This document shows, one piece after another, positions 1-64,000 of a stretch of 64,000 nucleotides of DNA. Each line of letters starts with the position of its first letter. The first letter of the stretch is position 1. Both the position numbers and the translations under genes were made by a program. The notes under the pieces are model-generated. The model saw only the letters and a program-made list of their open reading frames with translations. It was not told where the DNA came from and made no database searches. The stretch is taken from NCBI RefSeq assembly GCF_001447785.1, contig NW_015167085.1, positions 310,001 to 374,000 on the forward strand, in the 5' to 3' direction. Origin of the DNA: Gekko japonicus (lineage: Eukaryota).

Positions 1-44
1 CCTATGGGGTCACCTTAAGTCGGCTATGACCTGTCAGCAAAAAG
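1..44 (+). mobile_element. 3' tail of an RTE-tailed SINE, cut by the window edge
   Basis: GGGGTCACCTTAAGTCGGCTATGACCTG followed by an A-rich end resembles the RTE-type tail (GGGTCGCCATAAGTCG..GACTTGA) of squamate SINEs. Confidence 0.45.
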
Positions 45-1045
45 TATACAATAAATGACATCAGAAATCTCGTGATATGGATTGATTCACAGTTCGTGTC
101 CCCTAACGGAGAGTTCTTTCGGGGCCTCAAGCACAGAGGAGGGAAGGGCTTAAGCAACCCTGGCTGGAACGCTCTCTCTCCCCTCTGGCTTTAAAAATAA
201 ATGAAATTGGTGGCCTTTTATATGAGAATAGCCCAGACATATATTTTAATATGATGTTTTATACTTACTTAATATATTCTTACCAACTCTGAGCCATTTT
301 GATGGCTCAGCTAAAAAGAAAAACAAATCTATATTTTACAAGGTCACCGTATCAAATAGAAAAGTGGTTGGCCTCCTGTCTGGATGTTGAAAGGTACACA
401 CGGGGCTCCCATAGACAAGTTGGGGCCTCTAATTACTTTGAGATTCTCCACCTACACAGCAAAACTTGACGTCGTAAATTGACCAAAAGAAGAAACAAAA
501 GCAACCCTTAAGAATGCCCCAGTAAGTCATGAAAATGTTCCAGGAATGTTGAGAGTGTCAGTTAAAGGGGGGGGGGGGAATAGGGCGGTGAGAGGTCAGC
601 ATCCTCAAACCCTGGAAACTTAGACAATTTTGGAGGAAGAGATTTAGGGGGGCAATTTTAACATTTCTTCCCATCCTGTGATTCTTTGTGAGCTCCAGTA
701 ATCACTGGCATCTTTTTGCACATCTTATCCTGTGAGTTTTGTAGGCTGAATGAGTGAAAGTTTGTTTTTATATTTTAAACGTTGCCATCAAAACATCTTG
801 TTCGACATGCTTTTTGGCACAGAGCAGGTGGAACTAAGTAGCTTCTCTGAATCACACTGTGAAAGAGGAAGTGCATCAAGGAGGTGTGACTTGCATAGAG
901 ATAAAGCAGTTAAAATGTTCTCATGCAGCCCAGCAAACAGGAACACATGTGGTTTAGTTCTAGTGTGACTTTTTTAAAAAAAGGCACTTCAGAAAGTGCC
1001 ATTCACTGTTCTTATGAAACAACAATGATGTGATACTGTACACCA

Positions 1046-1236
1046 TGGGTTGGAGACAGAGTAAATTCACAACTTCCACCAATCCCCCACTTCCTGCTGT
1101 AGACCCCACTCTGTCATTCCTCAGGGTCCCCTTTCCCCCCAAGAGCAGCATTTAGTGGAAAGCAGTGGGCTGAAGTGGGAGGAAGGAGGCAGGAAAGTTC
1201 CATTCTGCCACTGGAAAATTAATCTGGATCCAGCCC
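1046..1236. mobile_element. Degenerate palindromic MITE (GGGTTGGATCC-type termini, probably PIF/Harbinger)
   Basis: Ends TGGGTTGGAG...CTGGATCCAGCCC; related to the copy at 48932-49155. Confidence 0.45.
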
Positions 1237-2079
1237 TGTACATATAATAACTATGAGAAAACAATTTTTAAAAACTATTTAAAACCAACTCAAATGTATG
1301 AATGAATAATTGAGTGGATTTGTTTAAATATGAATGAACCAAGAGTGATAATAATTTCTCCTTGCTTCCTTGGATAATATCCATTCCGGTATTAACCCTT
1401 GCAACTAAAGCACATTCCACTCTAGTTCCCAAGCACTGTGGTTCATTCATACAGCACAAATACAAAGGCATTCAAAAGCTGCCGCAAGATTTGTACAATA
1501 AAACACAAGTATTAAGCTAAAATGTTCTAAAATGAATGCAAAAGCAATCCATCCTAAACATCAGGCCTGAAATTACTTATTCGATGCATACACATTTTCA
1601 ATTAATAGATCCTTGAGGCATCTAACAAGCAAATAAATTCCATAATTCAATAAAATGACCATAATACCCCAAACATTAGAAACATTAACTTAGGATAATC
1701 TAAAAAATAATTACAATTGCTGGGCATGGCTTCACACTATTTTTTTGTAATGTACTTCTGCTGATTGGTAGTTCAGTTCACATTTTATGTTTTGTATCTG
1801 GAATGAATTTCATTTCTGAGTTCTTCAGGTTAATGTTCTATGATAATTGATACTTGCAAACATAGACTGTTACTTTAAATAGCCAGAATATGCCTCTCCA
1901 TTGTTCTAGGCCTTGTACTGCTCTCCTGTCCCCATTTTGTGGCTTGTCAGGATTAGCATGTACTCTTTTGTAAGATAAAAGTGAAAAGATTATTGTGGAC
2001 GGTATTGCTGGGAGGCAAGATTCTCTTAGGCCTGATTCATAATTTATTAGGTGGATTCTAATACGGGGGGGGGGTCCTA

Positions 2080-2378
2080 TAGGGGTGCCAGGCTACTGGC
2101 CTTCATCTCCAGGAGCTTTAGGAGCAGGGTGATGGGTGGAGATTATGTTGTATAGATATGACGTTGTGCAACATGTAATGTCACATCCGCCAGAAAACCA
2201 GGAAACGCATTTGACTACATACTATAGGGCTTCAGGGGGCAGCCAGAGCATCTCCCAGTGCAGATACATCTGGGGCTTTGAGTGGATGTGATGTCAGATC
2301 TCGCACAATATCAGTTTGTCCTGTACTTTTCCCCTCTCACTTTGGAGCGCAGGAGTGGGAAAGCAAATGGCAACCCTA
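2080..2378. mobile_element. hAT-like MITE with TAGGG(G/T)TGCCA terminal inverted repeats
   Basis: TAGGGGTGCCA...TGGCAACCCTA; flanking 8-mers GGGTCCTA/GGGTCATG match 6/8 (decayed TSD). Confidence 0.6.
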
Positions 2379-2704
2379 GGGTCATGTCACCCCTCCCCTC
2401 TGCCACCCTCGCACAATGAAGACCTTTTTATTTTGTTTGACATTCCCTTATTGACCTTTCTTCCTGTTTATATTCTAATTGTTTTATTTATTTAAAACGT
2501 TTCTATGCTGCCTTTCTACCAAAACAGTGTCCCTCTTAGTCTTTGAACCAGGTTACAGTGAACCAGTGCTGCTTTGAAAACCATTTAAGCCCCTCTCTGC
2601 AATCTGAAATGATCTAGCCTAAACCCTGGTTTACCACTGCTGAACTAGGCTTGTATTTCTTGCAGTGTTCGGAACATTATTTTCAGTATTTCTCCTTTTC
2701 CAAA

Positions 2705-2944
2705 TCATCATAATAATACGAGTTGGATTTATACCTCACCTTTCACCCGGAGTCTCAAATGGATTTACAATTGCCTTCCATTTCTCTCCCCACAACAGAC
2801 AGGTAGGTGGGGCTGAGAGAGTTCTGAGAGAACTGTAACTTGCCCAAGGCCACCCAACTGGCTGCATGTGGAGGAGTGGGGAATTGAACCCTGTTCTTCA
2901 GATTAGAATCTAGCACCCTTAACCACTACACCAAATTAGCTCTC
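2705..2944 (-). mobile_element. Squam3-type tRNA-derived SINE
   Basis: Reverse strand reads GAGAGCTAATTTGGTGTAGTGGTTAAG...TCAATTCCCCACTCCTCCAC...CTCAGCCCCACC...TATAAATCC; same family as 44390-44664. Confidence 0.8.
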
Positions 2945-3249
2945 TTCAGATTCTTCAAATGTAATTTTTTTTAAATCCCAAAAGAGCAATTAAACAAATG
3001 GGCTGTGCATTACACCAGAGAGAGGGTGCATGCAAGTTGGTATTTACATAAACTAATGCAAACTGAAGTGTAGTGGGTTAGATGCATGTATAAACCACTG
3101 AGACGGATATAGTGATCAGCATGGTTTACTGGTACATAACAAAGACAACAACTACTGGCCGGCTGGCCAACTATATACACACCTGGGGACACTCCCTTGG
3201 GCCCGTTGGTGGGTTTAAATCTCCTGCCACGGTCCTATTGGTTCCCAAG

Positions 3250-3455
3250 CAATGTTCCCTCTAAGCTATGGAGTCATGTGAGCAAAAATTATACTTTGTG
3301 AGCTACTGGCATTAAAGTTGTGAGCAGGTGATTTGGCTACTGCATAAATTAGTTTGCTCTGGAGCCATACTTCCTGAGCTAAGACAAAAATGTGTGAGTC
3401 AGAGGCTAAAAGACTGTGAGCTAGCTCACACTAACTCAGCTTAGAGGGAACACTG
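3250..3455. mobile_element. hAT MITE, complete, 206 bp
   Basis: TIRs CAATGTTCCCTCTAAGCT / AGCTTAGAGGGAACACTG; perfect 8-bp TSD TTCCCAAG at 3242-3249 and 3456-3463. Confidence 0.9.
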
Positions 3456-5171
3456 TTCCCAAGTGGAGAGACTAGGAGCCTAGTCCCCATTGTTCCTACA
3501 GAGTCAAGCTCGGGGGTATTCGCTGGCCCCTGGTGGTGGTCAGCGGACATAACACAGACACAGTATCACTGGTTGCCTGTGGTAGTTTATATTATCAACA
3601 CTGTTTACAATATTTAAATCTTTCTGCAAATGCTGCAAGGAGCAGTGGAGAAACTAACAAATTTCCCCTCCCACCTCTTCAGTCCATGGAGAGAAGTTCC
3701 TTCACAGTCAAAGCATAACTAACAATACAGTGAACTTTTCCTGATTCTCTTGGGGGGTGGGGGTGTCTCTGTTTCACAGACCTTGTTTTGCAGACTTTCA
3801 CCTACAATTTAAATGCTAAAATCCAGCTGCATCTCTTTTTTTTACTAACTAGCATATGTAAATGCAGCCATGACATTTCCCCCCTCCAACCATCAGGTAC
3901 AAGAATTTCCCCAAGTATGTTCTTTTTCCTCCAATGTAAATGAAAGCAAATAGAATTAAGATTAAAGAAAGTCTGGAATACTTGCCTGGATGAACAGATT
4001 ACAGTGTCCATCTCAGAAACTGGAATCAACAGATTACCACTGTGTGGATACTGCTGATGGTGACTCATATCAACTGAGTGTTACTTCCTTGCTTCCTCCT
4101 CTCACTCCTGAGCAGAGTTGCATCCTTCTAAGCATGTCTACTTCACAGTGTAACTCCATTTAGGATGGCACAGTTGGTGGTGGCAGCAGTTACCATACCA
4201 TGGCCTCTAAGTGGCACATCTTTAAAAACTCACAACTGTTAATGTTATGCCTGGCACTTGCTAAGATAACTATAAAATCGAAATTGGCTTTGCCTTTACG
4301 CTGTAATTAGATAATAACCATCATTTGTATGGTTATTAAAAGATGCTTTATGGAAGTTTGTACACTGTAATTTTGTTACACAAGGAGTGTGCTGCTTACA
4401 TCCCTTAGTACTTTAGACTGAAGTGCCCTCTAGGTTGCATCTTTAATAGTGCAGTCCTATACAGAGTTGTTTCAGTCTAAACCCATTGGTTTCAGTAGAC
4501 TTAGGTTGCAGTAAGACAGTGTATTGTATTGAATAACATTTTTACCCCAGCTTTCTGGGGTACCACCATGAGCTCTTTAGAGGAAAGTTAGAATACAAAT
4601 GTGATTATATGATAAATTAATCTATCCTTTTCTGAAAGCTAGTTTAGAGAGAGAGCCATTGAGTTGCCGAAGACAACCTTTTGACCTTTATAGCTGCTTG
4701 GGAGATTTGAACTAAGGTTGTTTTTAATATCCACAGTAGCTTTCAAATATTTCTTGTACATTAGATCCTGACCTTTCTTCCAAAGACCCCTGAGGGGCAG
4801 TTTGGCCTCACAACAACCCTGTATTGTTGGTTAGGCTGAAAAAAAGGGACTTTTCAGTTTGTTCTTGGAGGATGGGATGGCCATGTTGAAAAGAGAAATG
4901 TTAAGTGTTTATCAGTAAGAGAAGGAGCTCAGTAGATTGTTCCGCAGGCAGCTGTTTGGAAACAGTCAGCTATTATTTCTAAAGTTAAGAAACAGTATGG
5001 CATGTGAAATATGTTTGGTTTGGAAAGTGTTTGTAAAGTAATTCATTTGGGAAAAAAATACTAGAATGTCTTCCAAGCGGTTAACCCTTTAAATATAAAC
5101 TTATTGTGAAATAAAACCAGTGTGTTTTCCCCCCCAAAGCTTTAAAAAAATTTAAAACTGTGTTTGGACAC

Positions 5172-5368
5172 TTGAGTCTGTCTTGCACTGCCATTGATTT
5201 ATCAAGGTCAGTTTTGCCTGTTTTGAGTGGCAGTGGCTTTGTAGGATCTCAGGTAAAGGGGTCTTTCACATCACCTGCTGTCTGATCCTTTTAACTAGTA
5301 GGGTTGGGGATTGAACTTGGGACCTTCTGCGTGCAAACCAAATTCCCTTCCACTGAGCCATGGCTCTC
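5172..5368 (-). mobile_element. tRNA-derived SINE (Squam2-like)
   Basis: Reverse strand has A/B-box head GCCATGGCTCAGTGG...AGGTCCCAAGTTCAATCCCC, then body GGTGATGTGAAAGACC..CCTGAGATCC. Confidence 0.7.
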
Positions 5369-7334
5369 TAATCAACTGATTATGTTGTGTTGTAATGTTG
5401 TACTGTAAAGCACCTTGATAGAGTCATTGTGAGGATCTACTAAGATTTAATTATCTAGATGATTGATATTATCTAAATAAATAAATCCTGGTAGAGCTAA
5501 TCAACCTGACTGCATTTGATTAACAAAATAGTTGGTTAATGATATACGCTAACTAATATATAGTGCCATGGGTGAGGTGCAGTAAGTTAGTCTTCAAAGG
5601 ATCCTTTGAATTTATTTATGCATGTATGTGTATCGCTTGATGACTACAGTTTTTATTGATGACTTGCACGTGTGAATGGACCATTGTATACGGCAGACAA
5701 AACATTCCGATCACCTTAGACATAGTACCCTATATTGGAGGCCGTTTGCACATCAGATGTGCAAAACTCAAGTATAAGTGGTGAGATAAGCATCCACATG
5801 TGAACCAGAATTCATGCCTTTTCTGTGCTTTTTGCTGAAATAGAGTAACATAGCTAATTCTCCCCAATGCGAAATGTGTTAAAGGGCTGCCTGTAGAAGA
5901 TATTATTTTATATTGCCTTCCAATGAGTTTATGTGATTTCCTAGAGAACGACAAATTTTGGTTATGACTGATATATAATTGATTTAAATTAAAAATATGA
6001 CCACTGAAGAGTATTGTGGCTGTATAACAATGAGCTCAGAAACCAAATAGACTAGTTAAACTGGTTTTTTGCACAGACCAGATGGCAGCTTTGCTTTACA
6101 AATATTTTCCTTATCTGTCCCATTTATGCTTGCCTGTAGCAACGGACATTCCTCTACTGTATACAGAGAGGGAAAAACAAAACCAAGCTTGTGTATTCAA
6201 CTGTGCATGTGTGACATCACAGTCCCCCCCCCCCCCCCCACGATTTCATTTATTTATTGTATCCCTGATTTTTAAGCTTGGTTTGTTGTTCATTTCTTTA
6301 TTGGGGTACTTTTAACTCACTTTCCCCCACTGAATACGAGAAACTAATAACAATACAAGAATATATTAAATCATCAAATATTATGAGCATGTGAGAAATA
6401 TGCATACAGTATGAGAAAAGAATAACAAGAAATCATCAAATAATAACAGCAAATCTGCTCTATTTGGCATCAACAGACTACTTCAAAAGGAAGGGGAGCA
6501 GAGCGGGGGGAAATCCTCTGCCCCAATGGCAGCAGTCTCTCCACAAGGGTGACCTCCACTGGTACACAGACAACCTTCTTCTAAATTTGTGTTGTTAAAT
6601 TGTGACAGGAAGTGTATATTGATGGATTAGACATAGTGGCAAACTATAGTCAGCTTCTGTACGAATGATTCCAGGGAATTCTTGGCTTGCGTGTAGCAGG
6701 CTGAAAAACAACTACTTTTGCATCACATAATAACATGAGAGACAATGCATCATTGTGGTTGGAGTCTAGACCTGGCCTGTGAGACCCGGTTTCAAGAACC
6801 CACTCAGCATAGGGTTGCCAGCCTCTAGGTGGTGAAGAAAACCAAAGAAGGGACCACAGTACAGGAAATACATCAACACAAAGAAACACTGTGATGAAAT
6901 TGACAATAACATTTAATAATTCCTATGAACATCAATGAAAACGTATGCAATGTAGCTCAGGAAATTCTAACATATTCAAGAAAAAGTCCAAAATCCTCTA
7001 TGAGCACCCGGTTTTATACTCATGTCAACAATCTTCCTCAGCAGTAGTCCTGTTATGTTAGAAGGTGTCAGCCTCTTGATACAGTTTAAATATTTCTTTT
7101 GCTTCCTTCAAATAGTAGCAGCGTTAACTTCTTTTTAACTTTCTTCAAATTATTGCAAATTAACTTCTTTTTCAAATTATCTTCCAGTTCCATTTCAAGT
7201 ATTTGTACTAGGAGCAAGCCAGCTAATTAATTTCTTAATAGTAGCAACCAGTCCTCTTTTTGTATTTTATCTGGCTAGAAGTCTTCTTATTTCAAATAGG
7301 CTGGCAAATGCTCTCTAACTCACATTGCTGGCTC

Positions 7335-7414
7335 AGTTGCTCTCTAGTAGATTATAGGAGTAACATTTCTTTGAAGACTGAAATGTTACTCCTATAATCT
7401 ACTAGAGAGCAACT
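7335..7414. repeat. Perfect 35-bp inverted repeat with 10-nt spacer
   Basis: AGTTGCTCTCTAGTAGATTATAGGAGTAACATTTC (7335-7369) is the exact reverse complement of 7380-7414. Confidence 0.95.
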
Positions 7415-7445
7415 TGTGCCAGAACCAGGAAGCTATGGTTTATGT

Positions 7446-7763
7446 CAGGGGTGCCCAGCCTTTTTGAGTCAGTGGGCATCTTTGGAATTCTGATAGAGTG
7501 GTGAGCGCAACCACAAAAATGGCTGCCACAGGAGGTGGAGCCCCACACACACACTGGAGGAAAAGGGAACGTGAGAGAATAAAATCAATGCTGTGGTAGT
7601 AGCTGCTGTAGAAATATTGCTATTTTAATCTGCACATTCCATCAGATCTCCAGTGGCCAGTCAGAAGCCCTACTTGGCAGGAACTGCACCTGGCTCCACC
7701 CACTTTCTAAAAAACACTTGGTGGGCACCATGGTGTTAGTGGGCAGCATGTTGGGGACCCCTG
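7446..7763. mobile_element. hAT (Charlie-like) MITE
   Basis: TIRs CAGGGGTGCCCA / TGGGGACCCCTG; 8-bp TSD GTTTATGT/GTTTATGC. Confidence 0.8.
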
Positions 7764-8128
7764 GTTTATGCTTTCCCTGCAAACCAGGATTCCAAAGTGG
7801 GAACAAACCACTGTTAGGAATCCTGGTTAGGAACAGTGAAAAACTGAGGTGGGGGTGGGTATTTTTATGTGTGTGCTTCAATGCCTGGAAGTCATGCCGA
7901 CTTCTAACGACCCCTAGTAGGTGCTTGGACATTTTTTAGAGAGGTAGGTTGATAGCCTGTCTCTGTAACCCGAGCTCTGCCTGAGCTATTCAGGTCAGGG
8001 CAAAAACTGGTAAATTATGATGGTTGTGAAAGCAATTGTTAGCTGGCCAAGCACAAGAGGAAGTGATACTATGCAAGCCTGTGACCCTCAAAGGTATTCG
8101 TATGATAGTAAACCAGATTGTCATTGCA

Positions 8129-8391
8129 TCATAAGAACATAACATAAGAAAAGCCAATGTTCGGTCAGGCCAATGGCCCATCCAGTCCAACACTCTGTCA
8201 CACAGTGGGCAAAAATACCAGGTGCCATCAGGAGGTCCACCAGTGGGGCCAGGACACTAGAAGCCTTCCCACTGTCCCCCCATCCAAGCACCAAGAATGC
8301 AGAGCATCACTTGCCCCAGATTCCCTATCTATACCATGTGTTTAATAGCCACTGATGAACCTCTGTTCCATATGTTTATCCAATTCCCTCT
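8129..8391 (-). mobile_element. CR1 LINE 3' end fragment
   Basis: CATAAGAAC terminal repeats followed by the CR1-type 3'UTR (CAGGCCAATGGCCCATCCAGTCCAAC...TAATAGCCACTGATG) in antisense. Confidence 0.75.
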
Positions 8392-8923
8392 GGACCTAAC
8401 CATTGAGAAAAGTGATGACAGTCTTGCATCCTAACATTCATTAACACAGAGGCATGGATCCTATGAATGCACTCTTCAGCTAAAGCCTCCCTTTGTCCAA
8501 GTTAATGGTTTTTACTGGTTGCACAAATGAAAGTTTTCACAGCAGAAGAAGTGTACTCCAAAGCAGAGACTACGTAGGCCACACAGAACTCATTCATAGC
8601 ATCCAAGCAGGTTATAACAGTTTGAGAGGTGGTTTTGGATGCAGTGTGGTATTGTTTTCTGGACAATTTAAGAGTAATACATTTCCTCTAGACTGGTGGA
8701 GACTGGAAACCAAGGATTAAGGTCTGAATTAACAAGTAGTTATAATAAAATCAAAGTTATTATTTTGCAAAGTCCCGAGTTTGTGTCAAGTAAAGCTTCC
8801 TAATAAATCAAGTTACCGTCAAACCAAGCCACAGCTTTTCCTGCACATTTTAGTGTATAAATGCTACAGAAGGGTTTATTTGCCTGGCAGACATGCAGTA
8901 TAAAAGAGTGATGTAGCCTGCAG

Positions 8924-8988
8924 CAATGTTCCCGCTAAGCTGTGGAGTCTTGTGAGCAGAAATTCTACCTTGTGAACAACTGGCATTA
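8924..8988. mobile_element. Partial copy of the 3250 hAT MITE
   Basis: CAATGTTCCCGCTAAGCTGTGGAGTC...CTGGCATTA matches the left end of 3250-3455. Confidence 0.8.
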
Positions 8989-9518
8989 TGCACCCCATGT
9001 GGCTTAAGCCCACCTTCACCATGCTAGGTCCATCTTCTCCAGCACTTTTAATTTGCCATTAGCCAGGCTCCTTCCTCTTGCAGTTCTGACATTTCTTCCA
9101 TTCTTCCCTTCTCCTTTCTTTGTCTCTCTGCTGCTTGTTCAGTTGCTAATGAAGAGAAGAGTAGAGCCAGAACCCATTTTCAGTGCCCCCCCCCCCCATT
9201 GAGCCATCTCTGTGCTGGATGCTGTACATGTCATCTTGTATGCCAGCTATGAATTGTAAATTGGTTCACTGCATGCAGCTCAATGTTTTGTTCGCTGAAA
9301 AGGGGAAGTTCCACATTTAATTATATATACATATGTTTGTCTTTTGATTTGATTTACATCTGGAAATACTCATTTCTCCCACTCAGACATAAAATAATAG
9401 AATTTGTTTTTAGCAAAACACTGGCTTATCCAAACTAAAATCCCCCAAATCAATTAAGACATTATGTTTCTATCATTAATTGGAACACTTTGAGAGAATA
9501 GAAAGCAATCTGTGTGAC

Positions 9519-9977
9519 ACTCAGGCCCCAGTTACACGGGAGGTTTTGCCCCACAAGAGGGACAGATCGGGGGTGCAGCAAACAGGTGCGATCACAACGC
9601 AAAATCTGGGAAGCAGCGTGCACCCGTCCCCGATCCGTCCCTTCAGGATGGAAACACGTAGCAAAAAAGAACCTGCAAAAGGGCAGGGCTTACCTGAAAC
9701 GCCGCAGCAAGCGCGGCCGTGGAATCTCCGGCACGCCCGTCTTCAGGAGCAATCAAGGTTCCTGGCCGAACTGTGCATGTGCACACATGTGCAGCCGGCT
9801 GCCTCGTTCTCCCTTCAGTGGCTTCCCCCCGGCATCTGATCGTGCCGGGGAGCAACTGCGTGGCGGCTCAGGGGATCTGTCTGATCTCGCCGCCACGTGT
9901 CTCTTTTGGTGCGTCTCTAAAAAGCCGCACTTAGGCCGTGCTCTCCTCCCCACCCCCCGTGTGGCAGGGGCCTGAGT
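9519..9977. mobile_element. CpG-rich foldback MITE (PIF/Harbinger-like)
   Basis: Ends ACTCAGGCCCCAGTTACACGGG / CCCGTGTGGCAGGGGCCTGAGT; central GTGCATGTGCACACATGTGCA palindrome. Confidence 0.7.
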
Positions 9978-10595
9978 TGGGTATTAGAGATAAATACGTT
10001 TCAGTTTGTAGCTGACTTTGGCATTAGCTTTGGAATAGGTTATTATATGGTATGTCAGGTGTATACATTTCTTAATGACTCTGGAAGGGATGCATCATTT
10101 GAACTGGTTTCTTGGTTGAAAAAAATCCTCAAAACTATCTGTCATGCTTCTATATTTAAGCCTGGGGGGGCTATGTCAGAGAGATACGAAGTGAAGAGAA
10201 AATCAATATGGTTTTAGTACCATCTTGCTTCTCTTCACTTTGTATATATTTGTGTTAGTAGCTAGTACAGACACCTTTACATGATCATACCTAGCGTTTA
10301 TATATTACATTTCAACTTTAAAAGTGCTTACTTCAATAATTTCATTAAGATAATAAGTATTAAGGAGGGCCAGTATTATCCCCATGTTGATGACATGGAG
10401 TCTGGTATCTTGTTGGAGACCAGCTGATAAAGTGCGGGTTGAACCGGAGATTTCTTGATCCACACTGCATATTTAACCATTGGGTTTTCACTCTCCCTCA
10501 ATACAATAGAAATATCTCTTGTGAAACATGATTTCTATATTCAGGTAACTATTTGAGGAAAGACCGATCTTGTGCTGTTGAACTTCAGTGTCAGC

Positions 10596-10625
10596 NNNNN
10601 NNNNNNNNNNNNNNNNNNNNNNNNN
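10596..10625. other. Assembly gap
   Basis: Run of N. Confidence 1.
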
Positions 10626-11740
10626 TGTCCACACCACTTGCTGATATCTCCCTCCTTCCCTCTCACCTACTGTCAGTCCCTGCTCTATTTAATGATCTCT
10701 CTCTGGATTTCATTACATTTCAGCATTCCTTTTTAATGTGGGAGAGCATCGCTTGCAACAACTTTTGTGAAGTATTGAGCCTGGGTCGATTCATTATGTT
10801 CTGCCAAAGATATTGATGTCTGAATGGCATTCCTCTGCACTATTAGGAGAGTAGACATTAACTGCTCTTAATTGATCTTTCTGTCTGTCTGTCTGTCAAC
10901 TTCCAGAAATAGTTATTGCTTATTAGTAGATAAATTATATTAATCAGCTATACTGCCATTTAGTAGTCGGCTTTTGAAGAGGAATGGAATTGAGTGACTC
11001 ACAAATACATCTAGAGAATTTGCACTTTTAATGGCTTGTGCAATTAATAATTAAATGAAACTGTTCCATTTGAAGCTGTTAAAGTCCTTGTTATGTATTG
11101 GGACTGGAACATTCCAGGACTGTTTCTACCAGTGACTGGCTGAGCTTGGAGCTCTAGAATAAAAGCCCACCAGGACTCTGGAGGTTGCCAGTGGGGAAGT
11201 AATGGTTCTGATAATCGCCTATCATTGGTAGTTGTTTGGGAAGTGGGTGGAGTTGCATGCTATTTAACAGGGCCATTGCCTTGGCAGTTAGTCTTTTGTC
11301 TTTGTTTTGTTCTTGCTGAATCACCAATAAAGCAGACCTGATCACTATGCTTGGGGTCAGACCATCCATGGAACCCAGTATTTAACAGTCCTATAGCTGT
11401 TTTGGATCAGATTGAGTCACTTGAGAGGTAGCTGAAGCTCTCAGGAGCAGGCTGTACATTACATGGTAGCAAACATGGGTGGTGTATTAGGCTCTACAGC
11501 CAATCCATACTTGTGAGATACACATATTCCCAAATGCATTGTTTCATTTGGACATTACAGTTTTAGTTGTACTTTTAAAATCTTGGTTGTAAATATATAT
11601 ACATACACATACACACACATACATATACACACACACTAGGAATAAGGTCCGTTGTGGAAATAAATACAATGAGCTCTAGAAAGAAGCTCTGGGAGAGTGC
11701 CAAGGCCTTGGCACTCAGTGTCAATTTGCTGTGGTGACCT

Positions 11741-12600
11741 CCTCAAACCCCACCCTCTCCAGGTTCCACCCTTGAAATCCCCAGGAATCTCCCAACTTGG
11801 AGTTGGCAACCCCATGCCCTTCCCAGCTAACCATCAACCTACCATTATTTGCCCCTCTGACTGCAGCTGACTTCTGCCCTCCCTCCTGGAGATCAGTTGT
11901 AATTCTGAGTGATCTCCCCCCCTCACCTGAATATTGGCAACAATGGTTCGCCAGGAGAAAATGGCTGGTTTGGAGGATGGAGTCTATGGCATTGTACCTG
12001 TCTGAGGTCCCACCCCTCCTCAAACCTCACCCTTTCTAGGCTCCACCCCTCAACTCTATCTTCTTCCCAGCCAAGCATCAATCTGCCATTATCTGCCCCT
12101 CTGATTTCAGCTTTCCATCTCCTCCCCCCTCCCTTTTGGAGATCAGTTGTAATTCTGTGATCTCTACCCCTCACCTGGAGAGATTGGCAACAGTGGTTCC
12201 CCAGGAGGGAATGGCTGGTTGGGAGGGTGGAGTCTATGGCATTGTACCTGTCTGAGGTGCCACCCCTCCTCAAACCTCACCCTCTCCAGGTTCCATCCCT
12301 CAAATATCCAGGAATTTCCCACCTGGAGTTGGCAACCCTATCTCATTCCCAGCCAACCATCAACCTACTTTTATTTCCCCCTCACTCTGCAGCTTTTCTT
12401 CCCCCCCACACGTGCAGTCTCTACCGTGCTCTGAAGCCCTGACTGCCACATCACATTGGCTATCATGGGAGGGGGGCATCTCAGCAGGGTATAAGGACAT
12501 AGAGTCCACCCTTTTCTCCAGGGGAACTGATCTCTGCCATCTGGAGAGCAGTTGTAATTCTGAGTGATCTCCAGCCCTCACCTGGAGATTGGCAACAGTG
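11741..12600. repeat. ~250-290 bp tandem units built from rearranged TAGGGTTGCCA-MITE pieces
   Basis: Repeated blocks GGAGTCTATGGCATTGTACCTGTCTGAGG, GGAGATCAGTTGTAATTCTG and GGAGTTGGCAACCC. Confidence 0.85.
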
Positions 12601-12728
12601 GTTTGCCTGGAGGAAAAGTATTCTTTCTCTGCAGTGGGAACCAAAACAGCTTACATAATTCTCCTCTCCCCCTTTTGACTTGCACAACAACCCTGTGAGG
12701 TAGGTTAAGCTGAAAGTCTGTGACTGGT

Positions 12729-12791
12729 CCAGTTTACAACTCCAGTTTACAACTCAGCTGTTTACAAGCTCTAGTTTACAACTCAGCTGTT
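12729..12791. repeat. Short tandem repeat with GTTTACAA core, 4 units
   Basis: ccagtttacaact ccagtttacaact cagctgtttacaagct ctagtttacaact. Confidence 0.8.
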
Positions 12792-14309
12792 CGCCTCCCA
12801 TCCTCATCCCATGGGCGTATCTCACTCCTTAAGTTCGCTGCCACCACTCACTGAATTGTCACTGGCTTTTAGAGGGACAGTGAGACCCCTTTGGCCAAAT
12901 CTCCCTATTTGGAGATGGAATCCTCAATCTTTGGGGGATCCCTGGAAAGTCGGCAACTCAAGGGTATGGCCTTTCCTTGCTTCCCTGGACTTCCCCCTCC
13001 CTTTGGTATTGTGCAGAGTGGGGGAGACTATGTGGTCAGAGCACAACACAGATTATTAGCCCAAATAAAAGAATTCATTTAACTATTTACACAATTATGG
13101 AGCACACACATGCTAAATGAATCAGGCAGAACTGTAGGAGTAAGCACACACTATGAACCAACAGGACATAAATCAACAGGGGTTAAACACAATCATCTTT
13201 CCGTACACACAAGACACTCTACCTCTGGAGGTTGTGGGCTCAGGATAGGATCTCTCCTTGGACCAGCCTGTGGCTCTGCTTCAGCCTCTCTCTCTTGTCC
13301 AAGAGAGCAGGGAAACTTCCATTCATTCCCTAGTCCAGCCGGCTGTGGAGTGGCTGAATTTCTGCTGCCTCCCAGGGTTCCCCCACATCTCTGGCTTGTG
13401 GCCTGGTCAGCACAGGCAGCAGGAGCCTTTCCTCACCTCCTGTAGGATGAAAACTGCCTCCTCCCTGGATGGGCTGGAGTCTATATTGATGCTGCCCCGC
13501 CCCTTTTTGGCCTTGGGGCAGCTGGGAACTGTAGGCCAGCAGATGAGGAAGCCCCATTTGACCCAGTGAGTGATACCTGCAGGCCCCTCTCTGGAACTAC
13601 AGCTCAATTAAACCTTATGGGAAACCATTTTAAACAAACAACAGATGGCAGCCATCTTTCAAACACTGCCATTTCGTTACACCTACCAACAGCCACTGAG
13701 GGGAAAGTTAGTCCCACACAGGAGGCAAGCAGGAGAAGCATCTTCATCAAAAGAGAAAGCTGATTGCCAGTAATTCTGACAGGGTACAGTGGTTGAAGGA
13801 GAAGTGGATGGGGAAGAGGAGCAAACCCAGCACCCGGCCAATGGCACGTGAGTACTCTTGAGTGGTGGCTGATGGGTCAGTGGCTGAGGAGTGCATTGCA
13901 CAGCCAATGGGAGAGTTGCAAAGTGCCACTCCGAAACACAGTTATATATTAGGAGAGATTAATGTGTAAAGTAACCCTCCGACTTGAGCTAAAAGGATGG
14001 GAAGAGCTCCTGCATTTGTTCATTATGGAACTTTAATTCACTCCTTATCACAACATTTATTACTAAAGTGAATGAAGTTGTTAAGCAGTCATTTTACAGA
14101 ATGATTGGGAAGTAAACCCACAGTCCTTCACACAGCTTGCTTGTGTCCAGAGGTAGCAATCCTAAGACTTTTTGCTTGTCAGAAATCAGTGGAGTTTATT
14201 TCTGAGTAAAACAAACAGAGCTATGTATTGAGCAGCAAGGATTATTTTAGATTACATTTTTATGAATCCAGATATATGTGCAGTGCCAGATCCCAAAAGT
14301 GTGTACCAT

Positions 14310-14687
14310 AATTTGTCACAAACTGGGCTTGGTTCATGGTTCGTGAACCTTGGTTTGTGCCATCCCATCCCCACAAACCTCCCATGAACCTTCCAGGTGG
14401 CTTTGGGAGGTTCGTGTGGTTCGTGTCTTGAGACAAGCTGCCACCGAGGCTTCAAGAAGGCATTTAAAGAGACTGCAGTCCTTCTCCAAGCCAGTGGCCT
14501 TCTGAGATCACTTGAGAGCCGTGCTACGGTGGCAGCGGCGCAGCTTGCAAAAGCCGTTTAAAGAGAAACCACTGCATCATGAACCATGAACCGATTATTT
14601 AAATGGACAGGTTTGTGGAGGTTTGTGGTTCACGAGACCCCATGAAGCTTCATGAACCTCTGTTTTCCCGGTTCATGCCCATCCCTA
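14310..14687. mobile_element. hAT-like MITE remnant with subterminal GGTTCG/CGAACC repeats
   Basis: Right end GGTTCATGCCCATCCCTA; many GGTTC(A/G)TG and (A/G)TGAACC repeats; left TIR not seen. Confidence 0.55.
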
Positions 14688-15027
14688 CCCCTAAACTCCT
14701 GAAGCTGGCATTCTCTGTGTGCATTTTCCTGTCAAGTTATAGTTTTGAGACAGTGTTAAAAACGGCTAAAAATCATGTATGGTAAACATATTTGACATGT
14801 TTATATATTATTGCATGCAACACTCCCCCCCCCCTTTTTCCTTTGCAACCAAAAATGGGGGGGAAGTAATCAGTCAGCTGCAACCCACGCCATTCAGTAC
14901 TCTCCCACTGATTAGACTGTTCTGCTTTATCACTGTTCCATCCCTAAAATATGGGCCGTTAACTAATTACCATATGTCTCACTTCCTTTATAACTCCATC
15001 TGACTTGCAGCTGCTGTTCAAGTAAGT

Positions 15028-15192
15028 ACATATAAAGCTGCCTTATGCTGAGTCAAACCAATCATCAGTCTAAGTCAGTATATTCAATTCTGGTTGACAA
15101 CAGCTTTCCATGGACTCAAGAAAAGAAAAATAGTACCTGAGATTTCCAGCAAGTAAGGCATGAGCTCTGTCAGTGAGCCATGGCCCCTTCCC
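15028..15192 (-). mobile_element. Degenerate Squam2-like SINE
   Basis: AAGCTGCCTTATGCTGAGTCAAACCA tail and CAGTGAGCCATGGCCCCTTCCC head in antisense. Confidence 0.55.
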
Positions 15193-15904
15193 AGTAGGGA
15201 ATATAGGCTGTAAAAACACTGGACTCAGGTTTGAATGCATTTTGAGTCAGACCAGGCACTCATACAGATTATCATTTCATGACACATTTTAACAAATGCT
15301 CTGTGTGTCTCAGAATCCTCTTTACTTCTTGGCAAGATGAAACAGATGATCCGTGTGATGAGACAGCTCATCCTGGGTTAGCCTGATCCTTTTGGGAGGT
15401 TGTCAGAATTACACATTATCTACAGACACGAAACTTAGCCATTATACACAGTACTGAAAAGTTGCCTTTTTCTAATTTTGCCTTCCATTTGTTCTTTAAA
15501 AAAATAGTTGCACATTTGCACAAGCTGTCATTATATTCTAACTGCTACCTTCAGTCGCATTTGAAGGACTCAACCCCTTACCTCTGGAAGCCATTCTCAG
15601 CGCCTGTTAAATTTCTGAGATATCCTCACATTTTCAAGCATTTCATAATATCCATATGGGCTAGAATCTTGAACTTAAAAGAATCAAAACTAACATTACG
15701 GGGATGCCAATACTGCCTGCAGTTTTACAGCTTGATAGGGTTCTGTCTCAGAAACACATTTAGGCAGTAAATCCTCACATCTCTCTTCTTTTAGTTCGTC
15801 CTCCAAATTCAGGGAGCTGGCTTGGCTTTCTGACTTTAGAATAATAACTTTTCTAACACTTATTCTTTCACTGTTACAGTGCTTGAAGAAACCTGAGGAT
15901 CACC

Positions 15905-15952
15905 ATGGGGAATCATGTTGGGAAACGTGATCAAAGTGCTGAGAAGCTAAAG
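15905..15952 (+). CDS. MBP: Golli-MBP first coding exon (Golli exon 2; exon spans 15880-15952), MGNHVGKRDQSAEKLK
   Basis: Pyrimidine tract and TTACAG acceptor ending 15879; Kozak CACCATGG; donor AAG|GTAAGA, phase 0; peptide matches the mammalian Golli N-terminus MGNH(A/S)GKREL(N/S)AEK. Confidence 0.92.
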
Positions 15953-16889
15953 GTAAGATATTTTGTTAGAAGCTGTGTCAATAGGCTGGAGCAGGACTCA
16001 GGAGATGCATCATATTAAAAAAAATACAAATGGAAATATTTACAGACATTCCATTCCTTGATGTTGATTGCTACAGAAATGCATGGTTGGTAAAAGTTTG
16101 ATAGATGTGGTTTCTTTCTTTCTGCTGCACAGAGACAGGATGTGACAAATGTTTCTCCTGCCATAGTGTTTTGAGTTCAAGAGGATCCTTTCCTCAGGAA
16201 ATGGATATAAAATTTGCTGCTAGTTATACTATTATTATTTTTAATTGAACACAATTGGGGCCTGGTAGAGATGTGATGGCATGGGGAATTTTGGAGAACA
16301 CTGAAAAACCTCTTTTGGAATGAGAGCAATTCTTTTTAAGACAAGGTTTTACTCATTCAGAATAGTAATTTTAAGTTAGACAATCTTCTGCATATATAGT
16401 GAAAAGTGAGGGACCCACAAGGACTTGCAGGTGGCATCTCATTTCCCCTCTCCCACTATTTCCTCTTTCTCTTCCCGGAAAGCACCCATAGCCCTGCTTT
16501 CCATCTTTCCCTCTGCCTGGCAGATTTTCCTAGGAAAATCATGGCTGAGGTGTGCAGTGCTTGCCACCAGACTCAGTTATATGGTGGGGAACCCCCAAGG
16601 ACATGCAACTCCCATATCATCCTGACAGCCCCCCATATACTTATTTTCCCCTGGTTTTTTCTCTCCTCCTCCTCTACCAATCAAGCTATCTTTTATCTGA
16701 GGAAGCATCCTTTGGCAGAAGGGTGTTGCAGCAGGTTTTGGATCTGTGACAAGTATTATGCCACCCAGCTTGAGCATATAACCAATTTAGATGACTTCCC
16801 CCACTGAAGGAAAATGAAACATTGGAACCTACCTGAAGATTTCTTCTATTCAGTGGGGCAAAGTCAGTCAATTCCCACCCATACAGAAA

Positions 16890-16890
16890 A

Positions 16891-16922
<32 letters not shown>

Positions 16923-16945
16923 CAGACAGACAGACACACACACAC
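16890..16945. repeat. (GA)n/(GACA)n/(CA)n compound microsatellite
   Basis: Seen directly. Confidence 0.9.
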
Positions 16946-17545
16946 AACATATGTTGATGGACATGTTTATTGTTTAAATATAACTAATTTTGCCAACACT
17001 TAGTGTTCTGTAATATGTTTGATAATACATTATTAAAGAATTCAGTACTTTCAATGGTATAAAATTTAACTTGATATCTAAATATGCTGGTATTCGTATT
17101 GTGGTATGAGACTATTTCTGTCATATGCCCCTTTGTTTAATTCATGTATTTCCTAATTTCAACTTTTATTTTTACCCTCCCTCTCACACATTAAAATACA
17201 CATGCTAAGGAAACAGAGTGCTGCAGATTGCAGCAATTTTGTTTGGTAGAAACCTAACATATTTATGCAGATAAATTCTATAAATATGCCAATTAGTATG
17301 ATTTTTAATGCTGAGCTATAAATGGTGCATTTTATGCTGTCAAACCAGTGACATACGTTTAGTTTTGATAAGAATGGCCTAAATTTCGTCTCAAAATTCT
17401 GTCCCGCCCCTCCTCTTCAACATTTTTGAACACTGTACATCTGTAGGTCTCTTTTCTTTTTCGATTGCTCAAGCATTCTCAAGACAAAACATAAAGTATG
17501 TCTGGGGCCTTTAAAGGGGGGGGGGGAAGAAGTATCCCACATTAA

Positions 17546-17758
17546 TAGGGTTGCCAACCTCCATATGGAACCTGGAGATCTCCCTCTATTACAGTTGATC
17601 TCCAGTTGACCAAAATAGTTCCCCTGGAGACAATGGCTGCTTTGGAGGGTGGGCTTTATGGCATTGTACCCCACTGAGGTCCCTCCCCAAACCCAGCCCT
17701 TCCCAAACTTCACCCCCAAAATCTCCAGGTATCTCCCAACTCAGAGCTGACAACCCTA
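17546..17758. mobile_element. Intact free-standing TAGGGTTGCCA hAT-like MITE (donor type of the Helitron cargo)
   Basis: TIRs TAGGGTTGCCA / TGACAACCCTA; flanking 8-mers CACATTAA/CACTCTAA (6/8). Confidence 0.8.
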
Positions 17759-19557
17759 CACTCTAAGAGTTCCTGACATAAACCTGTGACAAGCCACACT
17801 GTTCAGGAATTGCATTTGCATTAGTGCATGCAGAAGGCCCTGAACATCCAGTTTACAGCTTGTTTTGTTGTTGTTGTTGTTCATTAAGGATGGACCCACA
17901 AAAAGATTCCTTGCCCAGTTTACAAGTGTTAAAATACTTGTGATTGTATGACTGAGGCCCATAGAGAATGTGTGTTTGTTTGCTTCATTTCTTGGTCTAC
18001 TTCTGTATTTTACCGAAAGTATCTTTGGAGGGGGAGGTGTTTTTTCTTCTGTTTTCTTAGGAAGTGAGATTACTCCGGATTTAGAGGAAGTAAATTTAGA
18101 TTTTGTTTGTTTCCAGTTATTCCACGTTTTGTGACACCAAAGCATTGGGGGGGGGGGAACTGACTGAAATCCTCTGAAGGGAATTTAGTATATTGAGGCG
18201 GAACTGTTCTGCCTATTTTGTAGAGGTGGGAAGGAAAAATTAAAGAGTGTTAGCCAAGTATTTGTATATGAGTTTGACAGAAGGAGCTTGGAGACTTTTT
18301 AGGAGATGTGGAGAATAGTTTGGAATGGTTACATCTCAGAAGTGATCTGTGCATTCGGTAAAAGCATGTAGAGTAACACCTCTGCAACGACTTTCTAATA
18401 CCTAATGGCAGTCACACATTCCGTTGCACTCATGCAAAAAATTTTCAGGAGTCCTCCATGAATATCAAAAACTAGATTGTAAGCTAGAAGACTGGACTTG
18501 GGCATATTAGATTTCCACAGAAAGGGATCTTTTGACATGCATATCCTTTGCCTGAATTCAAAATCCAGGAACCTCATACTGTATATTTCTTCTAAGTGTG
18601 GACCCAGCTTTATATTTATTTATTTATTTAAAACTTTTCTGTGCTACCTTTCCACCCAGGTAGGGTCCCAAGGTGGCGAAAAGCAGGACATAAGTGGTCA
18701 ACAGAAAGTTTCAAGAGCATTTACAGTTCTCTGTGCCTATGAAAACTTGAATTGTCTGAACAGCTATGCTTGCCTAAGAGCAGCTTGCCTGTGTACACTT
18801 TCAGGAAAATATTTTCATAAGCTAGGCTTGAAAACCTATTTTTAATTTGATCTTTAAGATTAATACATTAAATATATCTTCATATGTAAATAGCTCTCCC
18901 TACCTATCTCACCAAAACAAAAAGGTTGAGCTATTCATTTGTAATGGAAGGTCTTCCATTTGTCCAAATTGAGGAATTAAGGGGGGGAAAGGTGAGAGGT
19001 TTGGGTGGTGGTGGGGGAGTGGTTGTGAAGAATTCATCAGGTTGTTTAGACTAGAAGTCCATCAAGACAACCTCCAAAGGATTCTTCTGGGTGATTAGGT
19101 GATACTGACCATAGCAGATAAACAACAGGACTCAAATGTTAGAACATTTCATTTTTAACTATTTCACTTCCCTATTTTTCCATTTGTGATGAGTAAGTCT
19201 TCACACACAATAAAATAAAACAGCTTGACCAACATGTGTGTCTTCAGGTTTGTTTGTTTTTAAGTAATATCAAGCAAAGCAAAGGAAGCATAGTCCTTGG
19301 ATTCTGGCTTCAACGCTACACTATGATTACTTCCGTGCAGAATTTTGTTCTACTTTGTCATCTAAACTGAGAGGGATGTTTTGTTTTGTTTTTCGGAGCC
19401 TACGTACATCATCATCTCCTAGTTGTCCACTTCCTAGGCTTTGTCTTGTTTTACTATGATCTTTCCCAAATATCTTTTTTTGTGGAAAATCACAGTCAAA
19501 GCATATTTGCATAATGTATAGATGGGGAGGTACACATTTTTTATAAGGTTCTGTCAC

Positions 19558-19763
19558 CAGTGTTCCCTCTAAGCCGAATTAGTGTGAGCTAGCTCACAGT
19601 TTTTTAGCCTCTGGCTCACACATTTTTGTCTTAGCTCAGGAAGGATGACTCCAGAGCAAACTAATTTATGCAGTAGCCAAATTACCCGCTCACAACTTTA
19701 ATGCCAGTAGCTCACAAAGTAGAATTTTTGCTTATAAGACTCCACAGCTTAGAGGGAACATTA
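19558..19763. mobile_element. hAT MITE, inverted copy of 3250-3455
   Basis: CAGTGTTCCCTCTAAGC...AGCTTAGAGGGAACATTA; full-length reverse-complement match; TSD not retained. Confidence 0.88.
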
Positions 19764-19911
19764 TTTTTCTTGCTCCAGCCCCCCCCCCCCCACTGCCATT
19801 TTCACTGTGCATCATCTGAGGCCTTTCCATTGTTTTAGAAAAATCAATAATTGCTTGACTGCTATGGTATTACAACACTGAACATCCATTACCACAATCT
19901 ACTAGTTTGCT

Positions 19912-21630
19912 ACTTCTTCAGTTGGACCCAAGAACCAGATCTGTGAGCTGTACAGCATGCATGGTATCTCTATGGTATTATATGTCTTCAGGAGCGCTGG
20001 CACATACTGAGCTCCTTGAACGTAAAAATACCCCTCATTAAGGCTAGTAGGGCTAAATCAGTTTTCTGTTTAAGATATTGAATGTGCTTGGACCATGATA
20101 AATTTGTTTGATCATCTCGTCTTCATGAACAGCATAATTTTGGATTTGTCCTCATTTATCTCCAGTTATTCATTGTTACAGGAAGTGATAAATGTATTAA
20201 TAGCATGTTTTAGGCCAACTTGGGTTCTAGAAAGCAGGACAAGGTCATCAGCGTATAACAGCACAGGCTCTGGTCAACTTTCCAGACATGGTGCATGGGT
20301 GGGTATGTTTTGTAAGCCTGGCACAAAGTCATTTAAATAGAGTTTGTTTGAGGTTAATTTTGAAATTTAACTCCGGTTCAAGGTTGTACTTTCTGTAAAG
20401 ATTTTCAAAGTGCTTTTCCCAGCCTGTTGTTACTATGGGGGTTACACTTGCAACATTGCTGTGTGGCTTCAGTTTTGGGGTAATTAAGCGCCAGAGGGAT
20501 GCATTGGGTTTCCCTTTGGCGGTTACTATTCTCTTGTCCCATACAGATTTCATAGTCAGGTGCTTCTTTTTCTTCAGTATGTTTTTATATTTCTGCATTG
20601 CCAGCAATAATGAGTGTTGAGCAGTGATTGTATTGCTATATATTAAGAGTTTATAGTGTTGCTTAATTTGATTTTTGGCCATCCTTCAGTCTTTGTTGAA
20701 CCAGCGCTTTGTGTGATGACAGGATTTGCTTCATTTTCTTTTCCCTTTTCTATTGTTTAGAAAGACAGGTTCAAAAAGTTTGGTAAATGATGACATATTT
20801 TCTGGTGTGAGTGACAGTCCTGCTCTGTCAGGATTTTCTCTTTTAGCATTTGTACTTCCATGGTATGAAGTATTTTATAGCAGCTTCAGCCAATCTCTTA
20901 GACCACTTTTGTTTGGAGGTCAATACTTTGGGCCCAATCTGGCCAGTATTTAGACTTGGTATCGTTTTGGTTGACACTTTGATAGAAATGGGAAAATGGC
21001 CACTTGTTCTCTGGGCATGTACTTTGAACTCCAGTTCAGCATGCAATCAATAACTCTTGCTCCTTGCGGGGAAATAAAGGTGTAACCTCCAGAGGGTTCA
21101 ACAGTGCTATTTCCATTTATAATAGCTAATGAGAGTTTGCAGACCATGTTCATCAGTTTAACCCCTGATCTGTTGATGCCCTTATCTTTGGAGTGGCACA
21201 TTCCTTCTGTAGTGTTGTGGTACAAAACAATTTCCCTCCAAAGTTTAGAGAGGAACAGTTCATTGTCATTTGCACCAATTCTAGCATTGAAGTCTCCCCC
21301 CCCCCCCCATCATAACAGTTTGTGGATGGCTGCTTTGTAAATCTAATAGGGATTCTTCTAAAGTGGCCCGTTGTCTATCAGTGTCAGTTTTGGAGGTTCT
21401 AGGAGGGAGATAGACATTTACCAGGATGCATTCTTTGAGTTATCTTTACTGCCATAGCCAGATTTGTAGGGCAGGGGGGAAAGGAGATGGTTTGCCCAAA
21501 ACTGGAGATAAAACAAAGTAAACCACCTGGGGGGCATCCTTTTAGCTATTCTGTGGGCAGACAGAAGAACTATAGGTCATAAGAGCTGCAAAGCCAGGAT
21601 TCTTGTATCATGATACAGTCAAAAATCTCA
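19912..21630 (-). pseudogene. RTE-X-like LINE, inverted 5' part (APE endonuclease plus internally deleted RT)
   Basis: Minus-strand motifs FDCIMIQESW, ILVNVYLPP, GDFNARIG, YTFISPQGARVID, WEKHFENLY, LYLNDF, VLLYADDLVLLS, MLYSSQIW; frameshifts and stops present. Confidence 0.8.
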
Positions 21631-22007
21631 ACACTAATCTGGAAGGCTGTAGCCAGTTTCGAGTACGGTCTATCAAACTCCAAAGACCTTCCAACCTTCA
21701 TCACACTGGCAGCACGTGAACGTTGCTGGTCAAAATGGAATGAAGCCATAGATATGAAAATAAACCAACTGGGCTTACGGAAGCCAAAAAATCTAACCAA
21801 AAGATGGCAAACTTTATTTACAGAGGAGCTGATTAAACACGACTGGGACACTCTTCAAAAGGATGCCAGACGAAAATGCTCCCCACTTCATCTGGAAATT
21901 AAATAGTCTACCAAATTTGACCCGCCTCTTTATCTTAACGTGCTGACATTCCCCAGACTGAGGTGGTCATATATGATTGCATGCTGTAATGCCTTTCCAA
22001 CAACCTA

Positions 22008-22692
22008 GTGGGAGAGGTGGCGCAGACTGCTTTAACAACTATGAACAGCCATTGTGGCTGTTCGAGAACCACCGCGGCCGGGGTGAGCGCCCGGCCCTAG
22101 TCCCAGCTTCCGCCCACCCAGCGGGTCAAAAGCAGTTAACAACCAAGCGAGTAGACGAATGGGGACCTACCCTTAGATGGGTAGGGGGCACCCTCCTCTG
22201 ACGAGGTGTGTGGAGACGGCACAGACGGCGGCAAAACATCGGTGGCGGCGGAGCTTCTGGTGGTGAAGGCAGATGGCGGCTGCAGCGGCGACAGAACGAT
22301 CCCTGGTGGCTAGCAGACCATCGTGCAGTCGACGACGGCAAAGGCGGAGACTGGGAGACGCCCGATGACGCGCAACGCAGGGCGCGGTGGAGCCTGAATC
22401 GGACAGAGCCGAGGTCAAGAAGCGGGGGGGAGTCGTGCGCCTGCACGGTCTCGCCAACAACAATCGTCCTGCAAAAATGCCAAGAGATCGCCTGGAAGAA
22501 AGCCACGCTGGAGCAACCAACAAGGCTCTCCACCTGGGTGCTGATAGGCTACCCCACCCCTATCATGTGGCCCAAGTCAGGGATTAAGGGTTATTAGAGC
22601 CACTATATATGTAAACCACCCAGAGACCCTCCGGGGTTAGGGCGGTATAGCAAGTTGAAAGTATAAATAAATAAATAAATAAATAAATAAAA
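22008..22692 (+). mobile_element. CpG-rich non-autonomous retroposon with an L2-type 3' tail
   Basis: Splits the RTE-X CNAFPT/KGRF motif; ends GTAAACCACCCAGAG...GGGCGGTATA...(TAAA)n. Confidence 0.6.
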
Positions 22693-22927
22693 TGAAGGGC
22701 CGTTTTCTCGCAACACCTTCAGACCAGTGCTATTGTGATTGCTGTCTGAAAGAACTTGACTCACTATCTCACGTTTTCTTCTATTTTCCAACACATGCAG
22801 CAGCAAGAACGAAATTCCTTAGGAAATGGATGCTGAAGTATTCAACCTTTTCTGATACTACAAGCCTAAGGTTGCGTTCAGACTGGCAGTTTGGCCCAAT
22901 ATAGGCACATTTTACAAATTGATTAAA

Positions 22928-23400
22928 TGGGCCCAGTCACACAGCTACATCTGTCAGGCATTCCCTGGGTGTACTCACCCCATCAGAGGATGACTTGGAG
23001 CCGGGTTAAAAAGCCACCACCTCCGAAGTGCTGTTTTTGTTTCCCCATGCATTCATTGCGCGGGGCTGGATGTCTGAACACAAGGGAGCACACGCTGAAC
23101 GGATTTGGTAGTCTGAACCTGCAGATCCGTTCTGCTAGGGAGGCAGGGTTTTTTTTAATTGCCTATATGTGCATGTGCACGCATGCGCACTATGTGCGCA
23201 CATGGATTTCGGATTTTTTTTTTTGCAGTTTGCTATGTGGTTGAGGCGCCACAATAATGTGGATGCTTTATTATGAGATGTCTCCATGGGTAACCCACAG
23301 CAGGGTGTGCTGTGTGGCTGATATATCCCACTGCATTTTAACCCAGTTCAATTAGAGGCAGCACCATATCGTGCCAAGCTGCCAGTGTGATCACAGCCCA
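22928..23400. mobile_element. Older foldback MITE related to 9519-9977, nested in the RTE-X 3' region
   Basis: Ends TGGGCCCAGTCACAC / GTGTGATCACAGCCCA; central GTGCATGTGCAC..GTGCGCACATG. Confidence 0.5.
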
Positions 23401-23690
23401 TGACTACTCTTAAGCAGTCTCTGCAAAAACTGTATAGTAGACATGGCAAATTTCTGTTTTACTGTGTTTTTAAACTCTTAAATTTTCTTTACGGTGCATG
23501 GCCATTGGGCTAATAAGTCTAAATAAACTTGACTAGTTTGCTGAATCCTCAGTTTTCATTTTTTAAAGTAATTTTCTAGACCTTTCCAGTGTGGAGATAC
23601 TTCTGCAGCAAAAAAGGGTAGAGACTTTGTAATGGAAGGTGGGAATTCAAAGCAACCTCTATATCATTGCAATAGAGCTTTATAATACTA

Positions 23691-26249
23691 CTAGCAGTAA
23701 AGCCCGTTGTGAAAGCAATACAACGGGATCTAGAAAGAGGCTCTGGGGCAGTGCTCTGGCTTTGGGCAAACAGTGTCAATTTGCTGTGGTGACCTCAGCA
23801 GGGTATAATGACAGAGTCCACTGTTTTCTCCAGAGGAACTGATCTCTGCTACCTGAAGAGCAGTTGTAATTGTGAGTAATCTGTAGCCCTCACCTGGAGA
23901 TTGGCAACAATTGTTACCCAGGACGAAATGGCTGGTTTGGAGGACGGAGTCTATGGCATTCTACCTGTCTGAGGTCCCACCCCTCTGCAAATCCCACCCT
24001 CTCCAGGCTCCACCCCTCAAATCCCCAGGAATTTGTTAGCATGTAGTTGGCAACCCCATCTCCTTCCCAGCTAGCCATCAACCTACCATTATCTGCCCCT
24101 TTGACTTCAGCTGACTTCTGCCCTCCCTTCTGCAGAGCAGTTGTAATACTGAGTGCTCTCCAGCCCTCACCTGGAGATTGGCAACAATGGTTCCCTATGT
24201 GGGACTGACTGGTTTGGAGGGTAGAGTCTATGGCAGTGTACCTGTCTGAGGTCCCACCCCTCCTCAAACCTCACCCTCTTCAGGCTCCATCCCTCAAGTC
24301 TCCAGGAATTTCCCATCTGGAGTTGGCAACCCTATCAGGATTGGCCCCAATGTGTTTTCTCCCAAAGGCCAAAGTAGGTGACAGGACCAAGCTTAGTTGC
24401 CTACCAACAGGCACTGAGGGGAATGTAGGGTTGCCAGCTCTAAGGAGGGAAATACCTGGAGGTTTTGGGGGTGGATTCTGTAGAGGGACGGGCAACGGAG
24501 GCATCGGCCTTCCGTCCCCCACCTCGCCCCCCCAATCTCGGCCCGGGCGACCGTGGCTCCCGCCATCGGCTGGCCAACTCCAGACCCCCCCGCAGCCACT
24601 CCAGCCAGGCGANNNNNNNNNNNNNNNNNNNNNNNNNNNNNNNNNNNNNNNNNNNNNNNNNNNNNNNNNNNNNNNNNNNNNNNNNNNNNNNNNNNNNNNN
24701 NNNNNNNNNNNNNNNNNNNNNNNNNNNNNNNNNNNNNNNNNNNNNNNNNNNNNNNNNNNNNNNNNNNNNNNNNNNNNNNNNNNNNNNNNNNNNNNNNNNN
24801 NNNNNNNNNNNNNNNNNNNNNNNNNNNNNNNNNNNNNNNNNNNNNNNNNNNNNNNNNNNNNNNNNNNNNNNNNNNNNNNNNNNNNNNNNNNNNNNNNNNN
24901 NNNNNNNNNNNNNNNNNNNNNNNNNNNNNNNNNNNNNNNNNNNNNNNNNNNNNNNNNNNNNNNNNNNNNNNNNNNNNNNNNNNNNNNNNNNNNNNNNNNN
25001 NNNNNNNNNNNNNNNNNNNNNNNNNNNNNNNNNNNNNNNNNNNNNNNNNNNNNNNNNNNNNNNNNNNNNNNNNNNNNNNNNNNNNNNNNNNNNNNNNNNN
25101 NNNNCAGGGCCGACATCCAGCCGCAGGGTCCGTTTCCCCCCACCCAACCCCACTCACTCCAGGGCCGGCGACTGGAGGTGCAAGCCTCCGGCTGCCGGGT
25201 CCGTTTCCACCCTCCCCCACTCCAGGACCGGAGACAGGAGGCAGAAGCCTCCGGTCGCCCACTCCCTTCCCCTCCCCCACCACCCACTCCCAACAGGCAC
25301 TGAGGGGAATGTAGGGTTGCCAGCTCTAAGGAGGGAAATACCTGGAGGTTTGGGGGGTGGATTCTGTAGAGGGCAGCATTGGGCGGGGGGGGGGCGGAAG
25401 GACTCAGCAGGTATAATGTCATAGGGTCTACCCTCCTAAAGCAGTCATTTTCTCTAGGGGAACTGATCTCTGTCATCTGGAGATCAATTGTAGCAGTGGG
25501 AGATCTCCAGGTCCCACCTGGAGATTGGCAACCCTAGGGGGAAGTCAGCTGCACAGCAGGGGGTTGAAGAGAATGGTTTGATGGCTGCTGGGCCAAGATT
25601 GGCAACAATAGTTCCCCAGGAGCCCCATCGTAAATGCACCAAACAATTCCTCAAGATTTTCCAAAACACTTCTCTGTTTTGGGCTCCTGGGGAACTTTGA
25701 AGTAGCACCAAAGCTTTAAGATCTCTCCAGCTGTCACCTGGAGACTGGCAACAGCTTGTCTGGAGTGTGGGCAGCATGGCATTGTATCTGTCTGAGGTCC
25801 CCCTCTTCCTCCTCCTCCTCAGATCCCACCCTCAGCAGGCTTCATCCCTAAAATATCCTGGAAGTTTCCAACCTGGAGTTGGCAACCCTATGTCCTGGAG
25901 TTCCAACCTGGAGTTGGCAACCATCAGCCAACCTTTATCTGCCTCTCTGTCTTTACAAAAAAAACCCCCCCCACACACACAGCCTCTGCCTAGGGAGCAG
26001 CTGACATCATTCTCCTCTCCCAACTGAAAATTCCAACTGCCTTGGGGGGGGGGGTGAGTTTGAGGTGTGGAATGGAGTGTAGTCCAATCAGCTTCCATAT
26101 GTAAATGACCTTGGAACACTGGCCGGGACTGCACAAAGCAGCCAATGAACCCAGCCAGTGTCTTCCGAGTGGCAGTTTTTTCAGCCTAACACTAAAGGGG
26201 CCAATTTTAGAACTTTGGCACCCACTATTCTTTTATTATAAGGGAGAGA
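23691..26249 (-). mobile_element. Non-autonomous Helitron (copy B) carrying captured hAT-MITE and SINE fragments and a GC-rich minisatellite
   Basis: Minus strand starts A|TCTCTCCCTTATAATAAAAG; perfect 8-bp stem CCCGTTGT/ACAACGGG (23703-23727) lies 8 nt from the terminal CTAG|T; AT target. Confidence 0.8.
24613..25104. other. Assembly gap inside a GC-rich repeat
   Basis: Run of N. Confidence 1.
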
Positions 26250-28390
26250 TAGCAATCTAGCAGTTAATGTTTCTTTTAAAAGCTTGAAAAAAATGCTCTG
26301 AAGGTATGGGGGAGGGGGGAAACTTGGAAAACGATGGGCAGTATTTTCCAAATTCCTGTGTGCATGTTCCATTCCCATGTGAATGCCTCTGCATTTGTGG
26401 TAGCAATGACAAGGATATGGAGAATCACTGCTGTGTGGGTGCAGTCTGTGATTCAGAATAACACTGAATGACTTCTTAACTGTACTATTTAATATATAAC
26501 CTGAGTTTTCTAATGTTACTTGACCTGTCTTTTTCTTTCTGTACCTTTAGAGAGCATGCTTGTGTGTATGCATGAGACAGGCTGACCACCACCTCAGTGG
26601 GACCTCACAAGTAACAGCAATATCTTTGCTGTTCTTGCTTTCAGCTGACAGATTGCTCCATTTCATGCTGTCATACCAGAAGCACCATATTCAGACATCA
26701 CACTATGATTTGATCACATCCCAGTTAGTTAAGCCATATTAGCCAAAGTACGTGTTATATTTTGTTGGCAAATGAGGTTGGGGTTCCTGGATCTGACTTG
26801 CTTAGGAATGTCATTTTAAAGAAGGGCAGGAAGGAACCCAGTTCTGCTTGGAACTTCAGTATGGGGCTCCTGCTTTCCACCCCTTGCTGTTTTCTGGAGC
26901 CGAAATGTGGGGAGTATTCTGAGAACATGTAGCTTCAAAGTTATGCATATAGCTCCCTGATGAGGCCGTTTCTGCTTGCAGAAAACAGCACAGAGGGAAA
27001 GGCAGGAGCCTATCTTCTCCCCCATTCCTCAGTTACAGACAGAAATGGGATTTTGCCGATTTTTAAAATGACATTCTCTGCAGCAGCTTTGTGGCCGCAG
27101 GGAAAGCGAACTGAATCCTGGGAACCCCAGTCCAACTCACAATAAACTGTAACATGTAGTTTGGCCCTTACGTAGGAAAGGAGTAAAATCAGTCCAAAAC
27201 ATTGGGGGGGGGGGGAGGGGGGGGGTTGGTTTTACAGATATGACTCTTCTCTGGGCTTATAATAAAGGTATAATTACATGAGCTGAAAAGGCAATGCTGT
27301 AAGTTGAAGATATTCATAATTCAAATTCATATAAGTAGGAACTGTCAGTTTTCTGAATAAAACTGATTAGAACGCAAATTAGAATACTTTTCTTTGGAAC
27401 ATGCTGAACATCTGTCTGCAAATAGCCAACTTTGTTACTACAGGAGCCGATGGGAAAACAGAAGTGTAGCCCTACCTGAACGTAACACGACTGAGTTTAT
27501 ATTTCAGTTCTTGCCTCAGCCATATTTTTTTCCAGCCAGTTTTTCATGAGCTATAGAAAACAGCTTTGAAATCCCATTAAGACCACTTCAAATAGGAACT
27601 TGATTATGTTAAAGATCAGAGGGTTTGACAAATAATGATTTCTTGCTCTCTGCTCTTTGCAAAATGCTCTTGGATTGTTTTTGTATCTGAAGGAGTTGAA
27701 GAGCTTTTTTTTTTTTTTTAAGTGTTTTGGCAGAGTTGTACTGCTGATAAGTTCCCATCAGTCAGTGTTTGATAATAGTACTGAAAATAATTAAGTCCAG
27801 TACTGAAACAGATGTTTAAGCAAGACAGGAAGTGGTAGTCACATTTTTCTTGTGGCTTTGGGTAGCAAAGCTGGTGCGAAAGACATAGAGGAAAGAATCA
27901 AATCTTTTCTTCAGTATTCTTCCTTCTTCTCAGATAAGCACCATGCATCAAATACTGAAAGGCATAAAGTCACCTGCAGGAAATTAAATAAATCACTTTA
28001 ATGACAGACTGAAAAGGTGATATACTAAGCTTTATTCCCCACTAAACTGGTACCACATATGTCTTGCATTTAAACACAAAGGCTTGAATCCTGTGAAGCT
28101 GGAGTACAAGAATGCTTGTAAATGTGGGTTTTCTGCTGTCCTTCAACATCGGATGCTAGAGGTTGCAGAAGCCACATGGAGAAAAAGCCACATGGCCTGT
28201 GTGGGGGCTGCAGTGAGGATTTCCCTTCCTCTTTGATCAATGCTGCTTCTGCTGGTGCAAGAGCTTCCTATTGGTAGAAGAACTGTGTTTATATGGCTCT
28301 GCTCCACACTGCAGCCCCCTGAGTTGCATGGGGGTTTGGGGGGGAGGGTCTATGTAGACTCCACAACCTACACCATCAACTCTTCAGTAT

Positions 28391-31300
28391 GTTGTTGTTG
28401 TTGTTCAGTCGCACAGTCGAGTCCGACTCTTCGCGACCCCATGGATCATCTTCCGCCAGGCCCTCCTGTCTTCCGCCGTCCTCTGAAGTTGGCTCAATTT
28501 CATGTTTGTTGCATCGATGACACTGTCTAACCATCTCATCCTTTGCCGTCCCCGTCTTCTTTGACCTTCAATCTTTCCCAGCATCAGGGTCTTCTCCAGT
28601 GAGTGCTCCCTTCTCATTTGGTGGCCAAAGTATTTGAGCTTCAGTTTCATTATCTGGCCTTCCAGGGAACAGTCAGGGTTGATTTCTTTTAGGACTGACT
28701 GATTTGATTTTTTTGCAGTCCAAGGGACTCTCAAAAGTCTTCTCCAGCACCATAGTTCAAAAGAATCTATTCTTCGGCTCTCGGCCTTCCTTATAGTCCA
28801 ACTCTTGCAGCCATACATGACTACTGGGAATACCATTGCTTTGACCATGCGGACTTTTGTTGGCAGGGTGATGTCTCTACTTTTTATCATGCTGTTTAGG
28901 TTCGCCATCGCTTTCCTCCCAAGGAGCAGGCGTCTTTTAATTTCATGGCTGCAGTCACAGTCTGCGGTGATCTGGGATCCCAGGAACGTGAAGTCTGTCA
29001 CTACTTCCACGACTTCCCCTTCTATTTGCCAAGGAGTGATGGGGCCGGATGCCATGATCTTAGTTTTTTTGATGTTGAGCTTCAAGCCCACTTTTGCGCT
29101 CTCCTCTTTTACCCTGAGCAAGAGGCTCTTGAGGTCCTCTTCACTTTCTGCCATCAGAGTGGTATCGTCTGCATATCTGAGGTTGTTGATCTTTTCCCCA
29201 GCAATCTTAATTCCCGCTTGTGATTCATCCAGGCCAGCATTTCGCATGATGTACTCTGCATATATATTAAATAAGCAAGGTGACAGTATACATCCTTGTC
29301 GTACTCCTTTTCCTATGCTGAACCAATCAGTTGTTCCATATCCGGTTCTAACTGTCGCTTCTTGGCCCTTATACAGGTTTCTCAAGAGACATGTGAGGTG
29401 GTCTGGTACTCCCATCTCTTTAAGGACCTGCCATAGTTTGTTGTGATCCACACAGTCAAAAGCTTTAGCATAGTCAATGAAGCAGAAGTAGATATTTTTC
29501 TGGTACTCTCTTGCTTTCTCCATAATCCAGCGAATGTTGGAAATTTGATCTCTAGTTCCTCTACCTCTTCGAAACCCAGCTTGTACTTCTGGTAGTTCTC
29601 TATCCACGTACTGTTGAAGCCTAGCTTGTAGGATCTTGAGCATGACCTTGCTAGCGTGTGATATGAGTGCAATTGTGCGATAGTTTGAACATTCCTTGGC
29701 ATTGCCCTTCTTTGGGATTGGAATGTATACTGATCTTTTCCAATCCTGTGGCCACTGTTGCGTTTTCCAAATTTGCTGGCAAATGGAGTGCAGCACTTTA
29801 ACAGCATCATCTTCTAAGACTTTGAATAGCTCAGCTGGAATACCATCACCTCCACTAGCTTTGTTGTTAGCAATGCTTTCTAAGGCCCATTTAACTTCAC
29901 ATTCCAGGATGTCTGGCTCGAGGTCAGTGATTATACCGTCGTGGTTGTCAAGGACATCGAGGTCTTTCTTGTATAGTTCTTCTGTGTATTCTTGCCATCT
30001 TTTCCTAATCTCTTCTGCTTCTGTTAGGTCCCTACCGTTTTTGTCCTTTATCATGGCCAGCTTTGCATGGAACGCTCCCTTGATTTCTCCAATTTTCTTG
30101 AAGAGATCTCTAGTCCTTCCCATTCTATTGTTTTCTTCTATTACTTTGCACTGTTCATTCAGGAAGGCCTCCTTATCTCTCCTTGCTGTTCTCTGGAAAT
30201 CTGCGTTCAGTTGGGTAAATCTTTCCTTTTCGCCTTTGCCTTTCGCTTTCCTTCTTTCCTCTGCTATTTGTAAAGCCTCATCAGAAAGCCACTTTGCTTT
30301 CTTACATTTCTTTTTCTTTGGGATGGTGGTGATTGCTGCCTCCTGTACGATGTCACGAACCTCTGTCCATAGTTCTTCAGGCACTCTATCTATCAAATCC
30401 AGACCCTTGAATCTATTCTTCACCTCTACTGTATATTCATCAGGGATGCGATCTAGGTCAAACCTGAATGGCCTCGTGGTTTTCCCGATTTTCTTCAGTT
30501 TAAGTCTGAATTTTGCAATGAGTAGCTCATGATCTGAACCACAGTCAGCTCCAGGTCTTGTTTTTACTGACTGGATAGAGCTTCTCCATCTTTGACTGCA
30601 AATTATATAGTCAATCTGATTTCGGTGTTGCCCATCTGGTGATGTCCATGTGTAGAGTCGCCTCTTAGGTTGTTGGAAAAGGGTGTTCGCTATGACCAGT
30701 GTGTTCTCTTGACAAAACTCTGTTAACCTTTGCCCTGCTTCATTTTGCTTTCCAAGGCCAAACTTGTCTGTTATTCCAGTTACCTTTTGACTTCCTACTT
30801 TAGCATTCCAGTCCCCTATGATGATGAGGACATCATTTTTTGGTGTTAGTTCTAGGAGGTGTTGTAGGTCTTCATAGAACCGGTCCACTTCAGCCTCTTC
30901 TGCATCAGTGGTTGGGGCATAGACTTGGATTACTGTGATGTTGAATGGTTTGCCTTGGAATCGGACAGAAATCATTCTGTCATTTTTGAGATTGTATCCC
31001 AGTACTGCCTTTTGCACTCTCTTGTTGACTATAAAGGCCACACCATTTTTTCTACGAGATTCCTGGCCACAGTAGTAGATATAATGGTCTTCTGAGTTAA
31101 ATTCGCCCATTCCTGTCCACTTTAGTTCACTGATTCCTAGGATATCGATGTTCAGTCTTGCCATCTCATTTTTGACCACGTCAAGCTTACCTTGATTCAT
31201 AGATCTTACATTCCAGGTTCCTATGTAGTATTGTTCTTTGCAGCATTGGACTTTCCTTTCACCATCAGACACATCCACAACTGAGCGTCCTTTCGGCTTT

Positions 31301-31614
31301 GGCCCAGCCGCTTCACTCTTTCTGGGGTTACTTGTACTTGTCCTCTGCTCTTCCTCAGTAGCATATTGGACACCTTCCGACCTGAGGGGCTCATCTTCCG
31401 GCGTCATATCTTTTAGCCTTTTGATACTGTCCATGGGGTTTTCTTGGCAAAAATACTGGAGTGGGTTGCCATTTCCTTCTCCAGGTGGATCACGCTTGGT
31501 CTGAGTTCTCTGCTGTGGCCTGTCCGTCTTGGGTGGCCCTTCACGGCATAGCCCACAGCTTCATTGAACTGCACAAGCCCCCTCGCCACGACAAGGCAGT
31601 GATCCATGAGGGGG
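28391..31614 (-). mobile_element. Full-length RTE-BovB LINE
   Basis: 5' end CCCCCTCATGGATCACTGCCTTGTCGTGG, shared with the second copy; BovB-type GGAGAAGGAAATGGCAACCCACTCCAGTAT; (CAA)n 3' tail. Confidence 0.97.
28405..31434 (-). CDS. BovB ORF, APE endonuclease plus reverse transcriptase, 1009 aa, uninterrupted
   Basis: GTWNVRS, ISELKW, QVYAPT, GDWNAKVG, QIDYI, SDHELL; NYRTIALIS, QAGFR, FIDYAKAFD, GVRQGCILSP, LRYADD. Confidence 0.96.
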   Translation of the reverse strand: MDSIKRLKDMTPEDEPLRSEGVQYATEEEQRTSTSNPRKSEAAGPKPKGRSVVDVSDGERKVQCCKEQYYIGTWNVRSMNQGKLDVVKNEMARLNIDILGISELKWTGMGEFNSEDHYIYYCGQESRRKNGVAFIVNKRVQKAVLGYNLKNDRMISVRFQGKPFNITVIQVYAPTTDAEEAEVDRFYEDLQHLLELTPKNDVLIIIGDWNAKVGSQKVTGITDKFGLGKQNEAGQRLTEFCQENTLVIANTLFQQPKRRLYTWTSPDGQHRNQIDYIICSQRWRSSIQSVKTRPGADCGSDHELLIAKFRLKLKKIGKTTRPFRFDLDRIPDEYTVEVKNRFKGLDLIDRVPEELWTEVRDIVQEAAITTIPKKKKCKKAKWLSDEALQIAEERRKAKGKGEKERFTQLNADFQRTARRDKEAFLNEQCKVIEENNRMGRTRDLFKKIGEIKGAFHAKLAMIKDKNGRDLTEAEEIRKRWQEYTEELYKKDLDVLDNHDGIITDLEPDILECEVKWALESIANNKASGGDGIPAELFKVLEDDAVKVLHSICQQIWKTQQWPQDWKRSVYIPIPKKGNAKECSNYRTIALISHASKVMLKILQARLQQYVDRELPEVQAGFRRGRGTRDQISNIRWIMEKAREYQKNIYFCFIDYAKAFDCVDHNKLWQVLKEMGVPDHLTCLLRNLYKGQEATVRTGYGTTDWFSIGKGVRQGCILSPCLFNIYAEYIMRNAGLDESQAGIKIAGEKINNLRYADDTTLMAESEEDLKSLLLRVKEESAKVGLKLNIKKTKIMASGPITPWQIEGEVVEVVTDFTFLGSQITADCDCSHEIKRRLLLGRKAMANLNSMIKSRDITLPTKVRMVKAMVFPVVMYGCKSWTIRKAESRRIDSFELWCWRRLLRVPWTAKKSNQSVLKEINPDCSLEGQIMKLKLKYFGHQMRREHSLEKTLMLGKIEGQRRRGRQRMRWLDSVIDATNMKLSQLQRTAEDRRAWRKMIHGVAKSRTRLCD

Positions 31615-32459
31615 AAAATTGGCCATAATGAGTACCAAATAACCAAAAGGTTAGATTTATGTTTTAGTCAGAGTCTTGATGTAGAAATCTGAAAACTTAC
31701 ACTACACAGGAACAGGTATATCCTTAAGCCAAATAGATATTTACCAGCTAGCAAATATGAGTTGTAATTGTCTGCATATGCACCCACGTTTTGCAACTGG
31801 GGAATGTTACTGTTTTAGTTATGAATATTGCTGAAGTCTGAGTTCTATCTTCCAGCTACTTACAACTTATTTACCTAGTATTGTTCAATGCTCCACAGCA
31901 AATCAAAGCAACAGGTGGAGAACTGTCTGTTTCTATTCTTCTAGTCTTTGAACCTTTGTGGTATGGATTATGTTAGATATTTATAAAATGTCACAGCATT
32001 CTGTAGGAGGCATTGCCCCCCCCCCCCACCCTTCAGGCTTTGCCCCCCATAATGCAGGAGAAGCGGCTTGAACGAGACAGTCTTGTACAATCAAAACAGC
32101 ATGCTTTGTGGAAAATAAAAACATGATTAGATGACCGCTGTGTGTCTATTTTGCTTCTTTAAGAGCTACCAACATTTCACTGTGGGGAAGAGTAGTGGAT
32201 GTGACGTGGTTTAGGTCAAATATAGTTCACATTCCACTGTTAGGTCAGTGTTGCTTTTTTAATATGTCTGTATCCTGTTTGTGGTTTTGTTTTCTTTTTT
32301 AAAAAATGTATTATGTTGGTCCAATTCCCCTTCTCCATTCCTCCCTCCAAGCATACTGTTACACTTCTTGTTCTTTCTCATAAAAAGTTCATTTCATAAA
32401 GGCTTACTCATGCAGTCTTCTTTGGAAGTCATTTCATTAATTTCTTGAAGAACATGCAT

Positions 32460-32476
32460 TTGTTGTTCAGTCGCAT
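32460..32476 (-). mobile_element. 17-bp BovB 3'-terminal micro-insertion
   Basis: TTGTTGTTCAGTCGCA is identical to the BovB 3' end; flanked by ACATGCAT at 32452-32459 and 32477-32484. Confidence 0.7.
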
Positions 32477-32632
32477 ACATGCATGCAAACTTCTCCCACT
32501 CCCGAGAAGTTTAAATTGTTGAGATGACTTCATTCTGAGACACAGTGGCTAAGATTTAAAAAAAAAAAAAAAAAAACTTGAACCCACTGTTGCAGTATCT
32601 GAATAGACTGTCCAGTGAGGAAAACTGCAACC

Positions 32633-33316
32633 TACTGTAGTGTTGAATGGTTTGCCTTGGAAACGGACCGAAATCATTCTGTCATTTTTGAGGTTGTATC
32701 CCAGTACTGACTTTTGCACTCTCTTGTTGACTATAAAGGCCACGCCATTTTTTCTACGAGATTCCTGGCCACAGTAGTAGATATAATGGTCTTCTGAGTT
32801 AAATTTGCCCATTCCTGTCCACTTTAGTTCACTGATTCCTAGGATATCTATGTTCAGTCTTGCCATCTCATTTTTGACCACATCAAGCTTACCTTGATTC
32901 ATAGATCTTACATTCCATGTTCCTATGTAGTATTGTTCTTTGCAGCATCGAACTTTCCTTTCACCATCAGACACATCCACAACTGAGCGTCCTTTCGGCT
33001 TTGGCCCAGCCGCTTCACTCTTTCTGGGGTTACTTGTACTTGCCCTCTGCTCTTCCTCAGTAGCATATTGGACACCTTCCGACCTTAGGGGCTCATCTTC
33101 CGGCGTCATATCTTTTAGCCTTTTGTTACTGTCCATAGGGTTTTCTTGGCAAAGATACTGGAGTGGGTTGCCATTTCCTTCTCCAGGGGGATAACTCTTG
33201 GTCTGAGTTCTCTGCTGTGGCCTCTCCATCTTGGGTGGCCCTTCACGGCATAGCCCACAGCTTCATTGAACTGCTCAAGCCCCCTCGCCACGACAAGGCA
33301 GTGATCCATGAGGGGG
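32633..33316 (-). mobile_element. BovB 5'-only fragment (5'UTR and start of APE)
   Basis: Near-identical to 30931-31614; same 5' terminus; stops at ...GKPFN. Confidence 0.95.
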
Positions 33317-36021
33317 TATATAAAGTATATAAAGGGCTAAATAAATGTTTTAAAAAGTCAGTTTTTAAAAAATAATATGTTTGGGATCTTTATCTTTTTT
33401 TATTCCATGAACTTTGTGATACTACATTTCATTGTTGTTATCCTGGAAAACAATTCTAGCCAACTGTGTTGACATGCCATAGCAAAAGTGACTCATCAGT
33501 GGCTTATAGAACACAGTTCACTGAGCATTTGAAAGAAGGAAATAGAAATAGAACAAAAAGAAGCCCTGGTGATTTTCTATACTGGTGCTTAATAGACATA
33601 CCCCCTTTCCTTCCCTCTCCATGTTCAGTCACATGCTGGAACCAAGCAGCAACAGCAAGGGGGGGGGGGACAACAGCATTTCTGGAACTGGGGAAAAGCA
33701 GAAGCCAGGGCTATTGCTGTGAGCTGCAGAGGTTGAGACTTGTTACGGAGAAAATGAGAAGTGTATTACTAATGCCCAAAAGGTGACTCTTGTGTAGAGC
33801 GAAACTGCAGGAGTGTTGTGTATAAGGTACTGAGAAGGAAGAAACTGGGATGCACCTATTGTGGCTTTTCAGCATTTGAAGGCATTAGCTTGTGACTTTT
33901 ACTTGAGCAGTAGTGACCACCCCATATTCCATAGCTTTGTAAATGAAATGAAGATTACCACAGTTGTTGTTGCAGACATCAGTGTGTCTATACTTTAATG
34001 TGATCCATCTCCAATCATAGTGAATGTTGTAATTTAGAAACACAGTTGTATAGGAACATAGAGGATGGGATTCTACAGAGGCTCACTGCTAGCTAGGAGG
34101 GAGGAGCTGCAGGTAGTAGGGCTTGGAGAGCATTACATTTACTTTAGTTTGTCCCTCCTATAATTGAGCCTTAATAGATTATATTAATGGTAACAGTGAA
34201 TAGGCCAATAGGCTGTACATCTGCTTGAATGCAACAGTAAGCCTAGTGTTTACAGAGATCTTAGTTTTAACTAAGCAAACAGCAGTATTACTCTAAAGTG
34301 TTTGTTTCTAACCGTGTCATATATCAAAGAAGGATTAAAGCATTTCTTGGGATAGAGCTATCTGGAGTGACCACTTTCCTGGGGAACCATATGTGGATGC
34401 TGAACAGAGCTTACAAATATCTGTTTCATACAGAATGTGCTTAAGCGTTGCTTTGTGAGTGTAGCAATTTGATTTTTCAACTGGAAGGAAATTTGAGCAA
34501 GCTAGATATTGGCATATTGACATGAGATCTGCCAAATATATATTTTGGACCACAGATAAATATATCTCCTTAAGAGTGGAAGGGCAATGCTTAGGCAGTT
34601 GACGTGAAATGCAGCTGGATGTAAGGAAAGGAATCTCTTGTCCTTTTGGGTGTGGCTTGAGTAACCACATTACTGAGCATGCTAAAGTGTTGGACCACAG
34701 CCAAACTACAATCTGGTTATCTGAAAGGGAGAGTTACCAGTTGTGACATCACTTTGGATTGTCAGTTCTAATCAAAGAACACTACATGCACTCATTACAT
34801 CATTTATGAATAAAACTATACTTCTTTGAAAACATGCCTTTTAAACATTGCATTATAAGTCATGTGAGTCTTTATTAGACTAAACAACAAAATTAACACT
34901 GAACCATTTTATCAGAGCTGTGTCTTACAGGCCTGTATCTTATTCTCAAGGCTTTGAATATGCCACATTACAAATTCTTCATACTTATATACTGTGGCAT
35001 TTCAAATCTTTTGTTCATGAAATTCAGATTGTATGCTCAGAGAAACCTGATTCTGCAGCCTCCATATCTTATGAAACAGACCATAATTTCTCTAAATTTG
35101 TGCATATTTTGGTTGCCAAACTTGGTAAATTGTAATGAGCTTTGCAGAATGACCAGCAAGCCCACAGCATGTCACAAGAATGGCTTTTCCACATGAGGGC
35201 AGCCTAGACCTGAATCTTTTGCCTGCACGCTCTTGTAGGGTCCAATAAGTTTGACCATCTCTTAGTTATATTTCAGATTTGAACAATGTACTTTTAGTTC
35301 ACTTCAACTGCAAAGGCTTCTAGAACAAAGTTTCAGATTCTTTGAGGTAGTCTATCTTTAAAAAATTATATAAATGGCACTTACTGCATCCTGTGGTAAT
35401 ATGATCTGTGTGTACCTGAAAAGTGTTTCTAGATGTTCCCTTTGGAGAAAGGAAAATGTAAATTTGTCTTGTTGTGTACTGTACATCTTTTTGTAAGGAG
35501 GTTATATCCATGTTAATACTTTTCATTGTTACACAGAGAGCCACAGTATCTGGCATCTACATTGTTCACATGGTCTGTTAAAAAGTCCTTGCCAGCAATT
35601 CTATTGCTTCAGAGGAACATCAAAGCACCTGAGACCGAACAGTGTTGAAATGGGTGTTTTGTGAGAGGGATGCTTCTGAAATACAAAGCATGTATATAAA
35701 TTGGATTTCTTTTAGCTTTAAAATTCAGAGCAAATTTTAGAGTTCAAAATGACACACAATGTGACCTTCACTTAAAAAACCTTTAAATTATGTTTAGTTA
35801 AATTCACCCTACCTTTTTGTGTGTGGTGAATAGCCTTCCTTTGTATCTTTTTGTTTGCAGAAAGTTCTGTGTTGTTGCTATAGGTTAAAAGCTGAGAGCT
35901 TATCTTGATGTTCGGCAGTCTGCACATGGAACTATACCACCTCAGACCTCAGATATGTGAGTGAATCACCAACTTTCAAATTTCCCTGCACATAAAAAGC
36001 AAGCACATCAGAGAGAAGCCT

Positions 36022-36054
36022 NNNNNNNNNNNNNNNNNNNNNNNNNNNNNNNNN
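36022..36054. other. Assembly gap
   Basis: Run of N. Confidence 1.
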
Positions 36055-36392
36055 TTTAGTGAATATAGATGTCAAAGCTGAGCTTGGTGAGATTCTCTTC
36101 CTGTCATTCCCCAAATGGAATTTAATTTTGTAACTAATTACTCAGACATCAAAAACTGGTAATCCAAAAGGAAATAAATGAGATATTCCCAACTCTCATC
36201 TGAAGACAGGAAAAGTTTGCTTACATCAAATAAAAGAGATGTCCAGCAGTAAGTTTTATATTTGACCACGTCAGATGAGATGTGGATATTAAACAGATTT
36301 ATCTCCCTGTTATGTATTTCCTTTGCTGCCCCATTACCCCAAAGAGCTTGGCTTGATTAATGATACAAGAAAATAAACAGACGCACCAGTCA

Positions 36393-36586
36393 CAGGAGAT
36401 GAAAAATAGGGCAAGGCCGATGGTGCAAAATCAGGTAGCTACTTTTTTACTCTTTCTGAAGAAATACTGCAAGACAAACAGATTTCCCTGACAAAGCCTA
36501 CGTAGGGAATTTTTGGAAATCTGAGTAATAAAAGATATTTTAACCTGATTTTGCACCGTTGGCCTCAGCCTATTTTTTAGCTCCTT
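36393..36586. repeat. Imperfect foldback with ~44-bp arms, probable old MITE
   Basis: AAAATAGGGCAAGGCCGATGGTGCAAAATCAGGT pairs with ACCTGATTTTGCACCGTTGGCCTCAGCCTATTTT. Confidence 0.7.
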
Positions 36587-36924
36587 GATTAATGATGCTT
36601 CAGAGATGCCAGGTAAGAAGGCAAAATATCGCTGTATTTTGCAAGCATAATCAGTGCTCTGTGCTGTGTGGTTTTCATTTTTTCTAGTATGAAGTATGCA
36701 CAGAACTTAATATTTTTGTTTGTTTGTTTAAAGTGCAAGTCACCTTTTCTTATCTGCTTTCCCCCAATACCTTTCCATGGTTGGATCCAAAGTTTTATAG
36801 TAGTGTCACAACTGCAGGGGAATTATTGTTCATCAGGTTTCCCCTCCTTCCAAAATGTCATAGCTGAGGGTTGGTTGGAGGACCCTCAAGAATAGAATGC
36901 TGTCCGGGGAGGGGAGGCGGCTGC

Positions 36925-37024
36925 CAGTGTTCCCTCTAAGCTGAGTTAGTGTGAGTCAGGTCACAGTTTTTTAGCCTCCGGCTCACAGATTTTTGTCTTA
37001 GCTCAGGAAGGATGGCTCCAGAGC
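36925..37024. mobile_element. Half copy of the 3250/19558 hAT MITE
   Basis: CAGTGTTCCCTCTAAGCTGAGTTAGTGTGAG...GCTCCAGAGC. Confidence 0.85.
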
Positions 37025-37029
37025 TGTCT

Positions 37030-37130
37030 TTCACAAAGTCTCTTACTGGAATAAATGTTCCTCTGTAAGGTGGCACTGGACTACTGTTTTGTTTTGCTAC
37101 AATAGACTAGCATAGATACCCCACCTGAAT
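37030..37130 (+). mobile_element. Penelope-like pseudo-LTR end remnant
   Basis: AATAAA..TAAGGTGGCACTGGACTACTGTTTTGTTTTGCTAC..AGACTAG..CCCACCTGAA resembles squamate Penelope termini as recalled. Confidence 0.5.
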
Positions 37131-37313
37131 TGATAGACTATAGCTAGTGTCTCACCATGATTACGCTATTATGATTTTTAAGGAGAATATTTTTATTCCA
37201 GTTTGTTTGAAGACATAAACCCATTAAGCATGGGGGAAATCCTGCTTAACTTGTCAAGGGAGAGGTCACTGAAAAATTAATAATGAATTCCCCCCCCCCC
37301 GGCCTGTCTTTTC

Positions 37314-39330
37314 TTTTTCTTTATTTTTTTTTGAGAAATTATTATTTTCTTACTACAAACACTACAAAAAACACTACAAATACTAACACTAAACTAAAAA
37401 TAAGCTATACAAAGATCATATATAACAGTTAAATGCATGTTTAGTTAAAGCTCTCTCTATAAAAAAGATAGTTTTTGGAATATAGCTAATTTCTACCACT
37501 TCTATTACAAACTGGTAAATATATAATTGAATCAAGTAAGTACATCTCAAACAATAAGACTTTTAAGCTTATACAATTCTGTTATATCTGTTTCTTCCCC
37601 TTATTTTTCTACTTATCAAATTTCCATTTGACTTTCAGGACTTTTGAGGCCGCCGCCCCTAATTCTGATTCAGAGTCTTCTTCTGGATTACTGCTCACTG
37701 TAGATTCCGGACCCATATGTCCTGGTTTCTTCTTCGATATCTTGTTCCTCTGCTGTATCTTTTTCGCTCTCTGGTTTTTGTTGCTGTTCCAAGAACATCT
37801 TCGCTTTTAAAACAGAGTCTATCTTCTTTCAGGACTTTTGGGGCTGCTGCCCCTGATTCTGATTCAGAGTCTTCTTCTGGATTACTGCTAGCTGTTGATT
37901 CGAATTCTTCTGTTCCATGAGTGCTGCTTTTTTCTCTAATGTTTTGTTCCTCTGCTGTATCTTTTTTATTCGCTGGTCTTTGTTGCTGTTCCAAGAACAG
38001 CTTCGTTTTTAAAAGTCTATCTTTTCTTTTTTATCCTTGTAGTTGAAGACCAATCCTTTGGGTACTATCCATCTGTAGGGTGTGGAATTTTTCTGCAAGA
38101 AGCTGGTTAAATTTTTGTATTGTGTCCTCTTCCCTCTTATTTCAAATTGAATGTCTTTTAAGACTCTGATTTATTCATCTTTGATTTTTAAGGTAGTCCC
38201 ATTTGTGGCCTTGAGTGACATGTCTCTTGTTGATCTTTTAGAGAATCTCGCCACTATCTCCCCAGGCAGGTTTCTTTTTTTAATAAATTCTGGATATGTC
38301 CGATAGATCATATCAGCTTTGTAGTATATCCGCCGTTAAACCTGTCATTGGGGCCATCGCTTCACTTAAAATTGTCTTCAGATTCTCGCCGTGCTATTCA
38401 GGAACACCTTGAAATCTCAGAACAAACGCTGATTTTTCCATTTGTAGTCTTAAAAGTTGGTCTTTATCGGAGGATCTTTGTTTTCCCATCACCTTTAGTC
38501 TTTGATTAATCGCTTTTGTTTTGGCTTCAGCCTTTTTCATTGATTTTGCAGTCTCCTCTGTTTTTAAGTTCGTCTCTTTAAGCTGTTTTTGGAGCGCATC
38601 AAAATTCTTGTTGAGGTTAGTCATCTGCTCCAGCAGAGGGTGCAATGCAGTAGCCAACATGTTCGGAAAGTCAGTATTTACTTCTGGTTTAGCCACCGGA
38701 TGTGTTGATCTTGTAGTTCCAGGAGAGTGTCTCGGTCTCGTCGCCATATTATCTGCCTGCCCAGCCATTGTTTATATTTCAAGGAAAGTTTTTAAAAGTC
38801 AGTAAAAGTTGCTTCAAAGGCTCCGTTTGGTTGGATTTGTGCTTTGCTTGATTCAATTGACCACCAACATTTCTCATAGTCCCTCTCGCTAAAAGAGTTT
38901 GCTTAAAGTTGTGTGAGCTAGCTTCCTCCCTCTCCGTCGGTGGCAATTGGGGCTTCGGATATGCACTTTACCAAATAACCAGTCAAAAAGGAATTAGCAC
39001 TCATGCTTCATTCCATGCCTGCTACGGAGGTAGGGAGAGCTTTATTTTCACTGGATCTCTTGTTCGCTCACCCAGTGTGCACCTCTTGGAGTCATGATGG
39101 CGCCGCGGCAATTAGACCTATCAGGGCTTGGAGGTGCCTCAATCCCTTGGCCACAGCCTCAGGAGAGGCAACCTCCAGTACCCCAGGCTGGGAGTCCCCT
39201 ACAAGGACTCCAGGGGGGGGGTCCGGATCAATTGGCCCCCGCTCCCATCCGCCACGTCACGGGCCGCTCTTTTCAGAGCACCGAAGGAGCAGGCGTGCCA
39301 TGGAAGTCGCCAAAACCGGAAGTCCCCCCT
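37314..39330 (-). mobile_element. L1-derived ORF1-only element (HAL1-like), ~2 kb
   Basis: 5' GACTTCCGG and CpG-rich 5'UTR, disrupted ORF1, 3'UTR and A-rich tail; TSD GCCTGTCTTTTC at 37302-37313 and 39331-39342; no room for ORF2. Confidence 0.8.
37610..38768 (-). pseudogene. L1 ORF1p remnant (coiled coil, LRFQGVPE RRM start, acidic duplicated C-terminus)
   Basis: ORF track 38394-38768 and 37695-37994; stops and frameshifts lie between them. Confidence 0.75.
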
Positions 39331-40732
39331 GCCTGTCTTTTCATGTTACTATCTCTGAGAATATTATACAGGACCTACTTGTTTATCACTTTTTTTTGCA
39401 TAATCCTGCACATTTGCTAAGAACCAGCTATGATTTCTAAAAGCTGAAAGCAATAGGTAGTTCCTTGATTTCCTGCACTTGAATTTTCTGATGCAGAGAA
39501 AGAGATCTTATTCCTTCTCCAAGTCCTTAATCAAAGCAAGAAATGATCACAAAACTATTCACTATAGAATTACTATTTTTCTTTTTCTGTTTTATAACTG
39601 CCTGATGTGAAGCCTTTTCATTTACTGTCCCCTTTGGGTGTCATGGCTAGGATGATCCATTTTTATGGCAATTTCCTCCAAGCTATTTCCTTTGCATGAC
39701 TAAAGGTAGTGTCTTCATCTCCATAATTCTTTTTGCTATAATGGTAATCTGTTTTATATATTTCCTTTGTTGACTACCTTATTACACCGAAGGACAGTTT
39801 AAACTTATGTTTACTGTGCTCTCAGTTGCCCTTAAAATCTTACATTGTGAAGACTGCATAAAGGATAGGTCACCCAGTGGTACTCAGCTGATATAAAGAT
39901 CTAAGGCGGTTGTCAACCCTGCAAGTATGTTTTGGAAATTAATTTAGGCTTTTTTCCTGTTATTATTAACTTTTCTCTCTACATATGCTTAGGATGTTTT
40001 TAAATTATCATTGAGGAATTGGTTGTTGAATATGTTACAACAGTAGACACTAGACAGTTGGAGAATATGACAGGAAATTGAGTTTAATGCAGATACAGTA
40101 GTAGTAATAATAATAATAATACCCAGGAAAGCTATGCAGTCCTCAAGAATTTGGCCACTATTGGATCGATCATCATATTACCATTAGATTTGCATTCTGC
40201 TGTGTTTCTACAGGAACTTCTCTGGTATGTCCAACCACAGTTATGATTAATACCATCCTGTAACCACAAGATGTCATGAGATATTCCTTTTGGTTTGCCA
40301 AGATAATTTCTGGATTATTGTTTGAACAATTAAAAGAACCCAAGATCAGTTTCTTTCCATGTTCAATCTGTAACCATACAATCCTGCTTTTTTAAAATAG
40401 CGTAGATATGATATATCTAGACTTGGTAGAAGCATGTGGATTGCTTCTAGCAGAACAGGTTTCTCATTCTGCAGGTGAATCAGCTGTCACCTGGGAGTGG
40501 AAGGTACTCCTTGTCTTGGCATTTGAGTGAATCATTTCCTTGTATTCACTGTGTTGGAACTTGGATTTACAGACGTTTCTCTGAAATTGCCACTATTATG
40601 TTTTTTAAAGTGTTCTTAACAGACAAGTGTTGCACAAAACTATTCATCTTTTTAATGAACTAATTATCTCAGTTATTTTTCTAGCCATGTCCCCCCTTTT
40701 AGTTAATCCCACTTTTGTTTATGGTATTTATT

Positions 40733-40979
40733 CATTCCCCACTCCTCCACATGCAGCTGCTGGTGTGACCTTGGGTCAGTCATAAGATTTTTCAGAGCTG
40801 TTCTCTCAAGGGCAGTTATCAAATGAGCTCTCTCAGCCCCACCTACTTCACAGGTTGTCTGTTGTGGGGAGGGGAAGCGAAAGGGATTGTAAGCCGCTCT
40901 GAGTCTCCTTCGGGTAGTGAAGGGCGGGGTATAAATCCGGTCTCTTCCTCCTTCTCCTCCCCCTCCTCCTCTTCTTCCT
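40733..40979 (+). mobile_element. Squam3-type SINE, 5'-truncated
   Basis: ATTCCCCACTCCTCCACATGCAGCTGCTGG...GGGCGGGGTATAAATCC followed by a (TCC/TTC)n tail. Confidence 0.85.
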
Positions 40980-41353
40980 TAGCTGTCTTTCTCTTAAAAT
41001 AGAACTCAAAGGCTAATGTCAATCAAATCCATATAAGTAACATCATCTCCCATATACATTTGCCTTGAGACTCAGGTAGTACCGTCAGTAAAGTAAGTCA
41101 ATAAATGTCTGTTTGTTTACTTATTATATACTTGAGTTTGCTTTAAACTTGTTCTTAGTTTCTGTGCAGTTTTTCAGTGTGTTGGTTTTTTTAACATAAA
41201 ATGTACTTATAGTGCCAGATTGCCCCATCTGAACAGGCAGAGTGCTATCGAAACTTCAGAAACTTCCCATTAATAGTTTAAGCTTGCCTTCCCCCTTCCA
41301 GGCAAATTAATTAATTCCTCTCTGCTGCTTGCTGAGCACTCATGAATAAATAA

Positions 41354-41354
<1 letters not shown>

Positions 41355-41394
<40 letters not shown>

Positions 41395-41410
41395 ATCTAT
41401 CTATCTATCT
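41355..41410. repeat. (TCTG)n(TATC)n microsatellite at the L2 tail
   Basis: Seen directly. Confidence 0.9.
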
Positions 41411-42392
41411 AAAATTCATGCCCCATTGCCACCTGTTTAGCATCCATGAGGCAGCAAAAATACAGTTATAATGATAAAATTCAATTAAAAATAAACAATA
41501 ACACTAGAAGGAGGGTCAATAACTGTTATTGGGGGTATGCCAGGCACACACACAAAACCTCCACCTGCTGGTAAAAGACACCGATGGAGGGAGACAGACA
41601 GATTCCTGGGGACAGAGTTCCAGATTTTTGATGCCACGACAGAGAAGGCCATTTCTTGTGTTTCCGTCTGTCTGAGCTTCAGATGGCAGGGGTGACTGAA
41701 TCAAGGCCTCCCAGGATGACTGGAATGAGTACGTATATTTGTATGGGAGAAGGTGGTACTTAAGGCATGTTGGTTCCAGGCTGTACAGGGCTTTAATTAA
41801 CCTCTCCCTATAACCCACTCCAATCAACACTTTTGCTACAGCGTTCTGTACCGACTGCAGCTTCCAGACAGTTTCCAAGGGTAGTGCACATCAAGTGCAT
41901 TGCAATAATCTAATCTATATGTTATAAAGGCATGTACCACAGTGGCATGATCTTTTCTGCCCAGGAAAGGCCACAGCTGGCTGACCAGCTGAAGCTGCTG
42001 AAAGTCATCCCTGGCCACCACTGCTACCTAGTTGTCCAACAGGAGTCCCAGGTCAGGAGCATCCCTAGGTTACAAACCTAGTCCTTTAAGGGGAGTTCAG
42101 CCCCATCAAGAAAACAAAGAACTAATTTCCCAGGTCAGACCTTCCCCCCACCAGTATCACCTCTGTTTTGTCAAGATTAAGTTTTAGCTTGTTAGCCCTC
42201 ATCCATTCCCACACTGCCTCCAGGCACTTGTTCACAGTTTCCACAGCCTCCCTGGGATCTCCTGGTAGCATAAGACAGAGGTGAGTGTCATCTTCATGTT
42301 GATGGCAGCTCAGCCCAGATCTCCAGATGACATCTCCCAGTGGCCTTACAGTGGTTGAAAAAGCAAGGGGGACAAGATGGAACCTGGGGAAC
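41411..42392 (-). mobile_element. L2 LINE 3' fragment, degenerate
   Basis: Minus strand VP(Q)GSILSP, HQHEDDTH (decayed YADDTQ), VVHAFITYRLDYCNAL, KLQSVQNAVAKVL. Confidence 0.8.
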
Positions 42393-42503
42393 TGCTAGGT
42401 TGGCAGGAGCTGGGGCCAGAGACGAGGGCTCACTCCATCACGTGGCACTAGGGTCTCAAACTGCCGATCTACAGACCTTCCGGTCTGCAGCTCAGCATCT
42501 TAA
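42389..42503 (-). mobile_element. Sauria SINE 5' portion joined directly to the L2 fragment
   Basis: Minus strand GGAGTGAGCCCTCGTC...CAGCTCCTGCCAACCTAGCAGTTC. Confidence 0.8.
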
Positions 42504-42984
42504 TTTCTTTAGATCATAATCAAATAATTTATTTATTATCTGTTTCCATGCTCAAACACTCAGGTATGCCTAACAGCTCAGTCCTAAAATCTTTGTACTC
42601 TTTACTATTAGAGTGTTTTGAATTAGTCTCACAGTCATTTTGCCATAGGAGTATCGTAGTTTAGCTAAAGGCACAGTGGGACAGAGGAATACAAACACCC
42701 CAACCAAGCTATGATTCTTTCATGCAATAAGACAGTGGAGAGCTGTCTCTTGGTGGTTGCCCAGCTCTGCCTGTTGTATTTATCTAATCCACACTTTATT
42801 GCAGAGATCAGAGATATGCTTTGTTGACTCTGGCTTTACGAATGTGTGATAATGTAGTTCCATCTATGTTGGTGTCTGAAATTCTTTCACATTAAGACCC
42901 AAAAGTGCTTTTTTTAAAAATCAGTTGCCAGCTTGTAAAAAAAGTCCTATCATTAACAGTCTTGCTCAAGACTTGTAAACTGAG

Positions 42985-43110
42985 GGCCATGGGTTCCTTG
43001 ACTGAGTCACTCCATCTCATGTTGGGTCTCCCTCTTAAGTGCTGCCTTCAACTTTTCCTAGCATGATTGTCTTTTCCAGTGAGTCTCGTCTTCTCATAAT
43101 GTGATCAAAG
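42985..43110 (-). mobile_element. Old RTE-clade LINE 3' fragment
   Basis: CCATCTCATGTTGGGTCTCCCTCTT..CCTTCAACTTTTCCTAGCATG..CCAGTGAG parallels BovB 28531-28630. Confidence 0.7.
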
Positions 43111-43573
43111 CAAATTTATTAAATGAAGCTAACTAATTAAACAGGATTGAATACTGTAGTTTTTTGGGGGGAGGGGTGTTAATGATGTGAAATGTCCTCT
43201 TGTAATCATGATGATACACACACGTTACTCTGGAAATCTTCACTATCACCCCATCATAACTGAAGAGTTTGTTATTCTGTACTATAAGCTTCTTCGCAGA
43301 AATGTAGATGAAGCATTTTAGATGTTATTGTTTTGACCTGTAAAGAAAATCTTCAAGAAACTCTGAGCAGATGTTTATATCTTGCAGCATTTCAAACATT
43401 CTTGTCTCTGGAATGTACAGGTTTATGGCCTCAGGACTATGGTGAGATAGGATTCCAATTTCAGACTTGAGGTAAAACCGTCTTGCATTCCTTAAAGCAA
43501 TCTTCTAGTTAGGAATTTTTTCTTCTTGCCCACTCATATTTCAGAATTTGTATGTATTTCTGTTTAGTCGCTT

Positions 43574-43926
43574 GATAGCGGTGGCTCAAGTGGTTAAGAC
43601 ACTGAACTGCAGGCTGTGGAAGGTCAGTAGTTCAGCAGTTCAAGACCCGAGTTGCCGCATGACGGAGTGAGCTCCCGTCTCCAGTTCCAGCTCCTGCCAA
43701 CCTAGCAGTTCGAAAGCAAGAAATTGCAAGTAGATAAATAGGTACCACTTCGGTGGGAAGGTAACAGCGTTCCGTGCGCCTTGGTGTTTAGTCATGCCGG
43801 CCACATGACCACGGAAAGGTCTTCAGACAGCGCTGGCTCTTCAGCTTTGAAACGGAGATGAGCACCGCAACCCTAGAGTTGGATTCGAGTGGCTTTCGAG
43901 CAAGGGGACCTTTACCTTTACCTTTT
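43574..43926 (+). mobile_element. Sauria SINE, near full length
   Basis: tRNA-like head GGTGGCTCAAGTGGTTAAG, core CAGCTCCTGCCAACCTAGCAGTTCGAAAGC, (ACCTTT)n tail. Confidence 0.92.
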
Positions 43927-44196
43927 TAGAACACTCTAGAAAGAAATCTGTAAGGCATCACCTATATCTAACATTGAATCAGACTTCCAGGTAGACAGAA
44001 AACTAAAACAGGGAGGGGTTCTAATTCCCCCCCCCTCCAAGATGAGGGATGTTGCAAATGCAGACAACTTCCAGCCTTGGGCTGGAAGTGGGTGGAGGAG
44101 GGAATAGGACCTGGAGCCACCACCGGTCAGATGAGGGTCAAGCAAGCAGAGGGGGAAGAGGGGAAGCTGGAGGCATTGCCACATGAGCTGCGTGAG

Positions 44197-44756
44197 TAGC
44201 GGTGTGCAAAAATATATATCATTTTTTTTCCAATTCAGGTCCAGTGGGGTTTAACTCAGCCTTCTAGTCATGCCCCAATAAAAGCTGAATAAGATCGGCT
44301 TTTATTCGGGCACAGCTATTTCAGAAGCTGAATACAGATTTCTGATCGGTGTTTTTTTGGTATTTATTCAGCCGAATACAGATCTCTGCGAGAGCCATTT
44401 TGGTGTAGTTGTTTGGATCGTGGACTCTAATCTGGGAGAACTGACTTTGATTACCCACTCCTCCACATGCAGCTGCTGGTGTGACCTTGGGTCAGTCATA
44501 AGTTCTTTCAGAGCTGTTCTCTCAAAGCAGCTCTCGAAAGAGCTCTCTCAACCCCACCTACCTCACAGGGTGTCTGTTGTGGGGAGGGGAAGGGAAAGGG
44601 ATTGCAAATGGCTCTGAGACTCCTTCGGGTAATGAAGGGTAATGAATCCAATCTCTTCTTCTTCTCTCTGATTGGTTGAATAGATACCTTAAAACTACCA
44701 ATGATGTATTTTTCGGGTATTTATTTGGCTTGGTATATACCAAGTGCACACCCCTA
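44197..44756. mobile_element. hAT MITE containing a nested SINE
   Basis: TIRs TAGCGGTGTGCA / TGCACACCCCTA; 8-bp TSD TGCGTGAG/TGGGTGAG. Confidence 0.75.
44390..44664 (+). mobile_element. Squam3-type SINE, full length
   Basis: GAGAGCCATTTTGGTGTAGTTG...CTCACAGGGTGTCTGTTGTGGGG...(TTC)n. Confidence 0.88.
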
Positions 44757-46374
44757 TGGGTGAGTGAGGAGAAGAAGCAGGAGACACCATCACACCAGCT
44801 AGCCAGTGGGTGACCAGCCAGATGAGGAGGAGTGAGAGCCCCTGCCACCAGCAGGGCAAGCGGGCAAGAGCAGGAGCCACCACCACTGCCGCCTTTTGCC
44901 ATCACAGCTGCAGCTGCTGCATCCTCATGAGCTGGAGGGGGGAGGCAGCAGCACTGTAGTCAAGCAGGCTGGCAAGTAGTCTACCAAGCAAACCAGCGGG
45001 GAAGGATGAGATTGCCCCCCACAAGTCTTGTAGGTCCCCACTTATAATCAATTAATTTGTCTTGCTGTTCTGCGGCAGACCAATGCAGCTGTCCACCTGA
45101 AACCATTATCCAGCATTGGAACGCACTAGAAAATTGGTAGACAAAAAAGAAAAATGAAGCTATTGAAAAACATAAATGCAGCCAGCCCAGTTTATGGCTG
45201 GATTTATGTTGGGAAGCAGCCGCTGAAGACTTGCTGCTTCTTTCCCTGCACAGTCTTAAATCACCTAAAGAATCACTTTCAATTAAGGAAAGGGCCTGAG
45301 AGGGAGGGGGTTTAAATACCTCTTATCCAGTGCTGTGGCCCTAATCTATATTATCCCATCTGCAGCTGCTTTCTAGTCCCAAATAACTCATTTGGAATTT
45401 CACTCATAGTACTCCAGCATGACATATGATGGCTTCTAAAAGTATGAAGAAGTTGCCCATATGGAGCTTTGGAAAGTGTCACTGCATTAGATTCCCTTCA
45501 TCTACCCATGTGGGACATGTGGAACTCTTTTCTTTATGCAATAATAAACATTCCAAAAGACCTGCAGCTCAGTTGCGTTTTCTTGTAGTGTGCAAATCAA
45601 GGAGCACCTTGTATTGAGGTGGCTATAGCTACCTTCTGTCGAAAGATATTTTGTTCTGTGTCTACCATTATGAGAGCCCACAGTCTATTTTGGTTTTTCA
45701 TTGCAATGGAAGATCAGTGGTCTAAGACTTTTAACATGGTACATAAGGCATCTTGGATCCTACTACGTCCATAGGCTCCCTATACCAGTTATTCTACGTA
45801 ACATTTAGGATAACACTGTTATACCATATCAATCTGCCATATGAGAAACCTCCCAGAGATTAAAGAGAGATTATTTGATACTAGAAACCCTTTTAAAATA
45901 AAAGGGAGGTAATTTATCTTTGTAGTTTAAAGCAATTTTATCTTTCCACTTTGATAAATCATTCTGAAGGATCAAGGCTTTTTTCCTGAAATCCAGCATA
46001 TGCTGAAGTGAGCACAAGAGAGCACTATAGCATCTGAGAATCAGTAAAATGAATAGGTCTTGTCAGAGACTTCCTAAGCTCAAGAGAGAGCACAGGTGCC
46101 ACTGAAACCAGAAATAACTCAAGAAACCACTGATTCGTGGAAGAAGAATCCTTTTTATTCTGGGTTTGCATACAAGAAATTTGGCATTTAACCATAAGTA
46201 AGGGCTGCCATTGAAAAGCTAGACAATTTTGAGCCAAGTTTGTCATTTGACATTTAGACAAAACCAGTGTATGTGAGGTAGAAATCCTATTCCCCTAAAT
46301 TATATCATGTTCACATGAAAGTAATATCTATGTAGTAAACTCTCAGTACACTAGAATTTTTGTTCTCTTTAAGT

Positions 46375-46808
46375 CAGGGGTGTCAAACATTTGGCCCAGG
46401 GGCCGGATGAGGCCCCCGGAGGGCTTCTATCAGTCCCGCAGGGGAACTCGCTGTCTTCTGCTTCTTCTTCCAGTTCTGCTGCTGCTGCATCATCGTAGGT
46501 TTGCAGCTTACAGATACACACCTGAACAGCAAACTCAAGATTGCAACAGCACAGACATTTTGATGCAATAATTCAGAACAAGAGGTGTCAGTTATCAGAC
46601 ACTGTTAAATAAACAAAATATTGCAAGAGTGCTAATGTTTTAAGCATGTTTTTATTTTAAGTTAAAAAAACACCTTTGTGTTTGTGTCCTTTATAAAGTT
46701 TATATCTCCGCTACCTGGCATTACATTTTATGAAACACATGGCCCGGCCCAACAAGGTCTCATTTATGTCAGATCCGGCTCTCATAACAAATGAATTCGA
46801 CACCCCTG
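46375..46808. mobile_element. hAT (Charlie-like) MITE
   Basis: TIRs CAGGGGTGTCAAAC / ATTCGACACCCCTG; 8-bp TSD CTTTAAGT/CTTTAAGG. Confidence 0.85.
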
Positions 46809-47924
46809 CTTTAAGGATTGAAATATAACCACTGTAGTGTGTTTGCTGCGGAAGAACTACCTTTGTGGAGTAGACTTTGTAGAATTTGGGGCCATCTTCA
46901 TCAAGCATTCTGCATGGGTCAGTAAACACCCATTGCAGCCCAAACCCTAGTGCCTCGCAGTACTAGTGCATTTTGTTATCATGCTTCCTGTCCAATCCTG
47001 ACAAGCCATACCTACATCCCAAGGGAGTGAATCTTGACCATGTAGAAATGGTGTTTCAAGAAAACACAACCATACCACTGCACTAATCGTAGAATTGGCC
47101 TAACTGAGGAGGGGTTGAGGCAACAGCAAAGAGGGCCTAGGAGCTGAGTGGATGATTGATATTACCTAAGCAAAGCCACTCCATCGTTTCCTAAGGTATC
47201 TCAGCCAATATTGAAAAGGTGTACTTCTTTTCTAGGCAGGTAAATTTATGGGAACTCTGGAATATTGTCACAAATTTTATCAAATATGGTTATCTTGTAT
47301 AAAAAGAATGTATGAACTGTTGAGGTGAGGCACAAAGTCATTGCGACATAGTGCTAAGAGTATTAGCACACCCTTTTGATTTACACATAAAGGGGGCAGC
47401 CTTAGATAATGTGAATGCAGTCATGTTCAAATATTGGGATGTATTTGAGAAGAAAGAATACTGGACTAACAGTTTTAAGAATTTAGCAGTATATCCTGTA
47501 TCACAAAAGATAAATGTTACTTTTAAACTAGAGATTCATACTGTGCCAACCTTTGAAACACCTCTGGATATGTGAAAATATTTGAAACTGAGGTAGAAAT
47601 TGATGAAAATGGAACAAGCAGGATCCAAAGAGAAGTGCTGAATGAAGACAAGAGTGAGAAAATGGACGTTGTCAACTATAAAGTGAAACTATTTCTCCAG
47701 GGTAATACTAGAGTTCTGCCATGTTATGTGTGACCCTGGACTGCACAACCTGCCATTAATCAGAAAAACAGCAACAAGAGTTACCTATCCTCTTGAGAAT
47801 GAGACATATTCTTTAACATTTTTTATTGATTCCAGAGAATCACACAACAACTTGAATATTAACACCCTAACATGACACCCAGCTAAATATTACTCTGAAT
47901 AAGGCATCAGTTGCTGCCGCCTTT

Positions 47925-48480
47925 ATCTGGTCCAGTGTCTGAATGTGGTGGTCAAATGACTGAGGACGAATAAACTAAAGCTGAATCCAGATAAAGCTGA
48001 GGCATTGCTGTCCGGAATGGGTGCTGCTTTAGATAAGATTGCTTTTCCTACCATCAGTGGTGGTCTCCTTTTGCTAAAAGACTCTGTTAAGAGCTTGGGA
48101 TTCTTGCTGGATCCTGGTCTCCTGCTGGGGAAACAGGTTCCATGACAGTGAAAAATGCTTTTTTTCAGCTACATCTAGTTGGAAAGCTGGTGTGCCATTT
48201 GCAGACACCTGATCTGGCCATGCTTATCTATGCTTCAGTAACCTCAAGTCTGGCTTACCGTAACAAACGCTGCAGTTTGTGGCAACCTATTTGCTATCTG
48301 GGGCCAGCTCAGGATATCTATAATAGTTTCCAGGTACAATTCACAGCGTTGGTGGTCACCCTTAAAGCATCTCATGGTCACCTTTAAAGTCTGACATAGT
48401 TGAAGGACCATCTCTCCCTACATGTTCCCACATGGCAGCTTTGTTCTTTCCAACAGCGTCTACTGTCAGTGGCTAGGACA
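47925..48480 (+). mobile_element. Old L2 fragment
   Basis: NKLKLNPDKAE, SVKSLGFLLDP, AFFQLHLV, LIYASVTSSLAY. Confidence 0.7.
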
Positions 48481-48931
48481 TATTTGGCAACAGGCAGGAC
48501 TTGAACAGAAACATAGCTATATCCCTAGGAGAAATAGTATGCAGGGCCTGGTCTCTGAGTTATTTAAAAACAGAATAAAATATACAATATGTTCTAGAAT
48601 TCGGGACACAGATTTTTGGCCTGGATGAAAATGCCATGAGTTGAATATGCTTATCAGTAATGGACAGCCACAAAAAGTGGGGCTGGTGAAATCCAGAACA
48701 AACAAAACATTTGTAAATCAAAGTGAACTTTGGTGTTATAATAGTACATCATCATAAACATGTATGAATACACATATACAATAAACGTACCGCACATGAT
48801 GGATTGGAGGATCCAGTGCTTCCATGAATGCCACAAGTTCACAGAAGTGTATTTTCTAGCTTTAACCCTGGCACGAAGATTCTTACACCATGCAAAAAGC
48901 TGCTTCAAACCCTTTAAAATAATATAAAGCA

Positions 48932-49155
48932 TGGGTTGGATTTGACAGAAATTGCCCTCACTCTTGTGTAGCAAAGCTCAGGTTCATGGAGCTCATTCTA
49001 CTGTCGATGAGGGAGGGAGATTCCAGCTGCAACTCCACCCCCCCCCCCCCCGCTGTCTATCACTCTACCAGTTGATTTTCACATGATATGTGGGGTGCTT
49101 TTGAAGGATGTTTTTGTGAACTCACTCCATTGATAGAAATATTGGATCCAACCCA
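48932..49155. mobile_element. Palindromic MITE (TGGGTTGGAT...ATCCAACCCA)
   Basis: Terminal inverted repeats seen directly. Confidence 0.6.
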
Positions 49156-49779
49156 TTGTACACACTACTATGAACTTCTATGTAAAACCTTATTTGAAAC
49201 GTATCATACAAATTACAGTGTTGCCTCAAAAGATTTGTGCTTCCAACAAAACTTAAATATGTAAAGGTGCTATAAGACAAGTGTTTATTAAAAAAAATCT
49301 AAAAAACAAGTTGCAAAACCACTTCAGAAATGCCATGGCACTTGACAAACAAGTTTAGAAAATCCCATCAGATCTGATTAATCAGATTAATATTAAATGT
49401 ATTTATTTGCTTGTTTATTTATAGTCCATGTTTCTTGCTGGGACTTTAGGTGGATTACAGGATATAAAACAGTGCAATCAGACAGCATAAGAGAACAGTA
49501 TGAACAGCAAACTATCTAAGACAATACTAAGACAAAGTAAACAGTACTGAAAGTGGAGTGCAAGGAACTGCTGTGATCAGGAGATCAGTTGGCAACCCAA
49601 AGCATAAGACATCCAAATAACACTCCTGTGGTACAGAATTAAAGGATGTTGTGAACAGCCAACTGCCTAAGGCAAGATATACTATAAACAGCGTGGTAAG
49701 TGGAATGACAAAGGTAAAGAACAATACAGTAAAAGAAGGATAATAGAATAAGCATTGCAACAAATTACAATCCTGTTCC

Positions 49780-50290
49780 GTTGTAAGCATGCAGTGGGTG
49801 AAAGGACACCCAGTTCTTATGGCGGTGTCAGCATGGGGCCAAATCCATTTTCAGGAAAGCCGGCCTGCGTGCCCATTTTCCTGAGTATGGGGATCTCCTT
49901 AAGGGATTCTGGCATGATGGGGCCGGGAGGGGGCACTGCCGGAGATTACCCTCACACTCAGGTAGCAGGAGAGACCACTCCTGGACGGACGCCCTTGTAG
50001 GATCCAGCAACCTGTTACCCCAGGGTTTCACACAACCCCCACAGGGAGGCTGGGGCGGGCAAGGGATCACCAACTGGCAGGTGGGTCCGTCAATAAACAG
50101 GATCCAGCACTCCATGCTGTGCCAATGCTTCTTGCAGCTGTAACCAATAAAGTTCTGGCCAGTTTTATTCCAATTTTATTCTAAAAGCAGTGTGTGCATG
50201 TTTTATTTGAACCTTGGGTCTTGGTACCGGGGGCATTGTTAAGGGAACGAGTGAACCCCCGCCTCGGTGCCCTCCTCACCTCCCTTTGGT
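49780..50290 (+). mobile_element. Possible LTR/DIRS-type terminal repeat remnant
   Basis: GC-rich island ending CCAATAAAGTTCTGGCC...; boundaries and TSD unresolved. Confidence 0.3.
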
Positions 50291-51912
50291 GCTGGTGATG
50301 CAAACAGGGGTCTGCAGTAGAAGTGGAAAATCAATGGAATTGCTGCCTCCTCTTCTACAAATGGAACTTCTGTCCTTTCATAGGAACTACATCATGGGAT
50401 GCATGCCACTAACATTAACAAAGAGAACAAATTGTCTGTTTAGTTCATAAAATTGCCTACTGTCTTCCTTAAATCGTAAAATAAGAAAGGCTTAGACATT
50501 AAATCACTGTAATAGGGAGATTTCATAGAGGAGGCAAAGTTGCAACTAATTTAACCAGGTTTGTAAATGCAATTGGACATCATCCCAGTGATATTTTGCA
50601 GCTAGAATAAAAATGTGTTAACAAAACTTCAGTGGAAATAAAGGTACCATAGCATTGCTTTCTCAGAATGTGCATTCATGTATACAATAAGAGGGTTATG
50701 AATCTCTCCAGCTTGGCTGAGTCTGAAAGAAATATTCTCTCTTTACTTTTCATTACATTATGAGCAATGGATTGAAGGGCATTTTGGGACACTCAGAATG
50801 AGAATCAAACAACTGGATTAGAGCTAGGTTTACCATTCCTTCTCTCTAACAGAAAATGCTTTTTGTTCTTCTCTAGACAAAGAACATAATTTTCTGTTAT
50901 ACTTCAGTAGAGCATTCTTTCCATGTGCCCACAGAACAATCTCCCTATTGATGTGCATGGGAAGTGCATCAGCATTAGCTTGGGGTTGAGGAGAGTGCAT
51001 GAGTTTAAGACCACCCTCACAAGTGTCTTTTATAACCAACTATCGTTAATTTATCCTGTTTAACACAAAACTAAAGGATGGAGAAAGCAAACAAGCATGT
51101 CATTGTGCAAAAGAGCCATTGGTCAATGGTATGCATCTGATAACCAATGTGGTATGGGTTCAAATCCTCAGTCAGACATAAAACTCAGACTGCAGTCCTA
51201 GGTACACTTTCATGGGAGTGAGGCTATTAGATAAAATGGGACTTACTTATAGGTAGACTTGCCTAGGATTGCATCTTCAGTATTTGACCTGCTCTAGTCA
51301 CTCTCCTCAAACTAACTACCTCACAGGGCAGTTGTGCGGATAACATGGTGAAGGAGAGAGCCATTTACACCCCATGAGGTCTTCCAAGAAAGGGTGGTCT
51401 TAAAAATGTTAAAGGGAGATAGACATCACTCAGGTAATGTAATCCATATTGGCCCTACTCTGTTTTTCATTTGCTGAGCAGACGTGGGTAGGTGAGACAG
51501 TGAAGATCTTACATGCAGATGTATAAGGAATTCTGTACATTGGATAAAAGCATCCAGGGTAGGGGGCACTGTGGGAGTATAGTACAGGAATTCTAGATGC
51601 CTAGGAATCATTTAGTATTAAGATCTCTGATCTTCCCTATTTCACCATTTCCTTCCAACCGTCTGTCCTCAAAACCATACAGCAGATGCCAAGTGATTCA
51701 TTCTATATTTGTCCTTAGTACAGAAATCTTTGGTTAAAAATCAGGTTAACTGCTCAAATAAGTATTGGTCTGTTGTGAGGAAGAACCAGTCCTCATCAAC
51801 CATTATCGTCCTCACATAGAATTGCCAAGCAAGAAGCCTTCGTTTTCTGTATGAAAGGTTTTCAGCCTCTGTATTAGAAATTCCTCTGCTGCTTTTTAGA
51901 TCAAGGAAAGGG

Positions 51913-51956
51913 NNNNNNNNNNNNNNNNNNNNNNNNNNNNNNNNNNNNNNNNNNNN
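51913..51956. other. Assembly gap
   Basis: Run of N. Confidence 1.
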
Positions 51957-52307
51957 TTTGGCGACCTGTATCAGACATGACCCATCAATTTGAACAAAGC
52001 CCATAAGTCATATATAGCGACCAGCAGGTTCTTAATAATCCCACTATTTTTTTAGTATTAAGCAGAAAACAGAAGATTTCATAAATCTCATTAATTTCCT
52101 AGGGGTCACCAAACATGGCTGCAAGTTTGCATTTATCTTGGTGCATCACAACTTGTGGAGGGCTGAGGTAGAGACTGCAGGCATGGCAAACAGTTAGGAT
52201 TTGAACCAACTTTCCATAACTCGTATGCTGCTTCATGGGCCACACTGCCTCTTAATATTGTCCAGTGCCTTTTATTTGTGTTTCACAATGTGAATGAGAG
52301 CATAAGT

Positions 52308-52571
52308 AGAGAAGAAGAAGAAGAAGAGTTTGGATTTATACCCTGCCCTTCACTACCCAAAGGTGTCTCAGAGCGGCTTACAAACTCCTTTCCGTTCCCC
52401 TCCCCACAACAGACACCCTGTGAGGCTAAGAGAGCTCTTGACAGAAACTGCTCTTTTTCAAGAACAGCTCTTATCAGAGCTACGGCTTGCCCACGGTCAT
52501 CCAGCCAGGTGCAAGTGGAGGAGTGGGGAATCAAACCCAGTTCTCCCAGATTAGACCACTACACCAAACTG
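52308..52571 (-). mobile_element. Squam3-type SINE
   Basis: (GAA)n tail then GGATTTATACCCTGCCC...GAGGAGTGGGGAATCAAACCC..CACTACACCAAACT. Confidence 0.85.
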
Positions 52572-52887
52572 CGCTACTCCTTACTCCATCAATAGCTCCT
52601 TTGTCTTGTAGCTTCCTTAGCTTCAGTGTTTACGTGTGAGCCTGGAACTTCTGAACTTAGATTCAGGAGCAGTTTTCAGAGCCAAGCCCACAGCAGCACA
52701 GGTAGACATAATATGAACATGTGCACATTTTTTCTACACTTTGCATATCTAGGGTGAAGAGCCAAAAGGTGATTCCTGACTTTGATCTCTGTAGAAATTA
52801 AGCACTGCCTGAACTGATGTATTTGCTAATGAACAAGCTCTTCTCGCAGATACTTTCTTCAATGATTTGTGCAATGTGTCATTTCAG

Positions 52888-52981
52888 AATGCTGAAGCAC
52901 AAGTGGAAGAAGTGGAAGATAAAGCAAGTCCCAAAGCAGTGATGTTAACCCAGCAACCTTCAGAAGACAATGAAGTATTTG
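52888..52981 (+). CDS. MBP: Golli-MBP exon 3, NAEAQVEEVEDKASPKAVMLTQQPSEDNEVF-G
   Basis: TTTCAG acceptor, G|GTATGT donor, 94 nt phase 0 to 1, in frame with exon 2; SEDNEVFG matches the end of human Golli exon 3. Confidence 0.92.
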
Positions 52982-54060
52982 GTATGTAGTTTCAACAATT
53001 AGAGACTTCGTAATATGCTTTATATCTTGCTAAACAAGCGTGCATAACAAAACTCACACTTCTTTATCTGCCCCAGAGTTGGCAACCCCCAGGAGCATTG
53101 GGGAGGCAAGCAGAGACTTTGCAAACCAACATCACACCGTGCCATGACCTCAGTTTCTCTTACATACCCAGAAATGACATCACGTTCCTAGAGCATTGTG
53201 CAGTGCTGTGACATCGCTTCCAGGGACACAACCAGAAGTGATGTGCAACACCATTTCCCCCCTGATTTATGCTCCCACTGTTCCATCAAGCAGTGGCAGG
53301 AGCCCAAAGCACAGGGGCAAGTTTCCTGGCACCCATAACTCTATACCAGTTTTACAGTACTAAAGATTCTGAACTCACCTACTGAACTCCAGTGGTTTCC
53401 CAGAGCTAGACACCACCCCAGATGATTTTTATTTACTGTGCTGGGGAATGCAAGCTGTTTTCATGTGTAAATATGGGTCTGCCAGTCATGTGAGAAAGGA
53501 AGGGTTGGGCTCTGATTTTTACACCCAAAGGGCATATGCAAATGAGAAATGCAGATCCCCTCCGTAACCCTACCTTACTTCTTTGTAAGTTTTCCCCTTG
53601 ATGCACTTTTCTTTGCAGTGAGCTCCTGTTTTGGAAGTGGCCTCAGTTAGGCAAACAGTAGTTGGCGGAAGGTGTTAAGAAAGGGAAATCATAGGAAGGA
53701 GAGCGTGTTCTGCATTCCTCACACATTTACCACTTCTGTTTTAAAACAAAATGCAGAGGTAGTCAGGGAGAAAATCAAACTCCGTTTCCTTTTTATGTGT
53801 TTTGCTGTTTCCTCATATTTTTCTGTTGTTAAAATCTGCCTAATTTTATATACCATTTTGAAATTTATAGACTATTGCGAAGCACTGAAAGTGATACACA
53901 GAAAGGTATCCTACTAAAAGTGTCAAATGTATTTTATTTAGTTTTAAATTTGCAGCATTCCTCACATGAATTTTCAGGTCTTCTCTACTGTTTATGCAAA
54001 TTAAATTTTTAAAGAAATTTTATCATATGTGAAGCAGCCCAAAGAAATATGGAACTATAT

Positions 54061-54106
54061 GTTGTCGAAGGCCATGGCCATACAGCCTGGAAAATCTACA
54101 ACAACT
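54061..54106. mobile_element. 46-bp Penelope micro-insertion with inverted segments
   Basis: GTTGTCGAAGG plus an inverted CCATGGCCATACAGCCTGGAAAATCTACAACAACT; 15-bp TSD AATATGGAACTATAT at 54046-54060 and 54107-54121. Confidence 0.75.
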
Positions 54107-56749
54107 AATATGGAACTATATTAAGAGACCCTTTACTTTGAGGGCCAAAGGTATTTCACACAGCTGGTCTCCTGTATAAAAGAAATGTGGCTGTTATGGT
54201 AAAATACTTCAAAAAACCTGTTTCACTTCTACTGTCTTACTCTTGCCATTATATATAAAAGTAGAATTTAGCTTTCCAGTTTCAGCATGACTTGAATTCC
54301 TTTTGCTGACAGGTAGAATGCCCCTGGGGGATTGGAACCTGGCTCACAAAGATGAGGATTTTTTTTGAAGAGGTCACTTCTTCATCACTTTATGCTCTGA
54401 GTAACCCACAGTGTGGTCTGGAGAAAAGTGTTTTTGATCATCCTTAACTGAAAAGTGAATGAAGAGTGAATGTTACACTTAATTTCCACCTTTAGCCTGC
54501 CTCAGAAAACATCTTACATGTTGCTCAGATCTCTTGTCCAAGCCAATATATGATTTAATCTCTTAATTTGTAAAATTCCATGTATGCTGGCACAGTATGA
54601 ATACATAACTATTATAATTTTTTTCGGCTTGTTCATTTTTATGAAAAGCCAACCACAAGCCAAGATTTTTCTTATTTCTTTAGTCCCATTAATGTGTTCA
54701 AGGACTGAAGGGGAGCCATTTTGTGCAACAGTCTTCTTAACATGTTGACCAAATGGCAGACAATATCGTCTTTACAAACAGTAAATCTAGATTTAAGGTA
54801 TCATATCTTTGCCTGCACATCGCATTCATAAAAGAAGGCTGGAATATTTCCTCTCAGTGTATATAAATTAAAATAGAGCTATTTGAATACTATATCAAGT
54901 AATCTAAGCTAAGCATTTGAATTCTTGTACTCCTGTTTCCTCCTATGGGCCTCGGCAGTGAAGGACTGTTTAATATGCAATGCTGGTGCCTCCAGATGTA
55001 AGTAAGCCTGGGGACAAGAAGCTTTGGAGTTCTAGCAGATTAAAAGAAAGAACACAGGAACTACTGTGAGCCTCATCATGATAGATATTGGCATCCTTGA
55101 ACCCAAAATTTCTCTTTGCTAAAATTCACTGAACTAGCAAATCATGAAATCGATGTATGTTTGTCTGTGTTGACTGCCTTCTTCCGTGGGCAATTCTTGG
55201 TCCGCAGTAATCATATGTGCAGAGCTCTCAGCTCTTCTTAGGTCTTACAGTCTATGGGATGGTGATGTAACAGTGAATCAAAATTACCTTTTATATTATA
55301 TGCAATTATATTGAAGGGATTCTTCTCTGATAAATGCTTTCTACTTACAGCCTGGGCTATGAGAGTGTATATTACCTGATGACTATTGGCTCCTTGTTAA
55401 TGGGCATGCTAGGGTAATGCAAACCTAATTCCCATGCGTTTCCATAGGCAATCTAATTTGATAATTATCAAGAAAGCCCTTAGCAGTATGAACAGCTCCT
55501 CTGTTTGAATGCTGTTTTCCATGTCACACCTAGGCAGCTGCAGCTTCCCTGACTAAAGCTGCCGCCAGCATGGCACATTACACTGATTGAATAAGTGGGA
55601 AAGGCTTGCAATTGCAAGCGTTCATTTCTGAAGCATACTGGTGCAACATGCTGTTCAGCAGAGAAAAGCAAATTAGGTTAGGAAAGAACTAGGGAATTTT
55701 GTCATGTTTCTCGATACGAGATTGCGGTTTGATGCTTAAAAACCTCTTGCTAGCAACTAGTAATAAAATGCATTTGTTTCAATTGTACCTCTCTTCAGCC
55801 CCAGCAAATAGATTCCAGAGCAAGCTAAATAAATTAATAAGGCTCAGTAAACTGCTCTGAGTCCAAATCCAGACATTATATTGGCCTACAAAGCAAATTT
55901 TCTATTACGCTGCTTGCCAGGAACTCCCTAAACATAATAGATAACCAGAGGACAAACAACTGAAGGACAGAAATAAAATTTACTGAGAGATAACATTATG
56001 AGATTCACATACTGTTTTCTTTAAGTAGCTGCTTGCCAGATCATCTGGATCATATTAGAAAATTGTCCTTAACCAATCATTCTTGGAAGAGTTCTTCCCT
56101 CCCTCCCCTTTTGTAGTTAAGAGTGTGTCCTAATAACTTGCATAGATGGGCAGCTAGGCTGGTAAAAATGTAGGTAAGAAAGAATTGCCTTAATAGTTTT
56201 TGATCTGTGGAGTTGACGTTGGCCCTTGATAGTGTGTGTGTGTGTTCGTGTGTGGACTGTTAGAGGCACAAGGCCAAGCCAGGCCCCTTTTCTGGTCAGT
56301 TGACAAAGTTGTTGACCTCTGGATTTGTTGACCAGGCCGGCCAAATATTTTAGGAAAAAAGCACCAAGCAGAGCTCAGAAGCTGCAGCTCTGTCTCAGCA
56401 GAGGCAAGAGGTCCTGCAGACCACGGCTGGCTGGTGATTAGTGCTAATTACCTGGGTAATATCTGAGGCCAGAGTGGGGATGCTTGGGACTGCCTTGCCA
56501 GAACATCAGGAAAAATGCCAGGTGGAGTCCAGAAGCTGCAGCTCTGTCTCAGCAGAGGCAACAGCTCTTGTAAATCACGGCTAGCTGGTGATTTGGGGGG
56601 AAGGTTCGACTACAAGGGTGGATAAGGTGGAGGTCCATTGCTTGGCTTGAACTACTGTAGGTTTGGTTGATTGTGGGTTGTTTTTTTGGGGGGTGCACTA
56701 TAAATCTGCTGCACAGCTGGTTAGATCCTCCTGCAGGTGGAGAGGAAAG

Positions 56750-59700
56750 CCAGAGTAAGCTGCAAGATGTGCCTAGGCTGGGGAAGCCCGTTGCGATGGG
56801 GAGGTGGGAGGTATGGTGGTGAGGGGACTGTTAGGTTTAGAAGGAGATTGAGGTATGGACATGCTCGGTCCCCTTCTAACCTCCCTCCCATCCCAAGGAA
56901 TGATGATGTGCAGACCTAAATTTCTTTGCCCTCCTCTTCAGGCTTCACGTTGTGCAGTGTCAGATTGATTATGAATAAGACTGCCTCCCTTAAAGGATTT
57001 ATTAGAAAAGGCGATTTTGATTTTGCATGCTTGACTGAGATCTGGGTGGACGAGGATGAACTGGTGGTTCGTACTCAACTGACTCCCCCAGGATACTTGG
57101 TCCTTCGTCAACCGTGAACAGGAAAACAGAGAGGGTGGGCATCCCCATCCGAGAGTCTTTCTACTTCAAATGGCTTCCTGCATCAAATATTGCTGTCAAT
57201 GAATGTGTAGGCCTGGCATGGAGTTCCAGGGAGAGGGTGGGAGTCTGGCTGGTTTACCGTCTGCCCAGCTTACCAGCTGACTCCCTGCTGAGGCTGGCTG
57301 AGGCGGTGGTGGAGTGGGCCTTGTGCTTCCCCCAAATGATAGTTTTGGGGGACTTCAATGTCCACGCTGACACTGCCTTGTCTGGTGCCTCCTTAGACTT
57401 TATGACTGCCATGGCATCCATTAGGAATCTCCCAGGTTGTATCAATCCCCATGCACAGGGCAGGCCACACACTGGATCTGATCTTTAGTGCAGGAATTGA
57501 TCTGGACTGATCTTTACCTTGTGAAGGTCAGTTTGAGATTTTCCTTCTCCTTCTACAGGGGCGGTGAGCTTATTTACACTCACCCACGGAGACTCATGGA
57601 TCCAGTTGGATTCCAGAACGCTCTGTAGGATTGGTCTGGCTCTGCTGGCTGCTCTCTTGATGAGTTCACTGATGCCTGGAATCTGGGCCTTCAGGAGGCC
57701 ATTGACCAAGTTGCCCCCCCCCCCCCAGTGCCCTCTTCACCCCCATACTAACTGGCGTCCCAGGTATACGGATGAACTAAGGAGGTAAAAAGGGGGCTTA
57801 GGTAGCTAGAATGGTGCTGGCAATGAACTCGTAATAAAGCAATGAAGCACTTTCTAGAGCCTGATTGAAGGCCTATGAAGTGGCAGTGAAGGCAGCAAAG
57901 CATTTTTACTTCTCTGCCTCCGTTGCATCTGCTGCGTCATACCCAGCTCATTTGTTTAGAGTTATTAGGCAATTGACCACCCCCTCAGTGGCTCCAAAAG
58001 TAGATGAAAATTTGGCTACTAGCTGTGACAAATTTGCTACATTCTTTTCAGAAAAAGTCTCGCTCTTTCACCTGCCAGATTGTGAGTCAGTAGGAACCTT
58101 GGAGCCCTGGGTGCACAATCAGGTCCATTTTTTGACACTTTCAGCCCACTCTCCCAGGTGGAGGTTGACAGGGTCCTATTGACTGTGCGACGTACTACCT
58201 GCTTCTTGGATCCCTACCCTTCCTGGCTGGTGAAAGCCTCCAGGGAAATGGTAGAAGAACCCTTAGCAGACATTATAAATCTATCACTCTCCCAGGGCTC
58301 TTTCCTAGCAGACATTATAAATCTATCACTCTCCCAGGGCTGTTTCCCTAGCTCCCTAAAGGAGGCAGTGGTGACACCCCTCCTGAAAAAGTCACTGTTA
58401 GATGAGAGGGACTTAACCAATTACCACCCAGTATCTACTCTTCTACCTCTGGGAAAGGTGATTGAGTGAGCAGCGGATGAGCAGCTCCAGGAATTCCTGG
58501 ATGAGACATCTGCCTGAGAGCCCTTCCAATCCAGCTTCTGGCTGGGGTTTGGGACTGAGACAGCTCTGAACTGCTTTTGACACAGTGGACCATTTGGTCC
58601 TGGTCAACCGCCTGGCCTCCCTGGGTGTGAGGTATACGGCCTTGAGCTGGTTCTTCTCATTCCTCCAGGGTCTGCCCCAGAGGGTAATCGTGGGTGGAGC
58701 AATGTCGTCACCATAGGCCCTAACCTGTGGAGTTCCGCAGGGGGTCGATTCTCTAACCAATGTTAATTAATATCTGAAGACGCCCTCTGGCAGAGATGTG
58801 TCAGGAGGTTTGGAGTGGAGTGCCATTAATATGCAGATGACACCCAGCTCTACCTCTTATTTAAGGAGCAACTGGTAGCTGGAATTCTGGTCTTGGCCTC
58901 CTGCCTGGATGCAGTGGTGGAATGGCTAGGTGAGAGTTTGTTGAGGCTAAATCCATCTAAGACAGAGATTACATGGCTAGGGAAGCCCGGACCACTGGGG
59001 TGTCTTTCTACGGTCGACTCTGTCAGGAATTTGAGAGTATAGTTTGATTCTTTGTTCTCCATGGACAAACATGTGTCCTCAGTTACAAAGTTTGCATTTT
59101 ACCATCCATGCCAGGCCTACCAGTTGGCTCTTTATCTGTCTCAGGATGACTTTGCCATGGTAATTCAGTCAACAGTCACCTCTATGCAGGGCTACCTTTG
59201 GAAACTACAAAGTGGTCCAGAACACAGCTGCCAGATTGCTGACAGGAGTGTCCTGGTCAGCACATAGAACACCTGTCCTATGGCAGCTGCACTTTCCCCC
59301 AGTTAGTTTCTGGTGTCAATTCAAAGTGTTGGTACCAACCTTTAAGCTCTCAATGGCCTGGGACCATCATACCTTCAGGATGACTTCCCCTGGCATGATC
59401 CTCCCCATGTTCTCCAATCTTCATCTCAGCATTTATTGGTCCCTGGTCCACAAACCATCCATCTTGTGTCAACAAGGTCAAGGTTCTCTCATATTAGCTG
59501 CTGTAGTAGCGGCCCCTGTCCTGTGGAACCAGCTGCCCGAAGGGGTGCATGCCTTGCGTACCTCCCTAAGTTCCACAGACCATGCAAGGCTGCTCTTTTT
59601 GGGGTGGCGTTTGGGTGGTTGTGGTCCAACAGGCCGTTGGTATGCTTCAGCTGTGACTTCACCGTCCACACATCCTACCCTGCTTGATAGTGGATAGATT

Positions 59701-59828
59701 TTAATGGGTATAGATTTTTAACTGTTTTATATTTTAAAGAATATTTATTGCATCTTTGTATTGTTTTTTATTGGATGCATTTTATATGCTGTTAGCTGCT
59801 CCAAGTAAATAAATAAAATAAATAAATA
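56750..59828 (+). mobile_element. Near full-length degenerate L2 LINE (APE plus RT); 5'UTR may extend to ~56230
   Basis: ACLTEIW, VWLVYRLP, VLGDFNVH, TCFLDPYPSWL, FPSSLKEAVVTPLLKK, AFDTVDH, CGVPQG, YADDTQLY, LNPSKTE; (TAAA)n tail; many stops; 42-bp tandem duplication at 58264-58347. Confidence 0.88.
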
Positions 59829-61110
59829 GTTCAAAATTAGTTTGACCTTAAATCTATGCCAAAAAAAGGAGAAAGCCCTTTGTCTCCACTGATATCTTGT
59901 AATTTCCCCAGCTGTTTATTCAGCACCATTAATGTACTTGGCACATTATAGAGTTTTACTGGCAAAAGATGACAGGTTCTTGCTTCCAAGGAGCAGGTAT
60001 TTGGATCTTATGGGAAAAGGTCACTGAAGAAGTTGCCCAAGCAAATGTTTCCCACTTTCCTCCTCTCCAGGAGCCTCCTGCATGCTCCAAAAATCTTCTC
60101 CTGAGGGCCACGGGACACTTTTAAACAAATCTCTCTACCAGCAGGAAGAGATGGTTTTGCCAGTTCTCCCTGCTCACTACAGCTCATTACACTACAGGAG
60201 TACAGTTCAAGTGCCACCCCCAATACTCAGCAGAGTGTTTTTGGATCACACAGGAGGCTGCTGGTAAAAGGACAAGTTAGGAATGACAGCTGAAGATTTG
60301 ATAGACCCAATAGAATGGCTTTACTATGCATAAAGCATTACAGTTGAAGGTCATAAAGCAATTGTGGTTTTTGTTCAACTGATGAATGACACTCCAGCTC
60401 AATGAATGCCCAAAGTTGTCTTTTTCATTATATTTATAAACCTGTGTAAGCTCTATCACTACCCATGGTAGATAATATTCTGATTAGAGACTGTGGTTTT
60501 GACAGAACTGTTTTTTGAATTAGTAATGTACATGGTGTGGGGAAAGTTAATGGCTTGGTTTATATAGTGTCAAAAAAGATGCTCACAAAAAAGGAATTGG
60601 GTGAGGTAAAGGAAGGAGATTGGTATCTGCAGTGTGTAAATGACATTTCTAGAGAACTGAATTTCAGAAGGTCAACCCAGTGATACTTTGTGTCTGGCAG
60701 AATTAAGCGTAAATATTGGGGAGAGATTAAGAGAAAGGAAAGACACTCATAATGCATAGCACTGATGTCTGAAGGCAAAGAACTCTGGGAACAGAAAAAT
60801 GTGGCACAGCTCAGGGAAAGGTGACAGATTCCAACTTTTTTACAACAATTGCTGAAGGACAAGGACATAATTTATAATCACCCATCCAGAGATAATCTCT
60901 GGGTAAGAGCACAGGTCAGACTTATACTTGTATGGCACTTCTTGAACTAAATAGAAAAAAGCAAATGATTGGGGAAGCAAGCAAGCAAGATTGGGGAAGG
61001 GACACAAAATACACCGCGAAAGATCTCAAAATATTGGGAAAGCTAGTTGTGTCTGATGGCTTAGATGTACTCCTTATAGTTTCTTTTGATTATCAAGAGT
61101 TAGATTATTG

Positions 61111-61358
61111 GGCCCTGACCTGGATAGCCCAGGCAAGCCCAATCTCGTCAGATCTCGGAAGCTAAGCAGGGTTGCCAGGCTGGTATTTGGATGGGAGACC
61201 TCCTTGAAATACCAGAGGCGGGAGGGGGGGGCAGGCTTTATTCAGCCACCTCTCTAAATGTCCTCCAGGCCTCCAGTAGGGGTCAGTTGCCAGAGGTCGT
61301 CATGACTTCCAGGTGCACACGCACTCACACAAACAAACAAAAAATACAGAAAGTACCG
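61111..61358 (+). mobile_element. 5S rRNA-derived SINE
   Basis: GCCCAATCTCGTCAGATCTCGGAAGCTAAGCAGGGT...TGGATGGGAGACC matches 5S box A and box C; non-5S body; A-rich tail; degenerate 16-bp TSD at 61095-61110 and 61359-61374 (13/16). Confidence 0.85.
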
Positions 61359-61491
61359 AAAAGTTTGATTCTTGCAACAAACAATTAATGGCATCAACTT
61401 TTATTTAAAAAGTAAAACTGTTTACATTGCGCCTAAAAATGACCTGGAAGGAAGCTGGGTGTGCAACTATAACACAAGGAAGTGCAGAGTT

Positions 61492-62792
61492 AGGAATTTT
61501 GTTAGGAATTTTGGCTCCAATGTGCATCACTTTGCACTTGGCCACATTGAAGCCCATTTGCCACGTTGACGCCCACTCACTCATCCTTGACAGATCCCTT
61601 TGGAGTGCCTGACAATCCTCTGTGGTTCTCACCACCATGAACAACTTCGTATCATCCGCAAATTTAGCCACTTCACTGCTTACTCCCAACTCCAAATCAT
61701 TAATAAACAATTTAAAAAACATCGGACTGAGTACTGATCCCTGTGGTACCCCACTGCTTACCACCCTCCACTGAGAAAATTTACCATTTATACACTCTGT
61801 TTCCTATTAATTAGCCAGTTTTTGATCCACAAGAGGACTTGTCCTTTTATCCCACGACTATTGAGCCTACTTAGGAGCCTTTCATGAGGAACTTTATCAA
61901 AAGCTTTCTGGAAGTCAAGGTAAACAACATCTATTGGGTCCCCCTTGTCCACATGTTTGTTCACTCCCTCAAAAAACACTTAATAGGTTAGTGAGACAGG
62001 ATTGTCCCTTACAGAACCCATGCTGAGTCGGCCTCAATAGTTTTTGTTCATCAATGTGCCTACCAATTCTTTCCTTAATAACAGTTTCCACCAGCTTACC
62101 CAGTATTAACGTCAGACTGACTGGCCTGTAATTTCCCAGATCGCTTCTGGAACTCTTTTTAAAGATGGGAGTGACATTAGCTACCTTCCAGTCCTCAGGA
62201 ATGGAGGCAGATTTTAATGAAATATTACATATTTTTGTCAGGAGATCCACAAGTTCACATTTTAGTTCTTTCAGAACTCTCGGATATATGCCATCCAGGC
62301 CTGGTGATTTATCAGTTTTTAAGTTGTCTATCGAGACACGGGTGCCGCATGACGGAGTGAGCTCCCGTCGCTAGTTCCAGCTCCTGCCAACCTAGCAGTT
62401 CGAAAGCAAGAAATTGCAAGTAGATCAATAGGTACCGCTTCGGTGGGAAGGTAACAGCGTTCCGTGCACCTTGGTGTTTAGTCATGCCGGCCACATGACC
62501 ACGGAAACATCTTCAGACAGCGCTGGCTCTTCGGCTTGGAAATGGAGATGAGCACTGCAACCCTAGAGTCAGATTTGACTGGCTTTCGAGCAAGGGAACC
62601 TTTACCTTTAAGTTGTCTATCAGTCGTAGGACCTCCTCTCTCGCCACCTCAATCTGACTCAGTTCTTTCAACATTCCTCCCAAAATCAGCGGTTCTGGAG
62701 TGGGCAAGCACTTCTCATCTTCCACAGTGAAGACAGAGGCAAAAAATGCATTCAGCTTCTCAGCCATTTCCCTATCATCCTTGAGTACTCCT
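61492..62792 (-). mobile_element. CR1 LINE internal (RT) fragment, interrupted by a Sauria SINE
   Basis: AEKLNAFFASVF, IPEDWKVANVTPIFKK, NYRPVSLT, YLDFQKAFDKVPH, SGVPQGSVL, KFADDTKL, WQMGFNVAKCKVMHIG. Confidence 0.93.
62333..62609 (+). mobile_element. Sauria SINE, 5'-truncated, inserted in CR1
   Basis: Sauria core and ACCTTT tail; 15-bp TSD TTTAAGTTGTCTATC at 62318-62332 and 62607-62621. Confidence 0.92.
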
Positions 62793-63751
62793 TTTCTAGA
62801 GAACTGAATTTCAGAAGGTCAACCCAGGTCTATTATAGTTTATGCTCTCTCCACCATTCTGTAGGAATGATAAGATTAGATAAGTGAGGCCAAAGGAAAA
62901 CAGGCAGCCCACAACAACTTGCCTGATAAATTTCTTTCATTGGTAGACATTATGGAATCGCCAAGCAGGGGATAAAGGCTGTGAGGTTATTGCAGTTCAC
63001 AGTGGTCTATTGTTGAGCAGCGTGTGCCATCAATTTCAAGCATAATTGTTCCTTTAGAACAAGCTACAGAATTAATGCCAAATGGTGGCAAACTGGCACA
63101 GCGCTCACTCTGGCAAGAAAACACTGAGACTATTGCTGTGCAGCATCATAACTGCAACACCATGTTTCGTGTTTTAGTCAATTTAAAGTGAGGATTCTTG
63201 TGGAAATCTTATTTACATTGTTCAGATATAAAGGTGCTGTTGGGCACAAATCAAAGCTACATCTTCTCGAGGTTGTAATACTCTGCTTCTTTATTTTGGA
63301 ATGTCCAATAAAGTTCATTGAGACTTGCCCCTGTCTTTCTGGTACATTTTATCTTGCCCTTCTTTTAAGAAGCTTAGGGCACTGCACGTTGCTTTGCCTT
63401 CCCCCATTTTGTTCTCACCACGATCCTGTGTTGCTTGTTAGGCTGAGAGTGTGTGATTGATCCGAGTTCAGCCGTCAAGCAGAATGGGGATTTGAATGCT
63501 GATTTGCCAGGTCATACCTGCTACACTGCAATAACTTCCATGTTAATATGCAGCAGATGCTGCCGGTGTTAGTTGGAGAGGGTTAAGTATGTGTTTCAGG
63601 GTATTATTGAAAGTAAATGGGCTTGATTGTCTTGATATAATAATTAGTAGTAGTAAGCACAATCACATACTTCAATTTACTATAGCTTGTCCTCAGTTCC
63701 AGCTCATATTCTTTCCTTTAGTTTTGTATCACTCTCTGTGTTCTTCATATT

Positions 63752-63753
<2 letters not shown>

Positions 63754-63837
<84 letters not shown>
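63754..63837. repeat. (TAGA)n(GA)n microsatellite
   Basis: Seen directly. Confidence 0.95.
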
Positions 63838-63839
<2 letters not shown>

Positions 63840-64000
63840 ACTATTTACTCTTTTAAGTGTCTTTTATTGACTGACAGGTGCATGCTGTAAAGGTTGGGCG
63901 ATGTAAGTGGCAGAAATTATTTACGTGGCTCTCTTGTGCTGTATTAGGTGAATGGGATTAATGTGCACTCCTGTGCAAGATTGCTCTTTTGTCATTAAAT

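What the first reader, a model, noticed from the sequence alone, without database searches (positions are those of the whole stretch)
19901..23542. RTE-X-like LINE with a twin-priming-type 5' inversion inside a single TSD
Seen: APE+RT lie on the minus strand with their C-terminal end at the outer left edge and the N-terminus at the junction (~21620-21640). The remaining C-terminus and 3' tail continue on the plus strand. An 11-bp direct repeat ACTAGTTTGCT brackets the whole structure, and the inversion breakpoint falls exactly at the left repeat. Known: this geometry is the twin-priming product described for mammalian L1 and has been regarded as largely L1-specific. Inference: a non-L1 clade in a reptile can also prime internally from the second nick.
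Basis: partly seen in the sequence, partly recalled or inferred. Interest (0 to 1): 0.8.

Follow-up and report, generated by a model that had tools for sequence, protein, structure and literature searches.

The report
5'-inverted non-L1 LINE in one duplication
An old, decayed copy of a lizard-type jumping gene (a non-L1 LINE) sits with its front three quarters flipped relative to its tail inside one 11-base target duplication, the signature of "twin priming", which has so far been documented almost only for mammalian L1.

Summary
ACTAGTTTGCT occurs exactly twice in the window, at 19901-19911 and 23532-23542. Between the two copies lies one degraded APE+RT LINE.

- **Inverted part:** codons ~33-868 (numbering of relative P0034) read on the minus strand from ~21620 down to 19912.
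- **Direct part:** codons ~900-1113 and a short A/T-rich 3' end without poly(A) read on the plus strand from ~21622-21641 to 23531.
- **Missing at the breakpoint:** only ~28-35 codons.
a ~0.7 kb deletion inside RT and two later nested insertions (22003-22691 and 22870-23398).

The element is not L1. Its relatives are single-ORF squamate LINEs from Anolis, Podarcis and Rhineura. They match human L1 ORF2p only in RT (92 bits) and match a BovB copy in this window at 24% identity. The label "RTE-X" could not be tested.

Contigs from an independent sample bridge the inner junction. A related species shares the right junction, so the insertion is old.

Twin-priming-like formation in a single insertion event is the best explanation (about 0.75). 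Microhomology, the empty site and genome-wide frequency remain untested.

Published work already records one non-L1 (Nimb-2_DR) 5' inversion. First readers of this scan flagged four similar RTE/BovB or SINE cases elsewhere in this genome; none has been checked.

The parts
19901..19911 (+). Left copy of the target-site duplication ACTAGTTTGCT
   Evidence: Exact match, one of only two in the window. It abuts the end of LINE homology.
19912..20345 (-). Inverted segment, part 1: second half of RT (YADD motif at ~20250) and thumb region. Its 3'-most point (b) lies at 19912-19929, about codon 866-868 of P0034.
   Evidence: Profile 665-826 maps to 20345-19929 with E down to 6e-12. tblastn of P0034 residues 701-857 and of many relatives. 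Weak Pfam RVT_1 hit on one piece.
20346..20376 (-). Site of an internal deletion of about 235 codons (~0.7 kb) that removes RT domains 0-4
   Evidence: Profile positions 430-664 are absent, with only ~31 nt between the flanking matches. P0034 residues 458-700 are unmatched.
20377..20679 (-). Inverted segment, part 2: linker between APE and RT
   Evidence: Profile 330-429, E 1e-14.
20885..21620 (-). Inverted segment, part 3: apurinic-type endonuclease (GDFNAR motif at ~21290; DCIMIQESW motif at 21620-21594). Its 5'-most point (a) is about codon 30-34.
   Evidence: Profile 29-262, E down to 9e-21. Relatives found by phmmer with 20953-21309. P0003 residue 55 aligns at 21620.
21621..21641 (.). Zone that contains the inversion junction. 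Both readings are possible here, and it lies beside the 14-bp palindrome at 21604-21617.
   Evidence: The APE motif ends at 21620. Plus-strand homology and paralogous contigs start by 21635-21641. X1 record 3 bridges 21298-21803.
21622..22002 (+). Direct segment, part 1: C-terminal region following RT (about P0034 residues 900-1019)
   Evidence: Profile 861-919 and 957-986. Pairwise z-scores 4.3 and 3.7. 15-25-fold read depth, as for the RT part.
22003..22691 (+). Nested later insertion: a GC-rich retroposon with an (AAAT)n tail. It is not part of the LINE.
   Evidence: It splits profile 986/989. Depth is about 1000-fold in its head. Its body has zero depth in species B and C.
22692..22869 (+). 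Direct segment, part 2: Cys/His motif region (CxC...H....C degraded) of the ORF C-terminus
   Evidence: Profile 989-1047, E 5e-9. P0034 residues 1022-1071, z 11.2.
22870..23398 (.). Nested later insertion: MITE-like element with 33-nt terminal inverted repeats. It is not part of the LINE.
   Evidence: Inverted repeat I1, 79% complementary. About 300-fold depth. It splits profile 1047/1049.
23399..23531 (+). Direct segment, part 3: end of the ORF and a short A/T-rich 3' UTR (18-50 nt, depending on frame) with no poly(A)
   Evidence: Sequence. Weak colinear profile match 1049-1070. Contigs from samples X1 and X3 run through 23531/23532 (records 8 and 16).
23532..23542 (+). Right copy of the target-site duplication ACTAGTTTGCT
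   Evidence: Exact match.

Best explanation
One retrotransposition event of a non-L1, single-ORF APE-RT LINE of a squamate lineage produced a 5'-inverted copy by a twin-priming-type reaction.

**Inferred steps**
1. The element's endonuclease nicked the bottom strand. Reverse transcription started at the RNA's 3' end and produced the direct segment, from the 3' end back to about codon 900.
2. The top strand was nicked 11 nt away. The freed 3' overhang annealed inside the same RNA at about codon 868 and primed a second cDNA, which ran almost to the start of the ORF (about codon 33).
3. Joining of the two cDNA ends placed the 5' three quarters of the element in reverse orientation, next to the left copy of the 11-bp duplication. 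About 85-105 nt between the two priming products were lost.

**Later events**
- The copy decayed through many frameshifts and stops.
- It lost ~0.7 kb of RT.
- It received two nested insertions.

**Shown versus inferred**
- Shown: the geometry, the single duplication, the colinearity of the halves, their common family, and the non-L1 identity.
- Inferred from structure: the two priming events and the way the ends were joined.
For: - **Target duplication:** an exact 11-bp repeat sits at both homology boundaries and occurs nowhere else in the window.
- **Mapping of the halves:** the minus strand covers profile 29-826 and the plus strand covers 861-1070 of one 1081-position profile built from 15 relatives. 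The parts are in order on each strand. Ten or more separate full-length proteins give the same split.
- **Small gap:** only ~28-35 codons are missing between the outer end of the inverted part and the inner start of the direct part.
- **No 3' end on the inverted part:** target-primed insertion cannot produce this on its own.
- **Composition:** both halves share the same sense-strand bias (A 31-34%, G 18%).
- **Copy number:** RT and C-terminal parts have similar copy depth, 11-25-fold.
- **Independent support for the assembly:** sample X1 differs from the window by about 2%, and its contig bridges the inner junction. Contigs from X1 and from related species B bridge the right junction.
- **Not L1:** the relatives match L1 ORF2p only in RT (92 bits, against 76 bits for R2). 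The APE part gives no significant L1-EN hit. There is no poly(A).
- **TSD properties:** 11 bp starting with A fits published RTE-clade TSDs, which are most often 10-12 bp with A at the first position in anole RTE (PMC6007223). It also meets the 10 nt or longer overhang thought necessary for second priming (PMC4245944).
Against: - No family consensus could be obtained, so breakpoints are known only at protein level from relatives ~30-40% identical.
- Microhomology between the TSD's 3' end and the internal priming site is untested.
- No empty site was seen, and the left junction was not shown bridged by an independent contig.
- An 11/11 perfect TSD is somewhat lucky for so decayed a copy.
- Similarity continues beyond the 11-mer (19/23), which blurs the left breakpoint.
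- This is a single case.
Confidence: 0.75

Rival explanations
1. An ordinary, nearly full-length insertion flanked by the 11-bp duplication was later rearranged. A genomic inversion of its 5' three quarters, with loss of about 90 nt, happened to have one breakpoint at the 5' junction.
For: This gives the same final geometry. The copy is old and has suffered other rearrangements: the 0.7 kb RT deletion and two nested insertions. A 14-bp palindrome lies beside the inner junction.
Against: One inversion breakpoint would have to fall within 0-17 nt of the element/TSD boundary in a 3.6 kb structure. No inverted repeats that could drive such an inversion were found at the two breakpoints. The palindrome lies inside a conserved APE motif and is only 7+7 nt.
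Confidence: 0.1
2. This was a single insertion event but not twin priming in the strict sense. Examples are template switching of the reverse transcriptase, or end-joining capture of two cDNA pieces made from one RNA, without priming from the second nick.
For: The structure alone cannot distinguish how the inverted cDNA was primed. Microhomology was not testable, and ~85-105 nt are missing at the breakpoint.
Against: The inverted segment is attached directly to the 3' end of the left TSD copy, which is where the second-nick primer ends. This is the specific prediction of twin priming, and no filler DNA is seen there.
Confidence: 0.1
3. Two independent copies of the same family inserted head to head, and the 11-bp repeat is a coincidence.
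For: LINE-rich regions do accumulate nested and adjacent copies. This window holds BovB and CR1-like copies too.
Against: - The minus-strand piece lacks its own 3' end, which target-primed insertions always keep.
- The two pieces are complementary in coverage to within ~30 codons.
- An exact 11-mer at both outer boundaries has a chance probability below 1e-3.
- No second pair of TSDs is present.
Confidence: 0.04

Closest known systems
Twin-primed 5'-inverted L1 insertions of mammals (Ostertag and Kazazian 2001; cited in PMC4245944)
   Same: One TSD around the whole insert. The 5' part is inverted and attached to the upstream TSD copy. The 3' part is direct and carries the element's 3' end. There is a small loss at the inversion point. 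TSD length falls in the 10-20 bp range reported for L1 inversions.
   Different: The element is not L1. It has no poly(A) tail, so first-strand priming cannot rely on A/T pairing. The target is not a TTTT/A-type site. The host is a squamate.
The single Nimb-2_DR 5' inversion recovered in chicken DT40 cells (Yamaguchi et al. 2014, PMC4245944)
   Same: A non-L1 vertebrate LINE with TSDs of about 12 bp gave a 5' inversion. This supports the idea that overhang length, not clade, is what matters.
   Different: That was one event in a cell-culture assay with a fish I-group element. This is a fixed genomic copy of a different, RTE-like lineage in a reptile.
RTE-group LINEs of squamates (RTE1, RTEX, BovB; Anolis clade lists in PMC5389967 and PMC7561263)
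   Same: Single ORF with APE and RT. Inferred element size of about 3.5-3.9 kb. Very short A/T-rich 3' UTR without poly(A). An 11-bp TSD starting with A. 24% identity over APE to RT with the BovB ORF at 28405-31434.
   Different: Relatives carry a C-terminal CxC-x9-H-x4-C motif. From memory, I do not associate this motif with BovB, and the BovB ORF in this window does not align beyond RT. No phylogeny with named references was possible, so Vingi or another clade is not excluded.

Membership tests
Twin-priming-type 5'-inverted LINE insertion | A single target-site duplication brackets the whole inverted-plus-direct structure | tested here: met
   Exact 11-mer at 19901-19911 and 23532-23542 only. 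Chance probability 0.11% or less.
Twin-priming-type 5'-inverted LINE insertion | The inverted segment's 3'-most point abuts the upstream TSD copy, and the direct segment keeps the element's 3' end at the downstream TSD copy | tested here: met
   RT thumb reads into 19912-19929. ORF end and 3' UTR end at 23531.
Twin-priming-type 5'-inverted LINE insertion | Both segments come from one element and are adjacent in it, with only a small deletion or duplication at the breakpoint | tested here: met
   Profile positions up to ~832 map on the minus strand and from ~861 on the plus strand of the same profile. This is protein-level resolution only.
Twin-priming-type 5'-inverted LINE insertion | Microhomology between the 3' end of the target overhang and the internal priming site, and at the inversion junction | not testable with these tools
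   No family consensus DNA was available. There is no other copy in the window. The read laying tables were filled by high-copy repeats.
Twin-priming-type 5'-inverted LINE insertion | The empty site holds one copy of the duplicated 11-mer | not tested
   Related species B carries the filled right junction (record 16). No species without the insertion was available.
L1 clade | ORF2-type protein similar to L1 ORF2p through endonuclease, RT and C-terminal domain | tested here: not met
   P0034 matches L1 ORF2p only in RT (92 bits; R2 gives 76 bits). The APE-bearing relative P0003 gives only E 0.54 to an L1 endonuclease chain.
L1 clade | Poly(A) or A-rich tail at the 3' end | tested here: not met
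   The sequence ends ...TAAATAAACTTG directly before the TSD.
RTE-X (RTEX) clade | RT-domain phylogeny groups it with RTEX reference elements (RTclass1/Repbase) | not testable with these tools
   No named RTEX, RTE1 or Vingi references were retrievable. Relatives are unnamed squamate proteins.
RTE group in the broad sense | Single APE-RT ORF, very short A/T-rich 3' UTR without poly(A), and TSDs mostly 10-12 bp | tested here: met
   Pfam domains of relatives. 3' end. 11-bp TSD set against the published range. These features are typical of the group, not exclusive to it.
RTE group in the broad sense | Closer in sequence to a bona fide RTE (BovB) than to other clades | tested here: inconclusive
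   157 bits and 24% identity to the BovB-type ORF of this window over APE to RT, against 92 bits to L1. No other clades were compared on equal terms.

The most novel reading that the evidence does not exclude
Twin priming is not an L1 peculiarity. It is a general outcome of target-primed reverse transcription whenever the second nick leaves an overhang of about 10 nt or more. RTE-type LINEs of squamates, and perhaps the SINEs they mobilise, would then produce 5'-inverted copies recurrently. This copy would be one of several in this genome, since first readers of the scan flagged four more that remain unchecked.
Probability: 0.4. Interest if true: 0.65.

Novelty: new variant of a known kind. 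Interest (0 to 1): 0.5.

Why it matters
5' inversions are used as a hallmark of L1 biology, and their near-absence from other LINEs in cell assays has been read as dependence on L1-specific and host-specific factors (PMC4245944). That paper predicts that overhang length governs second-strand priming. A natural, TSD-bounded inverted copy of a non-L1 element with an 11-bp TSD supports that prediction directly.

It also indicates that a reverse transcriptase which recognises its own 3' end, rather than a poly(A) tail, can still start on an internal site from a DNA primer. If the pattern is recurrent, squamate RTE-type families would give a second natural system for dissecting 5'-end resolution.

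Tried and rejected
- **Pfam on stop-free pieces:** only one weak RVT_1 hit. The pieces are too short and decayed.
- **blastn of the region against the window:** no second copy.
- **Word search with the 107-aa plus-strand piece:** nothing.
- **The look-up of encoding contigs:** The DNA of intact relatives, with their 3' ends and TSDs, could not be read.
- **Read laying:** I included the very high-copy repeats at 19452-19819 and beyond 23684. As a result, the joints and loose-ends tables showed only those repeats.
- **ESM Atlas:** only generic 'APE/RT hypothetical protein' clusters.
- **Rfam and tRNA scans of 19300-24400:** empty.
- **Literature:** Novick 2009 and the Vingi paper are not held, and one literature query timed out.

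**Readings rejected**
- That the 'CIMIQ' reading on both strands marks a real overlap. It is caused by a 14-bp palindrome inside the APE motif.
- L2 or CR1 identity. Relatives have GVRQGC and YADD rather than the PQGS and FADDT seen in the CR1-like copy at 61408-62370. The assignment of those motifs to clades rests on my own knowledge.
Full report
**Observation.** The word ACTAGTTTGCT occurs exactly twice in the 64 kb window, at 19901-19911 and 23532-23542. The only other matches carry a mismatch and lie elsewhere. The bases on either side of the two copies differ, so the perfect repeat is 11 nt. A looser similarity continues for 12 more bases, giving 19/23 overall (D6). In 19,478 random pairs of 40-bp windows at the same spacing, a shared exact word of 11 or more was found in 0.11%. 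That is before requiring the word to sit exactly on both boundaries of LINE homology.

**What lies between the repeats.** Six-frame reading shows endonuclease and RT motifs on the minus strand: GDFNAR near 21290, DCIMIQESW at 21620-21594, and YADD near 20250. A Cys/His motif region lies on the plus strand near 22730. Pfam on the short stop-free pieces gave only a weak RVT_1 hit.
- A phmmer search with the 119-aa endonuclease piece found relatives of 35-45% identity.
- These include full-length APE-RT proteins P0034 (1113 aa, Logan), P0006/P0061 (Anolis carolinensis), P0019 (Podarcis muralis) and P0003 (Rhineura floridana).
- A second search from P0061 added a further set of 1000-1190-aa relatives.

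**Mapping of the two halves.** I built a profile of 15 full-length relatives (1081 positions) and searched all stop-free pieces of 19500-24000.
- Minus strand, in order:
  - 29-66 at 21542-21432
  - 69-113 at 21433-21299
  - 112-199 at 21300-21037 (E 9e-21)
  - 209-262 at 21034-20885
  - 330-429 at 20679-20377 (E 1e-14)
  - 665-686, 691-723 (E 6e-12), 725-740, 767-792 and 793-826 (E 7e-8), running from 20345 down to 19929
- The open frame continues to 19905, inside the left repeat.
- Plus strand, in order:
  - 861-919 at 21616-21798 (E 1e-3)
  - 957-986 at 21913-22002 (E 0.01)
  - 989-1047 at 22692-22868 (E 5e-9)
  - a weak 1049-1070 at 23404-23469
- Pairwise alignments with shuffling controls agree: P0034 1022-1071 z 11.2, P0006 871-939 z 4.3, P0019 858-879 z 3.7.
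- tblastn with ten or more separate relatives gives the same strand split.

Thus the inverted part spans about codons 33-868 of P0034, minus an internal gap. The direct part spans about codons 900-1113. Only ~28-35 codons (85-105 nt) are missing between them.

The inner junction lies between 21621 and 21641. The APE motif ends at 21620. Plus-strand homology and paralogous contigs begin by 21635-21641. Both strands appear to read 'CIMIQ' there because of a 14-bp perfect palindrome (21604-21617) inside the APE motif.

- Profile positions 430-664 (RT domains 0-4, ~0.7 kb) are absent, with only ~31 nt between the flanking matches at 20346-20376.
- A GC-rich retroposon with an (AAAT)n tail occupies ~22003-22691 and splits profile 986/989.
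- A MITE-like element with 33-nt terminal inverted repeats occupies 22870-23398 and splits profile 1047/1049 (I1).
- After removal of these, the plus-strand LINE part is only ~690 nt. It ends in a short A/T-rich 3' UTR (18-50 nt, depending on which frame is real) without poly(A).

**Same family, and not L1.**
- Both halves hit the same proteins.
- In sense orientation they have the same base bias: A 34/31%, G 18/18%.
- In raw reads of the same species laid at 80% identity or more, the RT part (11-14-fold) and the C-terminal part (15-25-fold) have similar copy depth. The endonuclease part is near single copy.
- P0034 matches human L1 ORF2p only across RT (92 bits), hardly better than R2 proteins (76 bits), with no endonuclease or C-terminal match.
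- The endonuclease-bearing relative P0003 gives only E 0.54 to an L1 endonuclease chain.
- The window itself holds an intact 1009-aa ORF with BovB-type motifs at 28405-31434. P0034 aligns to it from endonuclease through RT at 24% identity and 157 bits.
- Relatives have Exo_endo_phos and RVT_1 domains and nothing else in Pfam. They carry a C-terminal CxC-x9-H-x4-C motif.
- In Anolis, only the RTE group among APE-bearing clades is 3.2-3.9 kb long (PMC5389967), which fits a ~1110-aa single ORF.
- RTE1, RTEX and Vingi all exist in anoles (PMC7561263), and no named references were available. The clade therefore stays open, and 'RTE-X-like' is neither confirmed nor refuted.
- The TSD fits published RTE-clade values: 11 bp starting with A, against a published range most often 10-12 bp with A at the first position in anole RTE (PMC6007223).

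**Independent sequence support and age.**
- Sample X1 has the same species label and differs from the window by about 2% in a 968-nt contig, so it is not the assembly source.
- One X1 contig covers 21298-21803 and bridges the inner junction. Another runs through the right junction (23461-23690).
- A contig of related species B covers 23374-23690 at 95% identity. That stretch contains the end of the MITE, the LINE 3' end, the right repeat and the flank.
- Depth over the near-single-copy endonuclease part is flank-like in species B and C.
- The LINE insertion and the MITE therefore predate the split from species B, and no empty site was available.
- The body of the nested retroposon (22212-22579) has zero depth in B and C, so that insertion may be younger.
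- No displayed contig bridges the left junction.

**Mechanism.** The structure is what twin priming predicts.
- The cDNA primed from the second (top-strand) nick is attached to the 3' end of the left TSD copy and runs from an internal point towards the RNA's 5' end.
- The cDNA primed from the first nick carries the 3' end.
- A short stretch between the two is lost.

The rivals are weaker.
- **Two independent head-to-head insertions.** These cannot explain a minus-strand piece without its own 3' end, the near-perfect complementarity of coverage, or the boundary-exact 11-mer.
- **A later genomic inversion.** This would need a breakpoint within 0-17 nt of the element/TSD boundary, and no driving inverted repeats are present.
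- **A single-event alternative without second-nick priming** (template switch or capture). This cannot be excluded, because microhomology could not be examined.

**Comparison with what is known.** Yamaguchi et al. 2014 (PMC4245944) analysed more than 200 de novo inserts of L1, ZfL2-1 and Nimb-2_DR.
- L1 inversions had TSDs of 10-20 bp.
- The authors proposed that a ~5-nt overhang (ZfL2-1) is too short for second priming.

The present copy has an 11-bp TSD and so fits that model outside L1. My literature searches found no genomic survey of 5' inversions in RTE-type or other non-L1 LINEs.

First readers of this scan flagged four similar cases elsewhere in this genome (s1-824392, s1-815364, s1-835347, s1-833111). 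None has been followed up. They are leads, not support.

**Limits.**
- Breakpoints rest on relatives only 30-40% identical to a decayed copy.
- No nucleotide consensus, no empty site and no genome-wide count were obtained.
- My single read-laying run was swamped by flanking high-copy repeats.

**Verdict.**

| Item | Assessment |
|---|---|
| Observation | confirmed |
| Best explanation | single-event, twin-priming-type 5' inversion of a non-L1 (RTE-like) LINE |
| Confidence | about 0.75 |
| Novelty | a new variant of a known kind |
| Interest | 0.5 |

Noticed in passing
window 28405-31434 (-): Uninterrupted 1009-aa ORF with endonuclease and RT and BovB-type motifs. It looks like an intact RTE-BovB copy.
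   Followed up: partly
window 61408-62370 (-) and 58086-58466 (+): CR1/L2-type RT fragments (GVPQGS, FADDTKL motifs).
   Followed up: no
window 19558-19762: A ~205-bp repeat 150 bp left of the finding, with 20,000-30,000-fold read depth in the same species. It is also very abundant in related species B and C and has sharp ends at 19556-19558 and 19757-19762. It looks like a very high-copy SINE.
   Followed up: no
window 22003-22691: Nested retroposon with an (AAAT)n tail. Its head (22028-22211) is about 1000-fold in all three species. Its GC-rich body (22212-22579) is 25-40-fold in this species and has zero depth in B and C. This suggests a lineage-specific composite SINE, as in scan note s1-816719.
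   Followed up: partly
window 22870-23398: MITE-like element with 33-nt terminal inverted repeats at about 300-fold depth. Its right end is present at the orthologous place in species B.
   Followed up: partly
window 21604-21617: 14-bp perfect palindrome TGTATCATGATACA directly beside the inversion junction, inside the conserved endonuclease motif. It makes both strands read 'CIMIQ'. This is probably chance, but its position is striking.
   Followed up: partly
window 20346-20376: About 0.7 kb of RT (domains 0-4) is missing from the inverted segment. It is unknown whether this is a later deletion or was already present in the source RNA as an internally deleted, non-autonomous derivative.
   Followed up: no
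window 19901-19923 vs 23532-23554: Similarity continues past the 11-mer to 19 of 23 bases (D6). The duplication could be longer and decayed, or the extra 8/12 matches could be chance.
   Followed up: partly
window 21296-21308: Run of 13 C (G on the coding strand) inside the endonuclease just before GDFNAR, giving a 'GGGG' stretch. Relatives have no such run at that place. It is probably a slippage expansion.
   Followed up: no
The Helitron may be absent in those samples, or the tool may have cut the alignment at a repeat.
   Followed up: no
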